Part shown: positions 1 to 60,068 of the stretch, piece by piece
How the letters are laid out: every line of letters starts with the position of its first letter
Position numbering within the stretch: position 1 is the stretch's first letter
Origin: a phage
Strand: one strand, 5' to 3'
Length of the DNA: 60,068 nucleotides
Sequence record: PZ445425.1
The notes under the pieces: generated by a model
Told to the model about the DNA's origin: nothing
Seen by the model: the letters and a program-made list of their open reading frames with translations, nothing else
Databases searched by the model: none
Translations under genes and position numbers: made by a program

Positions 1-1560
1 ATGGAGCTAAACCGACAACCTGATAACATGCCGCGAGTTGTCTGGAAACCACATCCAGGTTCACAGACACTCGCTCTATCCTGCCCCGCTGATATTATCC
101 TATACCACGGAACTCGCGGTCCTGGAAAAACGGACTGCCAGCTTATGCGTTTCCGTAAGAATGTTGGTGTAGGGTACGGTAAATTTTGGAAGGGTATTAT
201 ATTCGACCGTGAATATAAAAACCTTGATGACCTTGTAACTAAATCCCAGCGTTGGTTTCCTGAATTTAAAGACGGGGCTAAATTCCTTAGCTCTAAGTCT
301 GATTATAAATGGGTTTGGCCTACAGGTGAAGAGCTACTGTTCCGCGTTGCTTGTAAAGAAAAGGATTACTGGTCTTATCACGGTCACGAATACCCATTTA
401 TCGGATGGAACGAATTAACAAAATATCCGGACGGGCGTTTGTTTGAAGCTATGATGTCCTGTAACCGTTCATCTTTCTTACCAGAAGATAACCCAATTAT
501 TAATCCAGATGGTACGGTCACATATTTACCGGATATCCCTCTTGAAGTGTTTGCTACCAGTAACCCGTTTGGTGCGGGGCATAACTGGGTTAAGAAACGC
601 TTCATTGACGCTGCACCGATGGGTAAAATACTCAGGAAGACTACGCGAGTGTTTAACCCGAGGACGCAGAAAGACGAAGATGTGGTTACGACGCAATGCC
701 ATATCTTTGGTTCGTACCGTGAAAACAAAAACCTAAGTCCAAAATATATTGCAGAACTTATGTCTATCACAGACCCGAACAAGCGTGCTGCATGGTTGGG
801 CGGGAGCTGGGATATCACCTCCGGCGGTATGTTCGATGATCTGTGGCGTAGCACTGTTCATAAAATACGCCCATTCCCAATCCCATCAAGCTGGAAGATT
901 ACACGTTCTTTCGACTGGGGTTCTTCAAAACCATTCTCCGTTGGCTGGTGGGCTATTAGTGACGGTTCGGATGTTGTACGTGAAGATGGTACTACCTTCT
1001 CAACTGTTCGCGGTGACTTGTTCCGTATTAACGAATGGTACGGCACTAACGGTAAAACAAACGAAGGCCTACATTTGCTGGACTCAGAGATTGCAAGCGG
1101 TATACTGGAGCGGGAATTGGCCTGGGGTATACACGACCGTGTAGTTCCTGGACCTGCGGATAACTCTATTTGGGATTTGGAGAACAATAACTCTACCGCC
1201 GCAACAATGGCGAAGAAAATCCGTCTTAACGGCAAGCTGTATAACGGTATCCATTGGAAGAGAAGTGATAAATCTGCTGGGTCGCGTAAACGCGGATGGC
1301 AGAAAATGCGTGAGTTTCTTAAAGCTGCATTGAGGGAAGATGCGAACGGTAAACCTTTGCCGGGACCACGTGAAAATCCAGCAATGTATGTTTTCGATAA
1401 CTGCAATTATTTCTTTGAACTGGTTCCAAGTCTTCCGCGCGATGAAGTAGATCAGGACGACGTTGATACGGAATGTGAAGACCATATGGGCGATGAAGTA
1501 CGTTATATGGTTCTGGATCAAGCTGTTTATACAGGTGTCGGTAAAACTATCGGTATTTAA
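1..1560 (+). CDS. terL: terminase large subunit
   Basis: 519-aa ORF with Walker A-like GTRGPGKT near the N-terminus; first gene of the structural operon, directly followed by portal. N-terminus may extend beyond window start. Confidence 0.8.
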   Translation: MELNRQPDNMPRVVWKPHPGSQTLALSCPADIILYHGTRGPGKTDCQLMRFRKNVGVGYGKFWKGIIFDREYKNLDDLVTKSQRWFPEFKDGAKFLSSKSDYKWVWPTGEELLFRVACKEKDYWSYHGHEYPFIGWNELTKYPDGRLFEAMMSCNRSSFLPEDNPIINPDGTVTYLPDIPLEVFATSNPFGAGHNWVKKRFIDAAPMGKILRKTTRVFNPRTQKDEDVVTTQCHIFGSYRENKNLSPKYIAELMSITDPNKRAAWLGGSWDITSGGMFDDLWRSTVHKIRPFPIPSSWKITRSFDWGSSKPFSVGWWAISDGSDVVREDGTTFSTVRGDLFRINEWYGTNGKTNEGLHLLDSEIASGILERELAWGIHDRVVPGPADNSIWDLENNNSTAATMAKKIRLNGKLYNGIHWKRSDKSAGSRKRGWQKMREFLKAALREDANGKPLPGPRENPAMYVFDNCNYFFELVPSLPRDEVDQDDVDTECEDHMGDEVRYMVLDQAVYTGVGKTIGI

Positions 1561-1571
1561 CTGGAGGGTAT

Positions 1572-3068
1572 ATGGGTATTGATGCAACTCACCCGCTATA
1601 TGACAAGTGGAAGGATGCATGGGTTAAGTGCAACGACTGCTATGAGGGTGAAGATAAAATTAAGGAAGAAGGTGTTAAATATCTACCACCTTTAGCTTCC
1701 ATGATTATTGATGGGATGAATAATCCTAATGATTTGGGCTTTCAACGTTGGCTCGCTTATCGTCTGCGTGCTAACTTCCCTGACGATTATTCAAGTGCGG
1801 TCACAAACAATTTAGGTCTGTTGCACCAGAAGCCTCCTACAATCCAGCTTCCCCCTGAAATGGAATACATGCGGGAGCTGTGTACTGCGGATGGTGAAGA
1901 CATTATCGCTCTACTACGTCGCATCAACGAAATGCAGTTAAAAAATGGACGTTTAGGCCTGCTTCTGGACTTGCCGAAAGGTGAGGATGTAAATAACAGA
2001 CCTTATATTAGCGTTTATGATGCTTTATCCATTATCAACTGGGATGATGGTAAAGATGAATTAGGCAATATCAACTTGAACATGGTTGTTCTGGATGAAA
2101 GCGGGCCTGTACGTGTTAATCAGTTTGACTGGAAAGAAGAGAAGCGTTATCGCGTTCTGCAATTAGGTCCGATGGACACAGATGAAGTTGCAGGTGGGGC
2201 GGTCTACTCCCAGCATTTATTTATCAACAATACCAATTATGATGAAGGACAAATGATTGCTCCTTATTATAAAGGTAACACGCTGGACGAAATACCTTTC
2301 CAGTTTGTTAATACAACAGATATTACACCAGCACCGGAAGCGCCTCCATTGTTGGGGCTAGCTAACATCTGCCTAAGCATGTACCGAAGCGACGCTGATT
2401 ACCGTCAAAGTCTGCATATGCAGGGTCAGGACACGTTAGTTGTTGTTGGTGGCTCGGGTGAGAATGGAGATAAAGCCCCTCAGCGCATCGGTCCCGGAGC
2501 GGTCATTAACGTTGCTCTTGGGGGTGACGCTAAATATGTAGGCGTTAGCGGTGATGGTTTGTCCGAGCAACGCCTTGCATTGGCAGCGGATAAGCAGGAA
2601 GCTCAGATTAAAGCTGGGCAGATGGTAAACAACACCAAGAGCACGCAGGAATCAGGCGAAGCTATGAAAACGCGTATTGCTGCGCGTACCGCTAGCCTGA
2701 TCCGAATTGCGTATACTGGTGCAGCAGGTTTGGAAAACTTGCTGAAGGTTTGTGCTAAATGGATGGGTGCTGATCCCGAGAAGGTTGTGGTTAAGCCTAA
2801 TCTTGAATTTACCAAGAGTATGTTCAATGGTCAGGACTTTGTTCAAATTATTACTGCACGCAACCTTAAGGCTCCGATCAGCTTGAAGTCTATTCATGGC
2901 TGGCTTGTTGATCAGGGCTTAACCACACTAAGCTTTGAAGAAGAAATGGCAATTCTTGAAGAAGAGCTTAAGAAGTGGCCTCTGCCCGATGATGCTAAGG
3001 CTGATTTAAACGCAGAGCAGCAAGTAAACAAAGATCCTAAGGAAGACGACGCTTCCGATAAAGAATAG
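1572..3068 (+). CDS. portal protein
   Basis: 498-aa ORF immediately after terminase; size and acidic C-terminus typical of portals; synteny. Confidence 0.6.
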   Translation: MGIDATHPLYDKWKDAWVKCNDCYEGEDKIKEEGVKYLPPLASMIIDGMNNPNDLGFQRWLAYRLRANFPDDYSSAVTNNLGLLHQKPPTIQLPPEMEYMRELCTADGEDIIALLRRINEMQLKNGRLGLLLDLPKGEDVNNRPYISVYDALSIINWDDGKDELGNINLNMVVLDESGPVRVNQFDWKEEKRYRVLQLGPMDTDEVAGGAVYSQHLFINNTNYDEGQMIAPYYKGNTLDEIPFQFVNTTDITPAPEAPPLLGLANICLSMYRSDADYRQSLHMQGQDTLVVVGGSGENGDKAPQRIGPGAVINVALGGDAKYVGVSGDGLSEQRLALAADKQEAQIKAGQMVNNTKSTQESGEAMKTRIAARTASLIRIAYTGAAGLENLLKVCAKWMGADPEKVVVKPNLEFTKSMFNGQDFVQIITARNLKAPISLKSIHGWLVDQGLTTLSFEEEMAILEEELKKWPLPDDAKADLNAEQQVNKDPKEDDASDKE

Positions 3069-3162
3069 TTGCAACTTCCAAATTGATTGGTTTATATTAA
3101 CGAACACGGGCTGGGACGGCTCAGCCCCAAAAACGTCACACGGGTGACAACGGAGATAAGAA

Positions 3163-4035
3163 ATGAAAAAGAGTTCTGTAGCTATTAGTGTTGGTTTTGC
3201 TCTAATTAATCCACGCGCTCGCGGTGAAGGTGATGTGGAACTGGAATACGAATATGCATCTGCGGAAGAGATCCCGGCAGAGTTTGCTGCTCTTTACGCA
3301 GAGCAGGGTGGTAAATACGTTCTTGCAAAAGTCAAAGGTGTAGCACCTGCTGATAGCGTTCGTCGTCTGGAAAGTGCATTAGCAAAAGAACGTAACGATC
3401 ATCGTCAGGTGAAGCAACAGATTAGCGCACTTGGGCGTCCGGTTGAAGAAGTTCTTGCGGACCTTGATCGTATCCCTCAACTGGAAGCTGCCGCTAACGG
3501 TAAAGGTACTCCGGAAGACATCGAAAAGATGGTTAAAGCCCGTCTTGCGCCGCTTGAGCGTCAATTGCAAACTGTTATCACCGAGCGTGACACGGTTAAG
3601 CAGGAAATTGAAGGCTACCGCACTCGCGAAACTAAAGCGAAGATTAAAGATGCAGTTATTGCCGCTGCTTCTGGTGCTAAATTGCGTCCATCTGCTATCG
3701 AAGACGCTGTAACTTATGCACAGTTGCAGATGACCGTCGACGAGAACGGCAATGTGGTTACGAAAGATGGGGCTGGTGTAACTCCTTACCTGACTCCGGC
3801 GGACTGGCTGAACGAAATCCTTCCGAAGCGTCCGCACTGGGTTGAAGGATCTGCTGGTGGCGGTGCATCTGGTCCGGGCGCTGGCGGCCATCACGGTGAA
3901 GACCCATACAGTCACGACGGCTGGAACATCTCTAAGCAGATGAACCTCTGGAAAACTAACCAATCTTTAGCTAAACGTTTAGCTGAAAAGAATGGCGTAG
4001 ACCCGCTGAAGCCTGTACGTCCTGCTAAGAAATAA
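3163..4035 (+). CDS. head scaffolding protein (putative)
   Basis: 290-aa charged, Ala/Glu/Lys-rich helical protein between portal and major capsid genes. Confidence 0.45.
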   Translation: MKKSSVAISVGFALINPRARGEGDVELEYEYASAEEIPAEFAALYAEQGGKYVLAKVKGVAPADSVRRLESALAKERNDHRQVKQQISALGRPVEEVLADLDRIPQLEAAANGKGTPEDIEKMVKARLAPLERQLQTVITERDTVKQEIEGYRTRETKAKIKDAVIAAASGAKLRPSAIEDAVTYAQLQMTVDENGNVVTKDGAGVTPYLTPADWLNEILPKRPHWVEGSAGGGASGPGAGGHHGEDPYSHDGWNISKQMNLWKTNQSLAKRLAEKNGVDPLKPVRPAKK

Positions 4036-4036
4036 G

Positions 4037-4082
4037 TTGACATCCCGACGTCCCTGATGTTAAGTTTCAACACATCAGGGAC
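4037..4082 (+). promoter_or_regulatory. TTGACA hexamer followed by an 11-bp-stem hairpin upstream of the capsid gene
   Basis: TTGACA at 4037-4042; inverted repeat gtccctgatgt/acatcagggac at 4050-4082; no T-run, so not an intrinsic terminator. Confidence 0.3.
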
Positions 4083-4157
4083 ACGGGTTCCTAAACAGCC
4101 TTCCACGGGGAAAGGCTACCAACAGTAAACAAATCAATCCTTTTCCTGGAGACAAGT

Positions 4158-5219
4158 ATGTCTAAATCTAAAATTATTCTACCATTTGGTCGTGGTGAAA
4201 CTGACCTGACTCGTTTGACGGATGTCATTGTCCCTGAAATCTTCACTGGTTATGTGCAGACGCAGACCGCTGAACTTTCTGCTCTGATTCAATCCGGTGC
4301 AGTTGTAATGGACGAGCGTTTATCTGCTAACCTTGCTGGTGCAGGTTTGACTTTTAACGAGCCGTTCTATAACGACCTGAAAGATGAAGACGAAGATATC
4401 GCGGTTGATAAAGGTAATCCGTCCAAACCGTCAAACATCACTACCGGATCTGAAGTTCAGGTTCGTATGAGTCGTTCAAAATCCTGGGGTTCTGCGGATC
4501 TGGTATCTGCTTTGATTGGTAACGACCCAATGACCGCTATCGGCAACCGCGTGTCTGCGTGGTGGGTTCGCCGTCTGCAAGCTGCATACATCGCAACCTG
4601 GAAAGGTGTATTTGCTAATGCGAAGAAATCCCATAAGGACGATTTGACTTTCGATATTTCCGGTTCTTCGTTTGTAAACAACCAGACCAACTTTACCGCG
4701 TCTAACTTCATCAACGCAACGGCAACGATGGGTGATGCTGCTCGTGGTCTGACCATGATTATGGTACACTCTACCGTCCGTAACCGTATGCGTCAGCTGA
4801 ACCTGATCGACTTCATTCCAGATGCTCGCGGTGAAACTCAGTTTGAGTATTATCAGGGCCTGCGCATTATCGAAGACGACTCCATGCCACATAATCCGGC
4901 TACTGGTGTCTTCGAAAGCTGGCTGTTCGGTCCGGGCGCGACTGCAATGGGTGCTGGTTCACCAAAAGTTCCGACCGCTGTGGTTCGTGACGAAGCTGCT
5001 AACAATGGCGCTGGTGAAGAAGTTCTTCACAACCGTGTTGAATGGATTCTGCATCCGGTCGGTCATGCTTGGGCCGCTGCCCAAACTGCTAAAGGTGGTC
5101 CGTCTAACGCTGCTACCACTAACAACCTGGCCCATGAAGATTCCTGGCGTCGTTCGTTCCCTGAGCGCAAGCAGCTTAAAGTCGCACGCCTGATCACTCG
5201 TGAGTATCAGGCTTCCTAA
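4158..5219 (+). CDS. major capsid protein (putative)
   Basis: 353-aa ORF after scaffold with good RBS and a strong terminator immediately downstream; synteny. Confidence 0.6.
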   Translation: MSKSKIILPFGRGETDLTRLTDVIVPEIFTGYVQTQTAELSALIQSGAVVMDERLSANLAGAGLTFNEPFYNDLKDEDEDIAVDKGNPSKPSNITTGSEVQVRMSRSKSWGSADLVSALIGNDPMTAIGNRVSAWWVRRLQAAYIATWKGVFANAKKSHKDDLTFDISGSSFVNNQTNFTASNFINATATMGDAARGLTMIMVHSTVRNRMRQLNLIDFIPDARGETQFEYYQGLRIIEDDSMPHNPATGVFESWLFGPGATAMGAGSPKVPTAVVRDEAANNGAGEEVLHNRVEWILHPVGHAWAAAQTAKGGPSNAATTNNLAHEDSWRRSFPERKQLKVARLITREYQAS

Positions 5220-5250
5220 GGCTTCACTCAACGCCGCGCTGTAGTATTTT

Positions 5251-5275
5251 GGGGACATTTATGTCCCCTCTTTTT
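5251..5275 (+). terminator. rho-independent terminator after capsid gene
   Basis: ggggaca-ttta-tgtcccc hairpin followed by TTTTT. Confidence 0.7.
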
Positions 5276-5287
5276 AGGAGAACAACC

Positions 5288-5611
5288 ATGCGTTATCAAC
5301 GTTATGAACGACATGACTTGATGGAAAAATCGTTGCAGGTGGAGCCAATTTCGATTACTCTCGATCCTGCTAAGATTGACACCACAACTTCAGAAGTAAA
5401 GACGGTTACTGTTAAAATAAACTTTGTCCCAGGCGGAACTACAAACAAAGCGTATAGCGCGTCAGTTGACGGTTCCTCTGCTACAATTAAAGACAACGGG
5501 GACGGTACAATTACCGTGACCACAACCGCAAGCAGTGGTACTTCAAACTTGACAGTAACGTCCAAGGCAAAGGATAGTGTTACTGGTACATGTGTTATTA
5601 ATGTGACCTAA
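5288..5611 (+). CDS. Ig-like (Big_2-like) domain protein, possible head decoration
   Basis: Thr/Ser/Val-rich beta-strand pattern; start moved to ATG 5288 (RBS AGGAGA) because the track start at 5249 lies inside the terminator hairpin. Confidence 0.45.
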   Translation: MRYQRYERHDLMEKSLQVEPISITLDPAKIDTTTSEVKTVTVKINFVPGGTTNKAYSASVDGSSATIKDNGDGTITVTTTASSGTSNLTVTSKAKDSVTGTCVINVT

Positions 5612-5628
5612 AAAATAAGGATTAAACA

Positions 5629-6282
5629 ATGAAGACATTAATTGAAGCATTGTTAGAACTTGATCCGGATAACCCGAATCATTGGACTAGCGACGGTCTA
5701 CCTAAAGTTGATGCTCTGCGTTTCGCTACTGCTAACCCGTCTTTAACCCGCGACGATATTACAACTGCTGCTCCGCTGTTTACCCGCGATAACCGCGTGC
5801 TGGAAGAGCCAGAGCCAGTGGAACCTGTTAAATCTGCTGATCCAGTTTTACATGAAGCTGTCAAACAGGAGAAAGCTCATGAAGAACAAAAGAAAGTCGC
5901 GGTTGCAACGATGCAAATCGAAGTTAAGATTAGCGAAGCACTGCGTGCTCTTCTGGAGCCGGAAAAAATCGGTGACACTTCCAGCCTAAGCGATGAAGAG
6001 CTAAAAGCGAAGCGTGAAAAGCTTAGCGATGTGGTTAAAGAGATTGCCCACACTAAGCACGCGCTGGAGCTTGCTATTGCCGACGTTCAAGCGGATCTGG
6101 ATAAGATTATCGTTGAGCAGGAAAGTCGTCGTCCTAAGTCCGGTCTTACTGCAACTCAGATGTATCTTGAAGCGCAGAAAAAACGTAAACCGGAAGACAT
6201 GCTTTCTGACCATCGCTTCCAGAACCCTATTGACGATCCGGTCGCCCGTATGGTTGCACGTAATATGATGCGTCGAGGTTAA
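5629..6282 (+). CDS. hypothetical head-module protein
   Basis: 217-aa ORF with RBS in structural operon. Confidence 0.5.
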   Translation: MKTLIEALLELDPDNPNHWTSDGLPKVDALRFATANPSLTRDDITTAAPLFTRDNRVLEEPEPVEPVKSADPVLHEAVKQEKAHEEQKKVAVATMQIEVKISEALRALLEPEKIGDTSSLSDEELKAKREKLSDVVKEIAHTKHALELAIADVQADLDKIIVEQESRRPKSGLTATQMYLEAQKKRKPEDMLSDHRFQNPIDDPVARMVARNMMRRG

Positions 6283-6335
6283 TCATGGAAATGAGCCATA
6301 GACAATATGTGTTGTGGCTCCTCCGACGTAATAGA

Positions 6336-6364
6336 AAACGGCGTCAAGAAGACGCCGTTTCTGT
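6336..6364 (+). terminator. hairpin, possible attenuator
   Basis: aaacggcgtc-aagaa-gacgccgttt stem followed by a weak T-rich tract. Confidence 0.3.
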
Positions 6365-6420
6365 TCCTGAAGAAGAGCTCCCGCTACTCATCCCTACAAC
6401 CATCGCAATGAGGAAGAAAG

Positions 6421-6927
6421 ATGGAGATTCCACTGATAGTTGAAGATGGTACTGGTGTACCGGACGCCAACAGTTATGTGACCATTGAACAAGTCCGCAT
6501 GTATGCCGCAATGCGAGGTATTGTACTTCCAAGTGAAGATGAAGATCTAAAGACAAAGATCTTCGACGCTATGGATTTTGTGGAAGGGTACGGTCAACGG
6601 TTTAAGGGTTACAAAATGGACCCACAGCAACCGCTAAATTGGCCACGCTACGGGGTGTTTGTGGATGGGTTCGAGCTACCCCAAAGCCCTTTGCCAAAGG
6701 CGCTTATAAACGCGGTTTGCCAGCTTACAGCGGACTCTGCATCTGGCGGTCCTCTTAACGGTAAAACTACAGCATATGCAGTCAAAAGAACTAAAGTGGA
6801 AGGGCTTGAGATTGAATATGCAACTGGTAGTACCGCGCAATCCGGACCAGCAAAGACTTACGATAAAGCAATGACGTTTTTATCACCTTTGCTGGGTTAT
6901 CAAATGGGTAACAGATTAATACGGTGA
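6421..6927 (+). CDS. head-tail connector protein (putative)
   Basis: 168-aa ORF; position between head and tail genes. Confidence 0.35.
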   Translation: MEIPLIVEDGTGVPDANSYVTIEQVRMYAAMRGIVLPSEDEDLKTKIFDAMDFVEGYGQRFKGYKMDPQQPLNWPRYGVFVDGFELPQSPLPKALINAVCQLTADSASGGPLNGKTTAYAVKRTKVEGLEIEYATGSTAQSGPAKTYDKAMTFLSPLLGYQMGNRLIR

Positions 6928-6930
6928 TTT

Positions 6931-7311
6931 ATGAGCTTTCCTTATGAGCAGTTAGTTGAAGCTGCAAAGCAAATGATCAACGACGCTGGCGTGAACTGTA
7001 CCCTTGTGGTCATGGAAAAAGGAGAAGGTCAAGATGAGTGGGACGATCCTAGTGTTGAAAAACGCTACCCATTTATCGGAGCTTTTCTTTCTCCGAAGGA
7101 AAAAATGATCGGTGGGAGCCTTGTTGCTACTGGCGAATTGAAAGTCTTAACCTATCCAATGACTCCACCATTGACACGAGATAAAGCAATGACTGCACGC
7201 ATTGAGCGTATGTCTCCTGATGGTGAGTTGGAAGTATGGACAATTAACGAGTTCGTTGATACAAGACCTGCTAATGTTTCTGTTCTTTATACTTTCAAGG
7301 TGACGCGATAA
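6931..7311 (+). CDS. head-tail adaptor (putative)
   Basis: 126-aa ORF tightly packed in neck region. Confidence 0.3.
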   Translation: MSFPYEQLVEAAKQMINDAGVNCTLVVMEKGEGQDEWDDPSVEKRYPFIGAFLSPKEKMIGGSLVATGELKVLTYPMTPPLTRDKAMTARIERMSPDGELEVWTINEFVDTRPANVSVLYTFKVTR

Positions 7312-7718
7312 TGGGATTCGGGGCGGATATACGGCGTGCAAGTCAAAAGGTGCTTGTCCAGACTGGGGAGCAAGCCAAAAAGGTTGTTGTCAAGTTCACG
7401 GAGAATGTAATCCAGGATACTCCTGTTAAGACCGGACGTACAAAAGGCGGTTGGCGTTCATCCATTGGTGCACCATATGCGACGGAAACTATCCGCCTCG
7501 ATCCTACTGGGGAATTAGCTAAAGCGGAAGCTAGGGTTATCGTAAGACAGTTGCCAGATGATAAAGACTGGACTTTCTACTTTAGCAACTTAACCCCGTA
7601 TGCTCCGAAACTTGAATATCTTGGTTGGTCGCAGCAAGCGCCAAATGGCATGGTGCGTATTAACGTAGCGAAGCTACCAATGTTGATACGCCAAGCTATT
7701 GTAGAAGGAAAACTATAA
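7311..7718 (+). CDS. neck/head-closure protein (HK97 gp10-like, putative)
   Basis: 135-aa ORF, start overlaps preceding stop; sequence pattern resembles gp10-like head-tail joining proteins. Confidence 0.35.
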   Translation: MGFGADIRRASQKVLVQTGEQAKKVVVKFTENVIQDTPVKTGRTKGGWRSSIGAPYATETIRLDPTGELAKAEARVIVRQLPDDKDWTFYFSNLTPYAPKLEYLGWSQQAPNGMVRINVAKLPMLIRQAIVEGKL

Positions 7719-8167
7719 TGCTGGGATACGATTTTATCAATGACGCATTTAATAAGATGCTACGCGAAGCCGTTGGACCGGATATAGGTATAGCGTGGAA
7801 GAACAAGAAGTTTACACCTAAAGCCAACCAGATGTGGTTAAAGGCAATCAATGCTCCCGCTTCCACTTACGCTGCAACGCTAGGTGATAACGGTCTGAAT
7901 GAAATTCCTGGCTTCTACCAAATCACAGTATATAGTCCTTTAAACACTGGAACGTCTAAGCAGAATCAAATCTTGGATTCTATTCGGAAAAAGTTTAAAC
8001 TGGGCTTGCGTATCCCGTGCCCGGATGACCACACGATACGAATTGTCAGCTTAGACTTTTCGCAGGGTGGACAAACTTCGCTGAATGATTTTACCAGAGG
8101 CGGGGTTGAAGACAACTGGGACGTTAACTTTATTACAATCTATTGGTCGGCTCGTGAGCCGAGGTAA
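7718..8167 (+). CDS. tail completion/terminator protein (putative)
   Basis: 149-aa ORF directly upstream of major tail gene. Confidence 0.3.
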   Translation: MLGYDFINDAFNKMLREAVGPDIGIAWKNKKFTPKANQMWLKAINAPASTYAATLGDNGLNEIPGFYQITVYSPLNTGTSKQNQILDSIRKKFKLGLRIPCPDDHTIRIVSLDFSQGGQTSLNDFTRGGVEDNWDVNFITIYWSAREPR

Positions 8168-8181
8168 GAGAGGATCTAAAT

Positions 8182-9105
8182 ATGGCTACAGGTTCACGTT
8201 ATTCGTGTTATTACGTCAAAGAAGATGTGAGCAACACAACTCCAGCAAGCGCGGAGTTTACCCCGTTTCGTGTAACGAGTTCCGGTCTGGATATTAACAT
8301 TGCGACGCTGGAGTCTGAAGAACTGCGTGATGACGCAGAAACCGCAGACTTCCGTCTTGGCGCTCGAAGCGTTGAAGGTACGGTAACGGGCGAAATGTCC
8401 TTCGGTACGTTTGACGACCTCATTGCGGCAGCACTGCGCGGTAAATGGCAGGACAACGTTCTTAAAGGTGGTATTGTCCGCCAGTCGTTTACTTTTGTAG
8501 ACTATAACGCAGATCTGCCATCAGGTAAATACACAATCTATCGCGGTTGTGAAGTTAACAGCATGACTTTCTCATTGTCTGCTGAAAACATGACCACAGT
8601 AGAGTTCGGCATTGTTGGTCGCTCGATGGAAATTGCGGAATCGCTTCCTGCTGGTGCTTCCATCAAAGCTCGTACAACTTCTTCACCGATGGACGGCTTC
8701 TCCGGTTGCTTGCTGGAAGACGGTCAAGAGATTAGCGTTATTACGGAAATCGGTCTTACCGTTGAAAACGATATCTCTCCGCGCTTCGTTGTTGGCTCGA
8801 AGTTCTCCATTGAACCGTCTGCTGGTCGTCGTGCTGTAACTGGTACAGCTAACGTTTACTTCCTGGATAACAAACTGCGTAAGAAGTATCTGGATGAAGT
8901 GGAAACTTCAATCGAGTTTGATCTGATTGACCCAAGCAACCCGCAACAAAAATACACTGTGGAAATCCCTCGCGTGAAATTCACTGAAGCTCCGCGTCCT
9001 ATTGACGGTGAAGGCGATATCATGCTTAATATGGGCTACCGCGGATTGCTGGACCCAACAACCGCAAGTTCCATCAAAATTACCCGCGTTTTAGCGGCAG
9101 CATAA
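8182..9105 (+). CDS. major tail (tube) protein
   Basis: 307-aa ORF immediately upstream of the chaperone/frameshift/tape-measure trio. Confidence 0.6.
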   Translation: MATGSRYSCYYVKEDVSNTTPASAEFTPFRVTSSGLDINIATLESEELRDDAETADFRLGARSVEGTVTGEMSFGTFDDLIAAALRGKWQDNVLKGGIVRQSFTFVDYNADLPSGKYTIYRGCEVNSMTFSLSAENMTTVEFGIVGRSMEIAESLPAGASIKARTTSSPMDGFSGCLLEDGQEISVITEIGLTVENDISPRFVVGSKFSIEPSAGRRAVTGTANVYFLDNKLRKKYLDEVETSIEFDLIDPSNPQQKYTVEIPRVKFTEAPRPIDGEGDIMLNMGYRGLLDPTTASSIKITRVLAAA

Positions 9106-9114
9106 GGATAAGAA

Positions 9115-9522
9115 ATGACCGACACCAAAAAAGGCAAAGTTGCAGTAGCTAAAAGCTTCCGTGATTTTAAAACTGTGAGCCGGGCAAACGACCCGGCAAA
9201 CACTAAGCCCATGAATGTGGTTATTCCTGGTGTAGGCGACACTGGCGAAAAACTCTACATTCGTAGCCGCTACTGCACAGAGTATCGTGACGCAGAATTG
9301 AAAGCACAGCGTCAACTGTTGGCGCTTATGCAGGGTAAAGACGGTGAAGTAACAGATGCTATGAAGGAAGACATCCTTACCCGTTCGCTGTGTAACCTTG
9401 TAGCAGGTTGGACCTTTGATGAGCCTCCAACCGTTGACAACGTGTTTGAATTCTTAACGGAGAACCCAACTGTTCGAGAAGACCTTAACGTATTTGCCGC
9501 TAAAGATAGTAATTTTTTCTAA
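9115..9522 (+). CDS. tail assembly chaperone (G-like)
   Basis: 135-aa ORF ending in NFF-stop with a slippery heptamer at its 3' end; upstream of tape measure. Confidence 0.6.
   Translation: MTDTKKGKVAVAKSFRDFKTVSRANDPANTKPMNVVIPGVGDTGEKLYIRSRYCTEYRDAELKAQRQLLALMQGKDGEVTDAMKEDILTRSLCNLVAGWTFDEPPTVDNVFEFLTENPTVREDLNVFAAKDSNFF
9513..9519 (+). promoter_or_regulatory. -1 frameshift slippery heptamer T_TTT_TTC
   Basis: TTTTTTC fits X_XXY_YYZ in the chaperone frame, 1 nt before its stop; the -1 frame is open from 9513 to the stop at 9918-9920. Confidence 0.6.
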
Positions 9523-9920
9523 AAGCGCGCAGACAGTTAATTGATAAGAAGATCCTCCAATGGGAACTAAATAGCAAAGTCCCCGGCGGGGGATCTTCTT
9601 TATTATCGCAACTGCAAAAGGTTGAGGAACAGTCTGGTAAGACGCCACCTAAGCTTAAAGAATATCGGGAAAAGGAAATACCGATTTGCTTTGAATACCT
9701 GTCTACTTTATTTGATGACATTTACACTGGAGGGGATTTTAGTTATACAGAATTGCACAGCTATCAGGTAACAATGGGCTTACATCTTCAACCGTACGAA
9801 TGCGAAATACTGCGACAGCTATGGCTTGAAAAGCGCGTGTCTGAAGCTGAACAAAATGCTAAACTCATGGAAAGTCAAATGCAGAATCTGAATAAAGGTA
9901 GAAGGAAAAGGAGAAGGTAA
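9513..9920 (+). CDS. -1 frame extension giving chaperone GT-like fusion
   Basis: Frame open 9513..9917 with no canonical start; ends in a KGRRKRRR tail with stop overlapping the tape-measure ATG. Confidence 0.5.
   Translation, partial: FFLKARRQLIDKKILQWELNSKVPGGGSSLLSQLQKVEEQSGKTPPKLKEYREKEIPICFEYLSTLFDDIYTGGDFSYTELHSYQVTMGLHLQPYECEILRQLWLEKRVSEAEQNAKLMESQMQNLNKGRRKRRR
9546..9600 (+). promoter_or_regulatory. long hairpin inside the frameshift extension
   Basis: aagaagatcc ... ggatcttctt inverted repeat about 26 nt downstream of the slippery site; possible frameshift stimulator or attenuator. Confidence 0.4.
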
Positions 9921-12900
9921 TGGCCGAAACTGCTTCGCTAGTAATCAGGGTTGACGCGAAAGGGATTAGCACAGCGGACTCCATGCTGCGTAACCTTGCG
10001 CGTACAGGTGACACAGCGGAGCGTTCCGCTCAACGTGTCACATCCAGCTATAAGACATTGTCTAACGCATCTAACGAACTTGCAACTGTCACAAGTCGTT
10101 TAGATGCTGCAATTGTAGGAATGATTAGCGTCGACACCATTAACCGTGTTATTTCGCTATCGGACTCCTGGACTATCCTCACCAACAAACTTGAACTGGC
10201 TCGTACGGGTAATGAAACCGTTGCGGATGCACAGCAACGCGTGTTTGATATTGCCCAGCGGTCACGTACAAGCTTGGAAGCAACTGCAACTCTATATTCC
10301 CGTCTCCAGCGTGCAATGAAGAATACTGGTATGACAGGTATGGAGCTCGTGCGCATCACTGAAACAATCAACAAAGCAATGATCGTTTCTGGTGCAACGT
10401 CCCACGAAGCAAGTGCTGCTCTTATTCAGTTTTCGCAAGCGATGGCATCCGGTGTTTTGCGCGGGGATGAATTCCGATCTGTTGCGGAACAAGCTCCGCG
10501 CTTAACTCAAATCATGTCCGATTCGTTAGGCGTTACCATTGGACAATTGCGTGAGCTGGCCTACAGCGGCAAGTTAACCTCAGATGTGGTTATCAAATCG
10601 TTGTCTGGTGCTGCGGATACAATTGATAAAGAATTTAGCCGCACTATGCCAACGTTCAACCAGCAATGGACAGTTGCAACAAACAACCTCACTAAGTTTA
10701 TGGGCGAATCCCAAAAGACTCAAGGTGCGGTTGCTGCATTGGGTCAGACGTTTGTTGCGTTATCCAAAAACTTAGGAACGGTTGTAACAGTTGGTTCAGC
10801 TTTAGCCACAGTAATTACCGCCCGTATCATTACGGCAATGCTTGCTAAGACTAAAGCGTCTATAGCTGCTGCAAAAGCATCGCAGATGGAAGCTGCACAA
10901 ACGGCGGCAACTACTGCGGTGATGCAAAGCTCTATTGGCGTTACCGCGCAGAAAGCGGCTGCGGATCGTGCTGCTTCTCTTGCAGCGTTACAGGTTGCTC
11001 GCGGGTCATTAGCGGTTGCTAAAGGTACGGCAGCGGAAGCAGGCGCACGTCTTGCGCTTATTAACGCTACCCGTGCGCATTCTGCGGCAATTATGGCGGA
11101 CGTGCAAGCGCGGCAAGCGCTCAATGCTGCACTTAATGCAACTGTACCAGCCGCAAGCCGGGCAGCTACAGCAATGAGCGTGCTGCGCGGTGCTATGGGG
11201 TTAATTGGCGGTCCTGTTGGTGTAGCAATGCTGGCAGCGGGTGCAATTTACTCTTATAAAGCATCGCTGGAAGCTGGTCGTGCGGAAAACAATCAGTTTG
11301 CGGATAGTGTTGATTCTGTACGCGAGAAACTGATGCAGATGACAGAAGCTCAGTTGGCAGCTAACGCAGTTAAAGCTCGCGCAATCCTCCCCGAACTTGA
11401 AGAGCAAATGAAGCGGGAGCAAACTGCTCTTAAATCTGCAACGGAAACGCAGAAGTTCTATGAAGCACAATTAAAACGTCGTGCTGCGTCCGGTCGCGAT
11501 ACAGCTAGTGCCGAGAAGAACTTACAAATTGCAACGGATAACGTTAAGCTTGCTGCCGAGCGTGCTGAAGAAGCTCAACGCCGTTATAACAATGTCCTAG
11601 AAATGACAAGCCCTGCTATCGAGAAGATAATTCCGTTAGCTCGTCAGCTTGCTGCTGATATGAAGGCTGTTCTTAACATTAAATCAGGTCCACTTATTGA
11701 CGAGAAAGTCCTTGACCGTTTTAAAGGTCGGCTAGGTGATGTCAACCGTGAGATTGATGTTAACACGGTTAAGGGTGCTGGCAATGCTCGCCAAGCTGCA
11801 ATCCTTAGTGGACTGTATCAGACGCTGGGCAAGGATGCGGATACATACGGAAGTCTTATTCGCAAAGTAGCTATGGGCCAGGACGTTAGCTCAGAGGCAA
11901 CAAGCGAATCCGCTAAAGAGCTTGTTAAATATGCTCAAGATTTAGCGCAAGCTCTTGGCAAAAACTACGATCTTGAAGAAGCAGAGAGAAACCGGACTAA
12001 AGCTACAAAAGACGGTATTAAAGCAGAACAACAGAACGCCAAAGTTATTGACGATTTACGCAACAAGCTTAACGAAGTAACCACAGGAGTTAAGGAAAAC
12101 GCCAAAGCAAAAGCTCAAGCTGTGGCTTTAAACAAGCTCAATACGTCTGCAACTGCCGCGGAAAAAGCAGAAGTTATGAGTCTTGCTGCTGCGATTTATG
12201 AAGCGGAAGAAGCTCAAAAGAAACTGGACGAGCGTAAAAAGAATCGTAAAGTTGCTCAAGGTCTGTTAGATGAAGGTATGACGGACTATGAAAAAATCGC
12301 GTATGAGCAAAATACTAAGATTGCAGATCTTAATGCAAAACAACGGGCGGATGATTTAGCTTACTATCAGCTTTACGAAGATGCTAAAACCCAAGTGCTG
12401 AAAAAAGCAAGCATGGAAAGGGAAAACCTGGATAAAGTTCTTATGAACCGAATGATATCCTTTTCTCAGGAATCCTTAGGCATTATAATGGATGGGCTGT
12501 CACAGGCTGTAAGCCAGCAGAACTTCTTTTATAAAGCTATGTTTGCAGCACAGAAAGCAATGCAAATCCCATCAATCCTTGCCAACACGGAAACGGCAGC
12601 ATCTGCGGCGCTTGCATGGGGTACACAGCAAGGCGGTGCCACGATGGGTGCAACAATGGCGGCTATAGTGAAAACTATGGGTTATGCGTCCGCTGCCACT
12701 GTGGGTGGCTTAGCGATTGCTGGTATGGCTCACGACGGTATTGATAACGTTCCGCGTGAAGGTACATGGTTGCTGGATAAGGGTGAACGTGTACTTAATG
12801 CTCCGTCTAATGACAAGTTAAATCGCTTCCTGGATAGCCAAGCTTCACAACAAGGTGGCGTGAATATGTCCGGTGGTGTTAGCATTGTTCAGTATATCAC

Positions 12901-13036
12901 GGTGCAAGGAAATGGTGATGCAGCACTCACACAAGCCATGCAAAAAGCGGCCCGTGATGGCGCTGAGCAGGGATATAATAAAGTTCTTAATGACTTTGCA
13001 TCCCGAGGAACAATTCGTAGAACTGCAATGGGGTAA
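9920..13036 (+). CDS. tail tape measure protein
   Basis: 1038-aa Ala/Gln-rich largely helical protein right after the chaperone pair. Confidence 0.85.
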   Translation: MAETASLVIRVDAKGISTADSMLRNLARTGDTAERSAQRVTSSYKTLSNASNELATVTSRLDAAIVGMISVDTINRVISLSDSWTILTNKLELARTGNETVADAQQRVFDIAQRSRTSLEATATLYSRLQRAMKNTGMTGMELVRITETINKAMIVSGATSHEASAALIQFSQAMASGVLRGDEFRSVAEQAPRLTQIMSDSLGVTIGQLRELAYSGKLTSDVVIKSLSGAADTIDKEFSRTMPTFNQQWTVATNNLTKFMGESQKTQGAVAALGQTFVALSKNLGTVVTVGSALATVITARIITAMLAKTKASIAAAKASQMEAAQTAATTAVMQSSIGVTAQKAAADRAASLAALQVARGSLAVAKGTAAEAGARLALINATRAHSAAIMADVQARQALNAALNATVPAASRAATAMSVLRGAMGLIGGPVGVAMLAAGAIYSYKASLEAGRAENNQFADSVDSVREKLMQMTEAQLAANAVKARAILPELEEQMKREQTALKSATETQKFYEAQLKRRAASGRDTASAEKNLQIATDNVKLAAERAEEAQRRYNNVLEMTSPAIEKIIPLARQLAADMKAVLNIKSGPLIDEKVLDRFKGRLGDVNREIDVNTVKGAGNARQAAILSGLYQTLGKDADTYGSLIRKVAMGQDVSSEATSESAKELVKYAQDLAQALGKNYDLEEAERNRTKATKDGIKAEQQNAKVIDDLRNKLNEVTTGVKENAKAKAQAVALNKLNTSATAAEKAEVMSLAAAIYEAEEAQKKLDERKKNRKVAQGLLDEGMTDYEKIAYEQNTKIADLNAKQRADDLAYYQLYEDAKTQVLKKASMERENLDKVLMNRMISFSQESLGIIMDGLSQAVSQQNFFYKAMFAAQKAMQIPSILANTETAASAALAWGTQQGGATMGATMAAIVKTMGYASAATVGGLAIAGMAHDGIDNVPREGTWLLDKGERVLNAPSNDKLNRFLDSQASQQGGVNMSGGVSIVQYITVQGNGDAALTQAMQKAARDGAEQGYNKVLNDFASRGTIRRTAMG

Positions 13037-13039
13037 TAT

Positions 13040-13624
13040 ATGCTCACTTGGCCCGAAGAAATTAGACCGTCTGAGATGGAATGGTATCTAGTTTCAAACT
13101 CTGTAGAATTTACAAGCCCCTTCAATGGGGCTTCCCAAACTGTGTCCTATCCTGGATCACGATGGGAAGCAACGTTGACATTTAGTAATTTAAATGACTG
13201 GCAATCCAGAAAGCTCGAATCGACATTAGCTAAGCTTGATGGTAAAGCTGGTCGAATTATGCTTCAAGATTTTGGTCGTTGGGGACGTGCACCGATTGGA
13301 TCACCTGTGGTTAACGGTGCAAACAATACAGGGACAACTTTATCAACTAAAGGTTGGACACCTAATAGAAAGGTTTTATGGGAAGGGGATTACATCGCAG
13401 TAAACGATGAATTAAAATTAATAACCGAGGATGCTTGGAGCGATTCTTCTGGCAACGTGATATTAAATATCGCCCCGATGCTAAGGACTATTCCACCGAA
13501 TGGAGCTAAAATCGAAACTCAAAAGCCACAAGGGGCTTTCCGGTTAGCGGAAAATACTAACGGGGTTAAGCGTCAGCCAGCTTTTAATAATTCATTCACT
13601 CTAAAATTCTCGGAGGCGTTCTAA
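13040..13624 (+). CDS. minor tail protein (putative)
   Basis: 194 aa, follows tape measure; synteny. Confidence 0.45.
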   Translation: MLTWPEEIRPSEMEWYLVSNSVEFTSPFNGASQTVSYPGSRWEATLTFSNLNDWQSRKLESTLAKLDGKAGRIMLQDFGRWGRAPIGSPVVNGANNTGTTLSTKGWTPNRKVLWEGDYIAVNDELKLITEDAWSDSSGNVILNIAPMLRTIPPNGAKIETQKPQGAFRLAENTNGVKRQPAFNNSFTLKFSEAF

Positions 13625-14208
13625 TGCTATTCAGTCCTTTCAGCGATACGCTTCTCAACGCAATGGAGCAGTCGAACGTTAGTCTGGTACTTGCTGCGGA
13701 AATTGACTTTCCTTCTGGTGTAACGCGTGTGCATACTGGGACAGGGGTTGTTGTTATTAATGGTCAGACTTTCCTTGGCGTTGGTACTCTTGGGGACGTT
13801 GGGTCAGTGACTGAGGAAAACAGCACTAGCTCCAGCACAATGTCCATGGCGCTTAGCGGTCTGGACATGAGTCTTGTTGGGGAGACATTAAATGAAGAAG
13901 TTATCGGGCGTAATGTTGTTTGCTATATTGCAGTGATGAACGATCAAGGTAACGTCATTGCTGCTAATATTTTATTTGAAGGTTTTATTACCGACACGGC
14001 ATTACAAGCTGGTCAACAGAATGCATTGAGTTATGTTATTTCCAACGTGTTTGAGCGTTGGTCACAAGGTTTACCGGATCGCTATACAGATGAAAGTCAA
14101 CAGCGTTTATATCCAGGCGACCGTTTCTTTAGATACATTGCACAAATGGCTGAACGTTCAATCTTTTGGGGGAGTAAGAAAGATGCGCCAGGGTTCTCCT
14201 ATGAGTAA
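13624..14208 (+). CDS. minor tail protein (putative)
   Basis: 194 aa, start overlaps preceding stop. Confidence 0.45.
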   Translation: MLFSPFSDTLLNAMEQSNVSLVLAAEIDFPSGVTRVHTGTGVVVINGQTFLGVGTLGDVGSVTEENSTSSSTMSMALSGLDMSLVGETLNEEVIGRNVVCYIAVMNDQGNVIAANILFEGFITDTALQAGQQNALSYVISNVFERWSQGLPDRYTDESQQRLYPGDRFFRYIAQMAERSIFWGSKKDAPGFSYE

Positions 14209-14617
14209 GTTGCCGGGCTGGCAGACACGTTTATTAACCACAGTAAAGGAGTTGTCATCGACTCCTTTTTCTTGGGGTGAGAATGATTGCTGCACCTTCG
14301 CGGCAAAATGTGTTGATGCTCAATACGGCACAAATATCTACGAACAAGTCGCTGGAAAATATAGTACAGAGCTTGGAAGTAAAAAGTTCACTATTGAAAG
14401 AGTTGGAACCGCTTACCTTCCATTGTTATTGGATACCTACCTCAGCGAACGCGTTGACAAGAACTATGCGCAAAGAGGTGATGTGGTTACATTTGAGGGA
14501 GCATTGGGCTTAACTGCTGGCATATTATGGACGGGATATGTATGGGCTATGGGTCCGAACGGTGTGGAAACATTCCCGCTTAATAAGATCAAAATTACGG
14601 ATATTTGGAGGGTCTAA
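14201..14617 (+). CDS. tail assembly protein, possible peptidase-like (K-like)
   Basis: Track ORF 14033..14617 trimmed to ATG 14201 (ATGA overlap with upstream stop); contains SWGENDCC motif. Confidence 0.35.
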   Translation: MSKLPGWQTRLLTTVKELSSTPFSWGENDCCTFAAKCVDAQYGTNIYEQVAGKYSTELGSKKFTIERVGTAYLPLLLDTYLSERVDKNYAQRGDVVTFEGALGLTAGILWTGYVWAMGPNGVETFPLNKIKITDIWRV

Positions 14618-17600
14618 TGCCACCAGCAATAATTGGAGCAGCGATAGCTTTAGGTGCGTCGGCTGCTGCTGCGGCTAGTATTATTTCGGCTACTACCGCT
14701 CTCGTTATCGGTATTGCTGCAACCGCGGCAGGTGCTCTTTTGTCTAAGACACCAAATATGAACTTTGATGCTTACAAGGGGCAGCAAGAGCGTAAACAGG
14801 TTCTGCGTGCAGCTACAGCGTCACGTTCTGTTGTATATGGCACGACTGTAGCGTCCGGACTATTAGCATTTGCGGAGGAAGAAGCTGGAGATCAAGATGA
14901 AGGTGAATGGATGCATCTTGTTGTCGTTCTTGCTAGTCATAAATTGGAAGGTATTGAAACGATTTGGTTGGGTGATGACGGAATTGATTGGTTTGGTGAA
15001 AACGCTACTTGGGAGTTCCATAACGACCGTCAGACTGTTGACCCATTCATGTTAAAACATTGTCCTTCCTGGAAGGAGGATATGATTGGCAAGGGTATTG
15101 CATGGCTACGTTTAAGCTTAAAGTTTGATGCTGAAAAATTCCCATCCGGTTTGCCAAACGTCAAGGTGTTGAAAAAGGGACGTAGAGTTTATGACCCACG
15201 TTCCGGTCAAACTGTCTTTAGCGATAACGCTGCTCTTGTTATTCTTGATTATTTCCGCACGTATTTAAAGCGCAAGGACGAGAATATTAACTGGGACCAA
15301 TTCAAGGAAGCTGCTAACATCTGCGATGAGTTTGTTACTAACGCAGATAATACTACGGAAAGACGCTATCGCATTAACGGTGAGTTTGAAGTGGACGAAG
15401 CACCTGCCAAAATCCTTGATGCTATGCTTGAAGCTTGCGGTGGGGAACTAACCTATATTGGCGGCAAGCATGGTCTGTTAGTTGGCGCTTATTACGGCCC
15501 AGCTACCATGACTTTGGATGAAAGCTGCATTGCTGGGGATATTAAAATAATCCCTGAGACATCTTATAAAGAGCGTACAAATACCATTACAGGTACATTC
15601 GTCGACCCGAAGCAAACATATGCTGAAGCAGATTTTCCTCCAGTTGTGGTTAAGGAATGGGTGGAAAAAGATGGCGGTGAAATAACGCAAGACATGGATT
15701 TCCGCTTTGTTACAAGTGAATATCAAGCTCAACGTCTTGCTAATATTATTTTACGTCGTAAGCGTGTTGGTCGAACAATTGAAGTGCCGTGTAACATGAA
15801 GGGGTATAAATTCCGCCCCGGCATGTATGTCAACGTAACCATTTCAAATATCGGAATGAAAAACGTTGAGATGCGCGTTACTAAATGGTCATTCGATCCT
15901 AAAGGTGGGATTAATCTTGTCCTTCGTCAAGATTTCCTGGAAATGTGGGACGACGCTATTGGTAAACCAATGGAGCGCCCGGATCTGGTAGACCTTCCGT
16001 CTGGTGCTATTGCTCAACCGCAAAACCTTCAGTATCAGGTATTGCAAATTAGCGATGTTGTGCAGGGTGTTTTAACGTGGAGCAATATTGGACAGGTGGC
16101 ATATAACCGCGTAGCCGTGCGACAGGGAGGTACAACGGTTTGGACCGCACAAGTCCCTGGCCAAAACGTTCGCGTTACTGGGCTGCTGCGGGGCGCGTAT
16201 ACAGCGCATGTTCAAGCGGTAGCTTATAGCGGGGCAATATCGCCTGAAGCATATCTGGAATTTAATATTCAGGCTCCGCCGCCACCAACATCTATTGAAG
16301 TACAACAGGGTTACTTTGCTATAAGCCTGATCCCTAAATCTGCGGACCTTGCAAACGTTAGCACGCAGTATGATTTTTGGACTTCCGGTGAAACAAGATT
16401 GTCATCTGTGTCTACAGACGTTGTTGAGCGTGAAGCAACTCGTAAAGGTATGGGCACAACCTGGACTTCGGAAGGTTTGAAGAATGACCACACTTATTAC
16501 TGGTATGTCCGCACCATTAACGCTTTCGGATCATCTGCATTTGTAGAAGTAGCTGCATTGTGCTTTACAACAGCTACAGATTTGATGCCACAAATTGATT
16601 CTGAATTCAAGAAGACGGAGACTTATAAAGAGCTCACTACTGAAATCACAGGTGTTAAAGATGGAGTTACTCAGCTTAGCCAAACTGTAGTGCAAACTGA
16701 AAAGCGTTTAAGTCAAAGCGTTAGCAATGTTCAACAAAGCGTTATCACTTTGGATGGTGTTGTTCAGGATCATGGCGTTACCATTAATAAACAAGGACAG
16801 CTCATCGATGCACAGGGTAAGTTGATTGACACTCAAGGTAAGACTATTGAAACGGTTAGCGCGACCGTGCAGGAGACAAGTAAAGCAGTTGTAGATCTGG
16901 AAGGTAATGTTAACGCTCAATGGGGTGCTAAAGTACAGGTAGATAGTAAAGGGCAAAAATACGTTGCTGGTATGCAGTTAGGTATGGAAGGGTCCGGTGG
17001 AGCTGTTCAGTCTTACTTCATGGTAAGCGCTAACAACTTTGCTATCTATAACCCGACAAATAGCGTAGCAGAACTAGCATTTGCTGTTAAGAACGGTCAA
17101 GTGTTCATGAAGGCTGCGTTTATTGAAAATGGTACTATTGACAGCGCTAAAATTTCAAATCAAATTCAGTCAACAAACTACGCAAACAATAGCGCGGGTT
17201 GGATGATTAACAAGAATGGTAGCGCTCAGTTTAACAACGTAACGATAAGAGGTACTGTATACGCTAGCAACGGATCTTTCACAGGCACAGTGAACGCAAC
17301 AAGCGGTAAATTCAAGGGTACTGTGGAAGCTACCAGTTTTGTGGGTGATGTTGCGAATATGTGTGTCATTGCTGAGTCTGCAATACCAAACACACAAACT
17401 ACAAGTTCAAGAACCTGGACAAAAACTTTCAAAGACTCATCTGGTTCAACATTATCTAAAGACTTTGTGTTGCTATTAAGTTATACTTTAACCGCATATA
17501 AATCAAATCAGGCAAGTCGTATAATTGTGACTGCTAACATAGGGGGGACATCAATTACAAGGAGGATTGAGCGAGCTGCTAATGGTCCTGCCATGGATGT

Positions 17601-17739
17601 AACCATACCTTTAGCAGTGAAAGGAAAGACAGCGTCGAGCGTAACAATAAGCGTTAAGGAGGAATATACGAACGTCTATGGGAGCTACTTGCGCCCGTCT
17701 GTAATATTAATGAGTCGCGGAACTGGTAGTTGGTCGTAA
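14617..17739 (+). CDS. central tail fibre / host specificity protein (J-like)
   Basis: About 1040 aa; start taken at ATG 14617 (RBS GGAGGG, TAATG overlap); hydrophobic N-terminus. Confidence 0.6.
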   Translation: MPPAIIGAAIALGASAAAAASIISATTALVIGIAATAAGALLSKTPNMNFDAYKGQQERKQVLRAATASRSVVYGTTVASGLLAFAEEEAGDQDEGEWMHLVVVLASHKLEGIETIWLGDDGIDWFGENATWEFHNDRQTVDPFMLKHCPSWKEDMIGKGIAWLRLSLKFDAEKFPSGLPNVKVLKKGRRVYDPRSGQTVFSDNAALVILDYFRTYLKRKDENINWDQFKEAANICDEFVTNADNTTERRYRINGEFEVDEAPAKILDAMLEACGGELTYIGGKHGLLVGAYYGPATMTLDESCIAGDIKIIPETSYKERTNTITGTFVDPKQTYAEADFPPVVVKEWVEKDGGEITQDMDFRFVTSEYQAQRLANIILRRKRVGRTIEVPCNMKGYKFRPGMYVNVTISNIGMKNVEMRVTKWSFDPKGGINLVLRQDFLEMWDDAIGKPMERPDLVDLPSGAIAQPQNLQYQVLQISDVVQGVLTWSNIGQVAYNRVAVRQGGTTVWTAQVPGQNVRVTGLLRGAYTAHVQAVAYSGAISPEAYLEFNIQAPPPPTSIEVQQGYFAISLIPKSADLANVSTQYDFWTSGETRLSSVSTDVVEREATRKGMGTTWTSEGLKNDHTYYWYVRTINAFGSSAFVEVAALCFTTATDLMPQIDSEFKKTETYKELTTEITGVKDGVTQLSQTVVQTEKRLSQSVSNVQQSVITLDGVVQDHGVTINKQGQLIDAQGKLIDTQGKTIETVSATVQETSKAVVDLEGNVNAQWGAKVQVDSKGQKYVAGMQLGMEGSGGAVQSYFMVSANNFAIYNPTNSVAELAFAVKNGQVFMKAAFIENGTIDSAKISNQIQSTNYANNSAGWMINKNGSAQFNNVTIRGTVYASNGSFTGTVNATSGKFKGTVEATSFVGDVANMCVIAESAIPNTQTTSSRTWTKTFKDSSGSTLSKDFVLLLSYTLTAYKSNQASRIIVTANIGGTSITRRIERAANGPAMDVTIPLAVKGKTASSVTISVKEEYTNVYGSYLRPSVILMSRGTGSWS

Positions 17740-17744
17740 TAAAT

Positions 17745-17775
17745 AATTAACCCCTCAAACGAGGGGTTAATTTTC
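17745..17775. terminator. bidirectional intrinsic terminator
   Basis: Perfect 12-bp palindrome aattaacccctc-aaac-gaggggttaatt with T-run; lies between convergent genes. Confidence 0.7.
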
Positions 17776-18007
17776 AATAAGCAATCACACAGTTTGAAGG
17801 TGAACCAATTCGTCGGTATTCATGATCAATCTCATGGCACCATTGCCCAGTCATTGGAAGCTTTTCGGTATCATAAATTAAAGAACCGTTACCATCACGG
17901 TCTAACGGTTTTGGAATAACGCCGGAATTAGGTTTACCCGTATTTAAACCGTTACCACATGCAGTGAGGGATAAAGTTAATGCCAGCATAATTAAAGCGC
18001 GTTTCAT
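17774..18007 (-). CDS. small lipoprotein, candidate receptor-blocking superinfection-exclusion factor
   Basis: 77 aa with signal peptide and lipobox LTAC; only minus-strand gene in the tail module, sitting between two fibre genes. Confidence 0.55.
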   Translation of the reverse strand: MKRALIMLALTLSLTACGNGLNTGKPNSGVIPKPLDRDGNGSLIYDTEKLPMTGQWCHEIDHEYRRIGSPSNCVIAY

Positions 18008-18089
18008 TGGGACTCCTTTGTGTTGTTGTCAAGGTTCAATTCTAATATACTTGTTGTGTTGAGTAAGTCAAATAAATGTGGGAGATATT

Positions 18090-21000
18090 ATGGCAACTCG
18101 TTTACGTGGTACTTTAGTTGATGGTTTAAATAAACCAATTGTCAACGCTACAGTTGCGCTTTTAGCGAAAGGGAATAGCTTATTGGTATTGTCCGGTAGT
18201 GAAGCTATCTTTAAAACAAGCGCAACCGGAACATATGATATTACCGTCCAAACAGGCTATTACAAGGTTATTATCGGTCCACAAGGTAGCGAGCCTTATA
18301 AAGCTGGTGAAATTGCTATTTACGCGGACAGTAAAGAAGGTACGCTGAATAACTATTTAACTTCCTGGGCGCCAGAAGAGTTAACTCCAGAAGTTATTGC
18401 ACAGGTTAAAGATTTAGTTTCACAAGCTGAGACAGCTAAGAATGCTTCAGCTTCGTCAGCTACTAAATCCGAGCAGGAGCGAGTTAAAGCAGAAGCTGCT
18501 GCTAAAAAGGCGGAAGACACTGCTAATGGTATGAAGGCGTCTATTGGTTTAACAAATAACCCTCGAGATTGTCCAGATATCTCCGGCAATCCTTCTTCCT
18601 TTTTAGGCTTTCTACGAATTATGGAAAGTGCAATTGGCTGGCCTTCTGTAGCTTCAGGTGAGCGTTATTTATCCGGTTTTATTTGCCCAACTTTAGGGAG
18701 CGATCCAACATTCACTGGGCTATTTATAGGGTATCTTACTGGTAGCACTTATACTTATAAATGGAACCCATCTAGCGGACCTTTGTGGTATAAACATATC
18801 AAGTCCTCGGAAATAGATAGATATAGTCAATTATCCGATTCCACTGCTATTTATAATGCATCAAAGAGCGCTAGCCTTGTCATAAAAGATACTAAAACTT
18901 GGGGAGCTTGGGACAATCAAACTTCCAAATATATACCTCTTGCAATAGCTCAGGGTGGTACAGGAGGAGTTACTGACGCGGATGCTCGTACTAACCTAGG
19001 ATTAGGGCGGAGTAGTTCACCCACATTTGGTCATTTAAATCTTCTTGTTGAAAGTGATTCAGCACTAGCTTCATCAGGAATGATTAATCAGTATTTACGT
19101 AATACTAATGGGACACAGAGGGCTCGTAGCAGAATTTATTCTGAAATAAGAGGCGACAATAAAGCGTGGTTAACACTTCATCTCCAATCGGATGCCGCGA
19201 CAAATAAATATGCCGGTTTAAGTATTGATGGTAACTTCCAGATTAATGGAAGCTTTATCGGTAGTGCTTTGAGCCTTACCGATGTTGCTACCTCTAAAGT
19301 AAATCTGCAAATTAATAGGTTTGTTCAGAACACTGGTGAAACTGATGTGGTTAACCATGCAGCGACAGCTCAAATTTTTATCACTGATAATAAAAATTGG
19401 GGGGCTTACGATAAAGAATTAAAACGACATATTCCGTTACCCGTTTCACAGGGTGGAACTGGAGCGGTTACTATTGGTGACGCTAAGACAAATTTACAAA
19501 TACCTTCTGTTGGTGCTGGAGACTGGTTGGAGATTGCTGCTCCTTCTGGCGTTGAAGCGGGGAAATATTATCCAATTGTAATCAAAGCTCAATATGCCTC
19601 TTTATATGCTTCTGGTTTCTTTATAGATATACAAACTAGAAGCTCTAGCGGTTCGGATCCTATGAACTGTTGTACATTTAACGGATTCATACGAACAGGT
19701 GGTTGGTCGGATAGGAAAGACGCTGGCTATGGATACTATAACCGATATGGTTCTAATGAGCTTGCTTTAAAATGCATATTGGTATCCGCTAAGAATGCTG
19801 AAGACAATATAGCTGTATATGTAGAAGGTAGAGCATTCCCAGTGAAAATGCGCATACCTCAATTTTGCACAGCTACGGCAGTCGCTTCAGCTTCTACATA
19901 TGGTGAAGTGACATTTGCTTGGGGTACATCCAATCCTGCTACAGATTCAGTTGGGGTAAATACCCTATTTGATTTCTCTTTAAATAGAGTTGGTTTTTAT
20001 CAAGCATCTACTGTAGGAAACTATTATATTGGTAACGGCCAACGTATAGTTCTTTCTAATGGGATGTCCGTAGGGGATGAATTAAGCTTAACCACACCTA
20101 AGATTACTTTCAGTGGCACAGTAGCAGCGGGTAACGGTTTTATTGCGGATGGGACGTCTGTATCCAATGCTACTTTTTATAGTCGTTATCGTGTCGGTGA
20201 TACTATTTACGGTGCGGAGTTCCGAGCTAGTGAGAATGCAGCTCAGGTTATTGTTAGAGATCCGACAGGAACTAACCATCAATTCTTCAACTTTAATCTT
20301 AACGGAAGCTTCAGTCCGCCAAACGGATTATTGTCTTCTACTGGTGTGGATTGGAACAGTCAAATTAATACCGTCAATAAGTTCTATGGAATTGCTGGAC
20401 AAGTTAACACACCAGAAAATAATGTGGTTTATGGTGGTATCCATGTAGGATTTAGCGGAAACTATGCCTTTCAGATATGCGGAAGAAATGGTAAATCATT
20501 CTTTAGAACAGTTGAGGCTGGACAAGAAGGGCAATGGAATAGGCTCCTTGTCAAAAACGACTATGGTGTAGGTTCTGTTGCCGAAAATCTGCCGAACGAC
20601 GCGTCTAGCGGTTTTTATTCGGACTCCAAAGCAATTTCTTGGGCTCCTGGTAGTGGAGCGGGCTTTCAGTCGTCCTATGATGCAAACAGAATATGGCAAT
20701 TTTGGTTAAACCAACAATCGCAAGCTCTTTTTCGTTATAACGATAGCGGTAACGCGCAAGCGTCTAAGACAGACAGACCTTGGACAACGCTTCAAGCTGC
20801 TGGTACATCTGATATTAATTTCAAGCGTGTGCACGGTGAAATGGACACAGATGTTGCGTTAGATAATATTAGCAAGCTTGAATTTGTTTATTTCAACTAC
20901 TTGTCCGATGGTCCGGAGCGTGACATTCGCAGAGGTATCATAGCGCAACAGGCCCAGGAAGTTGATCCTGAATATGTACATAGTGCTGAAACATCCGGAA

Positions 21001-21170
21001 AAATGACTTTGGATTCTAACCCATTGTTATTGGATGCATTAGCTGCAATACAATCCCTCAAGAAAAAGGATCAAGATAATAAAGACCGTATTAGTAAACT
21101 TGAGACTGAAGTCGAGGAACTTAAGACGTTAGTTGCTACGCTTGTTAATAAAGAGCAACCATTACCATAA
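18090..21170 (+). CDS. tail fibre with C-terminal intramolecular chaperone domain
   Basis: Start set to ATG 18090 (RBS GGGAGA); C-terminal region and final coiled-coil resemble self-cleaving chaperone domains of fibres and tailspikes. Confidence 0.7.
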   Translation: MATRLRGTLVDGLNKPIVNATVALLAKGNSLLVLSGSEAIFKTSATGTYDITVQTGYYKVIIGPQGSEPYKAGEIAIYADSKEGTLNNYLTSWAPEELTPEVIAQVKDLVSQAETAKNASASSATKSEQERVKAEAAAKKAEDTANGMKASIGLTNNPRDCPDISGNPSSFLGFLRIMESAIGWPSVASGERYLSGFICPTLGSDPTFTGLFIGYLTGSTYTYKWNPSSGPLWYKHIKSSEIDRYSQLSDSTAIYNASKSASLVIKDTKTWGAWDNQTSKYIPLAIAQGGTGGVTDADARTNLGLGRSSSPTFGHLNLLVESDSALASSGMINQYLRNTNGTQRARSRIYSEIRGDNKAWLTLHLQSDAATNKYAGLSIDGNFQINGSFIGSALSLTDVATSKVNLQINRFVQNTGETDVVNHAATAQIFITDNKNWGAYDKELKRHIPLPVSQGGTGAVTIGDAKTNLQIPSVGAGDWLEIAAPSGVEAGKYYPIVIKAQYASLYASGFFIDIQTRSSSGSDPMNCCTFNGFIRTGGWSDRKDAGYGYYNRYGSNELALKCILVSAKNAEDNIAVYVEGRAFPVKMRIPQFCTATAVASASTYGEVTFAWGTSNPATDSVGVNTLFDFSLNRVGFYQASTVGNYYIGNGQRIVLSNGMSVGDELSLTTPKITFSGTVAAGNGFIADGTSVSNATFYSRYRVGDTIYGAEFRASENAAQVIVRDPTGTNHQFFNFNLNGSFSPPNGLLSSTGVDWNSQINTVNKFYGIAGQVNTPENNVVYGGIHVGFSGNYAFQICGRNGKSFFRTVEAGQEGQWNRLLVKNDYGVGSVAENLPNDASSGFYSDSKAISWAPGSGAGFQSSYDANRIWQFWLNQQSQALFRYNDSGNAQASKTDRPWTTLQAAGTSDINFKRVHGEMDTDVALDNISKLEFVYFNYLSDGPERDIRRGIIAQQAQEVDPEYVHSAETSGKMTLDSNPLLLDALAAIQSLKKKDQDNKDRISKLETEVEELKTLVATLVNKEQPLP

Positions 21171-21187
21171 CCACATCTAACTTCAAC

Positions 21188-21211
21188 AGCGCGTCTTCGG
21201 GCGCGCTTTTT
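21188..21211 (+). terminator. rho-independent terminator after tail fibre
   Basis: agcgcgtc-ttcg-ggcgcgct hairpin followed by TTTTT. Confidence 0.75.
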
Positions 21212-21341
21212 ATTGGCTGTCAATCCCAATTTACAAAATCTTTACATTTGGATCATTGTAAAAAGCATGTTAAGGGCTATGCTTTACTTCGTAACCAGTT
21301 GGTTACATCCGCTTAACAAATCCATATATGGAGATTTTCCT

Positions 21342-21590
21342 ATGTCTGACATGACTCTTTTACCTACTAATCTCGGTGGCGACGGTTTCGGTGGTGAAGC
21401 TGGTGCGGCTGGTATCGGTGGCGCGATCGGTGGCTTAATTGGTTCCTGGATCGGTAATGGTTGGGGTGGCAATGGTGGTTGGGGTGGTCGCGGTAACTTC
21501 GCTGGTCCGGTGGAAGTGCAAGCTTCTGTTGATACCAACGCAATTCTGCAAGCTATCAACAACGGTACTCTTCAGACCATTCAGGGGTAG
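21342..21590 (+). CDS. glycine-rich protein ending at in-frame TAG
   Basis: Start ATG 21342 (RBS GGAG); GGxGG-rich sequence; stop TAG at 21588-21590 is followed by 153 further in-frame sense codons. Confidence 0.5.
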   Translation: MSDMTLLPTNLGGDGFGGEAGAAGIGGAIGGLIGSWIGNGWGGNGGWGGRGNFAGPVEVQASVDTNAILQAINNGTLQTIQG

Positions 21591-22049
21591 AACGGTACTA
21601 ACCTGACTGTTGAGCGCTCCGCTGCTTCTACCTATAACGGTATTACTCAGCAGAACACTCAGAACCTACTGGCTTCCGTTCAGGGCTTTGCTGGTCTGAA
21701 CACGCAAATCCAGGGCGGCACCAGCCAAGTGCTCGCGGCTCTGTGTAACAACGAAGCAGCTAACATTACCCGCTCCTTCCAGGCTCAGTTAGAAGCTCAG
21801 AAGTGTTGCTGCGAAACCAACCTGAACATCGAGCGTCAAGCAGAAGCTACTCGTGCTCTCCTGCGCGATCAGCACGCACAAGCGCAAGCTGTTCTGATCT
21901 GTGACCTGAAGTCCCAGTTGCAGGAAGCTCGCTTTGCAAACTCTCAGTTGGCGCAGACGGCTGGCCTTACCTGTAAAATCAATCAGGTTGAGCAGTTAGT
22001 TAACTTTAAACTGCCAACTCCTCCGACTCCTCCGACTGGCTGCTGCTAA
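21591..22049 (+). CDS. in-frame continuation after TAG (possible readthrough product or separate GTG-start ORF)
   Basis: Same frame as 21342..21590 with no stop until 22047-22049; similar N/Q/T/G-rich composition; first canonical start is GTG at 21729. Confidence 0.35.
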   Translation, partial: NGTNLTVERSAASTYNGITQQNTQNLLASVQGFAGLNTQIQGGTSQVLAALCNNEAANITRSFQAQLEAQKCCCETNLNIERQAEATRALLRDQHAQAQAVLICDLKSQLQEARFANSQLAQTAGLTCKINQVEQLVNFKLPTPPTPPTGCC

Positions 22050-22071
22050 TCGTTGAAGTGTGGTTAAACTA

Positions 22072-22105
22072 AAGCGCCTTTCGCTCCTCCGCTTGGGGCG
22101 CTTTT
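22072..22105 (+). terminator. terminator-like hairpin
   Basis: aagcgcc ... ggcgctt stem with TTTT. Confidence 0.35.
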
Positions 22106-22120
22106 AACAGAGGTAATATC

Positions 22121-22489
22121 ATGAGCCACATTAAAATTGCAACGATGGGAATGCCACGGGTCAAATTGCCTAAGGTTGCTTTACCTCGCATTAGCGTAGG
22201 TGAGCACCACCATGAACATGAGAAAGAGGAATATAAACATGCTCACTCTTATGCTCGAGATCATGAACATATGGCAGCTATGTCAAATGTTCTTGACCGG
22301 ATGGAAGAACCTCCGCATACGTGGGCGGCGTACCACGACAAGCCCGGCGGTATGATGTCCATTGTTGAAATGGAATACCGCGAATTAATGGAGTGTAAGA
22401 AAGAAGGCGACCGCGCAGGGATCATGAAAGAGTTGACTGATCTTGCCGCAGCTTGTACTTGTGCTCTTCAAAAAATGAAAGATATGTAA
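22121..22489 (+). CDS. His/Glu-rich protein, possibly MazG-like nucleotide pyrophosphohydrolase
   Basis: 122 aa; EEYxxxxE and ELTDL acidic motifs; weak assignment. Confidence 0.3.
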   Translation: MSHIKIATMGMPRVKLPKVALPRISVGEHHHEHEKEEYKHAHSYARDHEHMAAMSNVLDRMEEPPHTWAAYHDKPGGMMSIVEMEYRELMECKKEGDRAGIMKELTDLAAACTCALQKMKDM

Positions 22490-22504
22490 GAATAGGAAGC
22501 CGAC

Positions 22505-23035
22505 ATGCAAAACGTAAACGCAGGAATGGGCGTAACCCAGTTCAACGGGATGAAACCGAAAAACTCCATCAACATGGGCGGTGTTGATTGGACGTTACGT
22601 CGGGACGCTACCGATTCAACTACCATGTTCCCACACCAGAAGGTAAGCTGGCTTAATGCTGGCTGTGAACCTATGGGTGATGGAAGGGTTCATTACTGTT
22701 GGATTATGGGAGTGATACCGCCTACGCCGGGCACTATCGAACGACCCGTGAATGTGATGTATGTCGGCTTCCACCAGTTCAAGATTACAATTGCTCCAAA
22801 CTCCATTAGTCAGTCAGATCTTGATCGTATGCATGTTTACGTCAGCGATGGCACAGACTTCGCAGGGGATTTTATTAGTAAGTTTCTTGGTATGCAACCA
22901 GAGCAGCCTGTAGAAGCACGCGAGCATATTAGCCCGTGGCCACCCATGATTGATCAGGAAGTGCTGCAACCAAAGACCGCTCAAACGGTCCCTCAGAAAC
23001 CGGAGCAGAAGGTGAAACCAAATGACGAAGAATGA
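22505..23035 (+). CDS. hypothetical protein
   Basis: 176-aa ORF with RBS. Confidence 0.5.
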   Translation: MQNVNAGMGVTQFNGMKPKNSINMGGVDWTLRRDATDSTTMFPHQKVSWLNAGCEPMGDGRVHYCWIMGVIPPTPGTIERPVNVMYVGFHQFKITIAPNSISQSDLDRMHVYVSDGTDFAGDFISKFLGMQPEQPVEAREHISPWPPMIDQEVLQPKTAQTVPQKPEQKVKPNDEE

Positions 23036-23306
23036 AGGTATTGATAAAGTCGTTGAAGGGCTTTCTATTCGTGCTCATGTTATAGCAGACGAAGGTCATG
23101 ATCAACTTACAATTATGAAATCTGCATTCAGCGATTTTAAGTCTCTTGGAAACTTAAGCGGGTTAATGACTGTGGTGTCGACCGGAAAATTAACCCAGCA
23201 GCAAATCAGTCTAGCTCAGCGTATTGCTGTTAAAGTTATTGCGGTACTTGGGATGATTGAAGCTGAAAAGCCCAGTTCCAAGCAGGATAACGAAAGCGAC
23301 CTTTAA
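23022..23306 (+). CDS. hypothetical protein
   Basis: 94-aa ORF overlapping upstream stop. Confidence 0.45.
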   Translation: MTKNEGIDKVVEGLSIRAHVIADEGHDQLTIMKSAFSDFKSLGNLSGLMTVVSTGKLTQQQISLAQRIAVKVIAVLGMIEAEKPSSKQDNESDL

Positions 23307-23317
23307 GGAGGTCTACT

Positions 23318-23521
23318 ATGTGTGGTAATACTAACCGTTGCTGTCTAGGCAGTCCTGCAACACAAGCAGGTATACTTCAGGGGCAATTGGCTCAAGCAGC
23401 GTGTAATTGCAAAACTTTTCAACCAGTAGCGCCAACTCCTGTGTTTGTGAATGCTTTTGCACCGCCTGTTTTCAATACTTTTGGCGTATACCCATACGGT
23501 GCTTTCTTTCGTATATTCTAA
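23318..23521 (+). CDS. small Cys-rich protein
   Basis: 67 aa, RBS GGAGG; several Cys. Confidence 0.4.
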   Translation: MCGNTNRCCLGSPATQAGILQGQLAQAACNCKTFQPVAPTPVFVNAFAPPVFNTFGVYPYGAFFRIF

Positions 23522-23527
23522 GAAGAG

Positions 23528-23553
23528 AAAAGGGGCAGACGCCCCCTTTCTTT
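23528..23553. terminator. bidirectional terminator between plus and minus modules
   Basis: aaaaggggc-agac-gccccctttc; A-run and T-run flank the stem. Confidence 0.7.
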
Positions 23554-23833
23554 AACGCTTATGAAAAGCTGACAGGATTGCAAGTGTTACAGCACCCAAT
23601 CCGACGACGGTAGCATAAGTGAGTTGGGGTTGAACTTTAACAAAGCCATAATAGGTGCTAGGGATGTCTACAATCCCAAACGCCATAGCAAAGCTGGTCC
23701 CAAGTAGTGCTACAGCAAGGGCGCGTAATAACGCCCTGCTCATTGCTGTAAAGCCCTTCTCATTACTATCTCCGGTCATTATAACAACAATGATTAGAAA
23801 TAGCGAAACGACAACTAATAGATATTCCATCAT
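23552..23833 (-). CDS. small membrane protein
   Basis: 93 aa with two to three hydrophobic helices. Confidence 0.45.
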   Translation of the reverse strand: MMEYLLVVVSLFLIIVVIMTGDSNEKGFTAMSRALLRALAVALLGTSFAMAFGIVDIPSTYYGFVKVQPQLTYATVVGLGAVTLAILSAFHKR

Positions 23834-24036
23834 TTGCGTCTCCTGTACATGTATTGATCATACGCAGTCGCAATAATAGCGACTGGCCAGCAAGCGAGTA
23901 TACATAGAAGACTTACAATCTTCTCCCAACGTTTCTTATGGGCTAGCGCATAATCATAGTTATTCCAACAAAAGAAATAAGTCATTGCTGCAATAACTGC
24001 ACCAATTACAAAATACATAACCACATATTCATGCAT
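23830..24036 (-). CDS. small membrane protein
   Basis: 68 aa with hydrophobic helices. Confidence 0.45.
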   Translation of the reverse strand: MHEYVVMYFVIGAVIAAMTYFFCWNNYDYALAHKKRWEKIVSLLCILACWPVAIIATAYDQYMYRRRK

Positions 24037-24223
24037 CGGTAAACTCCCAAATCAGATTATAATTATTTCCCGCTGGTACATAGCGCCCTGGACGTGGATC
24101 GAAGCTTTTCACTGAAAACTCCAGCGTTCCAGCGCTATATAGTTGCACCTTTTGTCCGTCCCACGGTCCGCCGATCAATTTAAAAGTCTGTCGATAACCT
24201 TTTGCAGCTTTAGCCATGCTCAC
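24029..24223 (-). CDS. hypothetical small protein
   Basis: 64 aa; RBS AAGGAG upstream. Confidence 0.45.
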   Translation of the reverse strand: MSMAKAAKGYRQTFKLIGGPWDGQKVQLYSAGTLEFSVKSFDPRPGRYVPAGNNYNLIWEFTDA

Positions 24224-24230
24224 TCCTTAA

Positions 24231-24259
24231 ATACCCGCGCGAACGCGGGTATTATTTTA
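24231..24259. promoter_or_regulatory. intergenic hairpin
   Basis: atacccgcg-cgaa-cgcgggtat. Confidence 0.35.
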
Positions 24260-24475
24260 TTACGCTTCCGGTGTTTCCGGTGTTTCCGGTGATGGTTCAT
24301 CAGGAACAACAATAACGTCGGCTAAAACTTTTAACGCTTCTTGCTGCTCCGCGGTCATATTATTCCAGTAATAGACGTGAATGTAAACTACTGGTTTGTC
24401 ACCATGTTGCCACGGTTCGCGACTTACTACATCCGCAGCTAAATCGCTTGCTACGCTCTTTTCTTTACCAGCCAT
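24260..24475 (-). CDS. acidic small protein
   Basis: 71 aa with PETPETPE C-terminus encoded by a cggtgtttc tandem repeat. Confidence 0.4.
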   Translation of the reverse strand: MAGKEKSVASDLAADVVSREPWQHGDKPVVYIHVYYWNNMTAEQQEALKVLADVIVVPDEPSPETPETPEA

Positions 24476-24507
24476 GCTAATATACCCCTTTAAGGTTTTA
24501 CACGCGG

Positions 24508-24801
24508 CTAGCCCCCAAAAGTACCCCTATGATCAAGGGTTCTAATGCGCTGCTCCAGCCAACGTGCGTTCTTTTCAAAATGTTTATTGGTACGCGCTGC
24601 TTTGCACGCATCAATAATACCTAACTCACATCCAAGCTGCGTTTGTCCCATCACGTAAGAATGAGTTAACATGCTGGATACAAGGTCTTCACATTGTAAC
24701 TTAATAGGATGGTCTTGGCATAGTTTCTTTGCTGCATCTTTTAAATCCACACCTTGGACACCAGGCGCTATCAGCAAAGTTACGAGTAATAAACGTTTCA
24801 T
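24508..24801 (-). CDS. secreted/periplasmic small protein
   Basis: 97 aa with N-terminal signal peptide and four Cys. Confidence 0.45.
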   Translation of the reverse strand: MKRLLLVTLLIAPGVQGVDLKDAAKKLCQDHPIKLQCEDLVSSMLTHSYVMGQTQLGCELGIIDACKAARTNKHFEKNARWLEQRIRTLDHRGTFGG

Positions 24802-24902
24802 TATGCTTTCCCTTTACGACATAAGGCTTGAAGTTCCAGAAGCGCATCAATGTCTTCCTGTGGAGTTACACCAACGTGAATTGGATATTTAGCGCGACAT
24901 TC

Positions 24903-25085
24903 TTAGCCAACTTCAACAGTGTGGTTAATGTAGCCGTAAACACATCCACCAATAACAGTGAAGATAAGCGCAACAATCATTGTAAGGTATTTACCTTGTT
25001 TGCGTTCTTCATTTTGTTTATTAAGCTGACGGTTAAGTTCCACCGCGTCGATTTTACCTTTGTTGTAATCGTCTACTAAGCTCAT
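24903..25085 (-). CDS. small membrane protein
   Basis: Start moved to ATG at 25085 (RBS AGGAG); one transmembrane helix. Confidence 0.4.
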   Translation of the reverse strand: MSLVDDYNKGKIDAVELNRQLNKQNEERKQGKYLTMIVALIFTVIGGCVYGYINHTVEVG

Positions 25086-25116
25086 TTTGCATCTCCTCTT
25101 GTTGTATGCATATATT

Positions 25117-25139
25117 AAAACAGACCCGCGAAGGGTCTG
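25117..25139 (-). terminator. terminator after DNA polymerase gene
   Basis: cagaccc-gcgaa-gggtctg; T-run on minus strand. Confidence 0.55.
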
Positions 25140-25149
25140 CAAGTAGAAT

Positions 25150-27135
25150 TTAGGCATATCCCATGTCTTCGAGATACTTCTCTGCTTTAGCTATATAAGC
25201 ATCATAATCTATGTCGTCCGGTATTTTATCCGGTAGCGTCATGATTGGGACACCTCCCGCGCTACCAGCTACACGGTTGCCCGAGTTAGCATAGATTATT
25301 TCAGGGGTTTCTTCATTGGTGCTTAAATACCAGCGTACAACCTTACCCAAAAATTCGCCATTCCATACCGCGCCGCCTTTTACTGCACGTAGGATAATGA
25401 ATTTTCTAATATCGTTGCAATTGCGTATAGTACGAGAAACAGGCGTACCGTGGGCCAAACATTCACATACAGCTTCCATAATAATTTCACCAGTACAGTT
25501 CTTTTGAAGCCCTGTCTTGGCAAACCAGCCCTTACGCTTAACTTCAACGTTACCTTCTGCATCAGGTTCTTTGACAGCTACATAGTTGTTAACGTTCGCG
25601 CTATATAGCTTGTCATAATAAGTGGATTCCATTTCAAAACCTGTGACGGATTCCCACCACTTGATCATGTTATCAACGAAGTCCTGCATGTGGTCAGGAT
25701 ACTTAACCACAATACCATCCGTGTTAGCTGAAATTACTTTAACACCGTTTAGCTCGAATGCTTCAATAAGCATTAACAGTGATAGTTGCCCTGTGATAGT
25801 TACCTGTATCAACAATTGCGGAGCGTACAGTACGGACCACATTGAACCCAATTTACCAAACGATCCGTTAATTACGATCTTCAGCGTATTGGCTGTGTTC
25901 TTGTCCCCTGAGTGCTTAGCTGCAATACGTCGGTCTACAATGCTTTTATAAACACGAAGAAACGCTGGTCCCAACTGCTCAGGATACAAGCCCTGATTAA
26001 GAATAATCGAAGGGTAATAGGACGTTACGTCAATATCCCGCTTCTTGATTCCAGGCTCTTTACCGTGTCCAGCGCATTCTTCAGAGCTGTGCAAACCACC
26101 AATACCCATACGGTAAACACCGTCTGCAATTTTAATCTCCAGGCCTGATAACGCTGGGGGCAAGCTAACGCCACCGTTATCGCTAACAACAAAGCGGCAG
26201 TCCCGAACAATATCCAAAACACTATTCATCAGAGGTGTTTGAAAACGAATAAAGTCCGGTATGTTATATGCATATTTAGTTCCAGGATAAACTTGTGGAC
26301 GCTGCGGACGCACGCCCGTTAACGCTTGAATTTCGTGTTTAATCACGTCTTCTGCAATCTGCGCATCAGAACGTGAACGCAGATCCACACCGTATTCTTG
26401 CGACATAATTACACGAAGATGTAAAGGTTCCTGTAATGCAATAAAACATTCTTCCGTCTGTACAAGGTCGTTAATACAGTACCAGCGTACAATCAACATC
26501 TGGTCCTGCGTCAGCATTGTATTTGGCTTGAACGGTAAATCCTGCATATGGCGAGTATGTACACGTCCGCCATATTGTTTCAAACCACCGGACCCAGGCA
26601 GCACTTCCATAATATCAATGTGGTTAACGTTCTGCATACGCTTAAGGCGGTAACTCTTCAACACATCGGAAGGACGCCAGTCTTCCACGATTATCTTATC
26701 GGTTGCATCTTTAAGCTGAGCATTAGAGCATCCGTTAAGCGCAAGCGTAGCAATGGGCATATCGTACCCGTTACCGTTAAAGCTTACGATAAGGAAGTTT
26801 GTCATTACCCAGTTAAGTAACAAGCAATTCAAACTACAACCGTGATACATTTCAAAGTAAACAACTTTCTTAGTTCGTACTCCGCGAAATGCAATTAAGA
26901 AATAGTTTAGATAACATTCAATATCGTACACAAGCGGTTCGCGGTTAATCCATGCTTGAATAAGTTCGTCCTGCGTATACAGGTTGTATTGGAAGTTCCG
27001 CGCTTCTTCAAGGTTAGGCAGATAATCCGGGCGCTCCCAAGTGCGCTCCGGCGGTAAACGTTTAACCTTTTCTTTCTTTGCTTTTGGCTCAGGCGGTAAG
27101 TCCTGCCAAAAGAAACCAATAGCATCTGTCCGCAT
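25150..27135 (-). CDS. DNA polymerase with family-B-like motifs and 3'-5' exonuclease
   Basis: Exo motifs YDIECY, FNGNGYD, YCINDL; polymerase motifs DVTSYYPSII, KIVINGSFGK, NTDG; start set to ATG 27135, overlapping upstream stop as TAATG. Confidence 0.6.
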   Translation of the reverse strand: MRTDAIGFFWQDLPPEPKAKKEKVKRLPPERTWERPDYLPNLEEARNFQYNLYTQDELIQAWINREPLVYDIECYLNYFLIAFRGVRTKKVVYFEMYHGCSLNCLLLNWVMTNFLIVSFNGNGYDMPIATLALNGCSNAQLKDATDKIIVEDWRPSDVLKSYRLKRMQNVNHIDIMEVLPGSGGLKQYGGRVHTRHMQDLPFKPNTMLTQDQMLIVRWYCINDLVQTEECFIALQEPLHLRVIMSQEYGVDLRSRSDAQIAEDVIKHEIQALTGVRPQRPQVYPGTKYAYNIPDFIRFQTPLMNSVLDIVRDCRFVVSDNGGVSLPPALSGLEIKIADGVYRMGIGGLHSSEECAGHGKEPGIKKRDIDVTSYYPSIILNQGLYPEQLGPAFLRVYKSIVDRRIAAKHSGDKNTANTLKIVINGSFGKLGSMWSVLYAPQLLIQVTITGQLSLLMLIEAFELNGVKVISANTDGIVVKYPDHMQDFVDNMIKWWESVTGFEMESTYYDKLYSANVNNYVAVKEPDAEGNVEVKRKGWFAKTGLQKNCTGEIIMEAVCECLAHGTPVSRTIRNCNDIRKFIILRAVKGGAVWNGEFLGKVVRWYLSTNEETPEIIYANSGNRVAGSAGGVPIMTLPDKIPDDIDYDAYIAKAEKYLEDMGYA

Positions 27136-28088
27136 TAGACACGTTCTCCAATTAATACACCGCGAAGATTTTCCCCAAAGAATGCGCAAGGTTGCGGATA
27201 CAAACTAAAGTCCGCAGTCTTAACCACATTTTCAAGCAATAGCAGGATATCAATATTGTACACTCCCGTAATTGTCCGGTCCTGCAATACGAAGCTTGCA
27301 CCTTCCGCATCATCATAGTGAGTACGGGCTAGACCGTTTTCGATATATACACGCGGTCTGTCTTCTGCGAAAGGTTTGATTTTATGCAAGCCTTCAAAAA
27401 GACCTGGATCAACAGGATGTGCATTGCATGGAACATTTAAAATACGACGTATATCTGGCCACTCCGCATCAATAAGCTGTGTCCGCAACCAGCGACCTTC
27501 CGGATAATGAAACGTTACGTTATTTTTACTGACCTGAATATGCGTCGGGTTAGCTTTAATACGCAGTATTTCTTTAATTGCAACGGAAGGTATTATGCAA
27601 TCGATAGGGAACTGATTACCAAACCAGTATTCCGCAATAGTGACGTTATTTGTAGCAAACAGGCTACCGTTATTAATCAGGATACCGCAAGCCCACGGAC
27701 GGGAAGCATCGGACCCAACAAATGGAGCAACGGACTTTACACCATGCACGAAGCGAGCACCGTCTATCTCGTATAACTCCCCTTCAGGGAATACGTGAGG
27801 CGTTTCCTTGTCAATGCAGCGTATAGCAACACGAAACGGTCCGGACTTGATATTAAGTTTACCGTTAGCCATCATTGTTAACTGTACGGTTTCGTCACAG
27901 TTTGAAATAGCCTTAATCATTGGACCCGCTTCGGGCTTACAATCAATATCCAGCTCAATAGGACTACCCAGTGCAATAACACCGTTAAAGCCTTGTACCT
28001 GCCCGTCACGAATAAGAAAACTGGTAAGCCCTTCTACCAGTTCCTTTTTAGCAACAGAGCCTTGAACAAATTTAAGAGCGTCTAACAT
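27135..28088 (-). CDS. hypothetical protein (317 aa) coupled to polymerase
   Basis: Long ORF with no recognisable motif; recurring TTAACCACA box about 22 nt upstream. Confidence 0.5.
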   Translation of the reverse strand: MLDALKFVQGSVAKKELVEGLTSFLIRDGQVQGFNGVIALGSPIELDIDCKPEAGPMIKAISNCDETVQLTMMANGKLNIKSGPFRVAIRCIDKETPHVFPEGELYEIDGARFVHGVKSVAPFVGSDASRPWACGILINNGSLFATNNVTIAEYWFGNQFPIDCIIPSVAIKEILRIKANPTHIQVSKNNVTFHYPEGRWLRTQLIDAEWPDIRRILNVPCNAHPVDPGLFEGLHKIKPFAEDRPRVYIENGLARTHYDDAEGASFVLQDRTITGVYNIDILLLLENVVKTADFSLYPQPCAFFGENLRGVLIGERV

Positions 28089-28315
28089 TAGCGATCCTCG
28101 ATTGCTCTAATTGTGGTTAAATCTAATTCACAGGTTGGAGGGTATCCATAAAGTCCCATTTGTTTTCCTTGTGCATTAAACCATGTGCCTGACGGATCCT
28201 GCCACTGCTTAGGTGTCTTGTGGAGAAATACTACTCTGTTTTCACCGTAATAATTAATTCTTACGCCTGTGTGAGTATATTTACGTTTACTTTTTGGTCT
28301 TCTTAAGTTAGCCAT
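28088..28315 (-). CDS. hypothetical basic protein
   Basis: 75-aa ORF, stop/start overlap with neighbours. Confidence 0.4.
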   Translation of the reverse strand: MANLRRPKSKRKYTHTGVRINYYGENRVVFLHKTPKQWQDPSGTWFNAQGKQMGLYGYPPTCELDLTTIRAIEDR

Positions 28316-29235
28316 CAGAACAACTCCATTACACGATCACGGAACGTGCCGTCATGGGTAGCATTAATATTTGCAGCAATTACACCATACGCCCATAAAT
28401 TGAAGGCGGCACGTGATTCATAGATTGTTGATAAACGTTCGTAAGTAAAACCGTTTTGCTCAAGGTATTTAAGGACAGCGTCCTGTTCAATTTCAGTTAG
28501 CGTTGAAACATGCTTACCAAAATGGTGACGGTCTGGTGACTTATCAGATACGCGCATTGGGCCCCACGGAGGAGTAACCACACTTCCAAACGCTGCCGCT
28601 TGAATCCAGGAGGATGAGTCACAGCTATACCACGGGTAACGCTCCATAATGGTTGTGGAGGTGATACCAAATGCATGAAGCTTAATCTTAGGACGACCGC
28701 TACCGTCGCAGATGTATTTGTCCCACATGCGGTCCAGCCAAGTTTTAAGCGTGTCCGTTGAACGCCCTACCATGCCACCAATCGTGATATATTCGTAGTT
28801 CTTCATGTAATATTCAAGATAGCGGAAGTCCTCACCAAAGTGAAAGCACGGTAACGGTTTAGCACCGCGTGCTTCCATTTCAAGCTGGTTACGGTAGGTT
28901 TGCAGTGGATCACCGATACCATCAAGCACCGAGGCCATTACAGCACCATCTTCTACCCGCAGAATATCTTTATTGCGTTTGATGTACTCACAGTATTCAA
29001 CAATATCAATGTGAGCACCTAACGAGTGCGCGGAGAATGCACCAGAGTCGAGAAACACTTTAGCCCCATCCGCACGCATTTGATCAACATACTTCTGACG
29101 CCCAACGTAGTGGTAGGATTCCAAAATATGGGGCAGATTGCGCGTGATATTTTTCTCATGCTCAGACAGCTTTTCATAACGCTGCTGTCCAGGCATATAT
29201 CCGTTCGTGTAAACTGCTGCCATAAAAACGTTCAT
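28315..29235 (-). CDS. dpdA: DpdA-like DNA-guanine transglycosylase (TGT family)
   Basis: 306 aa; VFLDSGAFS motif resembling the TGT catalytic DSGGFQ; no zinc subdomain; co-located with preQ0 synthesis genes. Confidence 0.6.
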   Translation of the reverse strand: MNVFMAAVYTNGYMPGQQRYEKLSEHEKNITRNLPHILESYHYVGRQKYVDQMRADGAKVFLDSGAFSAHSLGAHIDIVEYCEYIKRNKDILRVEDGAVMASVLDGIGDPLQTYRNQLEMEARGAKPLPCFHFGEDFRYLEYYMKNYEYITIGGMVGRSTDTLKTWLDRMWDKYICDGSGRPKIKLHAFGITSTTIMERYPWYSCDSSSWIQAAAFGSVVTPPWGPMRVSDKSPDRHHFGKHVSTLTEIEQDAVLKYLEQNGFTYERLSTIYESRAAFNLWAYGVIAANINATHDGTFRDRVMELF

Positions 29236-29440
29236 TTTTGGAATGGTCCTCCAAACTGATCAATTAATTCTAAAGTACGCCAAGCTTCATTAAATGCTTC
29301 GTCCGCTCGATGTTTAGCGTCAATAAGCTGCTGCTTTAAAACATCTGTAGGCGCATCATTCTGTATTGCAGAGCAAGCATCCGCAGTACCTGCTTTAAGC
29401 TGGTAGAATGCTGTCTCTAAGATTAGTTGTCTTGACATAT
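29232..29440 (-). CDS. hypothetical small protein
   Basis: Start trimmed to ATG 29440 (RBS GGAGGA). Confidence 0.4.
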
Positions 29441-29453
29441 TTCCTCCAATGAC

Positions 29454-29490
29454 TAAAAAGCCCATACCAGTATTATGACCGATATGGGCT
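29454..29490 (-). terminator. terminator-like hairpin downstream of folE
   Basis: agcccata / tatgggct stem with 16-nt loop; TTTTT on minus strand. Confidence 0.45.
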
Positions 29491-29509
29491 TGATCTGTAA
29501 AGCTATCTA

Positions 29510-30103
29510 TTATTTACAAGCTTCAAGGAACTCCCGGCGCCAAGCATCACCTTTAAACGATGCAGCACCGCGGAAAGCTTTAGTAATGGTAGAGCTTCCG
29601 CATACCTGCTTAACCCCGCGCGATTCCATGCACATATGCTTAGCATCGATGTAAACGCACACAGCTTTCGGGTCTAAATGCTCCTGGATAGCATCTGCAA
29701 TCTGGTTAGTAAGACGTTCCTGAACTTGCAGTCGACGACTAAAAGCATCCACAACGCGAGACAGCTTACTAAGCCCAACGATCTTCCCATTGGGGACATA
29801 ACCCACAACAGCACGCCCGATAATAGGAGCCATGTGATGCTCACAATGACTGTATACAGGAATATCACGGACAATGACCATTTCATCCGTACCTTCCGCA
29901 CCATCTTCAAAGGTTTTAAACAATCCAGCGATATCTACATCGTAACCGCTAAACCACGTTGCATAAGCTTTCGCTACACGCTCCGGAGTTTCCTCCAGCC
30001 CTGGGCGCAGAACCGCGCTAACTTCAATTTGGGATAGTAAAGTACGCACAGCGTTAGCAATACGGAATTGAACACCTTCACTATTAATACTATATTTAGA
30101 CAT
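29510..30103 (-). CDS. folE: GTP cyclohydrolase I
   Basis: FolE-like sequence including SHCEHHM motif; alternative ATG at 30133. Confidence 0.8.
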   Translation of the reverse strand: MSKYSINSEGVQFRIANAVRTLLSQIEVSAVLRPGLEETPERVAKAYATWFSGYDVDIAGLFKTFEDGAEGTDEMVIVRDIPVYSHCEHHMAPIIGRAVVGYVPNGKIVGLSKLSRVVDAFSRRLQVQERLTNQIADAIQEHLDPKAVCVYIDAKHMCMESRGVKQVCGSSTITKAFRGAASFKGDAWRREFLEACK

Positions 30104-30134
30104 GGTTTGCAGTTTCCTTGTTAATGTGGTCATA

Positions 30135-30671
30135 TTACAGGCTATAGTTTACGTGGCATTTCGAAGTTTCTTCGATGGTGCATTCTACAAGTTGAACACC
30201 ATGTTCGTCAAGCAGTAGCGGACCAATTACTTCAACCATATATGCAGCTAGGTTTTCCGCAGTTGGGTTGAACGGCAAAGATACCAGTGAATCGTTAAAA
30301 GCTTTAAGATCTTCATCCCCTTCACCGAAAGTAGGCCAACCGCGTTCAGATTGAGTATCCGTTTCAATACAACATTGCAGTCCGTTGATCAACATATCCT
30401 TTTCCCAATGTAGAAACTTATGATCCCAGTTATCTTCTAGCCACTGGCAGAGCGTAGCTTTAACCACACTAAAGTCAATCACGCGCCCAACGCTGTCCAG
30501 ACCGTCCTCAATCAGCTTTCCTCGTGTCACTACTTTTCCGCATCCATGCTTCGGAGCAACCTTAAAGTGAAACTTATAGTTGTGACCGTGGAGGTGGCGA
30601 CATTTGCTTTCATGACCTACAACACGATGTCCGGCGCAAATTTCATGGGAACGAATTACTGTATAGCTCAT
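30135..30671 (-). CDS. queD: 6-carboxy-tetrahydropterin synthase
   Basis: CxxxHGH zinc motif (EICAGHRVVGHESKCRHLHGH). Confidence 0.8.
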   Translation of the reverse strand: MSYTVIRSHEICAGHRVVGHESKCRHLHGHNYKFHFKVAPKHGCGKVVTRGKLIEDGLDSVGRVIDFSVVKATLCQWLEDNWDHKFLHWEKDMLINGLQCCIETDTQSERGWPTFGEGDEDLKAFNDSLVSLPFNPTAENLAAYMVEVIGPLLLDEHGVQLVECTIEETSKCHVNYSL

Positions 30672-31258
30672 TTTAATACCTCTTTAGACTGTTCAATTTC
30701 TAATGCACGCTGTGCGGATGCAATAATGTCTTTCAAATCTTCTACCAGACTTTTATGACCACGTTCGCCCGGCTGCAACGCCTTTTTAATCAAATGTTGT
30801 AAAGCTGGGTTAGTTGTTTTCCAAGCTTCCAAGACATCATACACGTCCACGATGCATTTTACAACATTGCCGTTTTGATCTTTACCATAAATAATTTTCT
30901 GATATTTATTCATGGGAATTTTAGATGGTTCGTATTTCGTAAAAACTGCACCATTAAATGTATTACTTATGCTTATTTCACTAGAAGGGTGATGATACAC
31001 TCCGGAGCGAGTATTTTCCTGGGCTTGTTTGACGTAATCATCCGCAACGATATATCGCCAGGCTATAATATCTTGAATTTTATAAGGGCTATTCTCATCC
31101 ATAGCCGAACGCCCTTCTATAGCCCAGTCCCATCCATGTAATAGATTCTTAACGTGTGTGCCGTTGCGCAAACGAACTTCAAACTTTTCATTGCGAAGAA
31201 AGATTGGCATTCCTTTCCCATCGTGCTGGTGCCAAATTTTATTAAGATTATCTTTCAT
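30668..31258 (-). CDS. hypothetical protein embedded in deazaguanine cluster
   Basis: 196-aa ORF between queD and the transporter gene; no motif recognised. Confidence 0.5.
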   Translation of the reverse strand: MKDNLNKIWHQHDGKGMPIFLRNEKFEVRLRNGTHVKNLLHGWDWAIEGRSAMDENSPYKIQDIIAWRYIVADDYVKQAQENTRSGVYHHPSSEISISNTFNGAVFTKYEPSKIPMNKYQKIIYGKDQNGNVVKCIVDVYDVLEAWKTTNPALQHLIKKALQPGERGHKSLVEDLKDIIASAQRALEIEQSKEVLK

Positions 31259-31260
31259 TT

Positions 31261-31740
31261 TTACGCTCTCGCTGTACGTGAATGAACTTCATAAACAACC
31301 CAAAGGATGGCAGATGCTGTGAACTTACTTAAGCTCATTGCCACCATCGATCCCGGATTAACAATACCTATAATACTTAAGAACACAATGGAGTCAATTG
31401 GTACAGCTACCAAAGAGCTGATAAATACACGTTGATGAAACGGCTTCTTAGTAATCGTGTATACCGCATAGTCCGCAAACTCACTAAGCGCAAAAGACGC
31501 AACGGATGCAACTACAACCGCAGGATCCCCAAATGCCCAGCTAAGGATGCAACCCACAATCATTGCAGGGATAACGCCTTTGCCAGCGTTACGCTGTGCA
31601 TAATCCCGCAGGACAAAGATAATACCTACAAAGAAAGCCATCATGGGGACTACGCCAAGAGGCGTGTTAAGCATTGGAAGGTAGGAAAAGCCCAGGTTTA
31701 CGAATGTAATTGCAGCCAGATAAGCAACGATAAATTTCAT
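31261..31740 (-). CDS. YhhQ/Vut-family membrane protein (putative queuosine-precursor transporter)
   Basis: Multi-pass membrane protein; start set to ATG 31740; assignment from context and hydropathy. Confidence 0.4.
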   Translation of the reverse strand: MKFIVAYLAAITFVNLGFSYLPMLNTPLGVVPMMAFFVGIIFVLRDYAQRNAGKGVIPAMIVGCILSWAFGDPAVVVASVASFALSEFADYAVYTITKKPFHQRVFISSLVAVPIDSIVFLSIIGIVNPGSMVAMSLSKFTASAILWVVYEVHSRTARA

Positions 31741-31860
31741 ACTTTTGTTCTCCAGTTTTAACAGCGTTATTTGCTGGTTGTTGGGTTTAAAAGCTTTAGT
31801 AGTATAGTTGGGTTCCCGCACCCTAAACAATGCGCTAGCGGTGCGGTTTTCGCGGTAAGA

Positions 31861-32583
31861 TCAAACGTGTTTGCTGTAAGCGTTATCCATAAATTCAGTG
31901 TAACCCTTAGCACGGAGTTTACACGCCGGGCATTCCCCGCAACCGTATCCCCAGTCATGTAGAGTACGACGGACGCCGTTATAGCAAGTATGGGACTGCT
32001 CAATTACTGTGGTTAAGAAGCCAACCTTATCCGCCAGCTCAAACGTTTCTGCTTTATTTAAACGCATAAGCGGGGTAACGAAATGAATATCTGTTTCATA
32101 TCCAACGTTTAACGTAGCTTCAAGCAAGTCTACAAACTGCTGGCGGCAATCTGGATAACCGCTATAGTCTGTTTCACAAACGCCCGTAACCACATACCGA
32201 GCGCCAACTTTCTGTGCGTAGGCGTGCGCGGTAGTCAGGAAAAGAGCATTACGGTTTGGCACAAAGCTTGCTGGAAGGTTGTTGTGCTGTTCGTGATGTT
32301 CGTTAACATCACCTTCGTTCCCGATTAAAGCGCTATTGCCAATCTGTTTCAAAGCAGGTAATTCAAAGACAACAAATGGGACATCGTGCTCTTTACAAAT
32401 TTGATTAGCACAAGCCAGCTCAATGTTATGACGTTGACCGTATGCAAAACCAATAGCATAGACCTTATCATAGTTATTAAGTGCAAGACCTAAACAGGTC
32501 ACGCTGTCCTGGCCGCCAGACAGGACGACAACGGCGGAGTTATGATTTTTTACAGGGAATACCAGTTTATCTAATTTATTCAT
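31861..32583 (-). CDS. queC: 7-cyano-7-deazaguanine synthase
   Basis: PP-loop SGGQDS motif and C-terminal Cys cluster; start set to ATG 32583. Confidence 0.8.
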   Translation of the reverse strand: MNKLDKLVFPVKNHNSAVVVLSGGQDSVTCLGLALNNYDKVYAIGFAYGQRHNIELACANQICKEHDVPFVVFELPALKQIGNSALIGNEGDVNEHHEQHNNLPASFVPNRNALFLTTAHAYAQKVGARYVVTGVCETDYSGYPDCRQQFVDLLEATLNVGYETDIHFVTPLMRLNKAETFELADKVGFLTTVIEQSHTCYNGVRRTLHDWGYGCGECPACKLRAKGYTEFMDNAYSKHV

Positions 32584-32584
32584 C

Positions 32585-32773
32585 TTAGAACCCTTTAAGG
32601 CTAATATTAAGATTAATGACCACTTGTTCAACTACATCATCAGATGTCATCTGACGCTTATGAATTTCAAGCTCCGAATGTATGTTCTTGGATGCAGCAC
32701 GACAGATAGCGTCATTCAGCTCGTCTTGTAAACGTTGCATCTTCTGCATAAGAACCACAGTCTCTTCATTCAT
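32585..32773 (-). CDS. hypothetical small protein
   Basis: 62-aa ORF between queC and queE. Confidence 0.35.
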   Translation of the reverse strand: MNEETVVLMQKMQRLQDELNDAICRAASKNIHSELEIHKRQMTSDDVVEQVVINLNISLKGF

Positions 32774-32978
32774 CTTCTACACCTTTAATATTACAAGGAT
32801 TAATTGTTACATTTGACATCACAATTGGATGATTGCGTGCCCCGATTGTACTAACGTGATTAATATCTAATTCTACATGCACTCCCTGCATGGTAGCGTG
32901 AGCAATTGCAGAATTAAGTTTTTCTACCAGCTCAGTGATCATTTCCTGATGCTGTTTCGCTTCTTCTAAAGTGATCAT
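32766..32978 (-). CDS. hypothetical small protein
   Basis: 70-aa ORF between queC and queE. Confidence 0.35.
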   Translation of the reverse strand: MITLEEAKQHQEMITELVEKLNSAIAHATMQGVHVELDINHVSTIGARNHPIVMSNVTINPCNIKGVEDE

Positions 32979-33685
32979 TATTCCACCCCAATATATTTGT
33001 GAACCTGAAGCTGCAACGTGTACCCGTGTTTCATACAGCTTTGGACAACCGCTTGGATGTTACTGTGGTTAAGATCTTCATCCTGCTCGTCCATTGGCTG
33101 TAAATATATCTTACCCTTGAACCCCTTCGGAGGTCTAGCGATAAATGGCGTAGCTTGATGATCTAATGCTTGAAGAGGTAAACCGTCTTCCACGTTTACA
33201 CAGCACGCTTTAAGTACATATTTAAATGCATTAGCGCGGTACAGCACAGAAGGATGAATCTTTGAAGTCTTGGGACTACATACAATCACAGGTAACTGGG
33301 AAAAGTTCTTAGGTAAAGGCATAGACCCATTCGTTTCAATCTGTACAAGATACCCGCGCGATAACAGTTGTTCAATAAACGGGTTAATTTGCTGACGGAA
33401 CGGTTCACCCCCAGTAATAACCACAAGTGAGGTGCTATTGCCTGATTCCAGCTTACGGCTTTCGATTAAACGCATGATATCAACAATGTGGTAAAGAGAA
33501 CGACCAACAGTATAATCCGTGTCGCAGCCCGGGCATTGCAGGTTACATCCAGCAAGGCGCACAAATACCGCAGGTTGACCGCAGAATGGACCTTCACCCT
33601 GAATGGTAGAGAATACCGAATGCACGTCTAAATACATATCGTTTTCTTTAGAACGAGACTCGGGAGCTTGTTGATTAATATTCAT
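32978..33685 (-). CDS. queE: 7-carboxy-7-deazaguanine synthase (radical SAM)
   Basis: CNLQCPGCDT cluster typical of QueE. Confidence 0.8.
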   Translation of the reverse strand: MNINQQAPESRSKENDMYLDVHSVFSTIQGEGPFCGQPAVFVRLAGCNLQCPGCDTDYTVGRSLYHIVDIMRLIESRKLESGNSTSLVVITGGEPFRQQINPFIEQLLSRGYLVQIETNGSMPLPKNFSQLPVIVCSPKTSKIHPSVLYRANAFKYVLKACCVNVEDGLPLQALDHQATPFIARPPKGFKGKIYLQPMDEQDEDLNHSNIQAVVQSCMKHGYTLQLQVHKYIGVE

Positions 33686-33708
33686 CTTAAATCCTCTAGT
33701 GAAAAAGA

Positions 33709-33730
33709 AAGCGCCTCATTGGGCGCCTTC
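33709..33730 (-). terminator. weak terminator-like hairpin
   Basis: gcgcc / ggcgc stem with T-rich tract on minus strand. Confidence 0.3.
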
Positions 33731-33754
33731 ATTATAACGTGATATGTTTTGATA

Positions 33755-34567
33755 TTACAAGCCGTTCAAAGCTTCCGGTACTGGCACAGGTACGCGACCA
33801 GTTACACCATTAAATTTCTTCCAGCGTGCATATTGGGTTTTAACGGTATCTTCGTTCAGACCATGCCGACCAGCCAGGTTCAGAACATAAGAGATCGGAG
33901 CAGGCTGACCCAGCGTAGCGCTAATCTGGTCCATCAGAGCCCAGGCACGACCGCAGGAAGTTTCCGGTTGTGGGCGACGAACACCGTTCTGTTCCGGCAT
34001 ACGATTAGCTTCTTTTTCTTTCTCGCGGAGCTCTTTAGCGCGTGCTTTTTCCGCTTCTTTTTCTGCCTGTTTTGCAGCACGGATCTTGTCTTTGAAGCCT
34101 TTAATAGTAGCTTCCAGACCATCCACCAGACCCTGGGCAGAAGTTACAGCACCGGACAGGTCTTCACCTTTAGACTTCTTAACGACAGCTTTCAGCTCTT
34201 TCAGAGCTTCTTTAATGGTCTTCAGGTTTGCAGATCCCTGAGTTTCTGCTTCCGTGATTTGTTCAACAGTGCTTTCGTCGGTGACGGTAGCCAAAGAGTT
34301 TTTCAGGATTTCAGCAGCGTTAGCAATCGCATTAAATTTGTTTTCCGCTTCAGTGCGGATTTCAGCTTGTTTCTTTTCAGCGGCAGCTTTTTTCTCTGCT
34401 TCTTTTTTCTCTTTTGCTACGCGTGCAGCTTCAGCGGCAGCGGCTTTCTTAGCTTCTGCATCATTCACAGTAGCTTCTTTCTTTGCAGGTTTAGCAGATT
34501 TTGCAGCGGCAGCAGCGGCAGCAGCGGCAGCGGCTTTTTTATCTTCAATGTTGCTCATTCTCTTCAC
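33755..34567 (-). CDS. Ala/Lys-rich low-complexity protein, possibly histone-H1-like DNA-binding
   Basis: 270 aa with poly-Ala and AKKA/EKK repeats plus a C-terminal globular region. Confidence 0.45.
   Translation of the reverse strand: MKRMSNIEDKKAAAAAAAAAAAKSAKPAKKEATVNDAEAKKAAAAEAARVAKEKKEAEKKAAAEKKQAEIRTEAENKFNAIANAAEILKNSLATVTDESTVEQITEAETQGSANLKTIKEALKELKAVVKKSKGEDLSGAVTSAQGLVDGLEATIKGFKDKIRAAKQAEKEAEKARAKELREKEKEANRMPEQNGVRRPQPETSCGRAWALMDQISATLGQPAPISYVLNLAGRHGLNEDTVKTQYARWKKFNGVTGRVPVPVPEALNGL
34503..34534. repeat. GCN trinucleotide repeat (encodes poly-Ala)
   Basis: gcagcggcagcagcggcagcagcggcagcggc. Confidence 0.7.
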
Positions 34568-34685
34568 TCCGAATTGTTATGGGTTCGTTTGTTACCAACG
34601 GGGTTAAATGTACCAAAGGATTTTGTGACACGCAACCCCTTATCTGAATATTTTTAAAAATATTTTTGATCGAGCTTAGAACTTA

Positions 34686-35180
34686 CTAACTCTTTGCCCC
34701 TCTGCCCGGTGTCCATGCAGCTTGCAATGCGGGTTGCTCACAAACGACCCTGGCACCGGAAATAATACCACCCTCCCGTTCAGCATCGTATTTGACACGG
34801 GCAGGTTTCCAAAGTCCTTCATCCATTGACGGAACGTATTGCCCAATTTGAGGTGAGCAAAAGCCTTGGATATCGTATTCCACACAGAATTCGGCTTGTG
34901 CGCTGATTTGGGCGTGATCCATGATTGTTTCTGGAAGTTGCGTAAAGTAATCAAACAAAATGCGCTCAACGATTTCCCGTTCATAAGGTGCCGCTCCTAA
35001 ATTTTCTGTCAAGTTAATATAAAGCATTTGAAGATCAACATCTTCAAGATCGTGTAAATCGTCTACTGGTGTTACCAGTGTTGACTCAGGGCAACAAATA
35101 ATTCCAAGTTGGTGTAGTGTCAGCCAATTGGGGTGCTTTGCCAAGAGTTCAAATTTATCTGTATCAATTAGGACGTACAT
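34686..35180 (-). CDS. hypothetical protein
   Basis: 164-aa ORF; overlapping track ORF 34676..34984 judged spurious. Confidence 0.5.
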   Translation of the reverse strand: MYVLIDTDKFELLAKHPNWLTLHQLGIICCPESTLVTPVDDLHDLEDVDLQMLYINLTENLGAAPYEREIVERILFDYFTQLPETIMDHAQISAQAEFCVEYDIQGFCSPQIGQYVPSMDEGLWKPARVKYDAEREGGIISGARVVCEQPALQAAWTPGRGAKS

Positions 35181-35201
35181 TGCAATCCCCTATAAATAAG
35201 T

Positions 35202-35224
35202 AATGCCCCAATAGTAGGGGCATT
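35202..35224 (-). terminator. terminator/attenuator after helicase gene
   Basis: aatgcccc-aatagta-ggggcatt. Confidence 0.45.
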
Positions 35225-35239
35225 AGATGTTGAAGTCAA

Positions 35240-37216
35240 TTAGAACGGAACGTAATCTGGATCATCTACTTGTACAGGATTAACCACATTGTTCACTGTT
35301 ATACCTTGCGTATTCTGCGAAACAATATCATCCCAGCTCACATCATCGTTATAGCTTGGACCTTCGGTTGTTCCATCTTGCCCGTATACTTTAACCTGAA
35401 TAGCTTCGTCGTCCTGCGGTGCTTCAAACTTACCGAAACACGTACCATCATAATCATAGTTCAATATCTCAGGCCATTTCTTATTAGTATGAACTTTGAT
35501 GTATTTCGGTGTTTTGAGCATTGCAGCAACATCAAGAGCTTCTTCAATAGTTTGTGGTAAAGGAACATGCGTCCTTTTTTTCCACCATGCAACCGCTTTA
35601 CGACCAGCCCAGTCGCCATGCAGCAAAGCTACCCATTCGCTAAATATTTTACTGCCGCAATAATAAGTCACCTTCATTGTTGGAGGTTTGGAGCTGTCAT
35701 TGCGTTTAGTGTGCTTCGCATAAGTCACATGCGTAACTTTAAAGTCTTCAACTACCGGAATGTCCTGCTTGATTAATGCTTCGGTACTTGCTGCCTTTTT
35801 AAGTTTTGTCTGGAACTTAAACTCATGACCGCAAAATCCTTCTTTAACATAATCCGTTCCACGTAGTCTGAATCCCTTCAAATATAATTGTTGAACTTGT
35901 TCCTGTGTAACGCTGTCCATAGGGATTGGTGCAAAGCCACCGCAATAGCGAGCAGATGCATGATTATACGACCCGCACACATCGCATTCTTTAACCGGAG
36001 CAGTACCAGCACCTTTTTCGCCCGGGCGCTTAGGTTTAACAGGGTCGTTAATAGGCCCCAAACGGCGCGTATTACCGCTGAAATCCAGTACAAGGCAGTT
36101 CTGCTTAGGGCTTGCTGCAATAGCTTGCAAGCGACCTTCCTGCGTGGAAAGATCAAAGCCTTCCGCGTATACCGGACGCGTACCGCGACCTAGCATCTGA
36201 ACCCATAGCACAGCCGACGCAGTGGGGCGAAGCATGATAATCAGATCAAGCATTGGATGGTCGAAACCTGTGGTTAAGACGTTGTTATTCGTCAACGCTC
36301 GAAACTCACCACGCTTGAACTTTTCAATAATTTCATCACGCTCTTTTGCATCAAGCTTTGAGTGAATACATCCGCAACTAATACCCATATCGTTCAGCAT
36401 ATCACACGCATCTTTAGCGTGTTCAATACCAGAACAAAATATAAGCCAGCTTTGACGGTCTTCACCACATTCAATGGCTTCCTCAAGTGCGCGGAGTGTT
36501 GCGTCGTCGCGGTTTACCGCACTTTGCAGCTCACTCTGGATAAACTCACCGCCTCGTTTACCTACCCCGTTGAGGTCCAGTTCCATCTTTGTACGCTTTG
36601 GCACAACCGGAAGCAGATACCCTTGCTCCAGGAACCAGTTAAAGGCTTCAGGGGTAGTTGCATCAAACGTTACTTTATCAAATAAAGCATCATCGTCTTC
36701 GTTTTCCTTAACAATTGAGCCGTAACCCAGTCGATAAGGTGTAGCGGTAAGACCGATAATTTTTAAATACGGGTTAACTTCACGCAATGCTGCAAAGAAC
36801 TTCTTATACATTGTTGCATCACGCGGACTAATAAGGTGCGCTTCATCCACAAAAATTAGATCAACCTTGCCGAACTTTTTAGGATGCTTAGCGACAGATG
36901 CAATCCCCGCAAATGTGATAAGATTATAAACTTCTTTACGCTTCAAACCTGCGCTGTAAATACCTGCTGGCGCTTCGGGCCAGACTTTCATTAATTTATC
37001 ATAGTTTTGTGCAATTAACTCTTTGACGTGAGTTAACATCATTACGCGCTGGTTTGGATACCATTTGTAAAGCAGATCGAGGAACCCCGCGATAACGAGC
37101 GATTTTCCTGTCCCTGTTGGTAACAGGATCAAAGGGTTCCCCGCGTTACCCTTTTCAGCATCAAAATAGCGGAATACGCTATAAACTGCTTCCTGTTGAT
37201 AATCGCGGAGTTGCAT
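35240..37216 (-). CDS. superfamily-2 DEAH-box DNA helicase
   Basis: Walker A LLPTGTGKS, DEAH box, motif VI QMLGRGTR, C-terminal Cys-containing region. Confidence 0.75.
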   Translation of the reverse strand: MQLRDYQQEAVYSVFRYFDAEKGNAGNPLILLPTGTGKSLVIAGFLDLLYKWYPNQRVMMLTHVKELIAQNYDKLMKVWPEAPAGIYSAGLKRKEVYNLITFAGIASVAKHPKKFGKVDLIFVDEAHLISPRDATMYKKFFAALREVNPYLKIIGLTATPYRLGYGSIVKENEDDDALFDKVTFDATTPEAFNWFLEQGYLLPVVPKRTKMELDLNGVGKRGGEFIQSELQSAVNRDDATLRALEEAIECGEDRQSWLIFCSGIEHAKDACDMLNDMGISCGCIHSKLDAKERDEIIEKFKRGEFRALTNNNVLTTGFDHPMLDLIIMLRPTASAVLWVQMLGRGTRPVYAEGFDLSTQEGRLQAIAASPKQNCLVLDFSGNTRRLGPINDPVKPKRPGEKGAGTAPVKECDVCGSYNHASARYCGGFAPIPMDSVTQEQVQQLYLKGFRLRGTDYVKEGFCGHEFKFQTKLKKAASTEALIKQDIPVVEDFKVTHVTYAKHTKRNDSSKPPTMKVTYYCGSKIFSEWVALLHGDWAGRKAVAWWKKRTHVPLPQTIEEALDVAAMLKTPKYIKVHTNKKWPEILNYDYDGTCFGKFEAPQDDEAIQVKVYGQDGTTEGPSYNDDVSWDDIVSQNTQGITVNNVVNPVQVDDPDYVPF

Positions 37217-37217
37217 A

Positions 37218-38126
37218 TCAATCTTTCCCGTAATAATTAGCTACTTGATAGTTTTGACAACCAACTTTCTGTCCTTGCGTATCCACTGCAACGGAATGGA
37301 AATTGCAATACCATGTTCCATCTTCTTTTGGTTCAAGGAATTGGCATGTGCGGCAGTTTACTTCCGGCATAGTTTTACGCCAGCATAGTGAGGAGTGATC
37401 GCACCATTTACATTCGAAGAAAGTGGAATCTTTAAATGCGCGGTCCGGAATATCTGTAGCAATAGCAATCTGCACACCACGATCAATATACATGTCCGCG
37501 GTAACAGGATCAAACGGAATAATTTCTGCGTAAACTTCATCGTCATTCTTGTTTACAGCAAGATATAACGCTGCGCCAAGACCTAGTTTTCGCATGTACA
37601 CGTTCATCTGTACATAGTGCTCAGGTTTAGCTTCTTTGACACCTTTAGCTTTCAGCTTTTTAAAAGACTTATCGTTATGCGTCTTCATTTCGGTAAGCAC
37701 AGGCATCCCAGGCTGCACGTCCGGACAACCTATAACCACACCATCGCAGGAACCGCCAAAGTGTCCGCCAGCTTCGCTAATACGGAACTGGTGTCCGTTT
37801 TCGTCCTGCTGGTAGACCTGCATACCTGCCGCGAGAAGCATAGCAATAAAACGGGCTTCTTCCAGATGTCCGCGGTTAAACAATCGAAGCTGGCGTCCGT
37901 CAAACTCTTTGCGTGTGGCCCAGCGATATCCATAGAAAAGCTTGCGTGCGCATTGCTGCCCAATAAGGGAAGCGCCTAAGTGACTGCGGTTACCGCTTTC
38001 AGGGCGATAAGCGTCTTCAATTGTGGGAATAACTACGCCAAGATACTTACGGTAAGTCCCACCCTGATCTTTTTGCACACCGTCATTGATCGCTTGAAGT
38101 GTTTTTTCTGCAATATAAATAGCCAT
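37218..38126 (-). CDS. Cas4/RecB-like PD-(D/E)XK exonuclease with Cys cluster
   Basis: Nuclease-like core (SCDGVV ... TEMK) plus C-terminal CxxC-rich segment. Confidence 0.45.
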   Translation of the reverse strand: MAIYIAEKTLQAINDGVQKDQGGTYRKYLGVVIPTIEDAYRPESGNRSHLGASLIGQQCARKLFYGYRWATRKEFDGRQLRLFNRGHLEEARFIAMLLAAGMQVYQQDENGHQFRISEAGGHFGGSCDGVVIGCPDVQPGMPVLTEMKTHNDKSFKKLKAKGVKEAKPEHYVQMNVYMRKLGLGAALYLAVNKNDDEVYAEIIPFDPVTADMYIDRGVQIAIATDIPDRAFKDSTFFECKWCDHSSLCWRKTMPEVNCRTCQFLEPKEDGTWYCNFHSVAVDTQGQKVGCQNYQVANYYGKD

Positions 38127-38145
38127 TGGAATACCTTAGAAAAAT

Positions 38146-38165
38146 AAGCCGTCTTTCGACGGCTT
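38146..38165 (-). terminator. intrinsic terminator
   Basis: aagccgtc-tttc-gacggctt with TTTTT on minus strand. Confidence 0.55.
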
Positions 38166-38191
38166 AGGGACACTACAGAGGGAGGGTTAAC

Positions 38192-39079
38192 TTACTGCTG
38201 CCACGGCGGGACTGCTGCTTGTGCCGGATGCGGTTCAGCTTGCTGCTGCGGCTGAGCTTGCTGCTGAGGTGCTGCTGCCTGGCCAGGCTGTGCTACCTGC
38301 TGCGCCCACGGCTGCTGAGCTGCTTCCGGTGCTACTGGCTGTTGTACCGGAGCTTGTTGCACTGGCTGCTGTGGTGCTGCGTTTTGAGCAGGATTATCCC
38401 ACGGCTGCGGTGCGGCATTCTGCCACGGTTGTGCTGCTGCACCCTGCTGTGGTGCTGGTTGCTGCTGCACAGGCTGCTGAACTGGCTGCTGTTGCTGCAC
38501 CGGAGCTTGCTGCTGTACAGGCGCTTGCTGTTGCTGAGCAAACGGGTTAGCTGCTGGTTGCTGTGGTGCTGCGCCCGGGAAAGCTGGCTGCTGTGCTGGC
38601 GCACCTGCACCGAACGGGTTAGCTACTGCCGCTTGAGCACCCATTGCTGGAGCACCTGCTTCTTTTTCTGCATACTTAACCGGATCGTTGATGTTAGCAT
38701 AACCGTTAGGCTCGTTGCTGTCTTCATAACCTTCCTGAGAACGAACTTTCAGACGCAGGTTCAGCGGAATGTTATGCAGTTGAGCAGGAGTATCCCAGCG
38801 AATTACGCCAACCGCATGGGAAAGCGCGCCCAGTTGTTCGTATGCGATACGCACAGTATCTTCGTTGTCGTTGATAACGTTGTAACGAGCAAAGATTTTA
38901 CGACCTTTAGCAAAACCATCAATGATGCTAAACGTTACCTGGATCGCCATACCGCCATTTTTGGTCGGTTTAAATTCAGATGCTTCAATCACTGCTTTAT
39001 ACCAACCTTTCGGCAATGCGCCGTAAGAAGGTGCTTGATAGCTGCTCGCGTCAAAGTGGAAATTAGTTGGCATAGTCAT
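38192..39079 (-). CDS. ssDNA-binding protein (DUF669-like) with Q/P/A-rich tail
   Basis: Directly downstream of a Sak4-like ATPase; C-terminal poly-Q/P low-complexity region. Confidence 0.45.
   Translation of the reverse strand: MTMPTNFHFDASSYQAPSYGALPKGWYKAVIEASEFKPTKNGGMAIQVTFSIIDGFAKGRKIFARYNVINDNEDTVRIAYEQLGALSHAVGVIRWDTPAQLHNIPLNLRLKVRSQEGYEDSNEPNGYANINDPVKYAEKEAGAPAMGAQAAVANPFGAGAPAQQPAFPGAAPQQPAANPFAQQQQAPVQQQAPVQQQQPVQQPVQQQPAPQQGAAAQPWQNAAPQPWDNPAQNAAPQQPVQQAPVQQPVAPEAAQQPWAQQVAQPGQAAAPQQQAQPQQQAEPHPAQAAVPPWQQ
38207..38580. repeat. CTG/CAG-rich low-complexity DNA
   Basis: Repeated ctgctg/gctgct units; produces a spurious antisense ORF. Confidence 0.6.
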
Positions 39080-39807
39080 TAGTTAATACCTTTCATTTTG
39101 TTGATAACAGAACCTAAGTGTGGGACTTCAACCGCATCTAAACGTCCCGAACGATCCTTAGCGATTGTATTAAAGTCCGGTTGAGTTTGCAAGTAACGAT
39201 ACGAGTTACCTTGCTGATCCTTATTTACATTCAGACGAAATACTTCGTCGAAGAAGTAAGGGAGCATTTGCCCCAATTTGGATCCAGGCATAGATGGAGC
39301 ATACGCGGTAACACCGGAGACTTCATCTTTGTCTTTGCCCATTTTAGCAGACATATAAACATGTTTGCCAGGAATATCGCGAAATTTACGGATCAGATCT
39401 TGCATCTTTTCAAGCAAAGTACCATAAGCTTGACGAGGATCTTTCGTTCCCTTTTTCGCGTTGTTTAAACATTGTTCAGCAATTTCGCTCAAGCTGTCAA
39501 GCGCAATAGAATCGAAATACTGCTGGTTAGCTGGAGTTACGCACCACTGATAAGCCGCTTCAACGTCTTCCAGACATTTCACTTCAATTACCGGAATATC
39601 GTAAACGATGGGCAAACCCATGTTACCATAAACACGGTTAAGGTTTTCCGCTGCAATAGACAACAGACCGGATTCTGCGCTGATTAAAATTGGTTTAGGT
39701 AATGTGGCTACAAGGCTGGTTTTACCCATACCTGCTTCACCGTAAACCAGAATTTTGACACCTGTGTCCTGCACAACTTGTGAAGACATTTTAATTTCAA
39801 TGGCCAT
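39079..39807 (-). CDS. Sak4-like RecA-family ATPase
   Basis: Walker A GEAGMGKTS; 242 aa. Confidence 0.6.
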   Translation of the reverse strand: MAIEIKMSSQVVQDTGVKILVYGEAGMGKTSLVATLPKPILISAESGLLSIAAENLNRVYGNMGLPIVYDIPVIEVKCLEDVEAAYQWCVTPANQQYFDSIALDSLSEIAEQCLNNAKKGTKDPRQAYGTLLEKMQDLIRKFRDIPGKHVYMSAKMGKDKDEVSGVTAYAPSMPGSKLGQMLPYFFDEVFRLNVNKDQQGNSYRYLQTQPDFNTIAKDRSGRLDAVEVPHLGSVINKMKGIN

Positions 39808-39872
39808 TTAACGCCTCTCTTTTAAGTTCACGCTCATTGTAACGTAATATACTTTGAACCCTCAATTACTTT

Positions 39873-40793
39873 TTAATCTAAAGCCTGATCACTTTCATCG
39901 CGGAAATGCATAAAGTTTGCAAAACGCGGTTTATCTTTCACGCCATGAGGGAAGTGTTTATATGAAATAGTCCGACCTTTAATTTTGTCAGGGTTATTCC
40001 AATAATAAATCTTATCCTCTTGCGTTAGTTTACCAGGACTAACGTTGATTGTATTGCCCGTCTTAACGTCTTTACAAACCAACGTCCCGATCATACCGTT
40101 AGGAACTTTATTTTCCTGATGTGAAGATCGTGTAGTCCTGCCCAGCTCGTTAACAGTAGCTTCATTAAGGTTAGTTTCACCCTCAATAATATCAAGGACA
40201 ATAGCGTCTTCCTGAATAAAGCGTTTAATACGAAGATATCCACCTTCACGAACTGTGCCGCGCCCATGTTTATAAGGCTTGTCAGGATCACGGATAATAA
40301 TACCTTCATAACCCATATCAAGCCAGATGTTTTCCCAGTAGAGCAACTCTTCTAAAGACTTAACCACATACATTGGCACAACTTGCAGGTCGAGCAATTC
40401 ACCTTTCGCGTGCTGTGTGGTTATAAAATCTTTCATCATGTTGTAGCGGGCTTCATAGCCCAGCTCTGCAACACTCTCAGCGCACAGATCAAAGATGTGC
40501 CATTTCAGAAACGGTTCACCTTCAATTGTGTTTACCGCACTGGTTGTTTTACGACACAGGTCTGGATCTGTTTCCACCCCTGCCGCAAGCTCACCGTCAT
40601 AGCCCATGTATTGAGAACCGCTGAAAATTGCGCTGGTATGGCGGTTTTTAAACAGCTTTAAGCTTCGCCCTACTATCTGCCCGTCCGGATTTAAACCGCG
40701 TACACCGTCGATTTTAGGCAGTATACAGCATGGAAACTTAATCTTTTCTTCAACCGCGTCAGTTGCTAAATGTGGTTTAAATGCCATTTGCAC
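39873..40793 (-). CDS. ATP-dependent DNA ligase
   Basis: KIDGVR adenylation motif. Confidence 0.7.
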   Translation of the reverse strand: MQMAFKPHLATDAVEEKIKFPCCILPKIDGVRGLNPDGQIVGRSLKLFKNRHTSAIFSGSQYMGYDGELAAGVETDPDLCRKTTSAVNTIEGEPFLKWHIFDLCAESVAELGYEARYNMMKDFITTQHAKGELLDLQVVPMYVVKSLEELLYWENIWLDMGYEGIIIRDPDKPYKHGRGTVREGGYLRIKRFIQEDAIVLDIIEGETNLNEATVNELGRTTRSSHQENKVPNGMIGTLVCKDVKTGNTINVSPGKLTQEDKIYYWNNPDKIKGRTISYKHFPHGVKDKPRFANFMHFRDESDQALD

Positions 40794-41439
40794 CTCTATT
40801 CATAAAAGAATGTACGAATTTTAATTTACGAATACGCTCATTACGTTCTGCAACAGCTTTATCGTCTTCTGAACGAGCAGCCAAAAAAGCTTTCTCTTTC
40901 ATACGGGTATTACGACGTAAATGCCCGCTACCCTTTTTAGGTCTGTTTTCCTTTTTCTTTGCTTCGGAAATAAGCTCTTTGCATTCCTGCAAACGGATCT
41001 TGCTTCTTTCCAATCGCATAGCAGAACGCGCACGTTCATCACAAAATCTTTGAGCTTTGCTACGCTGGTCCTGATTACTTGTATGACCTTTAACGTGGCG
41101 AAACTCAATAGTAAGGTTATATTTACGAAGTTGATCGTTCAACCATTTGAAAGCTGTACCTTCCTGTTCGCTTTTCCAGCTTGCCTCTTTATACACTTTA
41201 ATAGCTGTTGAACAATCTGTTTGCACAATTAAATGATCACCCGATTGAATTAAATTAGCTTTCAATCCTTCCCAAATAACATTACAGATTGCCATTGTTT
41301 CAGCTGCATTGTTATCCGGAGCACCGCGTAATGGACCACCGTTAGCATTATTTCCACGGTTACAAACTACCCATCCACCATATCCCGCGGCTTTTGTATT
41401 TGGGCAAAAACTTGCATCAGAAATAATTGTTACTCTCAT
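40777..41439 (-). CDS. ribonuclease H
   Basis: RNase HI-like catalytic residues in order (DASF, AE, TDC, HVKGH). Confidence 0.65.
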   Translation of the reverse strand: MRVTIISDASFCPNTKAAGYGGWVVCNRGNNANGGPLRGAPDNNAAETMAICNVIWEGLKANLIQSGDHLIVQTDCSTAIKVYKEASWKSEQEGTAFKWLNDQLRKYNLTIEFRHVKGHTSNQDQRSKAQRFCDERARSAMRLERSKIRLQECKELISEAKKKENRPKKGSGHLRRNTRMKEKAFLAARSEDDKAVAERNERIRKLKFVHSFMNRGANGI

Positions 41440-41482
41440 TGTTTTTCCTTAATAAAAAGGGATCGAAAGACCCCCTTGTAAG

Positions 41483-41713
41483 TTATGCAGGAATAGATTC
41501 TTCCGGTTCTTCAGGGATCACGATTTCAATCTCTTCTTCATTTTGGAAGGTTAGACGGAAACCATCTCCTGGGCGCCCGAAAGCAAAGGTAAGGGCTATC
41601 GTATTATCCTGCTCGTAATGACAGATACTTTCTACTTTCATTTCGTTACCGTAAAAGTCACGGTAAATCATTCCAGGAAGCGCATCGGTCGCTTTGATCT
41701 TTCTTACAGCCAT
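41483..41713 (-). CDS. hypothetical small protein
   Basis: 76-aa ORF. Confidence 0.4.
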   Translation of the reverse strand: MAVRKIKATDALPGMIYRDFYGNEMKVESICHYEQDNTIALTFAFGRPGDGFRLTFQNEEEIEIVIPEEPEESIPA

Positions 41714-41724
41714 TATTCCCCCGT

Positions 41725-42516
41725 TTACAGTTTGTCTTTGAACTCTTCGATATATTGCTCGATCGGATACTGCTTACGCTTGAAACGATCAAACAAGATT
41801 TTAGCAGATTCTACGTCTTCGTCGCTCTCTTTACTTGCGCCCGGTGCCATAAAATCACGCCATGTAAAACCGTTCAGATTATGCATCTTAGCGATGTGTT
41901 TATTGTAACGACTTTCCCAGTCCACACGCGGACCTTCCATCTTGCGTAAACCGCGCCCAAGCACCTGTACATATAAATCTTTCTGACGTTGTACAGCTTC
42001 GCCATTATAAGGTCCGGTTTTAAACTCAACAACACTACCGTTAAGATCTGCACCATCCGCAAAGTTGTGTAGCATAGTTTCAATAACGTCATTCAATGTT
42101 GGAACCGTCACTTTGCCCTGGGCAATACCTGCCAAATAACCGACATTTTCTTCACCGTACAACTCGATCAGTTCTTTCTTGGTCGCTTCTGCTTCTTTGT
42201 TTGCGGACAAAGCCAACATCTGTTGTTCGAACATGTGTTCCTGTTCCAGGAAGTGAGCATAGCGCTCTTCATCCACTTTGCATACAATCCATTTATATTC
42301 AACATCCTTGCTGAAGTCCGGATACTGATCCACTTCTACTACTTCCGTAGTAAAGAACTTGCCGTTATATTGAATAACAACAGTATCGCCCGGCTGTAAT
42401 TCGTCGCTTTCCAGGGCACGGTAGGTATAAAGACGACCACCTGCTTCAAACTTAACTTTGACAGTTACAACACCTTTTAACAGGGCATGATAAGCTTTCT
42501 GAAATTCTTTACGCAT
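41725..42516 (-). CDS. hypothetical protein
   Basis: 263-aa ORF preceded by TTAACCACA box, hairpin and RBS AAGAGGAAA. Confidence 0.55.
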   Translation of the reverse strand: MRKEFQKAYHALLKGVVTVKVKFEAGGRLYTYRALESDELQPGDTVVIQYNGKFFTTEVVEVDQYPDFSKDVEYKWIVCKVDEERYAHFLEQEHMFEQQMLALSANKEAEATKKELIELYGEENVGYLAGIAQGKVTVPTLNDVIETMLHNFADGADLNGSVVEFKTGPYNGEAVQRQKDLYVQVLGRGLRKMEGPRVDWESRYNKHIAKMHNLNGFTWRDFMAPGASKESDEDVESAKILFDRFKRKQYPIEQYIEEFKDKL

Positions 42517-42557
42517 TTTAGTTTCCTCTTGGGCGGATCAACCGCCCGTTAATGTGG

Positions 42558-43028
42558 TTAAGCTTTATTTGGAACAATTTCCAGTGACGCAGATCCAACT
42601 TTAGATTCAACGCACTGGTTGAAGACTGCGGCTTGCTCCGCTGTAAGTTTACGCCAAGCCGCAACTTTCAATACAGGTTTATTTTCCACAAGCTGATCAA
42701 CGTTAACACCAACTTTAATCAGATCGCCCAGGATTCCGTTAAGGCTTGGAAGATCAATCTTACGATCAATCTTGTGGGTCATTTTCATAACCCCGCCAGT
42801 AATTTCAACTTTATTAGTCCCCTCAGACGGCGCTGGAAAATAGGACTTAATAATCTTATCACGGAGTGCTCGCTCACGAGCTTGCAGCTTCTGCAATTCC
42901 GCTTTAGTTTTATACCACTCAATTACATCTGCTTCTGTTGCTTGTACTGCTTTATCTGCGTCGAACATTTTTCTGTCCTCTGTTGTGTTTCGATGTATGT
43001 ATAGTAGCACATCCATGTGCTTAGGCAA
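42558..43028 (-). CDS. hypothetical protein
   Basis: 156-aa ORF; true start may be an internal ATG. Confidence 0.45.
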   Translation of the reverse strand: MPKHMDVLLYIHRNTTEDRKMFDADKAVQATEADVIEWYKTKAELQKLQARERALRDKIIKSYFPAPSEGTNKVEITGGVMKMTHKIDRKIDLPSLNGILGDLIKVGVNVDQLVENKPVLKVAAWRKLTAEQAAVFNQCVESKVGSASLEIVPNKA

Positions 43029-43031
43029 GAC

Positions 43032-43622
43032 TTATTTTTTATCTAAATGACGTGAAGTCATGATCGGATGCGTAGCAGCTTCTTCCTCTGCTGTAACCAC
43101 ATTGGCAGATGTACCAGTGGACCCAAAGCCATTAGCACCGCGCTCAGTAGTCTTAAGCTCGTCCACTTCTACCAGTTGCACGCAAGGCACCTTAATAAGC
43201 ATAGCTTGCGCAATACGGCTACCGTGCTCAACAATGAAGCCTTCTTCATTATCAATGGTAAGCTTAATCTTAACTTCCCCAGTGTAATCGCTGTCAATAA
43301 CGCCCACGCAGTTAGCTAGTCGCACGTCATTTTTAAATCCGTGCCCGCTACGGGAATAGATCATAAGCGCGTAGCCTTCAGGGATGTCAAATGCTAATCC
43401 TGTGCGAATAACTTCACTTTCTCTGAAGTACACCTGATTATACCCATCCGCACGTAAATCCGCGTGCAGGTCAAAGCAAGCTGCCCCGGCAGTGGCGAAC
43501 GCTGGTAGAATTGCCGTATCAGTTAAGCGCTTCACACCGACAGGAATTGTGCTTAATGATGCGGCAAATTTTTCAACATCAATTGCAAAAGAATTTTTTG
43601 TGATATTTAATACGTCAGTCAT
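43032..43622 (-). CDS. dut: dUTPase
   Basis: Motifs AGxDL, RSG, GVIDSDYTGE and C-terminal GFGSTG. Confidence 0.75.
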   Translation of the reverse strand: MTDVLNITKNSFAIDVEKFAASLSTIPVGVKRLTDTAILPAFATAGAACFDLHADLRADGYNQVYFRESEVIRTGLAFDIPEGYALMIYSRSGHGFKNDVRLANCVGVIDSDYTGEVKIKLTIDNEEGFIVEHGSRIAQAMLIKVPCVQLVEVDELKTTERGANGFGSTGTSANVVTAEEEAATHPIMTSRHLDKK

Positions 43623-43631
43623 AATTTCACC

Positions 43632-44111
43632 TTATTGAATTGAACCGCGATCAATTAACCATTGTTTCGCGTGCGCTTTAAAAATAATGCGATAGTCATC
43701 AAGACTAATCTCCGCGCGGATGGAATCTTTAACTTCGTACCACTGCCACTCACCATTGCTAAAGACGACTGGATTGAGCGGTAGAACAACCTTCCATCCT
43801 TTACGTTCTATTTTATACATCAGAACTGGATATCTTCCAAGCTCTTTAGCCGATTGAACAGTCTGCTTCCACCATGTGTTTACTTGTGGCGTAGCGTGGT
43901 TTTTTACTTCAACTGCATGGTGGCATGTATTGCTAATGTCGCAACCACCGACCGCACTTTGATTCTGGTTACGCTGAGCAATAGGTTTCTCCGGTAACTG
44001 CATCCCCAGCTCTGCGTAGATTTCGGCATAAATTGCATTAAAGAAATCGCATACTTCCCGCTCACCGCGTTGACCTTTAGCGCGAATATTTACTGCCATG
44101 TTTGTCTCCAT
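43632..44111 (-). CDS. PD-(D/E)XK nuclease, possible Holliday-junction resolvase
   Basis: GQRGEREV ... CDIS ... EVK pattern; start set to ATG 44111 because the track start at 44189 overlaps the terminator hairpin. Confidence 0.35.
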   Translation of the reverse strand: METNMAVNIRAKGQRGEREVCDFFNAIYAEIYAELGMQLPEKPIAQRNQNQSAVGGCDISNTCHHAVEVKNHATPQVNTWWKQTVQSAKELGRYPVLMYKIERKGWKVVLPLNPVVFSNGEWQWYEVKDSIRAEISLDDYRIIFKAHAKQWLIDRGSIQ

Positions 44112-44172
44112 AACTTTAATGTAAAACACTTCATAAAGAATTTTATATTGAAGTTCTGTTGATCTCAAGGAA

Positions 44173-44204
44173 CAAAAAAGCCCAGGCATAAGGATTCCTG
44201 GGCT
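44173..44204 (-). terminator. intrinsic terminator
   Basis: agcccagg ... cctgggct hairpin followed by TTTTTT on minus strand. Confidence 0.6.
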
Positions 44205-44485
44205 CTCTTGATTGTCGGATAGCTTACTTTGACTGCCGTCTTCGTCTATCCTGGCCTACTTGTACAGCCTCGCCAAAGGCTGGTGACGGTTTGGTACATC
44301 TGGCGCCGTCGCGTTAAACATCGTTCACATCGTTCAGTAAGTTGCGGGTTTATCCTGTCCGCTCCAGGAAGCCCAGCGAAAGTAGTTGCTGTAAGGAGGT
44401 ACAGCTACCGCTTTCAAGGGTTTGAGTTAAGCATCGTTCACTAAGTTAATGTTGTTAAATTGTTAAACCTCGTTAACTGTGGTTA
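44205..44485 (-). ncRNA. candidate non-coding RNA or structured leader
   Basis: About 280 nt without a plausible ORF, bounded by a TAACCACAGTTAAC box (44471-44485) and the terminator; contains ATCGTTCA(C) direct repeats. Confidence 0.25.
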
Positions 44486-44516
44486 TCTTAAAGGATGCAG
44501 TCTTGAATGGCAAGCT

Positions 44517-44834
44517 TCAATTTTGCGCGGTTCCCTTTGCCGCTTTTGGTGCTAAAGTACCATCATTTAACATCAACTCAAAACCTGTTACTTGATCGGT
44601 TGGAACAATAGGGTAATTCATAATAGCCATGTGGATACGACACCCTCCATCACATTCGTCGATGTATTCACTACCCCAATAGTATAAATGACCATCTCTT
44701 CGAATATCCATTGCTGTAGGGAAATCTACAAGAATTCTTTTGATTTCTTTTCGTCCTTCTTTATGCAGATTAGTTTCAATACGGATAAGCTCCGCATAAA
44801 TTGCTTCACAGATAGTGTTTACAATTCCCATCAT
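44517..44834 (-). CDS. hypothetical protein
   Basis: 105-aa ORF. Confidence 0.45.
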   Translation of the reverse strand: MMGIVNTICEAIYAELIRIETNLHKEGRKEIKRILVDFPTAMDIRRDGHLYYWGSEYIDECDGGCRIHMAIMNYPIVPTDQVTGFELMLNDGTLAPKAAKGTAQN

Positions 44835-45202
44835 TTACCCCTTAAGTTTTGAATCATTCTATCGCAGGCAGCTTTTACAGAAGAGTTCTGCCAGTCTTCT
44901 TCAATTTGTGAAGGTTCTTCAGGCGAATAAGCAGCACTAATTAAACACTGATTATAACCTTCAATATAAGCCTGTTTTGCGGTATCTACTATTGCTTGTA
45001 AAGCAATATTAAATAATTGTTGATCCATCTCACACCTCACAGAATGTACATAAACCAGAAATAAGCAGCTACGAAAATAGCACCCGCAAATAATTTTAAA
45101 AGCTCGAACATTGTTCCCTCCGTTAACTTTATGCTGTAAGTATAGCACGACTTGCGATGTGTGCAACAACTTTAGACTTGAAATACATCTATAAAATAGC
45201 AC
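44831..45202 (-). CDS. hypothetical protein
   Basis: 123-aa ORF; start uncertain. Confidence 0.35.
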   Translation of the reverse strand: MLFYRCISSLKLLHTSQVVLYLQHKVNGGNNVRAFKIICGCYFRSCLFLVYVHSVRCEMDQQLFNIALQAIVDTAKQAYIEGYNQCLISAAYSPEEPSQIEEDWQNSSVKAACDRMIQNLRGK

Positions 45203-45269
45203 GATTTGCCTTTACCTCTGATCCGTCTAGCTGTACTATTAACCCATAAAGAGAGCGGAGGATTACAAA

Positions 45270-45494
45270 ATGGTCATGCTGAATAAAGTATATAGCACAA
45301 TGGGCTCGGATTATAAAGTTGTACGTCACCCGCGTACTGGTAAATTTGAAGCATACATCCGTCCAATGGGTGAAGGTTGGATGTATTACGGTACTTATGA
45401 TGACGCTGAGCAAGCTTATAAAGAAGCGGAAAGTGTAGCGGAAGCATCCGAAATTATGGCAAGGTACGACGTCGATGATTACTACCTTAACTAA
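45270..45494 (+). CDS. hypothetical small protein (lone plus-strand gene in minus module)
   Basis: 74 aa with RBS GGAGG; followed by a terminator. Confidence 0.45.
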   Translation: MVMLNKVYSTMGSDYKVVRHPRTGKFEAYIRPMGEGWMYYGTYDDAEQAYKEAESVAEASEIMARYDVDDYYLN

Positions 45495-45498
45495 CAAT

Positions 45499-45525
45499 AA
45501 AGGGCCAAATAGCCCTTTATTTATT
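45499..45525. terminator. bidirectional terminator
   Basis: aaagggc-caaata-gcccttt followed by a T-run. Confidence 0.65.
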
Positions 45526-47863
45526 CCTCTTCTCCTAAGTTTGCCATAATACCTTCAACATCTTGCGTAATGCGCCAAGCTGCGCCAGTGAATCCCAGTT
45601 TGATAGTCTCCTCCCGTGTTACCGGAACAAGCGCACCCATAGCAACCATCTCTTTGATCGTAGACTCAATTGCCGCGGACAATCCGTGGTGATAGTTTTT
45701 AAACGCGGACTTACTTGCAAGACGAGTAGTAATATCACCCCGCGTGATAATGCCTTCCTTACGCAGATCTACACGTTTAACTTTCACCCAATCTTTAGTT
45801 AGATAATTCACACAAACCTGGCACATAGTACGGATACGAGCTTCGTCATTAGTACCGATACCCCCACTATGCCATTCCTTCATAATGATATCCTGTCCAT
45901 GACGCACAAAGTCCAAGGCCCATTGAACATGATAGGTCTGCACAACCGGATTGATCCAGTTTTCTCCCACAGCTAACAGGGCGGATAGACGTAACACCTT
46001 CAGGTGAGCACGGTTCCAGGGCTGACGGATTGCTTCGTCTTTGGTTGCGTTAATATTACGGTCACATTCGTCGTTAAACTGATCACATAATGCTTCCGCA
46101 TCCGGACTAAACTGCACTTCAATACTTTGATGCTTTGCCATTGCGACTAAGGTGTGGTTAACAAGATGGCACACCATATCCCGCAAATGCTGATCCATTG
46201 TAGTCTGCTGGTTCTTGTTTAAAGGTGGTCGATCCCCTTCATAGCGGACAACATGGAAACGGGATAAGAAACCGTCCTCCATCATTTCACGGGTTAATGC
46301 TTCAAAGAACGTATCCGGTGTCGTTTCACCCATGATGCTATAGGCCACACCTTGTTGAGCTTCCGTATTATTAGCCTTATCAGAATAAGACATACCACCG
46401 ACAATAGACATCTGACCGGACTTTTGATAAACATCGGTAAGGTCGTTCTTGAAGCTTTGCATCGGTGAACCTGCTGGCGCCGTTGCCATCGCTTTAATAA
46501 TCTTACCAAACTCACCATTCAAGTTGATAAAAGATTGTTTGTCCGCAAAAGATTTACGCAGTGCGGAGCCGGAAGCACATCGGTCAAAAGATACAAAGCT
46601 ATGAATCTGCGGAAACGGTTCCTGAAGCTGGCTAACTATATTAGATAGCCCACTGTTCAACGTTTCTTTACCAACACCAGAACGAGCAATAAGGACGAAA
46701 TATCCATTAAGACCCGATTGCGGAATCTGCCAGACCTTCCCGCATACCCCAGCCATAAAGCCTAGCGCTGTCACAATAGAAATTTCTTTCACTGGTCGGA
46801 CGGAGGCTTTATAGATGTATTTCGCAAGCTCCCCAGCAAGCCCCGGCGGCCAGTCAATAGCGGTTGCATCAATAGATGTACTTTCTGCAACTACGGTCTG
46901 CCCCTGTGTTGTTTCAACAGTTACGGGCATTTCCACTACCTGTTGCATTGCACTGTGTGCCGCTTGCATACGGGCAGCATAATCCCGCGCCAGCGCCGCT
47001 ACGTTTTCCTGGGCAATGCGCTCACGCTCCATGCGACCGCGACACATACGCAAGCAACGGTCAATATGAACATTGTTCTTATTAGCCTTCTCACGTTTGC
47101 CCAGTGCGCTATAACGGAACAGACGACGACATTGCTCATTACTTTCCGTGTAAAATGCATACATAGAAATAAGGGCAAGATCTGCTTCAGACTGGGAAGG
47201 GAAACCCATTTCAACCCATTCACCATTGAATAACCGCGCATACTTATCGCCGTTATCCGCTTCAAGTGCACGCTGATGAATAGTTGCATCATCTTCTACC
47301 GGATCTTTTTCTACCAGTTCAATTTCATATGTCTTGCGCTGAAGATCAATTTCATTCACAAGCATAGTAAGGTAATGATCACGTTCTGCAACTGGTTTGT
47401 TATAAACAGGATTGCCCGTGCAAATAATAAAACGCTCCTGACTATAAACCTCGACACCATCACGTCGACGACCTTTACCGATGTTCCCTCTTAACCACAG
47501 GTGGACGCCCAAGCCTGAGCGACTTACTTCGGTGTAAGTATCGAACGCGGTCATGATCTGTTCGAAGCGGCGCAACTGTTCTGGCGTCGTGTGCTTCTTG
47601 GGATCCGGTTCGTTGGTTGCGTTCTTCACATCCAGGTCGATGCAGGTGAAAGGGTCTTGCGCAGTAAGCACGAAGCCTATATAAGGTTTGTTGAAATGCG
47701 CGGCGCAACCTTTGGCAGCTTCAAACGTCATTAGCATATCCGGATCGGTAACGTCCGCCGCCATAAGACGTCCGATATCGTTGTCCCATACGAGCGGCTT
47801 TTTATCCGCATCGGCGACCGCCCATTGTGGGAAAGCTTTAATTTCAGCGGGAAATAGTTCCAT
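45521..47863 (-). CDS. primase-polymerase / helicase-like replication protein
   Basis: 780 aa; N-terminal Prim-Pol-like region with IDLD motif, central P-loop-like GVGKET. Confidence 0.5.
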   Translation of the reverse strand: MELFPAEIKAFPQWAVADADKKPLVWDNDIGRLMAADVTDPDMLMTFEAAKGCAAHFNKPYIGFVLTAQDPFTCIDLDVKNATNEPDPKKHTTPEQLRRFEQIMTAFDTYTEVSRSGLGVHLWLRGNIGKGRRRDGVEVYSQERFIICTGNPVYNKPVAERDHYLTMLVNEIDLQRKTYEIELVEKDPVEDDATIHQRALEADNGDKYARLFNGEWVEMGFPSQSEADLALISMYAFYTESNEQCRRLFRYSALGKREKANKNNVHIDRCLRMCRGRMERERIAQENVAALARDYAARMQAAHSAMQQVVEMPVTVETTQGQTVVAESTSIDATAIDWPPGLAGELAKYIYKASVRPVKEISIVTALGFMAGVCGKVWQIPQSGLNGYFVLIARSGVGKETLNSGLSNIVSQLQEPFPQIHSFVSFDRCASGSALRKSFADKQSFINLNGEFGKIIKAMATAPAGSPMQSFKNDLTDVYQKSGQMSIVGGMSYSDKANNTEAQQGVAYSIMGETTPDTFFEALTREMMEDGFLSRFHVVRYEGDRPPLNKNQQTTMDQHLRDMVCHLVNHTLVAMAKHQSIEVQFSPDAEALCDQFNDECDRNINATKDEAIRQPWNRAHLKVLRLSALLAVGENWINPVVQTYHVQWALDFVRHGQDIIMKEWHSGGIGTNDEARIRTMCQVCVNYLTKDWVKVKRVDLRKEGIITRGDITTRLASKSAFKNYHHGLSAAIESTIKEMVAMGALVPVTREETIKLGFTGAAWRITQDVEGIMANLGEEE

Positions 47864-47874
47864 GACTTATCCTT

Positions 47875-48090
47875 TTACAGAGAACCAACCATTGCACAAC
47901 CGATAGCAGCAAATAAGTGCTTCTTAGTCTCGTTGATCACTTTCTCTGCATCCAGATAGCTCTCATAATGTCCAAGGTAAATAATAGTCCCTGCAACCAT
48001 AATATAAGCTGTGCGGTAATGCATGTAATGCCCAATAAACCAACCCTGTTCCCGAAGCTTAGTTTGACCAAATTCATAAAGTACCATCAT
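47875..48090 (-). CDS. hypothetical small protein
   Basis: 71-aa ORF. Confidence 0.35.
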   Translation of the reverse strand: MMVLYEFGQTKLREQGWFIGHYMHYRTAYIMVAGTIIYLGHYESYLDAEKVINETKKHLFAAIGCAMVGSL

Positions 48091-48344
48091 GACCTCCGAC
48101 GCTTATCGCCTTGCATCTTTTCCAGAGCGGGCACTGCTAAAGAGCGTTTGTAGATGTACTGGTTAGCAATTCTGATAGCGCCCGGGATGCTGTCACGTAT
48201 GCGCGACATCTTAAACTTAGATATGCCATAACGGTCTTCGATTTCCGCTGCCGTTATGTAGTTCAAATCAAATTCCAATTCGTGATCCATAATACCCTCC
48301 GTTACAACCGTCCACACAATACACAGTAAAGCCTTACTTTGCAA
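48087..48344 (-). CDS. small HTH DNA-binding protein (putative regulator)
   Basis: 85 aa with helix-turn-helix-like segment and basic C-terminus. Confidence 0.35.
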   Translation of the reverse strand: MQSKALLCIVWTVVTEGIMDHELEFDLNYITAAEIEDRYGISKFKMSRIRDSIPGAIRIANQYIYKRSLAVPALEKMQGDKRRRS

Positions 48345-48355
48345 CTATTTTTGCA

Positions 48356-49099
48356 TTATTGCGGAGTTGTGATAATATGGTTACTAACTTCTAACATAAC
48401 GTCCTGCGGCTCCCTTCCCTGTCTTAAGCTAATAAGCCAATTATCAATGTTCGGAAGAATATTTTTAGCCTGCTCAGCATCCCTGTATAGTGCAAGGTCT
48501 ACCCAATGAGCGCCGAGCTTGACACGGATAGCGGTAGCGGTTTCATAATGGTGCAGGGAACAGGTAGGCCAGCGACCGCGATTATCCCAGTCCCGAACAT
48601 CGCCGCTCCGGCGCATCCTGTACCAACGATGTGTCAATTTATCCGCTTCCTTATCTGTCAGAGGATCCCCTTTGAGCAAGGCTTGGCGCTCTATCCATGC
48701 TTTAAGCTCGACGTTTTCCTTGCGTCCCGCCTTACCCTTATCTTCTTTTACCTTAAATGCTTCTTCATATGGGTCGTTACCCTTGCCCATGTGGTAATTG
48801 AATTTGCCCGTATAGCTGCGAAGCTCTTTGGCATCCAGATCATGACCCAGCTTATCGCTAACCCATGCAAGGAAAGCCGCCCTTTCTGCATCCAGCTTTC
48901 CCGCTTTTTGTCTTACAGCTTTTTTAACAGGCTGTTCCACATCTTCGTTGAAGTAATCCTCCACCATAGCAAGTGCCTGTGATTTGGTTGGCGCACCGCG
49001 CAACTGCGAGCAAGCTTGCACAACCCAGGCAGCAAAACACAAATCTTTAACCACAGTTTTAGATGTTAATGGTGCGGATGTGATAGTTTCTTCGCTCAT
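48356..49099 (-). CDS. hypothetical protein (possible replication initiation factor)
   Basis: 247-aa ORF immediately downstream of the iteron/AT-rich region. Confidence 0.45.
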   Translation of the reverse strand: MSEETITSAPLTSKTVVKDLCFAAWVVQACSQLRGAPTKSQALAMVEDYFNEDVEQPVKKAVRQKAGKLDAERAAFLAWVSDKLGHDLDAKELRSYTGKFNYHMGKGNDPYEEAFKVKEDKGKAGRKENVELKAWIERQALLKGDPLTDKEADKLTHRWYRMRRSGDVRDWDNRGRWPTCSLHHYETATAIRVKLGAHWVDLALYRDAEQAKNILPNIDNWLISLRQGREPQDVMLEVSNHIITTPQ

Positions 49100-49123
49100 A
49101 AATCCTCCTAGTCAACTGGTGAA

Positions 49124-49394
49124 GCCACTATAAAACAGACATTAGCTATTTGCAAGGATTGTTTTAATATAGTGCTTAGTGGCGTACATAGTGGGCAAAA
49201 TGTGTATAGTGCGCCGTTACTGGCTTTATAAAAGTTTGCCACTATAAACCACTATTCCACTATTCACTAATTTTTATTTTTGACACAGAGTAAAGTTTAT
49301 AAGTTTACGGTTTTCCCCTTATTACCCCGTTTTCAAACAAAGAATTAGTAGTAGTAGTGAAACATAGTGAATGCCACTATACCACTATACTATG
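49124..49394. repeat. iteron-like CACTAT/ATAGTG repeats
   Basis: At least 11 copies of CACTAT or its complement in both orientations, including GCCACTATAAACCACTATTCCACTATTCACTAA. Confidence 0.65.
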
Positions 49395-49429
49395 CATTTT
49401 ATGAAATCTCGGTTGGCTCGCTCCCTATA

Positions 49430-49560
49430 AACTTATAAACTTTCAGTCAACTAACTAAAACAAATATAATTAAACTAATAGTAAATAATAACTATAAATA
49501 TATATAAAATAAGGATTTATTATTAATGTATATATTACCTATTGGTATTATTTGACGAGT
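49430..49560. other. AT-rich tract (possible DNA-unwinding element)
   Basis: Over 80 percent A+T with tataaac and tatata repeats, adjacent to the iterons. Confidence 0.5.
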
Positions 49561-49767
49561 TTATGGTCATTATATAAACCATATAAAACTTCATAAACCT
49601 GAACGGATGCAGATCAAAAATGAGAAGTCAAGTGCTTTGAGGGAAATTTATTGAACTATTGTGATCGGAAGGTATATCAAGCTATAATGCGCTTAATCGC
49701 GGGATATTGGAGGAGGACTTTATTGAGCGGTTAACCGGACCAGTAGGAGGGCTGGCCCGGAAGTAGT

Positions 49768-50094
49768 TTAGAGCTGTACAGGTGTGAAGTGGGCTAGCGT
49801 ATCGTCGGACATAATACCCGACAGTTTTTCGCTTATCCAGTCGGACCAAATGCTATCCGCTTCCTGGCGGTGCACAAACCAGATTTCGGATGTGCCTTCT
49901 TTGCGCATCGGTTGCACTTCTACAAGGAACTTGTCCTGCATAAGGCGGGTGAAGCAGACGCTGGTCATTGGAACCGGCTTTTCGTCTTTATTGTAATAAG
50001 GGACCAATATTTTATTTCCGAAGTCGGCAACTTCATAAACCGTTCCTTTGCGAAGCCCTCTGATGTCTGTGTAAGAGCGGATGAATGTTCTCAT
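49768..50094 (-). CDS. hypothetical protein
   Basis: 108-aa ORF. Confidence 0.45.
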   Translation of the reverse strand: MRTFIRSYTDIRGLRKGTVYEVADFGNKILVPYYNKDEKPVPMTSVCFTRLMQDKFLVEVQPMRKEGTSEIWFVHRQEADSIWSDWISEKLSGIMSDDTLAHFTPVQL

Positions 50095-50096
50095 GT

Positions 50097-50273
50097 TTAT
50101 TTCCTTACGAATACAGAGCCGACAAATAATGTTGATTGAGTGGCAGCTTGCTCGATTAATTCGCCAACAAGCTGGGACTGCGTTAGAGGTTTAAGGCCTT
50201 CTTTGGCCCGTGCTTCATTTACACGGCGCTGAAGGTCTTTTAGGTATCGAGTTGCGAAGCTGTCTAATTGCAT
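50097..50273 (-). CDS. hypothetical small protein (58 aa, absent from ORF track)
   Basis: ATG at 50273 preceded by TAACCACATTAAC box, hairpin and RBS; translated by hand. Confidence 0.4.
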   Translation of the reverse strand: MQLDSFATRYLKDLQRRVNEARAKEGLKPLTQSQLVGELIEQAATQSTLFVGSVFVRK

Positions 50274-50326
50274 TTTCGTTACTCCTAGGGCTCCCGCAGA
50301 AGCCCGTTGGTTAATGTGGTTATAGA

Positions 50327-50941
50327 TTATGCGTCCAGTCCGTTATATTTGCGCCAGGCGTAGAACTGAATGGCGACCGTTGTCCCGTTGTAAGAAGGCA
50401 TTGCAGCTTTCATTTCTTTCAGCTCCGGCGTGCGGCCCAGTTCGGCTAAAAGTTTGTCGCCCATTGCCCACACTTCGGCGGTTTTTCCTTTCAGAGGCTT
50501 GCGAGCGCCATTTTTGAAATCACAGCGAGCAGCTTTTGCATCCTGTTTTGGCGCGGCAGCTTTTGGCTCTTCAATTTTGATTTCAGAAACCTGCGTGGCA
50601 GCTTTTGCATGTTTCATATCTTTCTCTTCCTCCTGCTCCAGAGCTTCGAGGCAGCTTTTGACAATTTCCGGATTTACCATCGGGCGAAGTACCGATACGC
50701 TGGCGGCTGGAGCGGCGGTCGGTGCTGGGACTTTCTGCTCGGGCTTTTGCGCTTTTTCGTGCTCGCGCAGTACCTGAAGCACTTCCTTTTCGACGATGTA
50801 AAAACCGATATCGCCCTGATGGATTAACTGTTCGTGTGCGTCGCGTGCAACCTGACCCCAGCGAGTTTTCAGAGCGCGGCGTGCATTCGTTTTCATGGTG
50901 TAACGCATTTTGTCCTGTTCGCGGTGAGTTACTTTAGACAT
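50327..50941 (-). CDS. hypothetical protein
   Basis: Start set to ATG 50941 with strong RBS AAGGAG. Confidence 0.5.
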   Translation of the reverse strand: MSKVTHREQDKMRYTMKTNARRALKTRWGQVARDAHEQLIHQGDIGFYIVEKEVLQVLREHEKAQKPEQKVPAPTAAPAASVSVLRPMVNPEIVKSCLEALEQEEEKDMKHAKAATQVSEIKIEEPKAAAPKQDAKAARCDFKNGARKPLKGKTAEVWAMGDKLLAELGRTPELKEMKAAMPSYNGTTVAIQFYAWRKYNGLDA

Positions 50942-51014
50942 GGTATAGCTCCTTTCGTTAATGTTAGTTTGCTTATTACTGCCCACCGTAATGATGAGCA
51001 GTGTATAAGAAAAC

Positions 51015-51263
51015 TTATTGCACAATTGCTACGAAATCGGCGGTTGCGATATCCATGCTTGCGAAAGCAACGATGCCATAGTCGGTGTCGTTCTCGGCGT
51101 TAAACGCTTTGAGGAACTGCTGTACCGCTGCTTTATGGTTAAGCGTTACGTCGATAGCATAGTCCCAGCTATAGACTTTGCGCTTGCCAAAACCTTTAAC
51201 TGCAATGCGTGCACCTTTGGTGTTAGTTGGTGCCAAAAATTTGGTGACGATAGAAGTAGCCAT
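51015..51263 (-). CDS. hypothetical small protein
   Basis: 82-aa ORF. Confidence 0.45.
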   Translation of the reverse strand: MATSIVTKFLAPTNTKGARIAVKGFGKRKVYSWDYAIDVTLNHKAAVQQFLKAFNAENDTDYGIVAFASMDIATADFVAIVQ

Positions 51264-51332
51264 GATGTATATCCTCGTTTTGTTTAAGTTGACTTATTAT
51301 TGCCCAGTCAGATCAACTAGGCAAGATATAAA

Positions 51333-51497
51333 TCAACTATTTTCGCTTACATAATCCAGTGCAGCTTCGAGGAAATAAAATTCTTCCTGCTTATATAAGC
51401 TGATTGCCCACTCCAGCTGAGCGCGGGTAAGGTGGCGATATTTGTTGTCGATGCAATAACTGCGACCGAAGTACATGATAGTGAAGTAACTAGACAT
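51333..51497 (-). CDS. hypothetical small protein (54 aa, absent from ORF track)
   Basis: RBS GGAGG 7 nt before ATG 51497; preceded by TTAACCACA box; track ORF 51347..51562 in another frame judged spurious. Confidence 0.4.
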   Translation of the reverse strand: MSSYFTIMYFGRSYCIDNKYRHLTRAQLEWAISLYKQEEFYFLEAALDYVSENS

Positions 51498-51814
51498 AAT
51501 GCGCCTCCAAGTGTGGTTAAAAAGTAGTACCGTGTTGCTATGGGTACATAATAGCGATGCATTGTGATATTGAATAGGCCAAACGTGCTATTTTGATCTT
51601 GTTTTGCATCTAGTGAAAATTATGCTTGTATCTCATATTTAGCACTAATGGCCTAACTAACATCACACGATCTGGTCTACGCGCGTGCATACATACATAT
51701 AAGGAGCGCCGGACAGGATCGGACCGACCAGGGGCGCACAACCGTCCCTATCTGCCCTGTAAACTGGTCCACGGACCAGTCCAAAATATTTTTATAAAAA
51801 GATGCAAAAAGGTG

Positions 51815-51843
51815 TAGACATATGATCAATCTAACCCTACTAT
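51815..51843 (+). promoter_or_regulatory. candidate sigma70-like promoter for the rightward small-gene module
   Basis: TAGACA, 17-nt spacer, TACTAT about 50 nt upstream of the first plus-strand gene. Confidence 0.25.
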
Positions 51844-51892
51844 ATACACATACCGCAAGGGTACTACAAATTAACTTAAAGGGGTTTACATC

Positions 51893-52096
51893 ATGTCTAT
51901 TCGTAACGTTATCTGTGTAATGGTTGCAAACAATAATTTTGGTTTCGTAGAAGGTGCACAGTATAAAATGGATCTTAAAACTCGTTGCATTATTAAAGGT
52001 GAAGAGGAATGGCGTGCAGTGGTAGAAGATCGCGGCAATATCTACATCTATAGTTCTGATACAATGAAAACTATTGCCGTCTTCGAATTTAACTAA
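51893..52096 (+). CDS. hypothetical small protein
   Basis: 67-aa ORF. Confidence 0.45.
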   Translation: MSIRNVICVMVANNNFGFVEGAQYKMDLKTRCIIKGEEEWRAVVEDRGNIYIYSSDTMKTIAVFEFN

Positions 52097-52164
52097 GCTA
52101 ACTTATACAATGGGCATTAGTACAGTGCCCATTAATAAGCTAACTAATTATAACGAGGTGTATT

Positions 52165-52350
52165 ATGTCTACGAACACTGTGAAGTCTGTAAATAATAGC
52201 AACAGAACATTTAAAGTTATGTGCTATGGCGAATATATCGGAGACGTTACAGCTCCCAGCCGCATCGCTGCGGAAGACTTCGTCCGTACAGAGATGGAGC
52301 TTGGAATCGCCGATTTTGCAGACCTTATCGAACTAGTAGAGGTGTACTAA
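52165..52350 (+). CDS. hypothetical small protein
   Basis: 61-aa ORF with RBS. Confidence 0.45.
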   Translation: MSTNTVKSVNNSNRTFKVMCYGEYIGDVTAPSRIAAEDFVRTEMELGIADFADLIELVEVY

Positions 52351-52351
52351 C

Positions 52352-52495
52352 ATGTCACGCAAATACACGCTTACACGCGCACAACATGCTTTATTATTGC
52401 AGGTTATGCGCATGGAGTACGAAGAGACTACATGGGCGCAAGCTATGCAGACAGGGCGAGAGTTCTACGCGCAACTAATAGCACAAAATGCCTAG
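52352..52495 (+). CDS. hypothetical small protein (47 aa, absent from ORF track)
   Basis: ATG 1 nt after upstream stop; translated by hand. Confidence 0.35.
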   Translation: MSRKYTLTRAQHALLLQVMRMEYEETTWAQAMQTGREFYAQLIAQNA

Positions 52496-52553
52496 ACAAC
52501 ATGATCGGTCTGGTGGATACTACACACATCAACCAAACAACGGGGTAAACAAA

Positions 52554-52781
52554 ATGCGTAGTTTCAAATGTGTAAGCGTAAATGCTACTGGTAACGGTCT
52601 GTTCACGGCAGGTAATGTATATGACTTCAACATGGAAAGTTATAAAGACACAACGCTTACAGGTGTAATGTTCGGTGGCGCTCGTGTCGTTCGCTGCCAT
52701 TTAAACAAGAACACGGAAAATGAATATACCCTTATCAGTCGCTACACGGGCGAGCCGTTAGCTGTGTTCCATGCAGCTTAA
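52554..52781 (+). CDS. hypothetical small protein
   Basis: Track ORF 52488..52781 trimmed to internal ATG. Confidence 0.4.
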   Translation: MRSFKCVSVNATGNGLFTAGNVYDFNMESYKDTTLTGVMFGGARVVRCHLNKNTENEYTLISRYTGEPLAVFHAA

Positions 52782-52807
52782 GCTATAACGCACACAGCGC
52801 CGCGCTA

Positions 52808-52930
52808 GCGAGCTAATGTACATAGGTAATGGTAATGCATTAGCTCGGGCGAAACAGGCGCACAGCGTCGCACACAGCTCGCACAGCGCACACAGACCCA
52901 CGCAGGCCCAGCCGCGCGACCCGACCCATC
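52808..52930. repeat. structured GC-rich repeat region
   Basis: 10-bp inverted repeat cgagctaatg / cattagctcg enclosing tandem ggtaatg; then repeated CGCACAG / CACACAG units. Confidence 0.55.
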
Positions 52931-53248
52931 CTTTTCCAGGTACTTGGATCGCTACGCCCTGCCCTGTCTATCCTGATAGTATCCTTGTTTGAAAATCTAA
53001 CTCGTCAACTATGTTGTTGCCGACATACACACCCATCACTTTACTATCCACCTACATACATGACCCCACCTACCTTCTTTTTGAATATATTGCGCTCATC
53101 CTTTCTAAATATATGGATTTTGGTAGTAAATTCTGAGTCGTCAACGTATAATTCGTCTTGTAGTTTCTCCATAGCTACCATCTTTAAGCGGATGCAACCA
53201 ATTTCTATCAATTCACACCTGTTTTAGAGCAGCAAGGAGGAGGTATTT

Positions 53249-53500
53249 ATGTGCGACACCCGTGCAAGCGCTGCACCCAGCACCTCCAGCAATGTGGTTA
53301 CAGAGGTAAATGCAATGCGATTAGGCCCATATCGCGGGTATTATGGTCGGGCAGCATGGAATGACGCTACTCAACGGTTTGAAGGCTGGATTATCTGTCC
53401 GGAACGTGTTAAATTTCATTCCGTAAAAGAGAAAAATATCGTTCTTAATTTTCAAAAATGTGTCACTAAATATGTAGAGGAGCAAGAAGAATGCGTGTAG
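53249..53500 (+). CDS. hypothetical small protein
   Basis: 83 aa, RBS AAGGAGGAGG. Confidence 0.5.
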   Translation: MCDTRASAAPSTSSNVVTEVNAMRLGPYRGYYGRAAWNDATQRFEGWIICPERVKFHSVKEKNIVLNFQKCVTKYVEEQEECV

Positions 53501-53781
53501 AAGAGATTGTTGAAGGTAAAGAGTATCGTTTACTGACCGATATTGGTGGTGTCGGATATACTCCTGATGATGCAGCTTGTTTTAACGTCCTTCCGCAAGG
53601 CGCTATCGTAACAGTTAACAAGGTTGTTACCGATTTATACAGCGTTCATGACGGCAGATGGCCACATGCAGTTATTGTTACCTTCGGTAAAGATGGATAT
53701 GTGGATCTTGACGGCGAAGATGACGCTTACGAAGTTGCTTATACAGGTCTTGTAAGCCCCAATTTCCTGGAAGAAGTATAA
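53491..53781 (+). CDS. hypothetical protein
   Basis: 96 aa, overlaps upstream stop. Confidence 0.5.
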   Translation: MRVEEIVEGKEYRLLTDIGGVGYTPDDAACFNVLPQGAIVTVNKVVTDLYSVHDGRWPHAVIVTFGKDGYVDLDGEDDAYEVAYTGLVSPNFLEEV

Positions 53782-53832
53782 TTATCAATCTATAATGGGC
53801 TCTACGGAGCCCTTAATTATCTGGAGGTTGTT

Positions 53833-54129
53833 ATGCTTTATTTAGGAATGGACGAAACTGGACACGCAATTCCTTCTGTTAACAAAGAGACACAAGTATT
53901 TACAAACTATTATGGGTCTGCTGTCCCTGTTGAGCCCTGGGCTAACTTTATCGCTGTAGATGCAGACGGTAAAGTTCATTGCTATGACGCCAAACCTTCT
54001 TGCTATGAATCTGGTAAGCAATGGATGCTTGGCATATACGGTTTGCATGTGCGCTACTGCGGTGAAGTTGACCGTGAAGGTAGTGACTGGCGTGATACGC
54101 TAAGGGAGATTAAACATGTCCGCGGCTGA
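53833..54129 (+). CDS. hypothetical protein
   Basis: 98 aa, RBS GGAGG. Confidence 0.5.
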   Translation: MLYLGMDETGHAIPSVNKETQVFTNYYGSAVPVEPWANFIAVDADGKVHCYDAKPSCYESGKQWMLGIYGLHVRYCGEVDREGSDWRDTLREIKHVRG

Positions 54130-54205
54130 AGTTACGACATTTATAATAGCTTTTGTAATTGCTTTATTTCTTCTAGCTAAGTTAGATTTATTTATGGGGT
54201 GACTC

Positions 54206-54430
54206 ATGCGATTACTTATGGTTATTGGCGTTATAGTTGCCGCTTTCGTCATATTTGCAATTGTAGACTTTAAAGAAATGGAGCGGCAAAATTGCCAACG
54301 CACTGGTAACAGCCGTGAGGATATCATTTGGCAATATATTTACGATGCAAAAGGTAATGTTATGTCAATGTATCCTCAGGTTATTACTGAGTATGAATAT
54401 AAATGCAATGACCGTAACAGGTGGAGATAA
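54206..54430 (+). CDS. small membrane protein
   Basis: 74 aa with N-terminal transmembrane helix. Confidence 0.45.
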   Translation: MRLLMVIGVIVAAFVIFAIVDFKEMERQNCQRTGNSREDIIWQYIYDAKGNVMSMYPQVITEYEYKCNDRNRWR

Positions 54431-54432
54431 TA

Positions 54433-54540
54433 ATGGAAGTTACTGAAGCTGCTAAACGCATGGTAAAATTCTATGTCGGTTCTGATGCACCTTTAATTCG
54501 CGCTTTTGGTCAGGAACTTTATGTTTTCCAGGGCGATTGA
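54433..54540 (+). CDS. small ORF ending at in-frame TGA
   Basis: 35 codons; stop TGA is immediately followed by GAGGAGG and 124 further in-frame sense codons. Confidence 0.3.
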   Translation: MEVTEAAKRMVKFYVGSDAPLIRAFGQELYVFQGD

Positions 54541-54912
54541 GAGGAGGCTGAAGAAATTGCTCAGGCAATCCTCGATCTGCAAGCAAAAGCGGATCGTGCG
54601 GAAGCCCTTGAAGCCGAATGGCGTGCTCAGGAAGAACGTGCCGAAAATGCTGAAACTAACCTTGTCGACATGCGTGCTGCTGAGCACGCTCTATCTGATT
54701 CTTATATTCGTTTGCGTCAAATTGTTGGTGCAATGAATCCGCCTGGTGTGAGCAGCGAAGAGGTGTGGGCGCATACCGAGAAGAAGGCTCAAGAGTTGCG
54801 TGATCGCTGCGAAGCTCTGGAAGCTATAGCAAAGGACTTCTTGCGTCGTAATAAATATGGTCCTTTGTTCTATCGTGATTTGTATAACCGTTTTAAGGAG
54901 ATTGTGAAATGA
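54541..54912 (+). CDS. acidic coiled-coil protein (start uncertain: ATT 54556, ATG 54670, or readthrough)
   Basis: Frame open from 54541; coiled-coil-like EEAEE...AEALEAEWRAQEERAE sequence continues across ATG 54670; stop overlaps next start (ATGA). Confidence 0.4.
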   Translation, partial: EEAEEIAQAILDLQAKADRAEALEAEWRAQEERAENAETNLVDMRAAEHALSDSYIRLRQIVGAMNPPGVSSEEVWAHTEKKAQELRDRCEALEAIAKDFLRRNKYGPLFYRDLYNRFKEIVK

Positions 54913-55178
54913 TTACTGCTCAAGAAGCTCGTGAATTAAGCGATAAGCTGGATATTAGCGAAGATATTGAATTTATCAGTGACAGCATTCGCGTAGCTGC
55001 TACAAAGGGATACAATAAAGTATCACTGGTGACCAAATACGGCGCTGTTGGCAATCCTGACACTCAAGACCCAACCACTATGAAGATTGCTAAATGGTTA
55101 GCCGATTCTGGTTTTACGGTGCTATATTATCCTTCCATGGACCAACGTGATAACGAGCGTACTGAGGTGGCATGGTGA
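54909..55178 (+). CDS. hypothetical protein
   Basis: 89-aa ORF. Confidence 0.45.
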   Translation: MITAQEARELSDKLDISEDIEFISDSIRVAATKGYNKVSLVTKYGAVGNPDTQDPTTMKIAKWLADSGFTVLYYPSMDQRDNERTEVAW

Positions 55179-55245
55179 TTGAAGAAAATATCAAATATTG
55201 GAAAGGCTTTATTGACGAAATGTTGAAACCATTGGAGAAGAAATA

Positions 55246-55638
55246 ATGCGATTAGTCGTCACCGGAGGTCGAGATTTTAAGCATGTGGAGTATATTTATG
55301 CTCAATTGGATAAGCTGCATATGCAAAGAAGGATAACCACACTTCGCCACGGTGACGCTGACGGTGTTGACCGGATTTGCGCACATTGGGCGGAGCGCAA
55401 CGGTATTAAGACAGAAGCGTTCCCTGCCCCGTGGGACAATCTTTCCTTACCAAATACCAAGATACGGTATAACGCCAAGGGTGCTTATAATGCACAAGCT
55501 GGCGCTTACCGCAATCAATTAATGCTGGATACCGATCCTAAACCGGATCACGCTATTGTGTTTCCTGGCGGAGCTGGTACTATGGATATGTACAGACGGA
55601 TTAAAGCATCCGGTATTCCTTACACTTTAGCGGAGTAA
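55246..55638 (+). CDS. Rossmann-like protein, possibly SLOG/DUF2493-like
   Basis: N-terminal VVTGGRDF Gly-rich loop and GDADGVD motif; weak assignment. Confidence 0.3.
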   Translation: MRLVVTGGRDFKHVEYIYAQLDKLHMQRRITTLRHGDADGVDRICAHWAERNGIKTEAFPAPWDNLSLPNTKIRYNAKGAYNAQAGAYRNQLMLDTDPKPDHAIVFPGGAGTMDMYRRIKASGIPYTLAE

Positions 55639-55641
55639 ATA

Positions 55642-56112
55642 ATGGCTGACGTTAAAACTATTGTTGATGCAATGGACGAATCCAAAGACTGCCAACTGAA
55701 GAAGTCGTTTGAAGTAAAACAGGTTACAGAGACTCAGTTGGTTTGCAATTTTGCGCGTTATTGTGGACTGGGGCGCGGGAAAGACTGGAACGGGCTTATT
55801 GTTATGCCCACATCACAGATCCTCGTTTACGTCCGCAACGTTGTAGAAGATGTTCTGCGTCTTCAGGTTGAAATCGGTGACGTAGAAATTAACATGACCG
55901 CGAGCTCTACCATTGTGGTTAAATGGCAGTCGGGCGAGACACTGCGTTTGGAAGCGTGCCATTGTGCTAAGAGCCTACACCACCTGCGCGGTTGTCATTA
56001 CCAGTTCGTTGGGTTTGTACATCCGCAAGGGTTAAGCGAGCGTACGGCGCTGGTAGCGCGTTTGCTGCTGCGTCCTTATAATAACGAGCCGGAAGTTATA
56101 TACGAGGCATAA
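55642..56112 (+). CDS. hypothetical protein
   Basis: 156-aa ORF. Confidence 0.45.
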   Translation: MADVKTIVDAMDESKDCQLKKSFEVKQVTETQLVCNFARYCGLGRGKDWNGLIVMPTSQILVYVRNVVEDVLRLQVEIGDVEINMTASSTIVVKWQSGETLRLEACHCAKSLHHLRGCHYQFVGFVHPQGLSERTALVARLLLRPYNNEPEVIYEA

Positions 56113-56113
56113 A

Positions 56114-56539
56114 ATGTCAGTAAATTTTGTCAAACAGCCAACTTTAAATACATGCGTTTCTGCGTGTTTGGCAATGATCCTTAATAAACCTGTTGAGAAG
56201 GTCATTGAGGAATTTCACAGTCGTTATTATAACAACTGGGAAATCACTATCAGCGAATATTTGACTAAAAATGGCGTCCAGCATCATTGTTCAGAAGGTG
56301 GTGGGCGTGAAACTTTGCATATGGGAGGTTTATTCCTGTGCACGGTGCCAAGTCTTAATATTCCTGGCGCATTGCACCAGATTGTGATTGATATGACGGA
56401 TCACAAGTTTATTGTGCATGATCCAATTAAAGGATGGGAAGGTAAAAAGTTCTATGTTGGTCCGGATCAAGATCCTGAGGAACCTGGAGCTTTTATCATT
56501 CATACTTGGGTCAAAGACGTTGAAATCCTGCCTTATTAA
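56114..56539 (+). CDS. papain-like cysteine peptidase (C39-like)
   Basis: QPTLNTCVSACLAMIL closely matches the C39 Q...C...ACLAMIL motif; downstream HQIVID His candidate. Confidence 0.5.
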   Translation: MSVNFVKQPTLNTCVSACLAMILNKPVEKVIEEFHSRYYNNWEITISEYLTKNGVQHHCSEGGGRETLHMGGLFLCTVPSLNIPGALHQIVIDMTDHKFIVHDPIKGWEGKKFYVGPDQDPEEPGAFIIHTWVKDVEILPY

Positions 56540-56601
56540 TTTTCTTGCTATCACATAACCCTTCATTGTATTGTGTACCCATCGAATAAGAGGGGTACAC
56601 A

Positions 56602-56787
56602 ATGACCAAACTATACGCCGGATTGTTTTTATTTGCGACGTTAATGTTCGCTGGACTTTATACCTATACAGTAGTCGAACAACCTTCCACGGTTATCCGA
56701 ATCTTTGCAAGTACAGGGCTTTGCATCTGTCTTATTCTATTTGTTTTATGCATTGTTATTATCCAAGACCAAAGGAAAGTTAAATGA
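56602..56787 (+). CDS. small membrane protein
   Basis: 61 aa with two hydrophobic helices; start codon follows a hairpin gtgtaccc...gggtacac. Confidence 0.45.
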   Translation: MTKLYAGLFLFATLMFAGLYTYTVVEQPSTVIRIFASTGLCICLILFVLCIVIIQDQRKVK

Positions 56788-57254
56788 CTGAAGAATGGAA
56801 AAGAATACCTTTATTTCCAAAGTATGAGGTTTCTACTTTAGGTAGAGTTAGGAGGGCTAACAACCACAAAATATTGACAGGCTGCATATTAGATGGTCGT
56901 AGACGTTATACTTTGCGTCACAATGGTAAGAAATACGGTGTTGATGCTGCAAGATTGATGTGTTACGCATTTCGTGGTCTTGTCGACGGTTATGAGAAAC
57001 TAGATGCACGACATCTTGATGGCAATCCTTTGAATAATGTATTATCTAACGTAGATTGGGGTACACGTAAGGATAACATGGTGGACATGGTTCATCATGG
57101 TAACGCTTGTCATTCGTTTACAAAGGAAGAAGTTCTAAGTATCCGGCAACGAGCAGATGCCGGGGAAAGTCAACACGCTATAGCAAGAAGTATTGGCAGA
57201 AGCGTATCCGTTGTTAACTGTATTGTATTAAGAAAGACTTATAACGAATATTAA
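56784..57254 (+). CDS. HNH homing endonuclease
   Basis: NUMOD4-like N-terminus (WKRIPLFPKYEVSTLGRV), HNH core HLDGNPLNN and C-terminal HTH-like segment. Confidence 0.7.
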   Translation: MTEEWKRIPLFPKYEVSTLGRVRRANNHKILTGCILDGRRRYTLRHNGKKYGVDAARLMCYAFRGLVDGYEKLDARHLDGNPLNNVLSNVDWGTRKDNMVDMVHHGNACHSFTKEEVLSIRQRADAGESQHAIARSIGRSVSVVNCIVLRKTYNEY

Positions 57255-57266
57255 TGGGGGTGGGTT

Positions 57267-57731
57267 ATCACTACTATTGCGTTCGATGGAAAAGTATTAG
57301 CTGCGGACCGTGGAGTTATGCGCGGGGAAGCTGTGACTGCTTATAAGAAAGTTCATAGCGTAAATGGACATCGTGGACGGTTTTTACTTGGCTTGTGCGG
57401 TTTGACGGCATTTACCGATCAGGTGTTGCGTTATTTTAATAGCGCGGAACCTGTTAAGTTCCCTGATATTAAACTTTACAGTAAAGATGATGATTACGGG
57501 CAAACTTGCGGTCTTGCTGTCACTCCGGAAGGTACTTGCCATTTTATTTATAATGATGGTACTTTGAGCGAGCCCATGCTGGATGGATGGGGATCTGAGG
57601 GTAGCGGTTGTGTGTTTGCCGCTGGTGCATTAGCCGCTGGTGCAAGCGCAAGCGAAGCTATTGAGCTGGCAATTAAACACACCACATGCGCATTCCTGGG
57701 AGTTGATACAATATCATTTGAGGGTTTTTAA
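57267..57731 (+). CDS. HslV/proteasome-beta-like Ntn-hydrolase peptidase, apparent non-AUG start
   Basis: Frame open from 57255; TTIAFDGKVLAAD, YKKV and GSEGSG segments align with HslV; no in-frame ATG/GTG/TTG precedes the catalytic Thr; ATC at 57267 follows a G-rich SD-like tract. Confidence 0.5.
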   Translation: MTTIAFDGKVLAADRGVMRGEAVTAYKKVHSVNGHRGRFLLGLCGLTAFTDQVLRYFNSAEPVKFPDIKLYSKDDDYGQTCGLAVTPEGTCHFIYNDGTLSEPMLDGWGSEGSGCVFAAGALAAGASASEAIELAIKHTTCAFLGVDTISFEGF

Positions 57732-57992
57732 ATGACTACATTCAGTCACCTGATCCCACCTGCTTATCATAGTAAGGTAGTTGACCACGGGACGCATGTT
57801 GTAATTGGTGGCGAAATCTTTATCACAGATAACGAGGAAATCGCCATTGCAATTATTGACAGCACTCAGCATGACTTTATGGTTATCCTGCAACACGAAC
57901 CCGATAACTTCACTTTTTACTCCAGCTACGGGGTCGATAAAGGTGGAAAAGGTCTTGTTGGCTGGTACATTAGCGAGTGGTTTGACGGGTAA
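57732..57992 (+). CDS. hypothetical protein
   Basis: 86-aa ORF starting immediately after HslV-like stop. Confidence 0.45.
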   Translation: MTTFSHLIPPAYHSKVVDHGTHVVIGGEIFITDNEEIAIAIIDSTQHDFMVILQHEPDNFTFYSSYGVDKGGKGLVGWYISEWFDG

Positions 57993-58074
57993 TTTTCTTA
58001 GATCAATTCTCCTTGCGCCGTATCAAGTTTCTCTGTTACCCTTGAGTGGTTCATGTCAAGCGGAGGAACTCGAT

Positions 58075-58512
58075 ATGGCACTTCAACCTCGTGGTATTCG
58101 TAATAACAATCCAGGCAATATTCGCTGGGGTGATAATTGGCAGGGCTTAGTTCCTGCTGATAAGCGAACCGATAAATCTTTTGCTCAATTCACGCAACCG
58201 ATTTACGGCATTCGTGCGCTAGCGAAAATCCTGACAAACTACACCAAACGTGAAGGCTTGCCCCATGTGGGTAAGAAAAACATCGACACTGTACGTGAAA
58301 TTATCGCTCGCTGGGCACCGCCTAACGAAAACGATACGGAAGCGTATATTCGCTCTGTTGCCAAAGCAATTGGTGTTCAACCTAACGATCCAATTAATGT
58401 CTTCGACAAGGCAATTATGTCAGGATTGGTGAAAGCAATCATTCGTCATGAAAATGGCATGATGCCCTATACCGATGACGTAATTAACCGCGCTATTGCA
58501 ATGGTACTTTAA
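58075..58512 (+). CDS. putative endolysin
   Basis: Track ORF 57805..58512 trimmed to ATG 58075 (RBS GGAGGA); first gene of holin-spanin cassette; conserved-looking GIRNNNPGNIRWG segment; enzymatic class unknown. Confidence 0.4.
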   Translation: MALQPRGIRNNNPGNIRWGDNWQGLVPADKRTDKSFAQFTQPIYGIRALAKILTNYTKREGLPHVGKKNIDTVREIIARWAPPNENDTEAYIRSVAKAIGVQPNDPINVFDKAIMSGLVKAIIRHENGMMPYTDDVINRAIAMVL

Positions 58513-58515
58513 CTG

Positions 58516-58539
58516 ACGGGGCGTTAGCCCCTTTTATTT
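58516..58539 (+). terminator. terminator-like hairpin
   Basis: ggggc-gtta-gcccc followed by TTTTATTT. Confidence 0.6.
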
Positions 58540-58548
58540 GGAGGGAAC

Positions 58549-58893
58549 ATGTTCAATTCACCCAACGAACATTGGACAGTTCTAGCGGGGTTTGCGTTTA
58601 TCTCCCTCATTGGGGGAGCTCTCGGTTATGTCATGCGTACAATAGACGCTGGTAAGAAAGTACGGGCAAGCATTGCGTTTCTTGAAGGCTTATCCGCCGC
58701 TTTCTTTGGCGTTATAATGTATGCGATCTACAGGGAGTTTAACATCAGCCTTTGGTTCGCTTTTGGCCTTGCTGGCCTATTTGCTTGGGCAGGTTCACGT
58801 GCTACGCTAAAAGCCCTAACGTCGCTTATAGCTTCACGGACAGGGATCAAACTCGATTCAGGGGACTGCAAACATGAAAACGATTCTAAATAA
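58549..58893 (+). CDS. holin (putative, three transmembrane helices)
   Basis: 114 aa with three hydrophobic helices and charged C-terminus, adjacent to spanins. Confidence 0.5.
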   Translation: MFNSPNEHWTVLAGFAFISLIGGALGYVMRTIDAGKKVRASIAFLEGLSAAFFGVIMYAIYREFNISLWFAFGLAGLFAWAGSRATLKALTSLIASRTGIKLDSGDCKHENDSK

Positions 58894-59350
58894 CTTCTTC
58901 AGTTTTATAAAAACTAAACCGCGTCTGTTTATCGAGTATTTGATGATCGGCGCGGTTGTGTTTTTATGCGGGGTGGCTGCATACTTGTGGTCACAGAACG
59001 AGCTCAGCAAAACTAATTTAAATCATGCTGAGCAAAGACTAACCGTTGTAGAACGGGACAATGCAAAGCTGGGCGAAGCTGTTGTATTTCTTGCATCCCA
59101 ACGGGAGAAGGATACTGAATCCTACCGAAAATTGGCTTCAGCAATTGAAAGTGAGCAACATAACCACAGGTTGCTTCAGGACAAATTAAAAGCACTGGAG
59201 AAAAGCAATGCCGACGTCAAAGCTTATCTTAATGAGCGTGTTCCTGATGATTTGCGCAGGCTGCTCGACGGAGATACAACCTCCACCACCGCCGCAGATA
59301 GTGAAGATAAAACTTCCGGCCCATCTGTTGGTAGAATGTCGGGAAGTTGA
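58874..59350 (+). CDS. i-spanin (Rz-like)
   Basis: N-terminal transmembrane helix followed by coiled-coil periplasmic domain; contains the embedded o-spanin start. Confidence 0.6.
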   Translation: MKTILNNFFSFIKTKPRLFIEYLMIGAVVFLCGVAAYLWSQNELSKTNLNHAEQRLTVVERDNAKLGEAVVFLASQREKDTESYRKLASAIESEQHNHRLLQDKLKALEKSNADVKAYLNERVPDDLRRLLDGDTTSTTAADSEDKTSGPSVGRMSGS

Positions 59351-59513
59351 TAAATATCCTTTGGTTTATACAAGGGACATTATCCAACGTTTGCAGGATA
59401 CAGAAACAGCTCTGACTGAATGTAAACTGAGGGTTAAGGAAATCATACGCTATGAAGCTGAAAATGTTTCGCTTGATTTTGTAGGATCAAGCAATTATAT
59501 TCAGCCTAAATAG
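59208..59513 (+). CDS. o-spanin (Rz1-like lipoprotein), overlapping i-spanin in another frame
   Basis: Signal peptide with lipobox-like ICAGC, proline-rich mature region; classic overlapped Rz/Rz1 architecture. Confidence 0.6.
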   Translation: MPTSKLILMSVFLMICAGCSTEIQPPPPPQIVKIKLPAHLLVECREVDKYPLVYTRDIIQRLQDTETALTECKLRVKEIIRYEAENVSLDFVGSSNYIQPK

Positions 59514-59533
59514 CAATAAGAAAGGGGGCTTCC

Positions 59534-60068
59534 ATGAACGGGGCAAGTCAAGAGCAATATGATCGTGACTGGACGAATTACATCCAGTATGCAAATAGCT
59601 TGTCCGCTGAAGAGATGGCAATACGTGACAAAGTTGTTGCTGAGTACATGTTCGACTACAATTGGACTAACGCTTGCATGAGATGCGGGTTCAATGCTAT
59701 GTTTGCACAGGAGCTTGGCCAACGCTTTGCCACGGACTGTTATGTTCGATGGAAGCTCAAGGAGATTGAAAGATCCCGTGTTCAACGTACTTCTGAGCAA
59801 GCTAACATTGAAGCAGACCTTGAGCGTCAGCATATCATTGAAGCATTAAAACGTGAAGCTCATTATACAGGACCGGGATCTTCTCAAGCTGCTAGAGTCG
59901 CCGCATTGGGCAAGCTTGCACAAATTTATGATTTGGATGCTCCCAAGAAGGCTAAGATTGATGTTACTAACAGAGGCGGCGTAATGATAGTCCCTGCTGT
60001 AGCAAATATTGACGAATGGGAAAAAACTGCATCCGAGTCTCAACAACGACTAGTTAAAGAGACTGAAG
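59534..60068 (+). CDS. terminase small subunit (putative), 3'-truncated by window end
   Basis: ATG 59534 with RBS; open to window end (178 codons, hand-translated); directly precedes terL in a circular or permuted map. Confidence 0.4.
   Translation, partial: MNGASQEQYDRDWTNYIQYANSLSAEEMAIRDKVVAEYMFDYNWTNACMRCGFNAMFAQELGQRFATDCYVRWKLKEIERSRVQRTSEQANIEADLERQHIIEALKREAHYTGPGSSQAARVAALGKLAQIYDLDAPKKAKIDVTNRGGVMIVPAVANIDEWEKTASESQQRLVKETE

What the first reader, a model, noticed from the sequence alone, without database searches (positions are those of the whole stretch)
45270..45494. Single plus-strand gene inside the 28-kb minus-strand module
It has a good RBS and its own downstream bidirectional terminator, and it overlaps an antisense track ORF that looks non-coding. 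A lone convergent gene in a unidirectional operon often marks a regulator, moron or antisense-regulation point.
Basis: seen in the sequence. Interest (0 to 1): 0.35.

Follow-up and report, generated by a model that had tools for sequence, protein, structure and literature searches.

The report
Phage anti-defence gene, already described
The lone plus-strand ORF is a real 74-codon gene of a Seuratvirus coliphage, 96% identical to ΦDruSM1 ORF65, which a 2024 preprint showed the phage needs to plate on E. coli carrying the hhe (and partly Druantia I) defence systems; here it also looks like an acidic, remote relative of the AP2 domain.

Summary
ORF 45270-45494(+) has a GGAGG ribosome-binding site 8 nt upstream. 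A hairpin terminator (45496-45521) abuts the stop codon of the convergent primase gene. The overlapping antisense ORF is a non-coding shadow, and this is the only real plus-strand gene in the 28-kb minus-strand module.

The window is a Seuratvirus (about 97% identical to phage CAjan). The gene is CAjan gp62, Seurat gp59 and PHROG 22269. It is under purifying selection (dN/dS 0.1-0.35) and keeps its position in relatives down to 39% identity.

It is 96% identical to ΦDruSM1 ORF65. An in-frame deletion of ORF65 is viable but lowers plating about 1000-fold on hhe-expressing E. coli, and also lowers it on Druantia type I. A 66-nt deletion just upstream gives the same two phenotypes (bioRxiv 10.1101/2024.04.14.589459).

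New here:
- The family is strongly acidic (pI 4.1-5.1).

I therefore favour a direct protein inhibitor of HheA over a DNA-binding regulator, but this is inference. Verdict: already known and ordinary for a phage accessory gene; the mechanism remains open.

The parts
45270..45494 (+). CDS, 74 aa, acidic (pI 4.6). Ortholog of CAjan gp62, Seurat gp59 and ΦDruSM1 ORF65 (anti-hhe); PHROG 22269; remote AP2-like fold.
   Evidence: literature
45257..45261 (+). Shine-Dalgarno GGAGG, 8 nt before the ATG. Invariant in all relatives aligned.
   Evidence: annotated as a ribosome-binding site in Seurat
45211..45239 (+). Putative sigma-70 promoter of the gene: weak -35 TTTACC (45211-45216), 17-nt spacer, -10 TACTAT (45234-45239). 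The -10 is invariant from the window to the 39%-identity relative. This assignment is inferred; at 8 of 12 matches it falls below the scan tool's threshold.
   Evidence: conservation; not called by the scan; the ΔPH_ORF69 deletion removes the -35 and upstream DNA and phenocopies ΔORF65
45160..45225 (.). The 66 nt equivalent to the ΦDruSM1 'PH_ORF69' deletion. That deletion gives the same hhe and Druantia I sensitivity as deleting the gene. The 30-codon ORF here (45157-45249) is not conserved as an ORF, so the region acts in cis.
   Evidence: (primer junctions), (ORF absent or truncated in L011, L013 and STP-SP5)
45171..45191 (.). 21-nt block TTTAGACTTGAAATACATCTA, near-invariant across all relatives and unique in the window. 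Role unknown (operator or factor site?).
45196..45210 (.). ATAGCACGATTTGCC: a second copy of the ATAGCACGAYTTGC repeat (first copy at 45142-45155). On the minus strand it reads as an extended -10-like TGCTATTTT. Conserved in most relatives but not all (absent in L011).
45139..45166 (-). Divergent minus-strand promoter P1: -35 TTGCAC (45166-45161), 16-nt spacer, extended -10 TGC-TATACT (45147-45139). Conserved in all relatives (TGCTATAAT in STP-SP5). Inferred.
45037..45111 (-). Unannotated, conserved 24-codon hydrophobic micro-ORF (MFELLKLFAGAIFVAAYFWFMYIL) with its own GGAGG. It is the first cistron of the divergent minus-strand operon.
45496..45521 (.). Bidirectional intrinsic terminator shared by the gene and the convergent primase. 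It is also a sharp mosaic junction between phage lineages.
   Evidence: annotated on both strands in Seurat
45189..45497 (-). Antisense 102-codon ORF: a non-coding shadow of the real gene.

Best explanation
The ORF is a real, separately transcribed accessory gene of a Seuratvirus (Queuovirinae) coliphage. It is the ortholog of ΦDruSM1 ORF65, an anti-defence gene.

Shown by sequence and by published genetics on the 96%-identical ortholog:
- It encodes a conserved 74-aa protein.
- It is dispensable for growth.
- Without it, the phage plates about 1000-fold worse on E. coli expressing the single-protein helicase/Vsr-nuclease defence HheA (hhe), and worse on Druantia type I.
- Deleting 66 nt of the upstream intergenic DNA has the same effect.

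Inferred here:
- The gene is driven by its own weak sigma-70 promoter (-10 TACTAT, 45234-45239). This lies in a 158-bp control region that it shares, back to back, with the promoter of the next minus-strand operon.
- Transcription stops at a hairpin that also terminates the convergent primase gene. The gene can therefore be expressed independently of the long replication operons around it.
- The protein has a three- to four-stranded beta-sheet packed on a long C-terminal helix, remotely related to AP2/ERF domains. Unlike those domains it is strongly acidic, above all in the helix and tail.
- The mechanism I favour is stoichiometric binding and blocking of the defence protein HheA, possibly with the acidic helix occupying a DNA-binding surface, rather than sequence-specific DNA binding.
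For: Identity:
- The window is about 97% identical to CAjan and Seurat.
- The ORF is annotated in the same place in every relative.
- PHROG 22269, E 4e-53.
- 95.9% aa identity to the ΦDruSM1 CDS labelled 'ORF65 (PH_ORF70)'.
- The preprint's deletion primer junction GAGCGGAGGATTACAAAATG|gtcgatgatt... matches this gene's ribosome-binding site, start codon and 3' end.

Function (bioRxiv 10.1101/2024.04.14.589459):
- The ORF65 deletion is viable; plating efficiency falls by 10^-3 with small plaques on hhe, and is reduced on Druantia I.
- ΔPH_ORF69 shows the same phenotypes.
- The EVADES resource lists orf65 as an anti-defence protein against hhe.

Coding and selection:
- dN/dS 0.09-0.35.
- Synonymous changes occur inside the invariant N-terminus MVMLNKVYS.
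- Position next to the primase is kept down to 39% identity.

Fold:
- AF2 model with pLDDT 78, strands followed by a long helix.
- Beyond the family's own members (and one assembly chimera), the significant hits in a 1.84-billion-protein profile search are multi-repeat proteins; all 10 of those I scanned are Pfam AP2 proteins.
- hhalign against an AP2 profile: 96.7%.
- 39% identity over 36 columns to the AtERF1 domain.

Against DNA binding, for an inhibitor:
- pI 4.05-5.05 across the family; net charge -2 to -12.
- Helix and tail carry net -4 to -9, and the sheet itself is net negative in the most distant members.
- The AP2 base-contact positions R19 and R22 are L and G/E there.
Against: - The phenotype comes from a preprint on an ortholog, not from this phage. 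The text I could read does not state explicitly that ORF65 in trans restored plating.
- No experiment shows that ORF65 alone neutralises HheA against an unrelated phage. An indirect (regulatory) role would fit the same genetics.
- The AP2 relationship would normally predict DNA binding. K16, K/R25, R31 and W37 on the sheet are conserved.
- The gene sits next to a deeply conserved 21-nt block of unknown role.
- The promoter is inferred only. The consensus scan calls no promoter in the intergenic region, and there are no transcript data.
- Fold matches are weak: Foldseek against the PDB finds nothing at E < 0.1. Pfam AP2 scores 15.4 bits against a cut-off of 33.3.
Confidence: 0.6

Rival explanations
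1. It is a small AP2-type transcription factor. It would bind the shared 158-bp control region (for example the conserved 21-nt block or the ATAGCAC repeats) and control its own promoter, the divergent minus-strand operon, or both. The anti-hhe and anti-Druantia phenotype would then be indirect, through mis-expression of another product. One candidate is the unannotated 24-aa membrane micro-ORF (45037-45111), which was never deleted in the ΦDruSM1 library.
For: - AP2 domains are the only distant sequence relatives.
- Basic and aromatic sheet residues K16, K/R25, R31 and W37 are conserved.
- The arrangement is the classic one of a regulator divergent from its target.
- ATAGCAC occurs four times in one orientation within 228 bp (45077-45298), out of 12 copies in the 60-kb window.
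- The conserved 21-nt block is unique in the window.
- Deleting the 66-nt region that holds these elements phenocopies the gene deletion.
- The preprint's HHpred call was a 'transcriptional regulator (SplA)'.
Against: - Every family member is acidic (pI 4.05-5.05), and the sheet is net negative in P0018 and STP-SP5.
- R19 and R22, equivalent to the AtERF1 base contacts, are lost in distant members, yet the DNA blocks stay conserved there.
- According to the preprint text, no deletion of the annotated downstream minus-strand ORFs gave an hhe phenotype.
- The second ATAGCAC-containing element is missing in L011, which keeps the gene.
- Pfam finds no SplA match at E up to 10.
Confidence: 0.25
2. 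It is the surviving DNA-binding domain of a decayed free-standing HNH-AP2 homing endonuclease that once inserted, in the opposite orientation, between two operons. On this view it has no present function of its own.
For: - Weak PHROG hits to the AP2-like parts of HNH endonuclease families (phrog_99 E 0.003; phrog_953 E 0.04).
- Seuratviruses carry HNH endonuclease genes nearby (CAjan gp67).
- It has its own promoter and terminator, and sits exactly at a mosaic junction.
Against: - Purifying selection.
- Present at the same site in all 34 phage records that hold it, and in relatives down to 39% identity.
- Full-length conservation, including an N-terminal extension.
- The ortholog has a deletion phenotype.
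- No nuclease remnant flanks it: the neighbouring DNA is a promoter region on one side and a terminator on the other.
- An endonuclease ancestry remains possible, but 'functionless remnant' does not.
Confidence: 0.05
3. The plus-strand transcript itself is the active product: an antisense or decoy RNA, or a transcriptional-interference device against the primase or the divergent operon. The ORF would be incidental.
For: - Convergent arrangement with the primase gene.
- The preprint's authors note that non-coding nucleic acids could underlie some of their phenotypes.
Against: - dN/dS is well below 1, and amino acids are conserved through synonymous changes.
- The hairpin sits between the two stop codons, so the convergent transcripts barely overlap.
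- The 5' region shows no significant structure (z +0.58).
- No Rfam match.
Confidence: 0.04

Closest known systems
ΦDruSM1 ORF65 (anti-hhe anti-defence gene; Ojima et al., bioRxiv 10.1101/2024.04.14.589459; GenBank PP596835 NGRRMQZB_69; PHROG 22269; CAjan gp62; Seurat gp59)
   Same: 95.9% aa identity over all 74 residues. Same position and orientation: convergent on the primase, divergent from the next operon. Same ribosome-binding site, upstream region and terminator.
   Different: Three amino-acid differences. The window has private S13 and V56 and ends in N where ΦDruSM1 has S. The phenotype has not been tested for this phage. The neighbouring primase C-terminal part is only about 60% identical and one downstream gene is replaced.
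AP2/ERF DNA-binding domain (Pfam PF00847; e.g. AtERF1 GCC-box binding domain, PDB 1GCC/2GCC)
   Different: Below Pfam's gathering score (15.4 against 33.3 bits). Acidic rather than basic. The loop between strands 2 and 3 is two residues shorter. Only about 3 of the 7 AtERF1 base-contact positions are retained, and fewer in distant members (the AtERF1 contact residues are from my own knowledge of Allen et al. 1998). It has an extra conserved N-terminal strand, MVMLNKVYS. It stands alone, in a phage.
HNH-AP2 homing endonucleases of phages and cyanobacteria (the AP2 domain as DNA-recognition module)
   Same: A phage-borne AP2-like module. Weak matches to the AP2-like part of PHROG HNH endonuclease families.
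   Different: No nuclease domain. The 74-aa protein consists of the AP2-like module plus tails. It is conserved and fixed in position rather than sporadic and mobile.
Small acidic phage inhibitors of nucleic-acid-targeting defences (e.g. AcrIIA4, Ocr as DNA mimics)
   Different: No significant sequence or fold relationship. The AcrIIA4 score is 14.1 bits against a cut-off of 27. Neither DNA mimicry nor binding to HheA has been shown.

Membership tests
PHROG 22269 / ΦDruSM1 ORF65 anti-hhe family | Full-length sequence match to the family | tested here: met
   phrog_22269 E 4.3e-53 over residues 1-74 of 74. 92-99% aa identity to 33 Seuratvirus records, including ΦDruSM1 at 95.9%.
PHROG 22269 / ΦDruSM1 ORF65 anti-hhe family | Conserved genomic position: opposite-strand gene convergent on the primase, divergent from the next operon | tested here: met
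   Same arrangement in Seurat, CAjan, Skure, DruSM1, GottfriedDienst, STP-SP5 and metagenomic contigs L011-L013.
PHROG 22269 / ΦDruSM1 ORF65 anti-hhe family | Loss of the gene sensitises the phage to hhe (HheA) and Druantia type I | not testable with these tools
   Known only for the ΦDruSM1 ortholog, from the preprint.
AP2/ERF domain (Pfam PF00847) | Score at or above Pfam's gathering threshold (33.3 bits) | tested here: not met
   15.4 bits, E 0.023 for the window protein. The best family member reaches E 0.0018. Only 2 of 8 members hit at all.
AP2/ERF domain (Pfam PF00847) | Profile-level homology to AP2 domains | tested here: met
   Apart from family members (and one assembly chimera), the hits with E <= 1e-3 in the 1.84-billion-protein library are multi-repeat proteins; all 10 I scanned are Pfam AP2 proteins. 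hhalign 96.7%, E 3.4e-10, against a profile of 124 AP2 domains. That profile was built from proteins retrieved by the query, so the test is partly circular. An independent check against AtERF1 alone gave P 1.8e-4 and 39% identity over 36 columns. The top PDB sequence hits are ERF096, WRI1 and AtERF1, but with E 0.085-0.48.
AP2/ERF domain (Pfam PF00847) | Three-stranded antiparallel sheet packed against a C-terminal helix | tested here: met
AP2/ERF domain (Pfam PF00847) | Conserved Arg/Trp DNA-contact residues on the sheet and a basic domain | tested here: not met
   Only R31 and W37 are invariant, and K/R25 is mostly kept. R19 and R22 are L and G/E in distant members. pI is 4.05-5.05. DNA binding itself is not testable here.
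HNH-AP2 homing endonuclease | HNH nuclease domain joined to the AP2 module | tested here: not met
   The protein is 74 aa with no HNH match in Pfam. The flanks are a promoter region and a terminator.
AcrIIA4 anti-CRISPR (Pfam PF24304) | Score at or above the gathering threshold (27 bits) | tested here: not met
   14.1 bits, E 0.062, in 1 of 8 family members.
SplA transcriptional regulator (HHpred suggestion in the preprint) | Detectable match to the Pfam SplA model | tested here: not met
   No SplA hit for any of the 8 family members at E up to 10. hmmscan is less sensitive than HHpred, so this does not exclude the preprint's weak hit.
Bidirectional intrinsic terminator | GC-rich hairpin followed by a U-run on both strands, between convergent genes | tested here: met
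   Hairpin 45496-45521: -12.9 kcal/mol (+ strand, z -4.5) and -14.6 kcal/mol (- strand, z -2.8). The + strand tail is UUUAUUUAUU. The - strand tail, UUAUUGUUAGUU, is weaker and was not called by the scan. Stem conserved and loop variable across relatives.

The most novel reading that the evidence does not exclude
An AP2/ERF-type domain is otherwise known as a DNA-reading module of plant and apicomplexan transcription factors and of phage homing endonucleases. Here it may have been turned into a free-standing, acidic protein that directly blocks the large helicase-nuclease defence protein HheA, and partly Druantia type I, perhaps by presenting its acidic helix as a DNA surrogate. That would be a new structural class of anti-defence protein and a new use for the AP2 fold.

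A less likely variant, about 0.1: the protein is a true AP2 regulator, and the real anti-hhe effector is the unannotated 24-aa membrane micro-ORF it controls.
Probability: 0.35. Interest if true: 0.55.

Novelty: already known. Interest (0 to 1): 0.3.

Why it matters
It explains the odd orientation. The gene is a self-contained accessory cassette, with its own promoter and a shared terminator, wedged between two replication operons. It is not a regulatory curiosity of the operon.

It links this window to experimental data. The 96%-identical ortholog lets a Seuratvirus overcome hhe and contributes against Druantia I. That is relevant to choosing or engineering phages for E. coli strains that carry these systems.

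The mechanism of anti-hhe activity is unknown. The AP2-like ancestry together with the acidity seen here gives a concrete, testable choice: direct inhibitor or DNA-binding regulator. It also points to an untested neighbour, the 24-aa micro-ORF, and a conserved 21-nt element that the published deletion removed.

Tried and rejected
1. Invertible segment. A 45-aa library protein (P0013) fuses the N-terminus of the neighbouring minus-strand gene to the C-terminus of this gene, at the imperfect inverted repeat 44959-44986 / 45399-45426. Its 1218-bp contig carries an intact copy of the gene, and the last 98 nt are the exact reverse complement of contig positions 591-688. This is a fold-back assembly or library chimera, so I rejected the idea.

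2. 'PH_ORF69' (45157-45249) as a second small gene. It is not conserved as an ORF in L011, L013 or STP-SP5. I treat it as a cis-acting region.

3. ATAGCACGAYTTGC as a genome-wide operator or promoter motif. There are only two exact copies, both in this intergenic region, plus one 2-mismatch copy at 51578. This is not above chance for the whole window.

4. The 21-nt conserved block elsewhere in the window: none found with up to 3 mismatches.

5. Consensus promoter scan: it calls no promoter in 45113-45269. My promoter assignments rest on cross-phage conservation and the published deletion.

6. Rfam: no match in 44000-46000 at E <= 1.

7. 'Island of conservation'. My first impression was that the gene and its intergenic region are unusually conserved. 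The sliding-identity comparison changed this: the whole stretch to the left (43770-45490) is 90-100% identical in Skure and GottfriedDienst, and identity drops only at the terminator.

8. Homology to the positional analogue Vid5_ORF60: none (hhalign 0.2%).

9. Fold libraries. afdb50 was unavailable. Foldseek against the PDB was not significant. BFVD returned only uncharacterised small phage proteins apart from the ortholog itself.

10. A literature search for 'anti-hhe' returned only unrelated papers.

Full report
**What the window is.** A 3-kb stretch around the finding is 97% identical to Escherichia phages CAjan and Seurat (genus Seuratvirus, subfamily Queuovirinae) and matches 36 phage records. 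The gene order is the Seuratvirus one. Structural genes lie on the plus strand up to about 23.5 kb. A minus-strand replication and 7-deazaguanine-modification module runs from 23552 to 51562. Plus-strand small genes follow.

**Checking the observation.** The ORF 45270-45494 (+) exists: ATG start, 74 codons. GGAGG lies at 45257-45261, 8 nt before the ATG.

- Terminator. Two nucleotides after the stop codon comes the hairpin 45496-45521, followed by TTTATTTATT. The terminator scan calls it on the plus strand. It folds at -12.9 kcal/mol on the plus strand (z -4.5) and -14.6 kcal/mol on the minus strand (z -2.8). It abuts the stop codon of the convergent primase gene (45521-47863). In six Seuratviruses the stem is invariant and the loop varies. 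The Seurat record annotates it as a terminator on both strands.
- Antisense ORF. The 102-codon ORF 45189-45497 is open only in close relatives. It carries 2-7 stops in L009, L011, L013 and STP-SP5, so it is a shadow.
- Other plus-strand ORFs. The long plus-strand ORFs elsewhere in the minus module (27507-28065; 33749-34657) lie opposite real minus-strand genes. In CAjan, gp62 is the only plus-strand gene among gp26-gp70.

**It is a real gene.**
- It is annotated as a hypothetical protein at the same place in Seurat (gp59), CAjan (gp62), Skure, Dru_SM1 and GottfriedDienst.
- It matches PHROG 22269 end to end (E 4e-53).
- tblastn finds it in 34 phage records: 33 at 92-99% identity and one (Salmonella phage STP-SP5) at 39%.
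- In STP-SP5 and in metagenomic relatives at 54-56% identity, the gene again sits on the opposite strand. It is about 30 bp from the end of the primase gene and about 230 bp from a divergent operon whose small genes differ between phages.
- Pairwise dN/dS against the window is 0.09-0.35. For the 82%-identical relative, dS is 0.57 and dN 0.105.
- The N-terminus MVMLNKVYS is almost invariant as protein (only positions 2, 6 and 7 vary, each in one relative) but carries synonymous differences (CTG/TTA/TTG, GTC/GTT, TAT/TAC). The constraint is therefore on the protein.

**What is already known about it.** The ΦDruSM1 GenBank record labels the ortholog 'ORF65 (PH_ORF70)' and the small upstream ORF 'PH_ORF69'. 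Ojima et al. (bioRxiv 10.1101/2024.04.14.589459) attempted to delete all 105 ORFs of ΦDruSM1 and plated the viable mutants on a library of defence systems.

- The ORF65 deletion was viable.
- It lost the ability to escape Druantia type I, although less strongly than the ORF71 deletion.
- It plated 10^-3 as well, with smaller plaques, on cells carrying hhe.
- Deletion of PH_ORF69 'located upstream of ORF65' had the same effect.
- The supplementary primer table fixes the deletions exactly. The ORF65 junction is GAGCGGAGGATTACAAAATG|GTCGATGATTATTACCTTAGCTAA, an in-frame deletion that leaves M-VDDYYLS.
- The PH_ORF69 junction is ...GACTTACGATG|TCTAGCTGTACTATT.... In window coordinates this removes 45160-45225 and keeps TACTAT and everything downstream.
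- The preprint counts ORF65 among the verified anti-defence genes and gives an HHpred label of 'SplA'. A later resource lists orf65 as an anti-defence protein against the single-protein system HheA.
- hhe carries a Vsr-type nuclease domain and acts on lambda, T3 and T7.

**The control region.** I aligned the intergenic DNA from the window with relatives whose protein is 96, 82, 56, 54 and 39% identical. The conserved pieces are:

1. A 24-codon hydrophobic micro-ORF on the minus strand (45037-45111, MFELLKLFAGAIFVAAYFWFMYIL) with its own GGAGG. It is conserved as a peptide in all relatives where I could call it and is annotated in none of the records I looked at.
2. A minus-strand promoter: TTGCAC, 16 nt, then the extended -10 TGC-TATACT (45166-45139). 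In STP-SP5 the -10 reads TGCTATAAT.
3. A 21-nt block, TTTAGACTTGAAATACATCTA (45171-45191). It is near-invariant everywhere and unique in the window. I cannot read it as a sigma-70 element on either strand.
4. ATAGCACGATTTGCC (45196-45210), a second copy of a repeat. It is conserved in most relatives but missing in L011.
5. TACTAT (45234-45239), invariant, with a weak -35 17 nt upstream (TTTACC here; TAGACA in L011), followed by a conserved CATA and the ribosome-binding site.

I take item 5 as the gene's own promoter. The published 66-nt deletion removes its -35 and everything upstream and mimics loss of the gene. The 30-codon 'PH_ORF69' is not an ORF in L011, L013 or STP-SP5. These promoter calls are inferences: the consensus scan reports no promoter in this interval, and I found no transcript data for any Queuovirinae phage.

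**What the protein looks like.**
- Pfam gives only sub-threshold hits: AP2 at 15.4 bits against a cut-off of 33.3, and AcrIIA4 at 14.1 against 27.
- A profile of four family members was searched against 1.84 billion representative proteins. It found four further family members, one assembly chimera, and otherwise proteins with 2-8 repeated matches. All ten of those that I scanned are multi-AP2-domain proteins (Pfam AP2 E 1e-13 to 2e-64).
- hhalign of the family against 124 AP2 domains cut from those proteins gives 96.7% probability. That profile came from query-selected proteins, so the test is partly circular.
- Against the AtERF1 GCC-box domain alone, the alignment has 39% identity over 36 columns with P 1.8e-4.
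- The top PDB sequence hits are ERF096, WRI1 and AtERF1, but at E 0.085-0.48.
- The AlphaFold model (pLDDT 78) has strands 7-9, 13-19, 26-32 and 38-43 and a helix at 46-71.

My reading is that the protein is a probable remote AP2 homolog with a generic small sheet-plus-helix fold. It is not a Pfam-grade member.

**Why I favour an inhibitor over a regulator.**
- All eight family members are acidic: pI 4.05-5.05 and net charge -2 to -12. The helix and tail carry -4 to -9. In the two most distant members even the sheet is net negative.
- Of the sheet positions that align with the AtERF1 base contacts, only R31 and W37 are invariant. R19 and R22 become L and G/E in distant members.
- The intergenic DNA blocks nevertheless stay the same in those phages. 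That is not what co-evolution of a regulator with its operator predicts.
- According to the preprint text, no deletion of an annotated gene in the divergent operon gave an hhe phenotype.

Small acidic proteins that bind nucleic-acid-handling defence enzymes are a common anti-defence solution. Direct binding to HheA is therefore the simplest model.

It remains an inference. The same genetics would fit a regulator whose target is the untested micro-ORF. The conserved 21-nt block inside the deleted 66 nt has no explanation.

**Things around it.**
- Sequence identity to Skure, GottfriedDienst and DruSM1 is 90-100% from about 44270 (from 43770 in Skure and GottfriedDienst) to 45490, apart from a replaced gene at about 44800-45000 in DruSM1. 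It falls to 45-80% from the terminator into the primase 3' half. The primase C-terminal 299 aa are only about 60% identical in DruSM1 and SD04. So the terminator is a mosaic junction, and the gene belongs to the left-hand module.
- Pantoea phage Vid5 and the Nonagvirus ChristophMerian also have small opposite-strand ORFs directly after the primase. Vid5_ORF60 shows no detectable homology to this family.

**Verdict.** It is already annotated in every relative, and its ortholog has a published anti-defence phenotype, so this is not a discovery. What remains open is the mechanism. The AP2-like ancestry and the acidity found here frame the question: direct HheA inhibitor (about 0.6 together with the identity claim) or DNA-binding regulator (about 0.25). 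Interest is modest.

Noticed in passing
window 45037-45111 (-): A conserved 24-codon hydrophobic micro-ORF (MFELLKLFAGAIFVAAYFWFMYIL) with its own GGAGG. It is the first cistron after the divergent minus-strand promoter and is annotated in none of the records I looked at. The peptide is conserved from the window to STP-SP5. It was not among the ORFs deleted in the ΦDruSM1 library.
   Followed up: partly
window 45171-45191: The 21-nt block TTTAGACTTGAAATACATCTA is near-invariant in relatives down to 39% protein identity and unique in the window. It lies inside the 66 nt whose deletion phenocopies loss of the gene. It is not readable as a sigma-70 promoter element.
   Followed up: partly
window ~45495-45525 (terminator) and 45521-46420: A sharp mosaic junction. 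Left of the terminator, identity to Skure, GottfriedDienst and DruSM1 is 90-100%. To the right, in the primase 3' half, it falls to 45-80%. The primase C-terminal 299 aa are about 60% identical in DruSM1 and Aeromonas phage SD04. So there are two primase C-terminal lineages within the genus.
   Followed up: partly
L014 (ENA ERZ27275850 k141_29406) 1069-1218; window 44959-44986 / 45399-45426: A 45-aa 'protein' in the public library (P0013) is a chimera: the N-terminus of the neighbouring gp61-like gene joined to the C-terminus of this gene. The last 98 nt of the contig are the exact reverse complement of positions 591-688 of the same contig, joined at a short imperfect inverted repeat. This is a fold-back artefact, not an invertible segment.
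   Followed up: yes
L015 2922-3143 (Pantoea phage Vid5 ORF60); L016 2960-3249 (Nonagvirus ChristophMerian): Other phages with a related primase also carry one or two small opposite-strand ORFs directly after the primase gene. Vid5_ORF60 is 73 aa and acidic. It has no detectable sequence similarity to this family, which suggests a conserved 'slot' with exchangeable content.
   Followed up: partly
window 44100-44516: About 417 bp with no annotated gene, between the RusA-like resolvase gene and the gp60-like gene. It contains a promoter-like site on the minus strand (44168-44140, 10 of 12 matches) and a TTG-start plus-strand ORF at 44229-44444. Several relatives differ here by insertions of about 300 bp, and GottfriedDienst annotates a small plus-strand ORF in this gap.
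   Followed up: no
window 51578-51594: The element CGTGCTATTTT, the same as the extended -10-like element at 45193-45203 (-), recurs on the plus strand. It lies in the intergenic region where the minus-strand module gives way to the plus-strand small-gene module.
   Followed up: no
window 28088-34660 (-): The 7-deazaguanine (queuosine-like) DNA-modification cluster typical of Queuovirinae is present (tgt-like, folE, queD, queC, queE homologs by colinearity with CAjan gp35-gp45). In ΦDruSM1, deletions in this region sensitise the phage to BREX and restriction-like systems, according to the preprint.
   Followed up: no

What the first reader, a model, noticed from the sequence alone, without database searches (positions are those of the whole stretch)
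49100..49767. 670-bp intergenic region with iterons and an AT-rich tract: candidate replication origin
Inside an otherwise tightly packed leftward operon, this gap holds at least 11 copies of CACTAT/ATAGTG in both orientations (49124-49394), an agtagtagtag repeat and a strongly AT-rich tract (49430-49560). Iterons plus an unwinding element is the classic origin architecture. It sits immediately upstream of an unassigned 247-aa gene and near the primase-helicase and HTH genes.
Basis: partly seen in the sequence, partly recalled or inferred. Interest (0 to 1): 0.6.

Follow-up and report, generated by a model that had tools for sequence, protein, structure and literature searches.

The report
Phage replication origin with two repeat sets
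This 668-bp gene-free stretch of an E. coli Seuratvirus is most likely the phage's replication origin.

Summary
The gap 49100-49767 carries 10 exact and 3 near copies of CACTAT/ATAGTG, and it contains the most AT-rich stretch of the 60-kb window.

Comparing 19 related phages shows two independent repeat systems.
One copy covers the -10 of that gene's promoter.
It changes to GTTTTG or AATTTTAT together with the allele of the C-terminal part of the primase-helicase. That part is predicted to end in a winged helix.

In a 38-kb scan of five genomes, only the helicase's C-terminal two-thirds and the motif-2 zone of the gap follow this split, apart from one unrelated mosaic segment. This matches the origin layout of SaPI islands, and of satellite phage P4 as I recall it. 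The G-C skew minimum falls at 49,475.

In two relatives a ~3.5-kb direct terminal repeat begins inside this gap.

Verdict: probable origin (about 0.6) with an adjoining regulatory array. It is a new member of a known kind, and nothing has been tested experimentally.

The parts
49100..49767 (.). Whole 668-bp intergenic region between the 108-aa gene and the 247-aa gene. A gap of 606-1035 bp occupies this position in every Seuratvirus examined.
49444..49557 (.). AT-rich tract (16.7% G+C), proposed DNA-unwinding element. It is the lowest-GC stretch of the window, its sequence is highly conserved across alleles, and the global minimum of cumulative G-C skew lies at 49,475.
49558..49599 (-). Motif-2 cluster 2a. 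Three direct copies (GGTTTATG 49592-49599, imperfect AGTTTTAT about 49583-49590, GGTTTATA 49573-49580) and one inverted copy (AGTTTATG 49558-49565, plus strand). Proposed helicase iterons on one side of the AT tract.
49426..49442 (-). Motif-2 cluster 2b. Two tandem AGTTTATA copies on the other side of the AT tract, preceded by a conserved TTGACT.
49293..49309 (+). Motif-2 cluster 2c. AGTTTATA and AGTTTACG in inverted orientation relative to 2b. It forms a perfect 16-nt inverted repeat with 2b, with 120 nt between the arms.
   Evidence: (I4)
49355..49388 (.). Motif-1 array I. Two TATAGTGG copies on the minus strand (49375-80, 49383-88) facing two on the plus strand (49355-59 near copy, 49364-69). 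The homologous position in ECP2304 and yong3 holds the left end of the terminal repeat.
49346..49358 (-). It is conserved in protein classes A-C and altered in class D.
49169..49269 (.). Motif-1 array II. Four copies on the minus strand (49240, 49250, 49258, near copy 49265) facing four on the plus strand (49169, near copy 49177, 49188, 49206), spaced 7-18 bp.
49127..49155 (-). Sigma-70-like promoter for the 247-aa gene: TTGCAA, 17 nt, TATAGT. Its -10 hexamer is itself a motif-1 copy (49126-49131). An AGGAGG ribosome-binding site and the ATG follow at 49097-49109.
49597..49767 (.). About 170 bp that is nearly invariant in the nine aligned Seuratviruses. It contains the hairpin below and a plus-strand promoter-like site (TTGTGA, 18 nt, TATAAT, 49659-49688). 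Function unknown.
49735..49760 (-). 9-bp hairpin (CCGGGCCAG / CTGGTCCGG) starting 8 nt after the stop of the 108-aa gene, with no U tract. It is annotated as a terminator in SA80RD and SA126VB. More distant relatives have a hairpin of different sequence at the same place (read by eye, not tested by a tool).
48356..49099 (-). 247-aa gene of unknown function, inferred partner of motif 1. Only 11 clusters exist in 5.8 billion proteins, all from Seuratvirus-like phages, with 40-100% identity between alleles. It has no Pfam, NCBIfam or PADLOC match and no fold match.
45521..47863 (-). 780-aa primase-polymerase plus helicase (NrS-1-like helix-bundle domain; DUF3987 on relatives, and below cut-off here). 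Its N-terminal primase region (residues 61-264) matches the SaPI5 primase-helicase 7OLA. Inferred partner of motif 2.
45524..45823 (-). Residues 681-780 of the primase-helicase, a predicted winged-helix domain. It is the most allele-divergent part of the protein (33-43% identity between alleles).
49376..52969 (.). Predicted direct terminal repeat, placed by homology with ECP2304 and yong3. The right end falls at CCCTGTCT|ATCCTGATAGTA (52,969/52,970). The left end is about 50 nt left of cluster 2b and is uncertain by roughly 25 nt. It has not been shown for this phage.

Best explanation
The gap is a composite cis-acting region at the head of the replication operon.

**Proposed origin core (about 49293-49599).** It consists of 7-8-bp iterons (RGTTTAYR): three direct and one inverted copy on one side, two direct copies on the other side of a 114-bp tract of 17% G+C, and two more inverted copies 120 bp away. 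I infer the following steps.
1. The C-terminal winged-helix domain of the phage's primase-polymerase/helicase binds these iterons.
2. The helicase loads itself on both sides of the AT tract and melts it.
3. Its primase-polymerase domain primes synthesis.

This is the mechanism described for SaPI Rep proteins, and for P4 alpha as I recall it.

**Adjacent arrays.** Thirteen TATAGTGG copies lie next to the core in two head-to-head arrays, and one copy lies on the -10 of the downstream promoter. I infer that these bind the 247-aa product of the first gene of the operon, which would repress its own promoter and may build a nucleoprotein complex that modulates the origin.

**What is shown and what is inferred.** Shown: the repeat anatomy, the two independent co-variations, the predicted winged-helix fold, the AT and skew extremes, and the promoter-like site. 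Inferred: binding, melting, priming and autoregulation.
For: 1. **Motif 2 follows the helicase allele.** In 19 phages, GTTTAT (6-9 copies per gap) occurs only with helicase allele 1, GTTTTG (4-7 copies) only with allele 2, and ATTTTA-type repeats (5-8 copies) with allele 3. The change happens in all three clusters at once, while the AT tract between them stays conserved.
2. **The alleles differ where DNA binding is expected.** They share an almost identical N-terminal 280 aa and diverge from about residue 280 onward, most strongly in residues 681-780, at 33-43% identity.
3. **Genome-scale control.** A scan of 22-60 kb in 200-bp steps against two allele-1 and three allele-2 genomes found this split only at 45,401-47,000 (the helicase's C-terminal two-thirds), at 49,401-49,600 (the motif-2 zone) and in one mosaic segment at 52.9 kb. 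The sequence between the helicase and the gap does not follow the split.
5. **Relation to a known system.** The N-terminal primase region (residues 61-264) of the protein matches the SaPI5 primase-helicase 7OLA (E = 7.6e-11). SaPI origins are described as 6-12 penta- or hexanucleotide iterons split around an AT-rich region and read by the Rep C-terminal winged helix (PMC9371898).
6. **Composition.** The AT tract is the lowest-GC stretch of the window. The cumulative G-C minimum is at 49,475, not at the switch of transcription direction near 52.7-53.2 kb.
7. **Motif 1 follows the downstream gene, not the helicase.** ATAGTG goes with protein classes of 56-100% identity, ATAGGG with the 42-46% classes, TAGGGG with P0011, and GGAATA where the gene is replaced by three small genes. 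The two motifs assort independently of each other.
8. **Promoter overlap.** A sigma-70-like promoter has a motif-1 copy as its -10. In Seurat and CAjan the -35 is kept and an ATAGGG copy sits at the same place.
Against: - There is no experimental evidence of any kind: no binding, melting, initiation or marker-frequency data.
- The co-variation rests on three helicase alleles, so there are few independent switch events, and linkage within a mosaic region cannot be fully excluded.
- yong3 keeps GTTTATA-like repeats although its winged helix is only 45% identical to allele 1, so the protein-to-motif mapping is not one-to-one.
- Unlike SaPI, the proposed origin lies 1.4-1.7 kb upstream of the helicase gene, not immediately downstream of it.
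- GC skew in phages largely follows transcription, so the skew minimum is weak evidence.
- Foldseek matches of the C-terminal domain to ORC and MCM are not significant (best E = 0.035).
- The 247-aa protein gave no fold or family match, so even its DNA binding is inferred.
- In two relatives a terminal-repeat boundary lies in the same gap, so some of the repeats may serve end formation instead.
- Pantoea phage Vid5, which has a homologous primase, has no comparable gap within 4.5 kb upstream.
Confidence: 0.6

Rival explanations
1. The region is only a transcription-control region. It would hold a terminator or attenuator after the early genes, promoters for the replication operon, and operator arrays for two regulators. 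The AT tract would be promoter or UP-element DNA, and no replication would start here.
For: - A hairpin follows the stop of the 108-aa gene, and other groups annotated a terminator and a promoter in this gap.
- A sigma-70-like promoter has a motif-1 copy on its -10.
- The gap separates the small early genes from the replication genes.
- In class E phages the first downstream gene is small (66-71 aa). By eye it looks like a helix-turn-helix protein, and its yong3 homologue was labelled 'regulatory protein cox' by the depositor.
Against: - It does not explain why motif 2 changes with the winged-helix allele of the helicase and with nothing else in 38 kb.
- It does not explain why those repeats bracket the most AT-rich 114 bp of the genome.
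- Promoter-like sites in the region are no more frequent than in shuffles (5 found against 3.3 +/- 2.0).
- In class E phages an array lies about 500 bp upstream of the promoter, on the far side of the core.
Confidence: 0.15
2. The repeats serve genome-end biology. The gap would hold the left boundary of a ~3.6-kb direct terminal repeat, and the repeats would direct end cutting or repeat duplication. Alternatively they would act as a stop signal for stepwise DNA injection, as at the inner edge of the phage T5 terminal repeat.
For: - ECP2304 carries an exact 3,695-bp terminal repeat and yong3 an exact 3,424-bp one.
- In both, the left boundary lies about 50 nt past cluster 2b, 389-394 nt upstream of the first downstream gene. 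The right boundary in both lies immediately before (G/A)TCCATCCTGATAGTA.
- The repeat contains exactly the leftward block of small early genes.
- The related Pseudomonas phage iggy has terminal repeats confirmed by Nanopore reads (PMC10484667).
- The T5 analogy rests on my own knowledge; I did not check it here.
Against: - The small terminase subunit is 98.9-100% identical in all the E. coli Seuratviruses (91.6% and 78.7% in STP-SP5 and yong3) whatever their motif-1 or motif-2 type, so neither repeat is a TerS specificity site.
- The Seurat authors inferred headful packaging from the large terminase subunit (PMC4342423).
- Neither motif recurs at the right boundary.
- The terminal repeat is not shown for this phage, and how the two records' ends were determined is unknown.
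- This reading does not exclude an origin at the same place.
Confidence: 0.12
3. One reading: the CACTAT repeats are the origin iterons, and the 247-aa protein is the initiator (like lambda O or a plasmid Rep) that melts the AT tract and recruits the helicase.
For: - The repeats and the adjacent gene change together.
- The layout of AT tract, repeats, a repeat over the promoter and then the gene resembles iteron plasmids.
Against: - In class E phages and yong3 the gene is replaced by unrelated genes of 66-93 aa, while the helicase and polymerase genes stay.
- The repeats are 8 bp long and arranged head to head, not 17-22-bp direct iterons.
- There are no DnaA boxes.
- This version leaves the helicase-linked motif 2 unexplained.
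Confidence: 0.1
4. The nearly invariant 170 bp (49597-49767) encodes a small RNA or a small protein, and that is the main function of the gap.
For: - The segment is almost invariant in nine phages, more so than the flanking coding sequence.
- A plus-strand promoter-like site scores 10 of 12.
- KS_A8 annotates a 43-aa ORF here.
Against: - No Rfam family matches.
- Folding is not clearly better than shuffles: z = -1.97 on the minus strand and -0.29 on the plus strand.
- A 1-nt deletion in this window cuts the 43-aa ORF to 15 codons.
- This reading says nothing about the repeats.
Confidence: 0.03

Closest known systems
Replication origins of Staphylococcus aureus pathogenicity islands (SaPI ori with Rep or PriRep self-loading helicases)
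   Same: - Short iterons lie on both sides of an AT-rich region, in both orientations.
- The initiator is the helicase itself and reads the iterons through a C-terminal winged helix.
- Iteron sequence is specific to the cognate helicase.
- SaPI5 PriRep5 is, like this protein, a primase fused to a helicase, and it is the best PDB sequence match through its primase region.
   Different: - The SaPI ori lies immediately downstream of rep. Here it lies 1.4-1.7 kb upstream, with three genes in between.
- The primase part here is an NrS-1-like primase-polymerase with a helix-bundle domain.
- A second, independent array for another protein adjoins the core.
- The element belongs to a virulent phage and probably sits at a terminal-repeat boundary.
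- Only the N-terminal primase region (residues 61-264) matched 7OLA by sequence.
Satellite phage P4 alpha protein with ori and crr (from my own knowledge, not checked here)
   Same: - One polypeptide combines primase, helicase and a C-terminal winged-helix origin-binding domain.
- Short octamer repeats occur in direct and inverted orientation, in two separated clusters.
   Different: - In P4 the two repeat regions are about 4.5 kb apart.
- The P4 primase is of a different type.
- No sequence similarity to P4 alpha was tested here.
Iteron plasmids (pPS10, F, R6K, P1) with Rep proteins
   Same: The layout of AT-rich tract, repeats and adjacent gene, with a repeat copy over that gene's promoter, suggests autoregulation.
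   Different: - The repeats are 8 bp, not 17-22 bp, and are head to head rather than direct.
- There are no DnaA boxes.
- The 247-aa protein shows no Rep fold.
- The helicase is phage-encoded and appears to recognise its own sites.
Non-coding repeat region at the inner edge of the phage T5 terminal repeat, the injection stop signal (from my own knowledge)
   Same: A large non-coding region rich in direct and inverted repeats lies at the inner boundary of a long terminal repeat that carries the earliest genes.
   Different: - Two-step injection is not known for Seuratviruses.
- There are no DnaA boxes.
- The repeats here co-vary with replication and neighbouring genes.

Membership tests
SaPI/P4-type origin of a self-loading primase-helicase | Multiple short (5-8 bp) iterons on both sides of an AT-rich region | tested here: met
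   RGTTTAYR has 4 copies at 49558-49599 and 2 at 49426-49442, either side of a 114-bp tract of 16.7% G+C, plus 2 more at 49293-49309. Seven of the 32 window copies lie in 49290-49600 (P = 3e-10).
SaPI/P4-type origin of a self-loading primase-helicase | At least two iterons on each side, pointing in opposite directions (as stated in PMC9371898) | tested here: inconclusive
   One side has 3 direct and 1 inverted copy. The other side has 2 direct copies next to the tract, and its 2 inverted copies lie 120 bp further out.
SaPI/P4-type origin of a self-loading primase-helicase | The initiator is the helicase and carries a C-terminal winged-helix DNA-binding domain | tested here: met
SaPI/P4-type origin of a self-loading primase-helicase | Iteron sequence is specific to the cognate helicase C-terminal domain | tested here: met
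   Three helicase alleles go with three iteron types in 19 phages without exception. In a 38-kb scan of five genomes, the helicase's C-terminal two-thirds was the only coding segment to follow the split. This is comparative evidence, not biochemical.
SaPI/P4-type origin of a self-loading primase-helicase | Origin immediately downstream of the rep gene (SaPI arrangement) | tested here: not met
   The core lies 1.4-1.7 kb upstream of the helicase gene, separated from it by the 247-, 85- and 71-aa genes.
SaPI/P4-type origin of a self-loading primase-helicase | Helicase binds and melts the origin, and replication starts there | not testable with these tools
   This needs gel-shift and KMnO4 footprinting, marker-frequency sequencing, or an ori-plasmid assay.
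Iteron-plasmid origin (Rep type) | 17-22-bp direct iterons bound by a Rep protein with tandem winged-helix domains | tested here: not met
Iteron-plasmid origin (Rep type) | DnaA boxes next to the AT-rich region | tested here: not met
   No TTATCCACA with up to one mismatch occurs in 49050-49800.
pac site recognised by the small terminase subunit | Repeats match the specificity of the cognate TerS | tested here: not met
   TerS is 98.9-100% identical across the E. coli Seuratviruses, which carry four motif-1 types and two of the three motif-2 types.
Boundary region of a long direct terminal repeat (T5-like) | Lies at the inner boundary of a long terminal repeat that carries the early genes | tested here: inconclusive
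   Met by homology in two relatives (ECP2304 and yong3). Not shown for this phage, whose record has no terminal redundancy.
Known RNA families (Rfam) | Match to a curated covariance model | tested here: not met
   No match at gathering score anywhere in the window. No tRNA or tmRNA was found.

The most novel reading that the evidence does not exclude
The gap and the genes next to it would form a swappable 'two-key' replicon-identity cassette placed exactly at the terminal-repeat boundary. One key is the helicase winged helix with its iterons. The other is a DNA-binding protein of a previously unseen fold (the 247-aa product, or unrelated small proteins in other lineages) with head-to-head arrays. 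Both would have to match for the origin to fire, or for the genome end to be defined. Their rapid, independent exchange among phages that are otherwise about 95% identical would be driven by competition between co-infecting relatives, as a form of replicon incompatibility or exclusion.
Probability: 0.15. Interest if true: 0.7.

Novelty: new member of a known kind. Interest (0 to 1): 0.5.

Why it matters
- **A gap in knowledge.** My literature searches found no description of a replication origin for Seuratviruses or other Queuovirinae. These phages are now widely used, for example in the BASEL collection and in work on 7-deazaguanine DNA.
- **A testable model.** The analysis names the probable origin to within about 300 bp, the likely recognition domain of the helicase, and three natural specificity variants. 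Binding, swap and marker-frequency experiments are therefore straightforward.
- **Reach of the mechanism.** It suggests that the SaPI-style self-loading primase-helicase mechanism also operates in virulent phages of enterobacteria.
- **A new candidate DNA-binding family.** The 247-aa family of unknown fold is flagged as a probable sequence-specific DNA binder with a known target.
- **Annotation.** Seuratvirus virion DNA probably has ~3.5-kb terminal repeats starting in this gap, which matters for genome annotation and engineering.

Tried and rejected
- **RNA searches.** Rfam and the tRNA scan found nothing in the window.
- **RNA folding of the invariant 170 nt.** It was not clearly better than shuffles, so I did not pursue a structured RNA.
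- **Homology search with the helicase C-terminal 220 aa alone.** It returned a single hit. The full-length query was needed.
- **Other sources of loci.** IMG/VR gave only 3 loci, and the exact look-up of the 108-aa protein found nothing.
- **Metagenome contig ends near cluster 2b (L019, L025).** I considered them as evidence for genome termini and rejected this. They fall at the junction between conserved and variable sequence, where assemblies of mixed strains break, and other contigs span the gap.
- **NrS-1 primase recognition sites.** NrS-1 primase recognises 5'-GTGG/GTGA (PMC8718748), and motif 1 contains GTGG. I rejected this as a coincidence, because the primase and helix-bundle region (first ~280 aa) is 100% identical in phages whose motif 1 is TATAGGGT.
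- **TerS as partner of either repeat.** Rejected.
- **Co-partition of a segment at 52.9 kb with the helicase allele.** This is patchwork presence and absence in a mosaic region, not a third linked site.
- **More distant relatives.** Pantoea phage Vid5 has no comparable gap. Nonagvirus ChristophMerian has a 1-kb gap upstream of its replication genes with different repeats (TTTATAAAT and others), which I did not analyse further.
- **Literature.** I found no paper on ECP2304 or yong3.
Full report
**What the sequence is.** The window is the genome of an E. coli siphovirus of the genus Seuratvirus (Queuovirinae). For this region its closest relative in GenBank is phage phiG7 (98% identity); KS_A8, KurtStettler, Seurat, CAjan and about 30 others also match. 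The record opens at the large terminase gene. Genes run rightward up to about 24 kb, leftward from there to about 52.7 kb, and rightward again after that.

**Checking the observation.**
- The gap 49100-49767 is bounded by the ATG of a 247-aa gene and the stop of a 108-aa gene, both leftward.
- CACTAT/ATAGTG is no more frequent than chance over the whole window (30 copies against 28.8 in shuffles), but ten copies lie in 49126-49388. The binomial P is 1.4e-16, and 2000 shuffles of the gap gave a mean of 0.47 and a maximum of 6.
- Three more copies keep the TAGTG core. The consensus is (T/A)ATAGTGG.
- The copies are ordered. Four on one strand face four on the other at 49169-49269, two face two at 49355-49388, and one lies at 49126-49131.
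- The agtagtagtag run (49346-49358) and the AT-rich tract are present. The tract 49430-49560 has 16.8% G+C and is the lowest-GC stretch of the 60 kb.

**The gap is conserved but its repeats are not.** Every Seuratvirus examined has a gap of 606-1035 bp at this position. An alignment of nine gaps, read in the direction of transcription, shows this order:
1. A ~170-bp nearly invariant segment (49767-49597).
2. A short variable block.
3. A well-conserved AT-rich ~100 bp.
4. A second short variable block.
5. A fully variable half that reaches the downstream gene.

**Motif 1 follows the downstream gene.** The 247-aa protein is unusually variable among phages that are otherwise 90-100% identical. 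By tblastn, identity falls into groups at 99.6%, 91-93%, 55-63% and 42-44%, and ten of the 33 Seuratvirus records that match this region have no homologue at all. Only 11 clusters exist among 5.8 billion proteins. Counting hexamers in 19 gaps gives a clean split:

| Downstream gene | Dominant repeat | Copies per gap |
|---|---|---|
| 247-aa protein, 56-100% identical to the window's | ATAGTG | 6-10 |
| Seurat, CAjan, slur01 and P0009 classes (42-46% identical) | ATAGGG | 9-12 |
| P0011 class | TAGGGG | 8 |
| Gene replaced by three small genes (GottfriedDienst, Skure, ECP2304, L014) | GGAATA | 9-10 |

- A sigma-70-like promoter (TTGCAA, 17 nt, TATAGT; 49155-49127, minus strand) lies 28 nt upstream of the ATG. 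Its -10 hexamer is itself a motif-1 copy. In Seurat and CAjan the -35 is kept and an ATAGGG copy sits at the same place.
- The simplest reading is that the first gene after the gap encodes the protein that binds these arrays and represses its own promoter.
- In class E phages, arrays also lie on the far side of the core, about 500 bp from the promoter. The arrays are therefore tied to the core and not only to the promoter.

**Motif 2 follows the helicase.** The two short variable blocks, together with a third site further downstream, hold a second repeat.
- In the window it reads RGTTTAYR. Three direct and one inverted copy lie at 49558-49599, two tandem copies at 49426-49442, and two inverted copies at 49293-49309. 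The last two sites form a perfect 16-nt inverted repeat.
- In Greed, SA80RD, WildeMaa, SA126VB, GottfriedDienst, Skure, ECP2304 and L014, all three sites read GTTTTG instead. In two metagenomic phages (L015, L017) they read AATTTTAT.
- This split does not follow motif 1. ATAGTG occurs with all three motif-2 types, and ATAGGG with two of them.
- It does follow the 780-aa primase-helicase. That protein has three alleles with an almost identical N-terminal 280 aa. They diverge from about residue 280 onward, down to 33-43% identity in residues 681-780.
- As a control, I scanned 22-60 kb of the window in 200-bp steps against two allele-1 and three allele-2 genomes. The only segments that were at least 90% identical in allele-1 genomes and at most 85% in allele-2 genomes were 45,401-47,000, the helicase's C-terminal two-thirds. 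The next best partition scores were a mosaic segment at 52.9 kb and 49,401-49,600, the motif-2 zone.
- The sequence between the helicase and the gap (the primase domain and the small genes) does not follow the split. Plain linkage is therefore an unlikely explanation.

**What the helicase C-terminus looks like.**
- The protein has an NrS-1-like helix-bundle domain; its relatives carry DUF3987, which here scores below cut-off. Its best PDB sequence match is the SaPI5 primase-helicase 7OLA.
- A model of residues 541-780, built from 51 homologues, has pLDDT 92.
- Foldseek ranks ORC and MCM subunits first, but not significantly.

**Comparison with the known SaPI origin.** The published description of SaPI origins is 6-12 penta- or hexanucleotide iterons, half on each side of an AT-rich region, with copies in both orientations. 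They are read by the winged helix at the C-terminus of a self-loading helicase (PMC9371898). The core of this gap matches that description, with one difference: the SaPI ori follows the rep gene, whereas here it precedes the helicase gene by 1.4-1.7 kb.

**Composition.** The cumulative G-C count has its global minimum at 49,475, inside the AT tract, and its maximum at 23,666. The leftward genes at 49.8-52.7 kb have neutral or positive skew, unlike the leftward genes at 24-49 kb. The switch therefore sits at the gap and not where transcription diverges. This agrees with an origin but is weak evidence in a phage.

**An unexpected finding: terminal repeats.**
- Two GenBank records carry exact direct terminal repeats. 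ECP2304 has 1-3695 equal to 59,896-63,590, and Hafnia phage yong3 has 1-3424 equal to 59,400-62,823.
- In both, the left boundary lies in this gap, about 50 nt beyond cluster 2b and 389-394 nt upstream of the first downstream gene. The right boundary in both lies immediately before (G/A)TCCATCCTGATAGTA.
- Mapped onto the window, the repeat would span about 49,376-52,969. The AT tract, clusters 2a and 2b, the invariant segment and the early genes would be inside it. The motif-1 array II, cluster 2c, the promoter and the 247-aa gene would be outside.
- I could not find how those ends were determined. The window itself has no terminal redundancy.
- A related Pseudomonas phage has terminal repeats confirmed by Nanopore reads (PMC10484667), whereas the Seurat authors inferred headful packaging (PMC4342423).
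- The small terminase subunit is 98.9-100% identical across all motif types found in the E. coli Seuratviruses, so the repeats are not its specificity sites.
- The boundary does not conflict with an origin here. It does leave open that some repeats, especially motif-1 array I, take part in end formation.

**Other features of the gap.**
- A 9-bp hairpin starts 8 nt after the stop of the 108-aa gene (49735-49760). It is annotated as a terminator in two relatives. More distant phages have a hairpin of different sequence at the same place (read by eye).
- The invariant 170 nt do not fold clearly better than shuffles and match no Rfam family.
- A 43-aa ORF annotated here in KS_A8 is broken in the window by a 1-nt deletion.

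**Verdict.**
- The region is most likely the phage's replication origin, of the self-loading primase-helicase kind (confidence about 0.6). Next to it lies an array-plus-promoter module for the product of the first gene of the operon.
The architecture and conclusion are right, but the CACTAT repeats are assigned the wrong role.
- It is a new member of a known kind. The independently swapping second module, the unknown fold of its protein and the position at a terminal-repeat boundary are the parts that go beyond the known examples.
- All functional steps are inferred from comparison and prediction. None has been tested.

Noticed in passing
window ~49,376 and ~52,969; L021/L022 (ECP2304), L030/L031 (yong3): Two Seuratvirus records carry exact 3.4-3.7-kb direct terminal repeats with homologous boundaries. 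The repeat holds exactly the leftward block of small early genes. Most GenBank Seuratvirus records, including this window, lack the second copy, and Seurat was described as a headful packager.
   Followed up: partly
window 45521-47863 (breakpoint near residue 280, about nt 47,020): The primase-helicase exists in at least three alleles. Their N-terminal primase domains are nearly identical, but the helicase and winged-helix parts are only 33-81% identical. This implies repeated recombination at the domain boundary.
   Followed up: yes
L010 2046-2794, L014 1958-2715, L031 4809-5006: In some lineages the 247-aa gene is replaced by three small genes (66-71, 93 and 89-113 aa). The first is 59% identical to the yong3 gene labelled 'regulatory protein cox'. 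The second has a weak AP2 DNA-binding match (E = 2e-4, below the Pfam cut-off).
   Followed up: partly
window 49597-49767: About 170 bp of non-coding DNA is nearly invariant in the nine aligned Seuratviruses, more conserved than the neighbouring genes. It includes a CU-rich hairpin loop and a plus-strand promoter-like site (TTGTGA, 18 nt, TATAAT) that points away from the AT tract. Its function is unexplained.
   Followed up: partly
window 49108-49242 (minus strand) and 49606-49734 (plus strand): Homologous short ORFs are annotated inside the gap in related records: 44 aa in KurtStettler, KS_A8 and WildeMaa, and 43 aa in KS_A8. The first lies over the repeat arrays. The second is cut short in this window by a 1-nt deletion. 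Both look like annotation artefacts.
   Followed up: partly
window 48087-48344: The small gene after the 247-aa gene (85 aa here, 67 aa in relatives) is also allelic, at 47-99% identity. Its classes largely follow those of the 247-aa gene, so the two may travel as one cassette.
   Followed up: partly
window 52,700-53,250: A second large intergenic region (~550 bp) lies where leftward and rightward transcription diverge. It contains a run of CACAGC/GCACAG repeats (52,761-52,890) just inside the predicted right end of the terminal repeat, and its content is highly mosaic between relatives.
   Followed up: partly
L002 2790-3314, L020 3724-4188 and 6064-6597, L022 2250-2774, L031 4189-4812: HNH homing-endonuclease genes are inserted at varying points around the gap and the primase gene in different relatives. 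This fits a recombination-prone region.
   Followed up: no
L024 628-1666 (Nonagvirus ChristophMerian): The sister genus has a ~1-kb gene-free region upstream of its replication genes. It has its own repeats (TTTATAAAT, TCACCGAAAA) and a 24-nt inverted repeat, and may be the equivalent element.
   Followed up: partly
window 49126-49388: Motif 1 (TATAGTGG or TATAGTGA) contains GTGG/GTGA, the preferred primase recognition sites reported for the NrS-1 primase-polymerase. I judged this a coincidence, because phages with an identical primase domain carry TATAGGGT instead.
   Followed up: yes

What the first reader, a model, noticed from the sequence alone, without database searches (positions are those of the whole stretch)
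52790..53248. Highly structured GC-rich repeat region followed by an AT-rich tract
No plausible ORF spans this roughly 450-bp stretch. It contains a perfect 10-bp inverted repeat with a tandem ggtaatg loop (52809-52847), then CGCACAG/CACACAG repeats and GC-rich runs, then AT-rich sequence up to the next RBS. This composition is unlike the rest of the genome. Possibilities include a structured ncRNA, a second origin or packaging-related site, or a regulatory region.
Basis: seen in the sequence. Interest (0 to 1): 0.5.

Follow-up and report, generated by a model that had tools for sequence, protein, structure and literature searches.

The report
Conserved non-coding boundary in Seuratvirus phages
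This 460-base gap between early genes of a Seuratvirus coliphage is a real, conserved, non-coding element that most likely ends one transcription unit through the host factor Rho and starts the next; it is not a folded RNA gene, an essential replication origin or a packaging site.

Summary
The window is a Seuratvirus (Queuovirinae) genome, 95% identical to phage slur01 over this stretch. "Highly structured" is not: RNA folding z-scores for both halves and both strands lie between +0.01 and -0.75, and Rfam gives no match. No ORF in the stretch survives comparison with diverged relatives.

The stretch is conserved in about 35 phages and four diverged lineages. An 80-nt core (52916-52995) is 77-86% identical. 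Third codon positions of the neighbouring gene are only 49-58% identical. Two local hairpins at the left edge keep their pairing through compensatory changes.

The + (sense) strand from 52851 to 53120 is C-rich and G-poor. It has the most negative GC skew in the genome and holds the only sense-strand windows with C/G of 3 or more in the + gene blocks. This bias persists where the sequence has been replaced by unrelated DNA, and in a non-homologous gap of the sister genus Nonagvirus. A + strand promoter-like site always follows it.

In the relative DruSM1, published deletions inside the element, including the core, gave viable phage.

Best reading (confidence 0.4): protective hairpins, then a Rho-loading tract, then a promoter and 5'UTR. 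The function of the core is unknown.

The parts
52782..52798 (+). Hairpin H0 at the left boundary, directly after the stop codon of the upstream gene. It is weak in this phage (GCTAT...ACAGC with one A.C mismatch).
   Evidence: In the diverged lineages it is a clean 7-9 bp stem. STP-SP5 has GCGCTGT-N7-ACAGCGC, and L038 has GCGCUGUAC...GUGCAGCGC with a U.G pair. Conservation of the element starts here, while the upstream gene varies between phages.
52809..52847 (+). Hairpin H1: a perfect 10-bp stem (CGAGCTAATG / CATTAGCTCG) with a 19-nt loop ending in GGTAATGGTAATG.
   Evidence: STP-SP5 has GAGCTAGCC / GGCTAGCTC at the same place, with three pairs changed on both sides. yong3, L038 and the SHIN8/DruSM1 variant have different hairpins at the same place. 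The single-sided changes in Seurat and Greed are G.U wobbles on the + strand. For the H0+H1 module the + strand z-scores are -2.2, -4.3, -0.9, -2.0 and -3.1. The - strand values are -0.9, -3.8, -0.5, -0.6 and -2.0. No T-run follows the stem, so it is not an intrinsic terminator.
52856..52903 (+). CA-rich direct repeats: GCACAGCG / GCACACAG units about 9-12 nt apart, with a further copy in the 3' arm of H0.
   Evidence: families D1-D4. At least two GCACAGCG/T copies are kept in STP-SP5, yong3 and L038. The motif clusters only here in the genome.
52851..53120 (+). Sense-strand C-rich, G-poor untranslated tract (C 34%, G 16%; 29 C against 4 G in 53024-53101). Proposed Rho-loading (rut) region.
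   Evidence: It has the most negative GC skew in the genome at five window sizes. It holds the only sense-strand 78-nt windows with C/G of 3 or more in the + gene blocks: the maximum is 7.2 and the next best is 2.9. C/G of 1.5-2.1 is kept in all lineages and in the non-homologous replacement found in SHIN8 and DruSM1. A non-homologous counterpart exists in Nonagvirus (C/G 2.8).
52916..52995 (+). Most conserved core: GACCCGACCCATCCTTTTCCAGGTACTTGG ... TGTCYATCCTGATAGTA. Function unknown.
   Evidence: It is 86%, 84% and 77% identical to STP-SP5, L038 and yong3. Codon position 3 of the adjacent conserved gene is 49-58% identical, and positions 1-2 are 80-87%. Its motifs occur once in the genome. 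Its counterpart in DruSM1 (L043 2768-2839) was deleted with viable phage recovered.
52999..53029 (+). A 31-nt insertion shared with slur01 and SD04 only. Together with the 7 nt before it, it forms a partial copy (AAAATCTAACTCGTCAAC) of 53128-53145.
   Evidence: (family D5).
53064..53076 (+). CCCCACCTACCTT motif. In relatives this is the junction after which gene cassettes are inserted.
   Evidence: It is conserved in all four lineages. HNH endonuclease or other small-gene cassettes start right after it in Skure, WildeMaa, SA80RD and SD04.
53115..53152 (.). Conserved block GGATTTTGGTAGTAAATTCTGAGTCGTCAACGTATAAT, holding overlapping promoter-like sites. The + strand site has -35 TAGTAA at 53124-53129 and -10 TATAAT at 53147-53152. 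The - strand site has -35 TTGACG at 53144-53139 and -10 CAAAAT at 53122-53117.
   Evidence: The + site is the best + strand candidate at the same aligned position in the E. coli group, STP-SP5 and L038 (scores 10.0, 10.9 and 8.4). The - site is the best in the E. coli group and yong3 (10.9 and 10.7). This support is weak, because scores of 10 or more occur about once per kb.
53179..53194 (+). Invariant 16-mer CATCTTTAAGCGGATG in the presumed 5'UTR of the downstream gene.
   Evidence: It is identical in the E. coli group, STP-SP5 and L038 and absent from yong3. Its only other approximate occurrence in the genome has 2 mismatches.
53234..53251 (+). RBS AAGGAGGAGG and the ATG of the conserved 83-aa downstream gene (phrog_24875).
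   Evidence: The gene is linked to the element in all Seuratvirus lineages.

Best explanation
The stretch is a conserved, non-coding boundary between two rightward early transcription units.

Proposed mechanism (inferred):
1. + strand transcripts leave the last short upstream gene, whose stop codon ends at 52781.
2. They form one or two hairpins (H0, H1).
3. They then run for about 270 nt as untranslated, poorly structured, C-rich and G-poor RNA. This is the kind of RNA on which E. coli Rho loads.
4. Rho terminates transcription within or just beyond the tract.
5. 3' exonucleases trim the RNA back to the hairpins.
6. The next unit starts at a promoter directly downstream. In this phage that is probably -10 TATAAT at 53147-53152, giving a 5'UTR of about 90 nt with a conserved 16-mer and a strong RBS.

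The 80-nt core is probably the binding site of an unidentified factor that tunes this boundary.

Shown here: non-coding status, conservation, hairpin compensation, the composition bias and its persistence across replaced sequence, and dispensability for plaque formation in a relative.

Inferred: Rho action, use of the promoter, and the role of the core.
For: - No conserved ORF in any frame.
- The sense-strand tract 52851-53120 has the most negative GC skew in the genome. It contains the only sense-strand windows with C/G of 3 or more in the + gene blocks, using the RhoTermPredict criteria read.
- Elsewhere in the genome, sense-strand windows with C/G of at least 2.5 lie, with one exception (17377-17463, C/G 2.9), in what appear to be gaps between transcription units: 45.25-45.46 kb, after the primase gene and its hairpin, and 49.1-49.8 kb.
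- The C>G bias (1.5-2.1) is kept in every lineage. It is also kept where about 290 nt were replaced by unrelated sequence in SHIN8 and DruSM1.
- Nonagvirus FritzHoffmann has a non-homologous 361-nt C-rich tract (C/G 2.8) between a terminator-like hairpin with a T-run and an AT-rich region read by eye as promoter-like.
- The tract is not unusually structured.
- Hairpins H0 and H1 sit at its 5' edge, keep pairing through compensatory and wobble changes, and fold better on the + strand.
- A + strand promoter-like site follows the tract in every variant. It is at a conserved position in three lineages. In HNH/other cassette variants it is replaced by stronger sites: score 16-17 (TTGAAA, 16-17 nt, TG-extended TAAAAT) in DruSM1 and phiG7, 11.3 in the others. 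No comparable leftward promoter is present there.
- Deletions inside the element are tolerated in DruSM1, as expected for a modulatory element.
- From established knowledge (the background section of PMC6407284 read): Rho binds unstructured, ribosome-free, C-rich, G-poor RNA of at least 70-80 nt.
Against: - There are no transcript data for any Seuratvirus, so neither termination nor promoter use is shown.
- No GGN8YG pause consensus lies within 150 nt downstream of the best rut window.
- The 'regularly spaced C' criterion is met only by part of the tract.
- rut sites normally need composition, not sequence. The model therefore does not explain why the core is as conserved as first and second codon positions, nor why GCACAGCG repeats are kept.
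- The CACAG repeat segment itself is poor in YC dimers.
- In Nonagvirus and Craquatrovirus a terminator-like hairpin with a T-run (read by eye) precedes the biased tract. A Rho site there would be only a backup.
- The promoter scores in this window (10.0 and 10.9) are ordinary for this genome.
Confidence: 0.4

Rival explanations
1. It is a DNA-level regulatory switch. The core, the GCACAGCG repeats and the block at 53115-53152 would be operator sites for a phage-encoded DNA-binding protein. That protein would control overlapping divergent promoters, and so the timing of the downstream genes.
For: - The conservation comes in blocks of 10-30 nt separated by variable spacers.
- The core is under selection as strong as at codon positions 1-2.
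- The motifs are unique in the genome.
- Overlapping + and - promoter-like sites lie in an almost invariant 38-nt block.
- The imperfect palindrome CCAGGTACTTGG and the direct repeats are visible in the sequence.
Against: - It does not explain the strand-asymmetric G depletion, or why that bias survives sequence replacement.
- No DNA-binding protein was identified among the flanking small genes. Pfam gave nothing and PHROGs gave only families of unknown function.
- The leftward promoter block is lost in the HNH-cassette variants while the left half is kept.
- Deletion of the core is tolerated in DruSM1.
Confidence: 0.2
2. It encodes a non-coding RNA that acts as an RNA. One form would be a C-rich decoy or sponge that titrates Rho or another host RNA-binding protein. 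Another would be a nut/put-like cis-acting antitermination RNA built on the H0/H1 hairpins.
For: - The + strand hairpins show compensatory and wobble changes.
- The sense-strand composition bias is conserved across genera.
- In Providencia phages PSTCR7 and PSTCR4 the comparable gap follows a terminator-like hairpin with a T-run and contains promoter-like sites of its own, both read by eye. That would make it a separate untranslated transcript.
- The order stop codon, hairpin, C-rich tract resembles lambda nutR-tR1 (my own knowledge).
Against: - No Rfam match even at E-values up to 10.
- Overall folding z-scores are near zero.
- RNAalifold gives -16 kcal/mol over 245 columns, with an unfavourable covariation term.
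- No promoter precedes the element and no terminator follows it in Seuratvirus.
- The DruSM1 supplementary table lists no defence system next to either deletion.
- Similarity to the Providencia gap is not significant (E 0.1-5).
Confidence: 0.15
3. It is a dispensable or secondary replication origin. The short iterons (GCACAGCG), hairpins and adjacent lower-GC DNA would be recognised by the phage prim-pol-type primase. Alternatively it could be fired through an R-loop made by a leftward transcript whose G-rich RNA pairs with the C-rich + strand.
For: - Direct repeats about 10 nt apart lie next to a lower-GC tract.
- It is a unique site in the genome.
- The 780-aa primase carries an NrS-1 polymerase HBD domain. 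Members of that family start DNA synthesis at specific template sequences (my own knowledge).
- A leftward promoter-like site at 53144-53117 points into the strand that would give G-rich RNA.
- Origins of T4 and T7 are individually dispensable (my own knowledge).
Against: - Deletions inside the element gave viable DruSM1 phage. Deletions in the AT-rich region matched by eye to window 49.1-49.8 kb, which is packed with CCACTAT repeats, could not be obtained, making that region the better origin candidate.
- The leftward promoter block is missing from five relatives that keep the left half.
- The 'AT-rich' part is only 39% GC.
- The one DnaA-box-like sequence I saw by eye is not conserved in STP-SP5.
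- The cumulative GC-skew minimum lies near 49 kb, not here.
Confidence: 0.12
4. It is a decayed gene or a leftover of homing-endonuclease traffic with no function of its own.
For: - Several GenBank records annotate ORFs across it: Seurat gp70 (126 aa), CAjan (92 aa) and bas22_0078 (171 aa).
- The locus is an insertion hot-spot for HNH/other cassettes.
Against: - Block-wise conservation is well above the neutral proxy: the core is 77-86% identical against 49-58% at codon position 3.
- Indels break every frame.
- The hairpins show compensatory changes.
- The element is kept in all four lineages.
Confidence: 0.03

Closest known systems
Rho-dependent terminators with a rut site, for example lambda tR1 downstream of cro, where rutA and rutB flank the boxB hairpin
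   Same: It is an untranslated tract directly after a stop codon, with C well above G over more than 80 nt and little structure. A hairpin sits at its upstream edge, and the next genes follow downstream. It lies in the early region of a coliphage.
   Different: - Rho dependence is untested.
- No boxA/boxB match and no N-like protein were identified.
- The tract is much longer (about 270 nt).
- It contains an 80-nt core and short repeats conserved at the sequence level, which rut sites do not need.
- No consensus pause site was found downstream.
Iteron-type origins of phages and plasmids: lambda ori, and P4 ori with its octamer iterons bound by the primase-helicase alpha protein
   Same: Short direct repeats roughly one helical turn apart lie next to lower-GC DNA. 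The site is unique in the genome, and the phage encodes a large primase with a specialised DNA-binding (HBD) domain.
   Different: - The repeats are only 8 nt long, few in number, and lie inside a strand-biased tract.
- The adjacent DNA is only mildly AT-rich.
- Parts of the element are dispensable in DruSM1.
- A better origin candidate exists at 49.1-49.8 kb.
Cis-acting antitermination RNAs: lambda nut, HK022 put
   Same: One or two conserved RNA hairpins lie just downstream of an early gene and upstream of a termination-prone tract.
   Different: The H1 loops are long (13-19 nt) and unlike boxB. There is no sequence similarity and no Rfam match. A boxA-like CATCTTTAA (my reading, by eye) lies about 330 nt downstream, not upstream, of the hairpins.
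The non-coding gaps of Nonagvirus (FritzHoffmann 51666-52703) and Craquatrovirus (PSTCR7 30430-31072)
   Same: They sit at a comparable place within an early block of short unannotated genes. The sense strand has C above G (C/G 2.8 and 1.5-1.8). Promoter-like, AT-rich DNA (read by eye) follows before the next gene.
   Different: There is no significant sequence similarity. Both are preceded by a terminator-like hairpin with a T-run. The Providencia gap is A/C-rich, with ATAACA repeats of about 15 nt period instead of CACAG repeats.

Membership tests
Rho-dependent terminator (rut site) | At least 70-80 nt of nascent RNA that is C-rich and G-poor (C/G above 1) | tested here: met
   C/G is 2.1 over 52851-53120 and reaches 7.2 in 78-nt windows. 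This is the genome's extreme on the sense strand.
Rho-dependent terminator (rut site) | Ribosome-free (untranslated) RNA | tested here: met
   No ORF is conserved in any frame. The upstream stop codon ends at 52781 and the next start codon is at 53249.
Rho-dependent terminator (rut site) | Little secondary structure in the tract | tested here: met
   Folding z-scores are -0.11 (left half) and -0.75 (right half) on the + strand. The only conserved helices lie upstream of the tract.
Rho-dependent terminator (rut site) | Regularly spaced C residues (every 11-13 nt within 78 nt, the RhoTermPredict criterion) | tested here: inconclusive
   The criterion is met for windows within 52858-53061 and 53139-53222 at C/G of 2 or more. 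It is not met by the windows with the highest C/G.
Rho-dependent terminator (rut site) | RNA polymerase pause site within about 150 nt downstream | tested here: inconclusive
   No GGN8YG consensus occurs in 53102-53251. Hairpin-type pause sites were not scored.
Rho-dependent terminator (rut site) | Termination that depends on Rho (bicyclomycin or rho-mutant sensitive) | not testable with these tools
   This needs transcript mapping or reporter assays.
Intrinsic (Rho-independent) terminator | GC-rich hairpin followed directly by a U-tract | tested here: not met
   The scan found no terminator-like site within 52782-53248. H1 is followed by GGGCGAAACAGG. The 'terminator' annotated over H1 in SA80RD therefore lacks this defining feature.
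Known structured RNA family (Rfam) | Match to a covariance model, or a conserved global fold | tested here: not met
   The only hit is a chance-level Hatchet match outside the element (E 5.2). Nothing reaches gathering score in the whole window. RNAalifold gives -16 kcal/mol over 245 columns with a covariation term of +1.4. No tRNA or tmRNA was found.
Iteron-type replication origin | Array of direct repeats next to an AT-rich unwinding element | tested here: inconclusive
   Four or five short repeats are present. The adjacent DNA is 39% GC against a genome value of 44.7%.
Iteron-type replication origin | Required in cis for replication | tested here: not met
   Published DruSM1 deletions of L043 2628-2738 and 2768-2839 (the core) gave viable phage (bioRxiv 10.1101/2024.04.14.589459, Table S1). 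Caveats: the assay was permissive, since a DNA polymerase deletion was also scored as obtained, and the repeats themselves were not deleted.
cos / pac packaging site | Located at or next to the terminase genes and required for packaging | tested here: not met
   The window starts at terL, so terS is placed by position at the window end, about 6.3 kb away. TerL is Terminase_6N, T4-type. Internal deletions are viable in DruSM1. The physical genome ends of Seuratvirus were not found in the papers searched.
Lambda-type nut site | boxA (CGCTCTTA-like) followed by a boxB hairpin that binds an N protein | tested here: inconclusive
   By eye, a boxA-like CATCTTTAA lies at 53179-53187, downstream of the hairpins and in the wrong order. 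The H1 loop is 13-19 nt. No N-like protein was sought beyond the Pfam and PHROGs scans of the neighbouring genes.

The most novel reading that the evidence does not exclude
The element could be a previously undescribed, Queuovirinae-wide cis-regulatory module. In this reading the H0/H1 hairpins and the 80-nt core recruit a phage-encoded factor, or act directly on RNA polymerase or Rho. They would then switch an unusually long Rho-loading tract between termination and read-through. Alternatively the transcribed tract could serve as a decoy that titrates host Rho. Either way it would be a new antitermination or anti-Rho device, unrelated in sequence to nut, put or Psu.
Probability: 0.15. Interest if true: 0.65.

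Novelty: new member of a known kind. Interest (0 to 1): 0.35.

Why it matters
The Seuratvirus and Nonagvirus phages are widely used as models for 7-deazaguanine DNA modification and are part of the BASEL collection. I found no transcript map or description of their transcription programme in the papers I searched.

If the reading is right, this element marks the first internal boundary of the rightward early region. It would also show that these phages rely on host Rho there.

It gives a concrete reason to remove several spurious ORFs from GenBank records: Seurat gp70, CAjan AJT60560, bas22_0078, and the minus-strand ORFs of 42-50 aa.

The 80-nt core is conserved as strongly as protein-coding positions, yet it can be deleted in the laboratory. 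That makes it a defined target for finding a new regulator.

If the reading is wrong, the strand-biased tract shared across three genera still needs an explanation.

Tried and rejected
- Protein-coding readings. The + strand ORFs annotated in Seurat, CAjan and KurtStettler, and the 55-aa minus-strand ORF, were rejected because of frameshifts and stops in CAjan, STP-SP5, L038 and yong3.
- Known RNA families, tRNA and tmRNA: nothing found.
- Global RNA structure on either strand: no support.
- Intrinsic terminator at H1: no T-run.
- A repeated promoter or terminator motif class: rejected, because all conserved motifs occur once in the genome.
- Host or plasmid mimicry: no similarity in 5,426 E. 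coli genomes or in PLSDB plasmids.
- More diverged homologues.
  - The metagenome scan added only L038 as a new lineage.
  - Four IMG/VR pattern scans added no new lineage.
  - The GGTACT...CCATYCTGATAGTA pattern returned 12 unrelated contigs that look protein-coding. The GGTAG...GTCA pattern returned only chance matches.
- Homology with the Providencia gap: collinear short matches only, E 0.1-5, so I treat it as an analogue and not a homologue.
- By-eye comparisons with sigma-E, sigma-32, sigma-54, LexA, IHF, DnaA and RfaH-ops consensus sequences for the core found nothing with correct spacing or conservation. These are not tool results.
- cos site: the window merely starts at terL by convention, and no paper I searched gave Seuratvirus genome ends.
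- Transcriptome data for a Seuratvirus: none found.
Full report
**What the window is**

The stretch matches 35 phage records, nearly all classified as Seuratvirus (Queuovirinae). The closest is slur01 at 95% identity, followed by Greed, KurtStettler, CAjan and Seurat at 86-90%. The window starts at the terL gene, as some other records do, so its ends are a convention and not the physical genome ends.

The gene layout was taken from the annotated relative KurtStettler and from the ORF lists:
- Structural genes lie on the + strand at about 1-23.5 kb.
- Replication and 7-deazaguanine genes lie on the - strand at about 23.5-51 kb.
- A block of small + strand genes runs from about 51.9 kb to the end of the window, and in a circular map continues into the terminase genes.

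The finding lies about 1 kb into that + strand block.

**Checking the observation**

The sequence-level claims are correct.
- A perfect 10-bp inverted repeat sits at 52809-52818 / 52838-52847, with a 19-nt loop carrying GGTAATGGTAATG.
- CGCACAG / CACACAG-type direct repeats lie between 52788 and 52903.
- The left part is GC-rich (60% GC, peaking at 68%).
- A strong RBS lies before the ATG at 53249.

Three points need correcting.
- First, the right part is only mildly AT-rich (39% GC against 44.7% for the genome). What stands out is G depletion: 8% G against 32% C in 53001-53112.
- Second, "highly structured" does not hold. Against dinucleotide shuffles the minimum free energies give z = -0.11 and -0.21 for the left half (+ and - strand) and -0.75 and +0.01 for the right half.
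- Third, a 10-bp perfect inverted repeat is not improbable on its own. The genome has 11 such hits at 7 loci, against a simulated mean of 1.55 and a maximum of 8.

**It is non-coding**

The window has small ORFs on both strands, and GenBank records annotate the homologous stretch inconsistently:
- a 126-aa + strand ORF in Seurat;
- a 92-aa ORF in CAjan;
- a 171-aa ORF in KurtStettler;
- minus-strand ORFs of 42-50 aa in Greed, CSP1C, ECP2304 and SHIN8;
- a "terminator" in SA80RD;
- nothing at all in slur01 and STP-SP5.

In the alignments, the + frames are broken by several 1-nt and 11-nt indels in Salmonella phage STP-SP5. The 55-aa minus-strand ORF is frameshifted in CAjan and carries in-frame stops in STP-SP5, L038 and yong3.

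**It is conserved and unique**

Besides the E. coli group, three diverged lineages carry the element:
- Salmonella phage STP-SP5 (70% identity);
- Hafnia phage yong3 (63%);
- a metagenome contig, L038 (69%).

Conservation begins exactly after the stop codon of the upstream gene, which itself differs between phages. It runs to the conserved 83-aa downstream gene.

It is an 80-nt core at 52916-52995 (GACCCGACCCATCCTTTTCCAGGTACTTGG ... TGTCYATCCTGATAGTA). The core is 77-86% identical to the three diverged lineages. In the adjacent gene, third codon positions are 49-58% identical and first and second positions are 80-87%.

All conserved motifs occur only once in the 60-kb genome. There is no similarity in complete E. 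coli genomes or in plasmids. Rfam finds nothing.

**Local structure**

Two hairpins at the left edge are conserved as structures rather than as sequences.
- H1 is CGAGCTAATG / CATTAGCTCG in the window. In STP-SP5 it is GAGCTAGCC / GGCTAGCTC, with three pairs changed on both sides. L038, yong3 and the SHIN8/DruSM1 variant each have a different hairpin at the same position.
- H0 (GCGCTGT-N7-ACAGCGC) is clear in STP-SP5 and L038 and degenerate in the E. coli group.

Within the E. coli group, the single-sided stem changes in Seurat and Greed give G.U pairs on the + strand, although KurtStettler, L018 and L040 carry stem mismatches. The 5' half of the loop varies freely.

For this 80-nt module the + strand z-scores are -2.2, -4.3, -0.9, -2.0 and -3.1 in five lineages. 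In every case this is lower than the - strand value (-0.9, -3.8, -0.5, -0.6, -2.0). That points to function in the + strand RNA.

Beyond these hairpins, RNAalifold finds only a weak consensus (-16 kcal/mol over 245 columns) with an unfavourable covariation term.

**Composition**

From 52851 to 53120 the + strand, which is the sense strand of the surrounding genes, has 34% C and 16% G. The element has the most negative GC skew in the genome at 78, 100, 150, 200 and 260 nt (z -3.1 to -4.1).

I applied the published RhoTermPredict criteria (a 78-nt window, C/G above 1, regularly spaced C; read).
- The element holds the only sense-strand windows with C/G of at least 3 in the 31.7 kb of + strand gene blocks. 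The maximum is 7.2 and the next best is 2.9.
- In the - strand block, sense-strand windows with C/G of at least 2.5 also fall only in what appear to be gaps between transcription units. One follows the primase gene and its perfect hairpin at 45.25-45.46 kb. The other is at 49.1-49.8 kb.

The bias (C/G 1.5-2.1) is kept in every lineage. It is also kept in SHIN8, Skure and DruSM1, where about 290 nt of the middle were replaced by unrelated sequence.

The sister genus Nonagvirus (FritzHoffmann) has, between its short early genes and the genes leading to the primase, a non-homologous gap with the same design. By eye, a terminator-like hairpin with a T-run is followed by 361 nt with 37.7% C and 13.3% G on the sense strand, and then by AT-rich, promoter-like DNA. 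Providencia phages PSTCR7 and PSTCR4 have a comparable A/C-rich gap, but their sequence similarity to the element is not significant.

Composition therefore appears to be selected in its own right.

**What follows the tract**

A simple sigma-70 weight matrix puts the best + strand candidate at the same aligned position in three lineages: -35 TAGnAA at 53124-53129, a 17-nt spacer, and -10 TATAAT or TATACT at 53147-53152. The scores are 10.0 (E. coli group), 10.9 (STP-SP5) and 8.4 (L038). An overlapping leftward candidate (TTGACG, 16 nt, CAAAAT) is the best - strand site in the E. coli group and yong3. Such scores occur about once per kb, so these sites alone are weak evidence.

The variants are more telling. 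In five relatives (Skure, WildeMaa, phiG7, SA80RD, DruSM1) the right half has been replaced by an HNH homing-endonuclease or other small-gene cassette, and SD04 carries a cassette inserted ahead of it. In all six a + strand promoter-like site directly follows the C-rich tract. In DruSM1 and phiG7 it is TTGAAA, 16-17 nt, then a TG-extended TAAAAT, scoring 16-17. In the others it scores 11.3. No comparable leftward site is present.

The order hairpins, C-rich tract, rightward promoter, gene is therefore kept even when the parts are exchanged.

**Experimental evidence from the literature**

A preprint built an ORF-deletion library of the Seuratvirus DruSM1 (bioRxiv 10.1101/2024.04.14.589459). Two spurious ORFs inside this element were deleted, and Table S1 scores the mutants as obtained.

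Mapping the primers onto the DruSM1 sequence shows that one deletion removes 111 nt of the replaced middle (L043 2628-2738). The other removes 72 nt that correspond to the conserved core (L043 2768-2839). The table lists no defence system next to either deletion.

In contrast, two spurious ORFs could not be deleted. I matched their AT-rich locus, by eye, to window 49.1-49.8 kb.

One caveat applies: the assay was permissive. A DNA polymerase deletion was also scored as obtained.

**Interpretation**

The best-supported reading is a boundary between two rightward transcription units.
- Untranslated, poorly structured, C-rich and G-poor RNA is the known substrate of E. coli Rho.
- The tract starts right after a stop codon.
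- It is the only tract of this kind on the sense strand of this gene block.
- It is preceded by hairpins that could stop 3' exonucleases.
- A promoter always follows it.

This also fits dispensability in rich laboratory conditions. I put the confidence at 0.4, because there are no transcript data, no consensus pause site was found, and the model does not explain the sequence-level conservation of the core or of the GCACAGCG repeats.

The rivals are:
- a protein-operated DNA switch (0.2);
- an RNA that acts as such, for example a Rho decoy or a nut/put-like antitermination site (0.15);
- a dispensable secondary origin, possibly linked to the NrS-1-type prim-pol domain of the primase (0.12);
- functionless remnant DNA (0.03).

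A packaging site is unlikely. TerL is a T4-type (Terminase_6N) large terminase, a type I associate with headful packaging. By position, terS lies 6.3 kb away, and the internal deletions are viable.

**Comparison with known systems and novelty**

The element works most like a Rho-dependent terminator region such as lambda tR1 with its neighbouring hairpin. Membership cannot be claimed, however, because Rho dependence is untested and some predictor criteria are only partly met. It is not an intrinsic terminator and not a member of any Rfam family. It fails the essentiality expected of a sole origin.

I found no description of the element in the papers searched. I rate it a new member of a known kind, a phage inter-operon regulatory region, of moderate interest. 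The unexplained core, and the composition bias shared across three genera, are the parts that could hold something new.

Noticed in passing
window 49100-49800: A non-coding, very AT-rich region (49421-49620 has 8.5% G). It holds at least 9 copies of CCACTAT(A) / (T)ATAGTGG in both orientations and several promoter-like sites. Two spurious ORFs in an AT-rich locus of DruSM1, which I matched to this region by eye, could not be deleted. It is a better candidate than the finding for the early-promoter cluster and/or the replication origin.
   Followed up: partly
window 45250-45521: A perfect 10-bp inverted repeat (45496-45521) lies directly downstream of the primase gene. It is followed by a sense-strand C-rich tract (C/G up to 3.4). 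This is the same 'hairpin plus C-rich tract' design seen in Nonagvirus.
   Followed up: no
window 45521-47863 (- strand): The 780-aa 'DNA primase' matches the NrS-1 polymerase HBD domain (PF22763, E 1.7e-6). It is therefore a prim-pol-type enzyme, a family I recall as starting DNA synthesis at specific template sequences.
   Followed up: partly
L013, L014, L003, L017, L043, L011 (relatives), equivalent to window ~53077: The locus is an insertion hot-spot. HNH homing-endonuclease genes (WildeMaa, phiG7, SA80RD, Skure, DruSM1) or unannotated small ORFs (SD04) sit after the CCCCACCTACC motif or its counterpart. Each brings its own extended -10 promoter-like site. In the HNH variants the first 22 codons of the downstream gene are replaced.
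   Followed up: partly
L002 1535-1915, L004 1532-1810, L006 1617-2132, L005 1814-1942, L009 1852-2004: GenBank CDS features annotated inside the element (Seurat gp70, CAjan AJT60560, bas22_0078, and minus-strand ORFs of 42-50 aa) are mutually inconsistent and not conserved. They are probably spurious.
   Followed up: yes
L059 6667-7704 (FritzHoffmann, record 51666-52703): A 1-kb unannotated gap in a Nonagvirus. By eye, a terminator-like hairpin with a T-run is followed by a 361-nt C-rich, G-poor sense-strand tract and then AT-rich DNA with repeated CTTTATAAAT motifs.
   Followed up: partly
L041 730-1372 and L042 738-1381 (Providencia phages PSTCR7, PSTCR4): A 640-nt unannotated gap holds ATAACA-containing repeats with a period of about 15 nt and is A/C-rich on the sense strand. 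By eye, a terminator-like hairpin with a T-run and promoter-like sites (including TGGTATAAT) precede it. It also contains TACATAGTGGGC, which matches window 49186-49197.
   Followed up: partly
window 52999-53029: A 31-nt insertion shared only with slur01 and SD04. Together with the 7 nt before it, it forms a partial copy (AAAATCTAACTCGTCAAC) of 53128-53145.
   Followed up: no
window 53249-53500 and 53491-53781: In CSP1C the homologue of the first gene and the gene at the second position are annotated 'RNA-binding protein Hfq' and 'antitoxin HicB'. Pfam gave no match for either window protein, and PHROGs places them in families of unknown function.
   Followed up: partly
window 56570-56603: An 11-bp perfect inverted repeat (ATTGTGTACCC ... 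GGGTACACAAT) spans what looks like an RBS (AAGAGGGG) and ends next to a start codon. It may be a translational control hairpin.
   Followed up: no
OR880647.1 (ECP2304, 63,590 bp) and LR025197.1 (SLUR75): Each record contains two places matching the query. SLUR75 starts about 56 nt upstream of the element. ECP2304 is about 3.5 kb longer than its relatives, which may reflect a terminal duplication or an assembly artefact.
   Followed up: no
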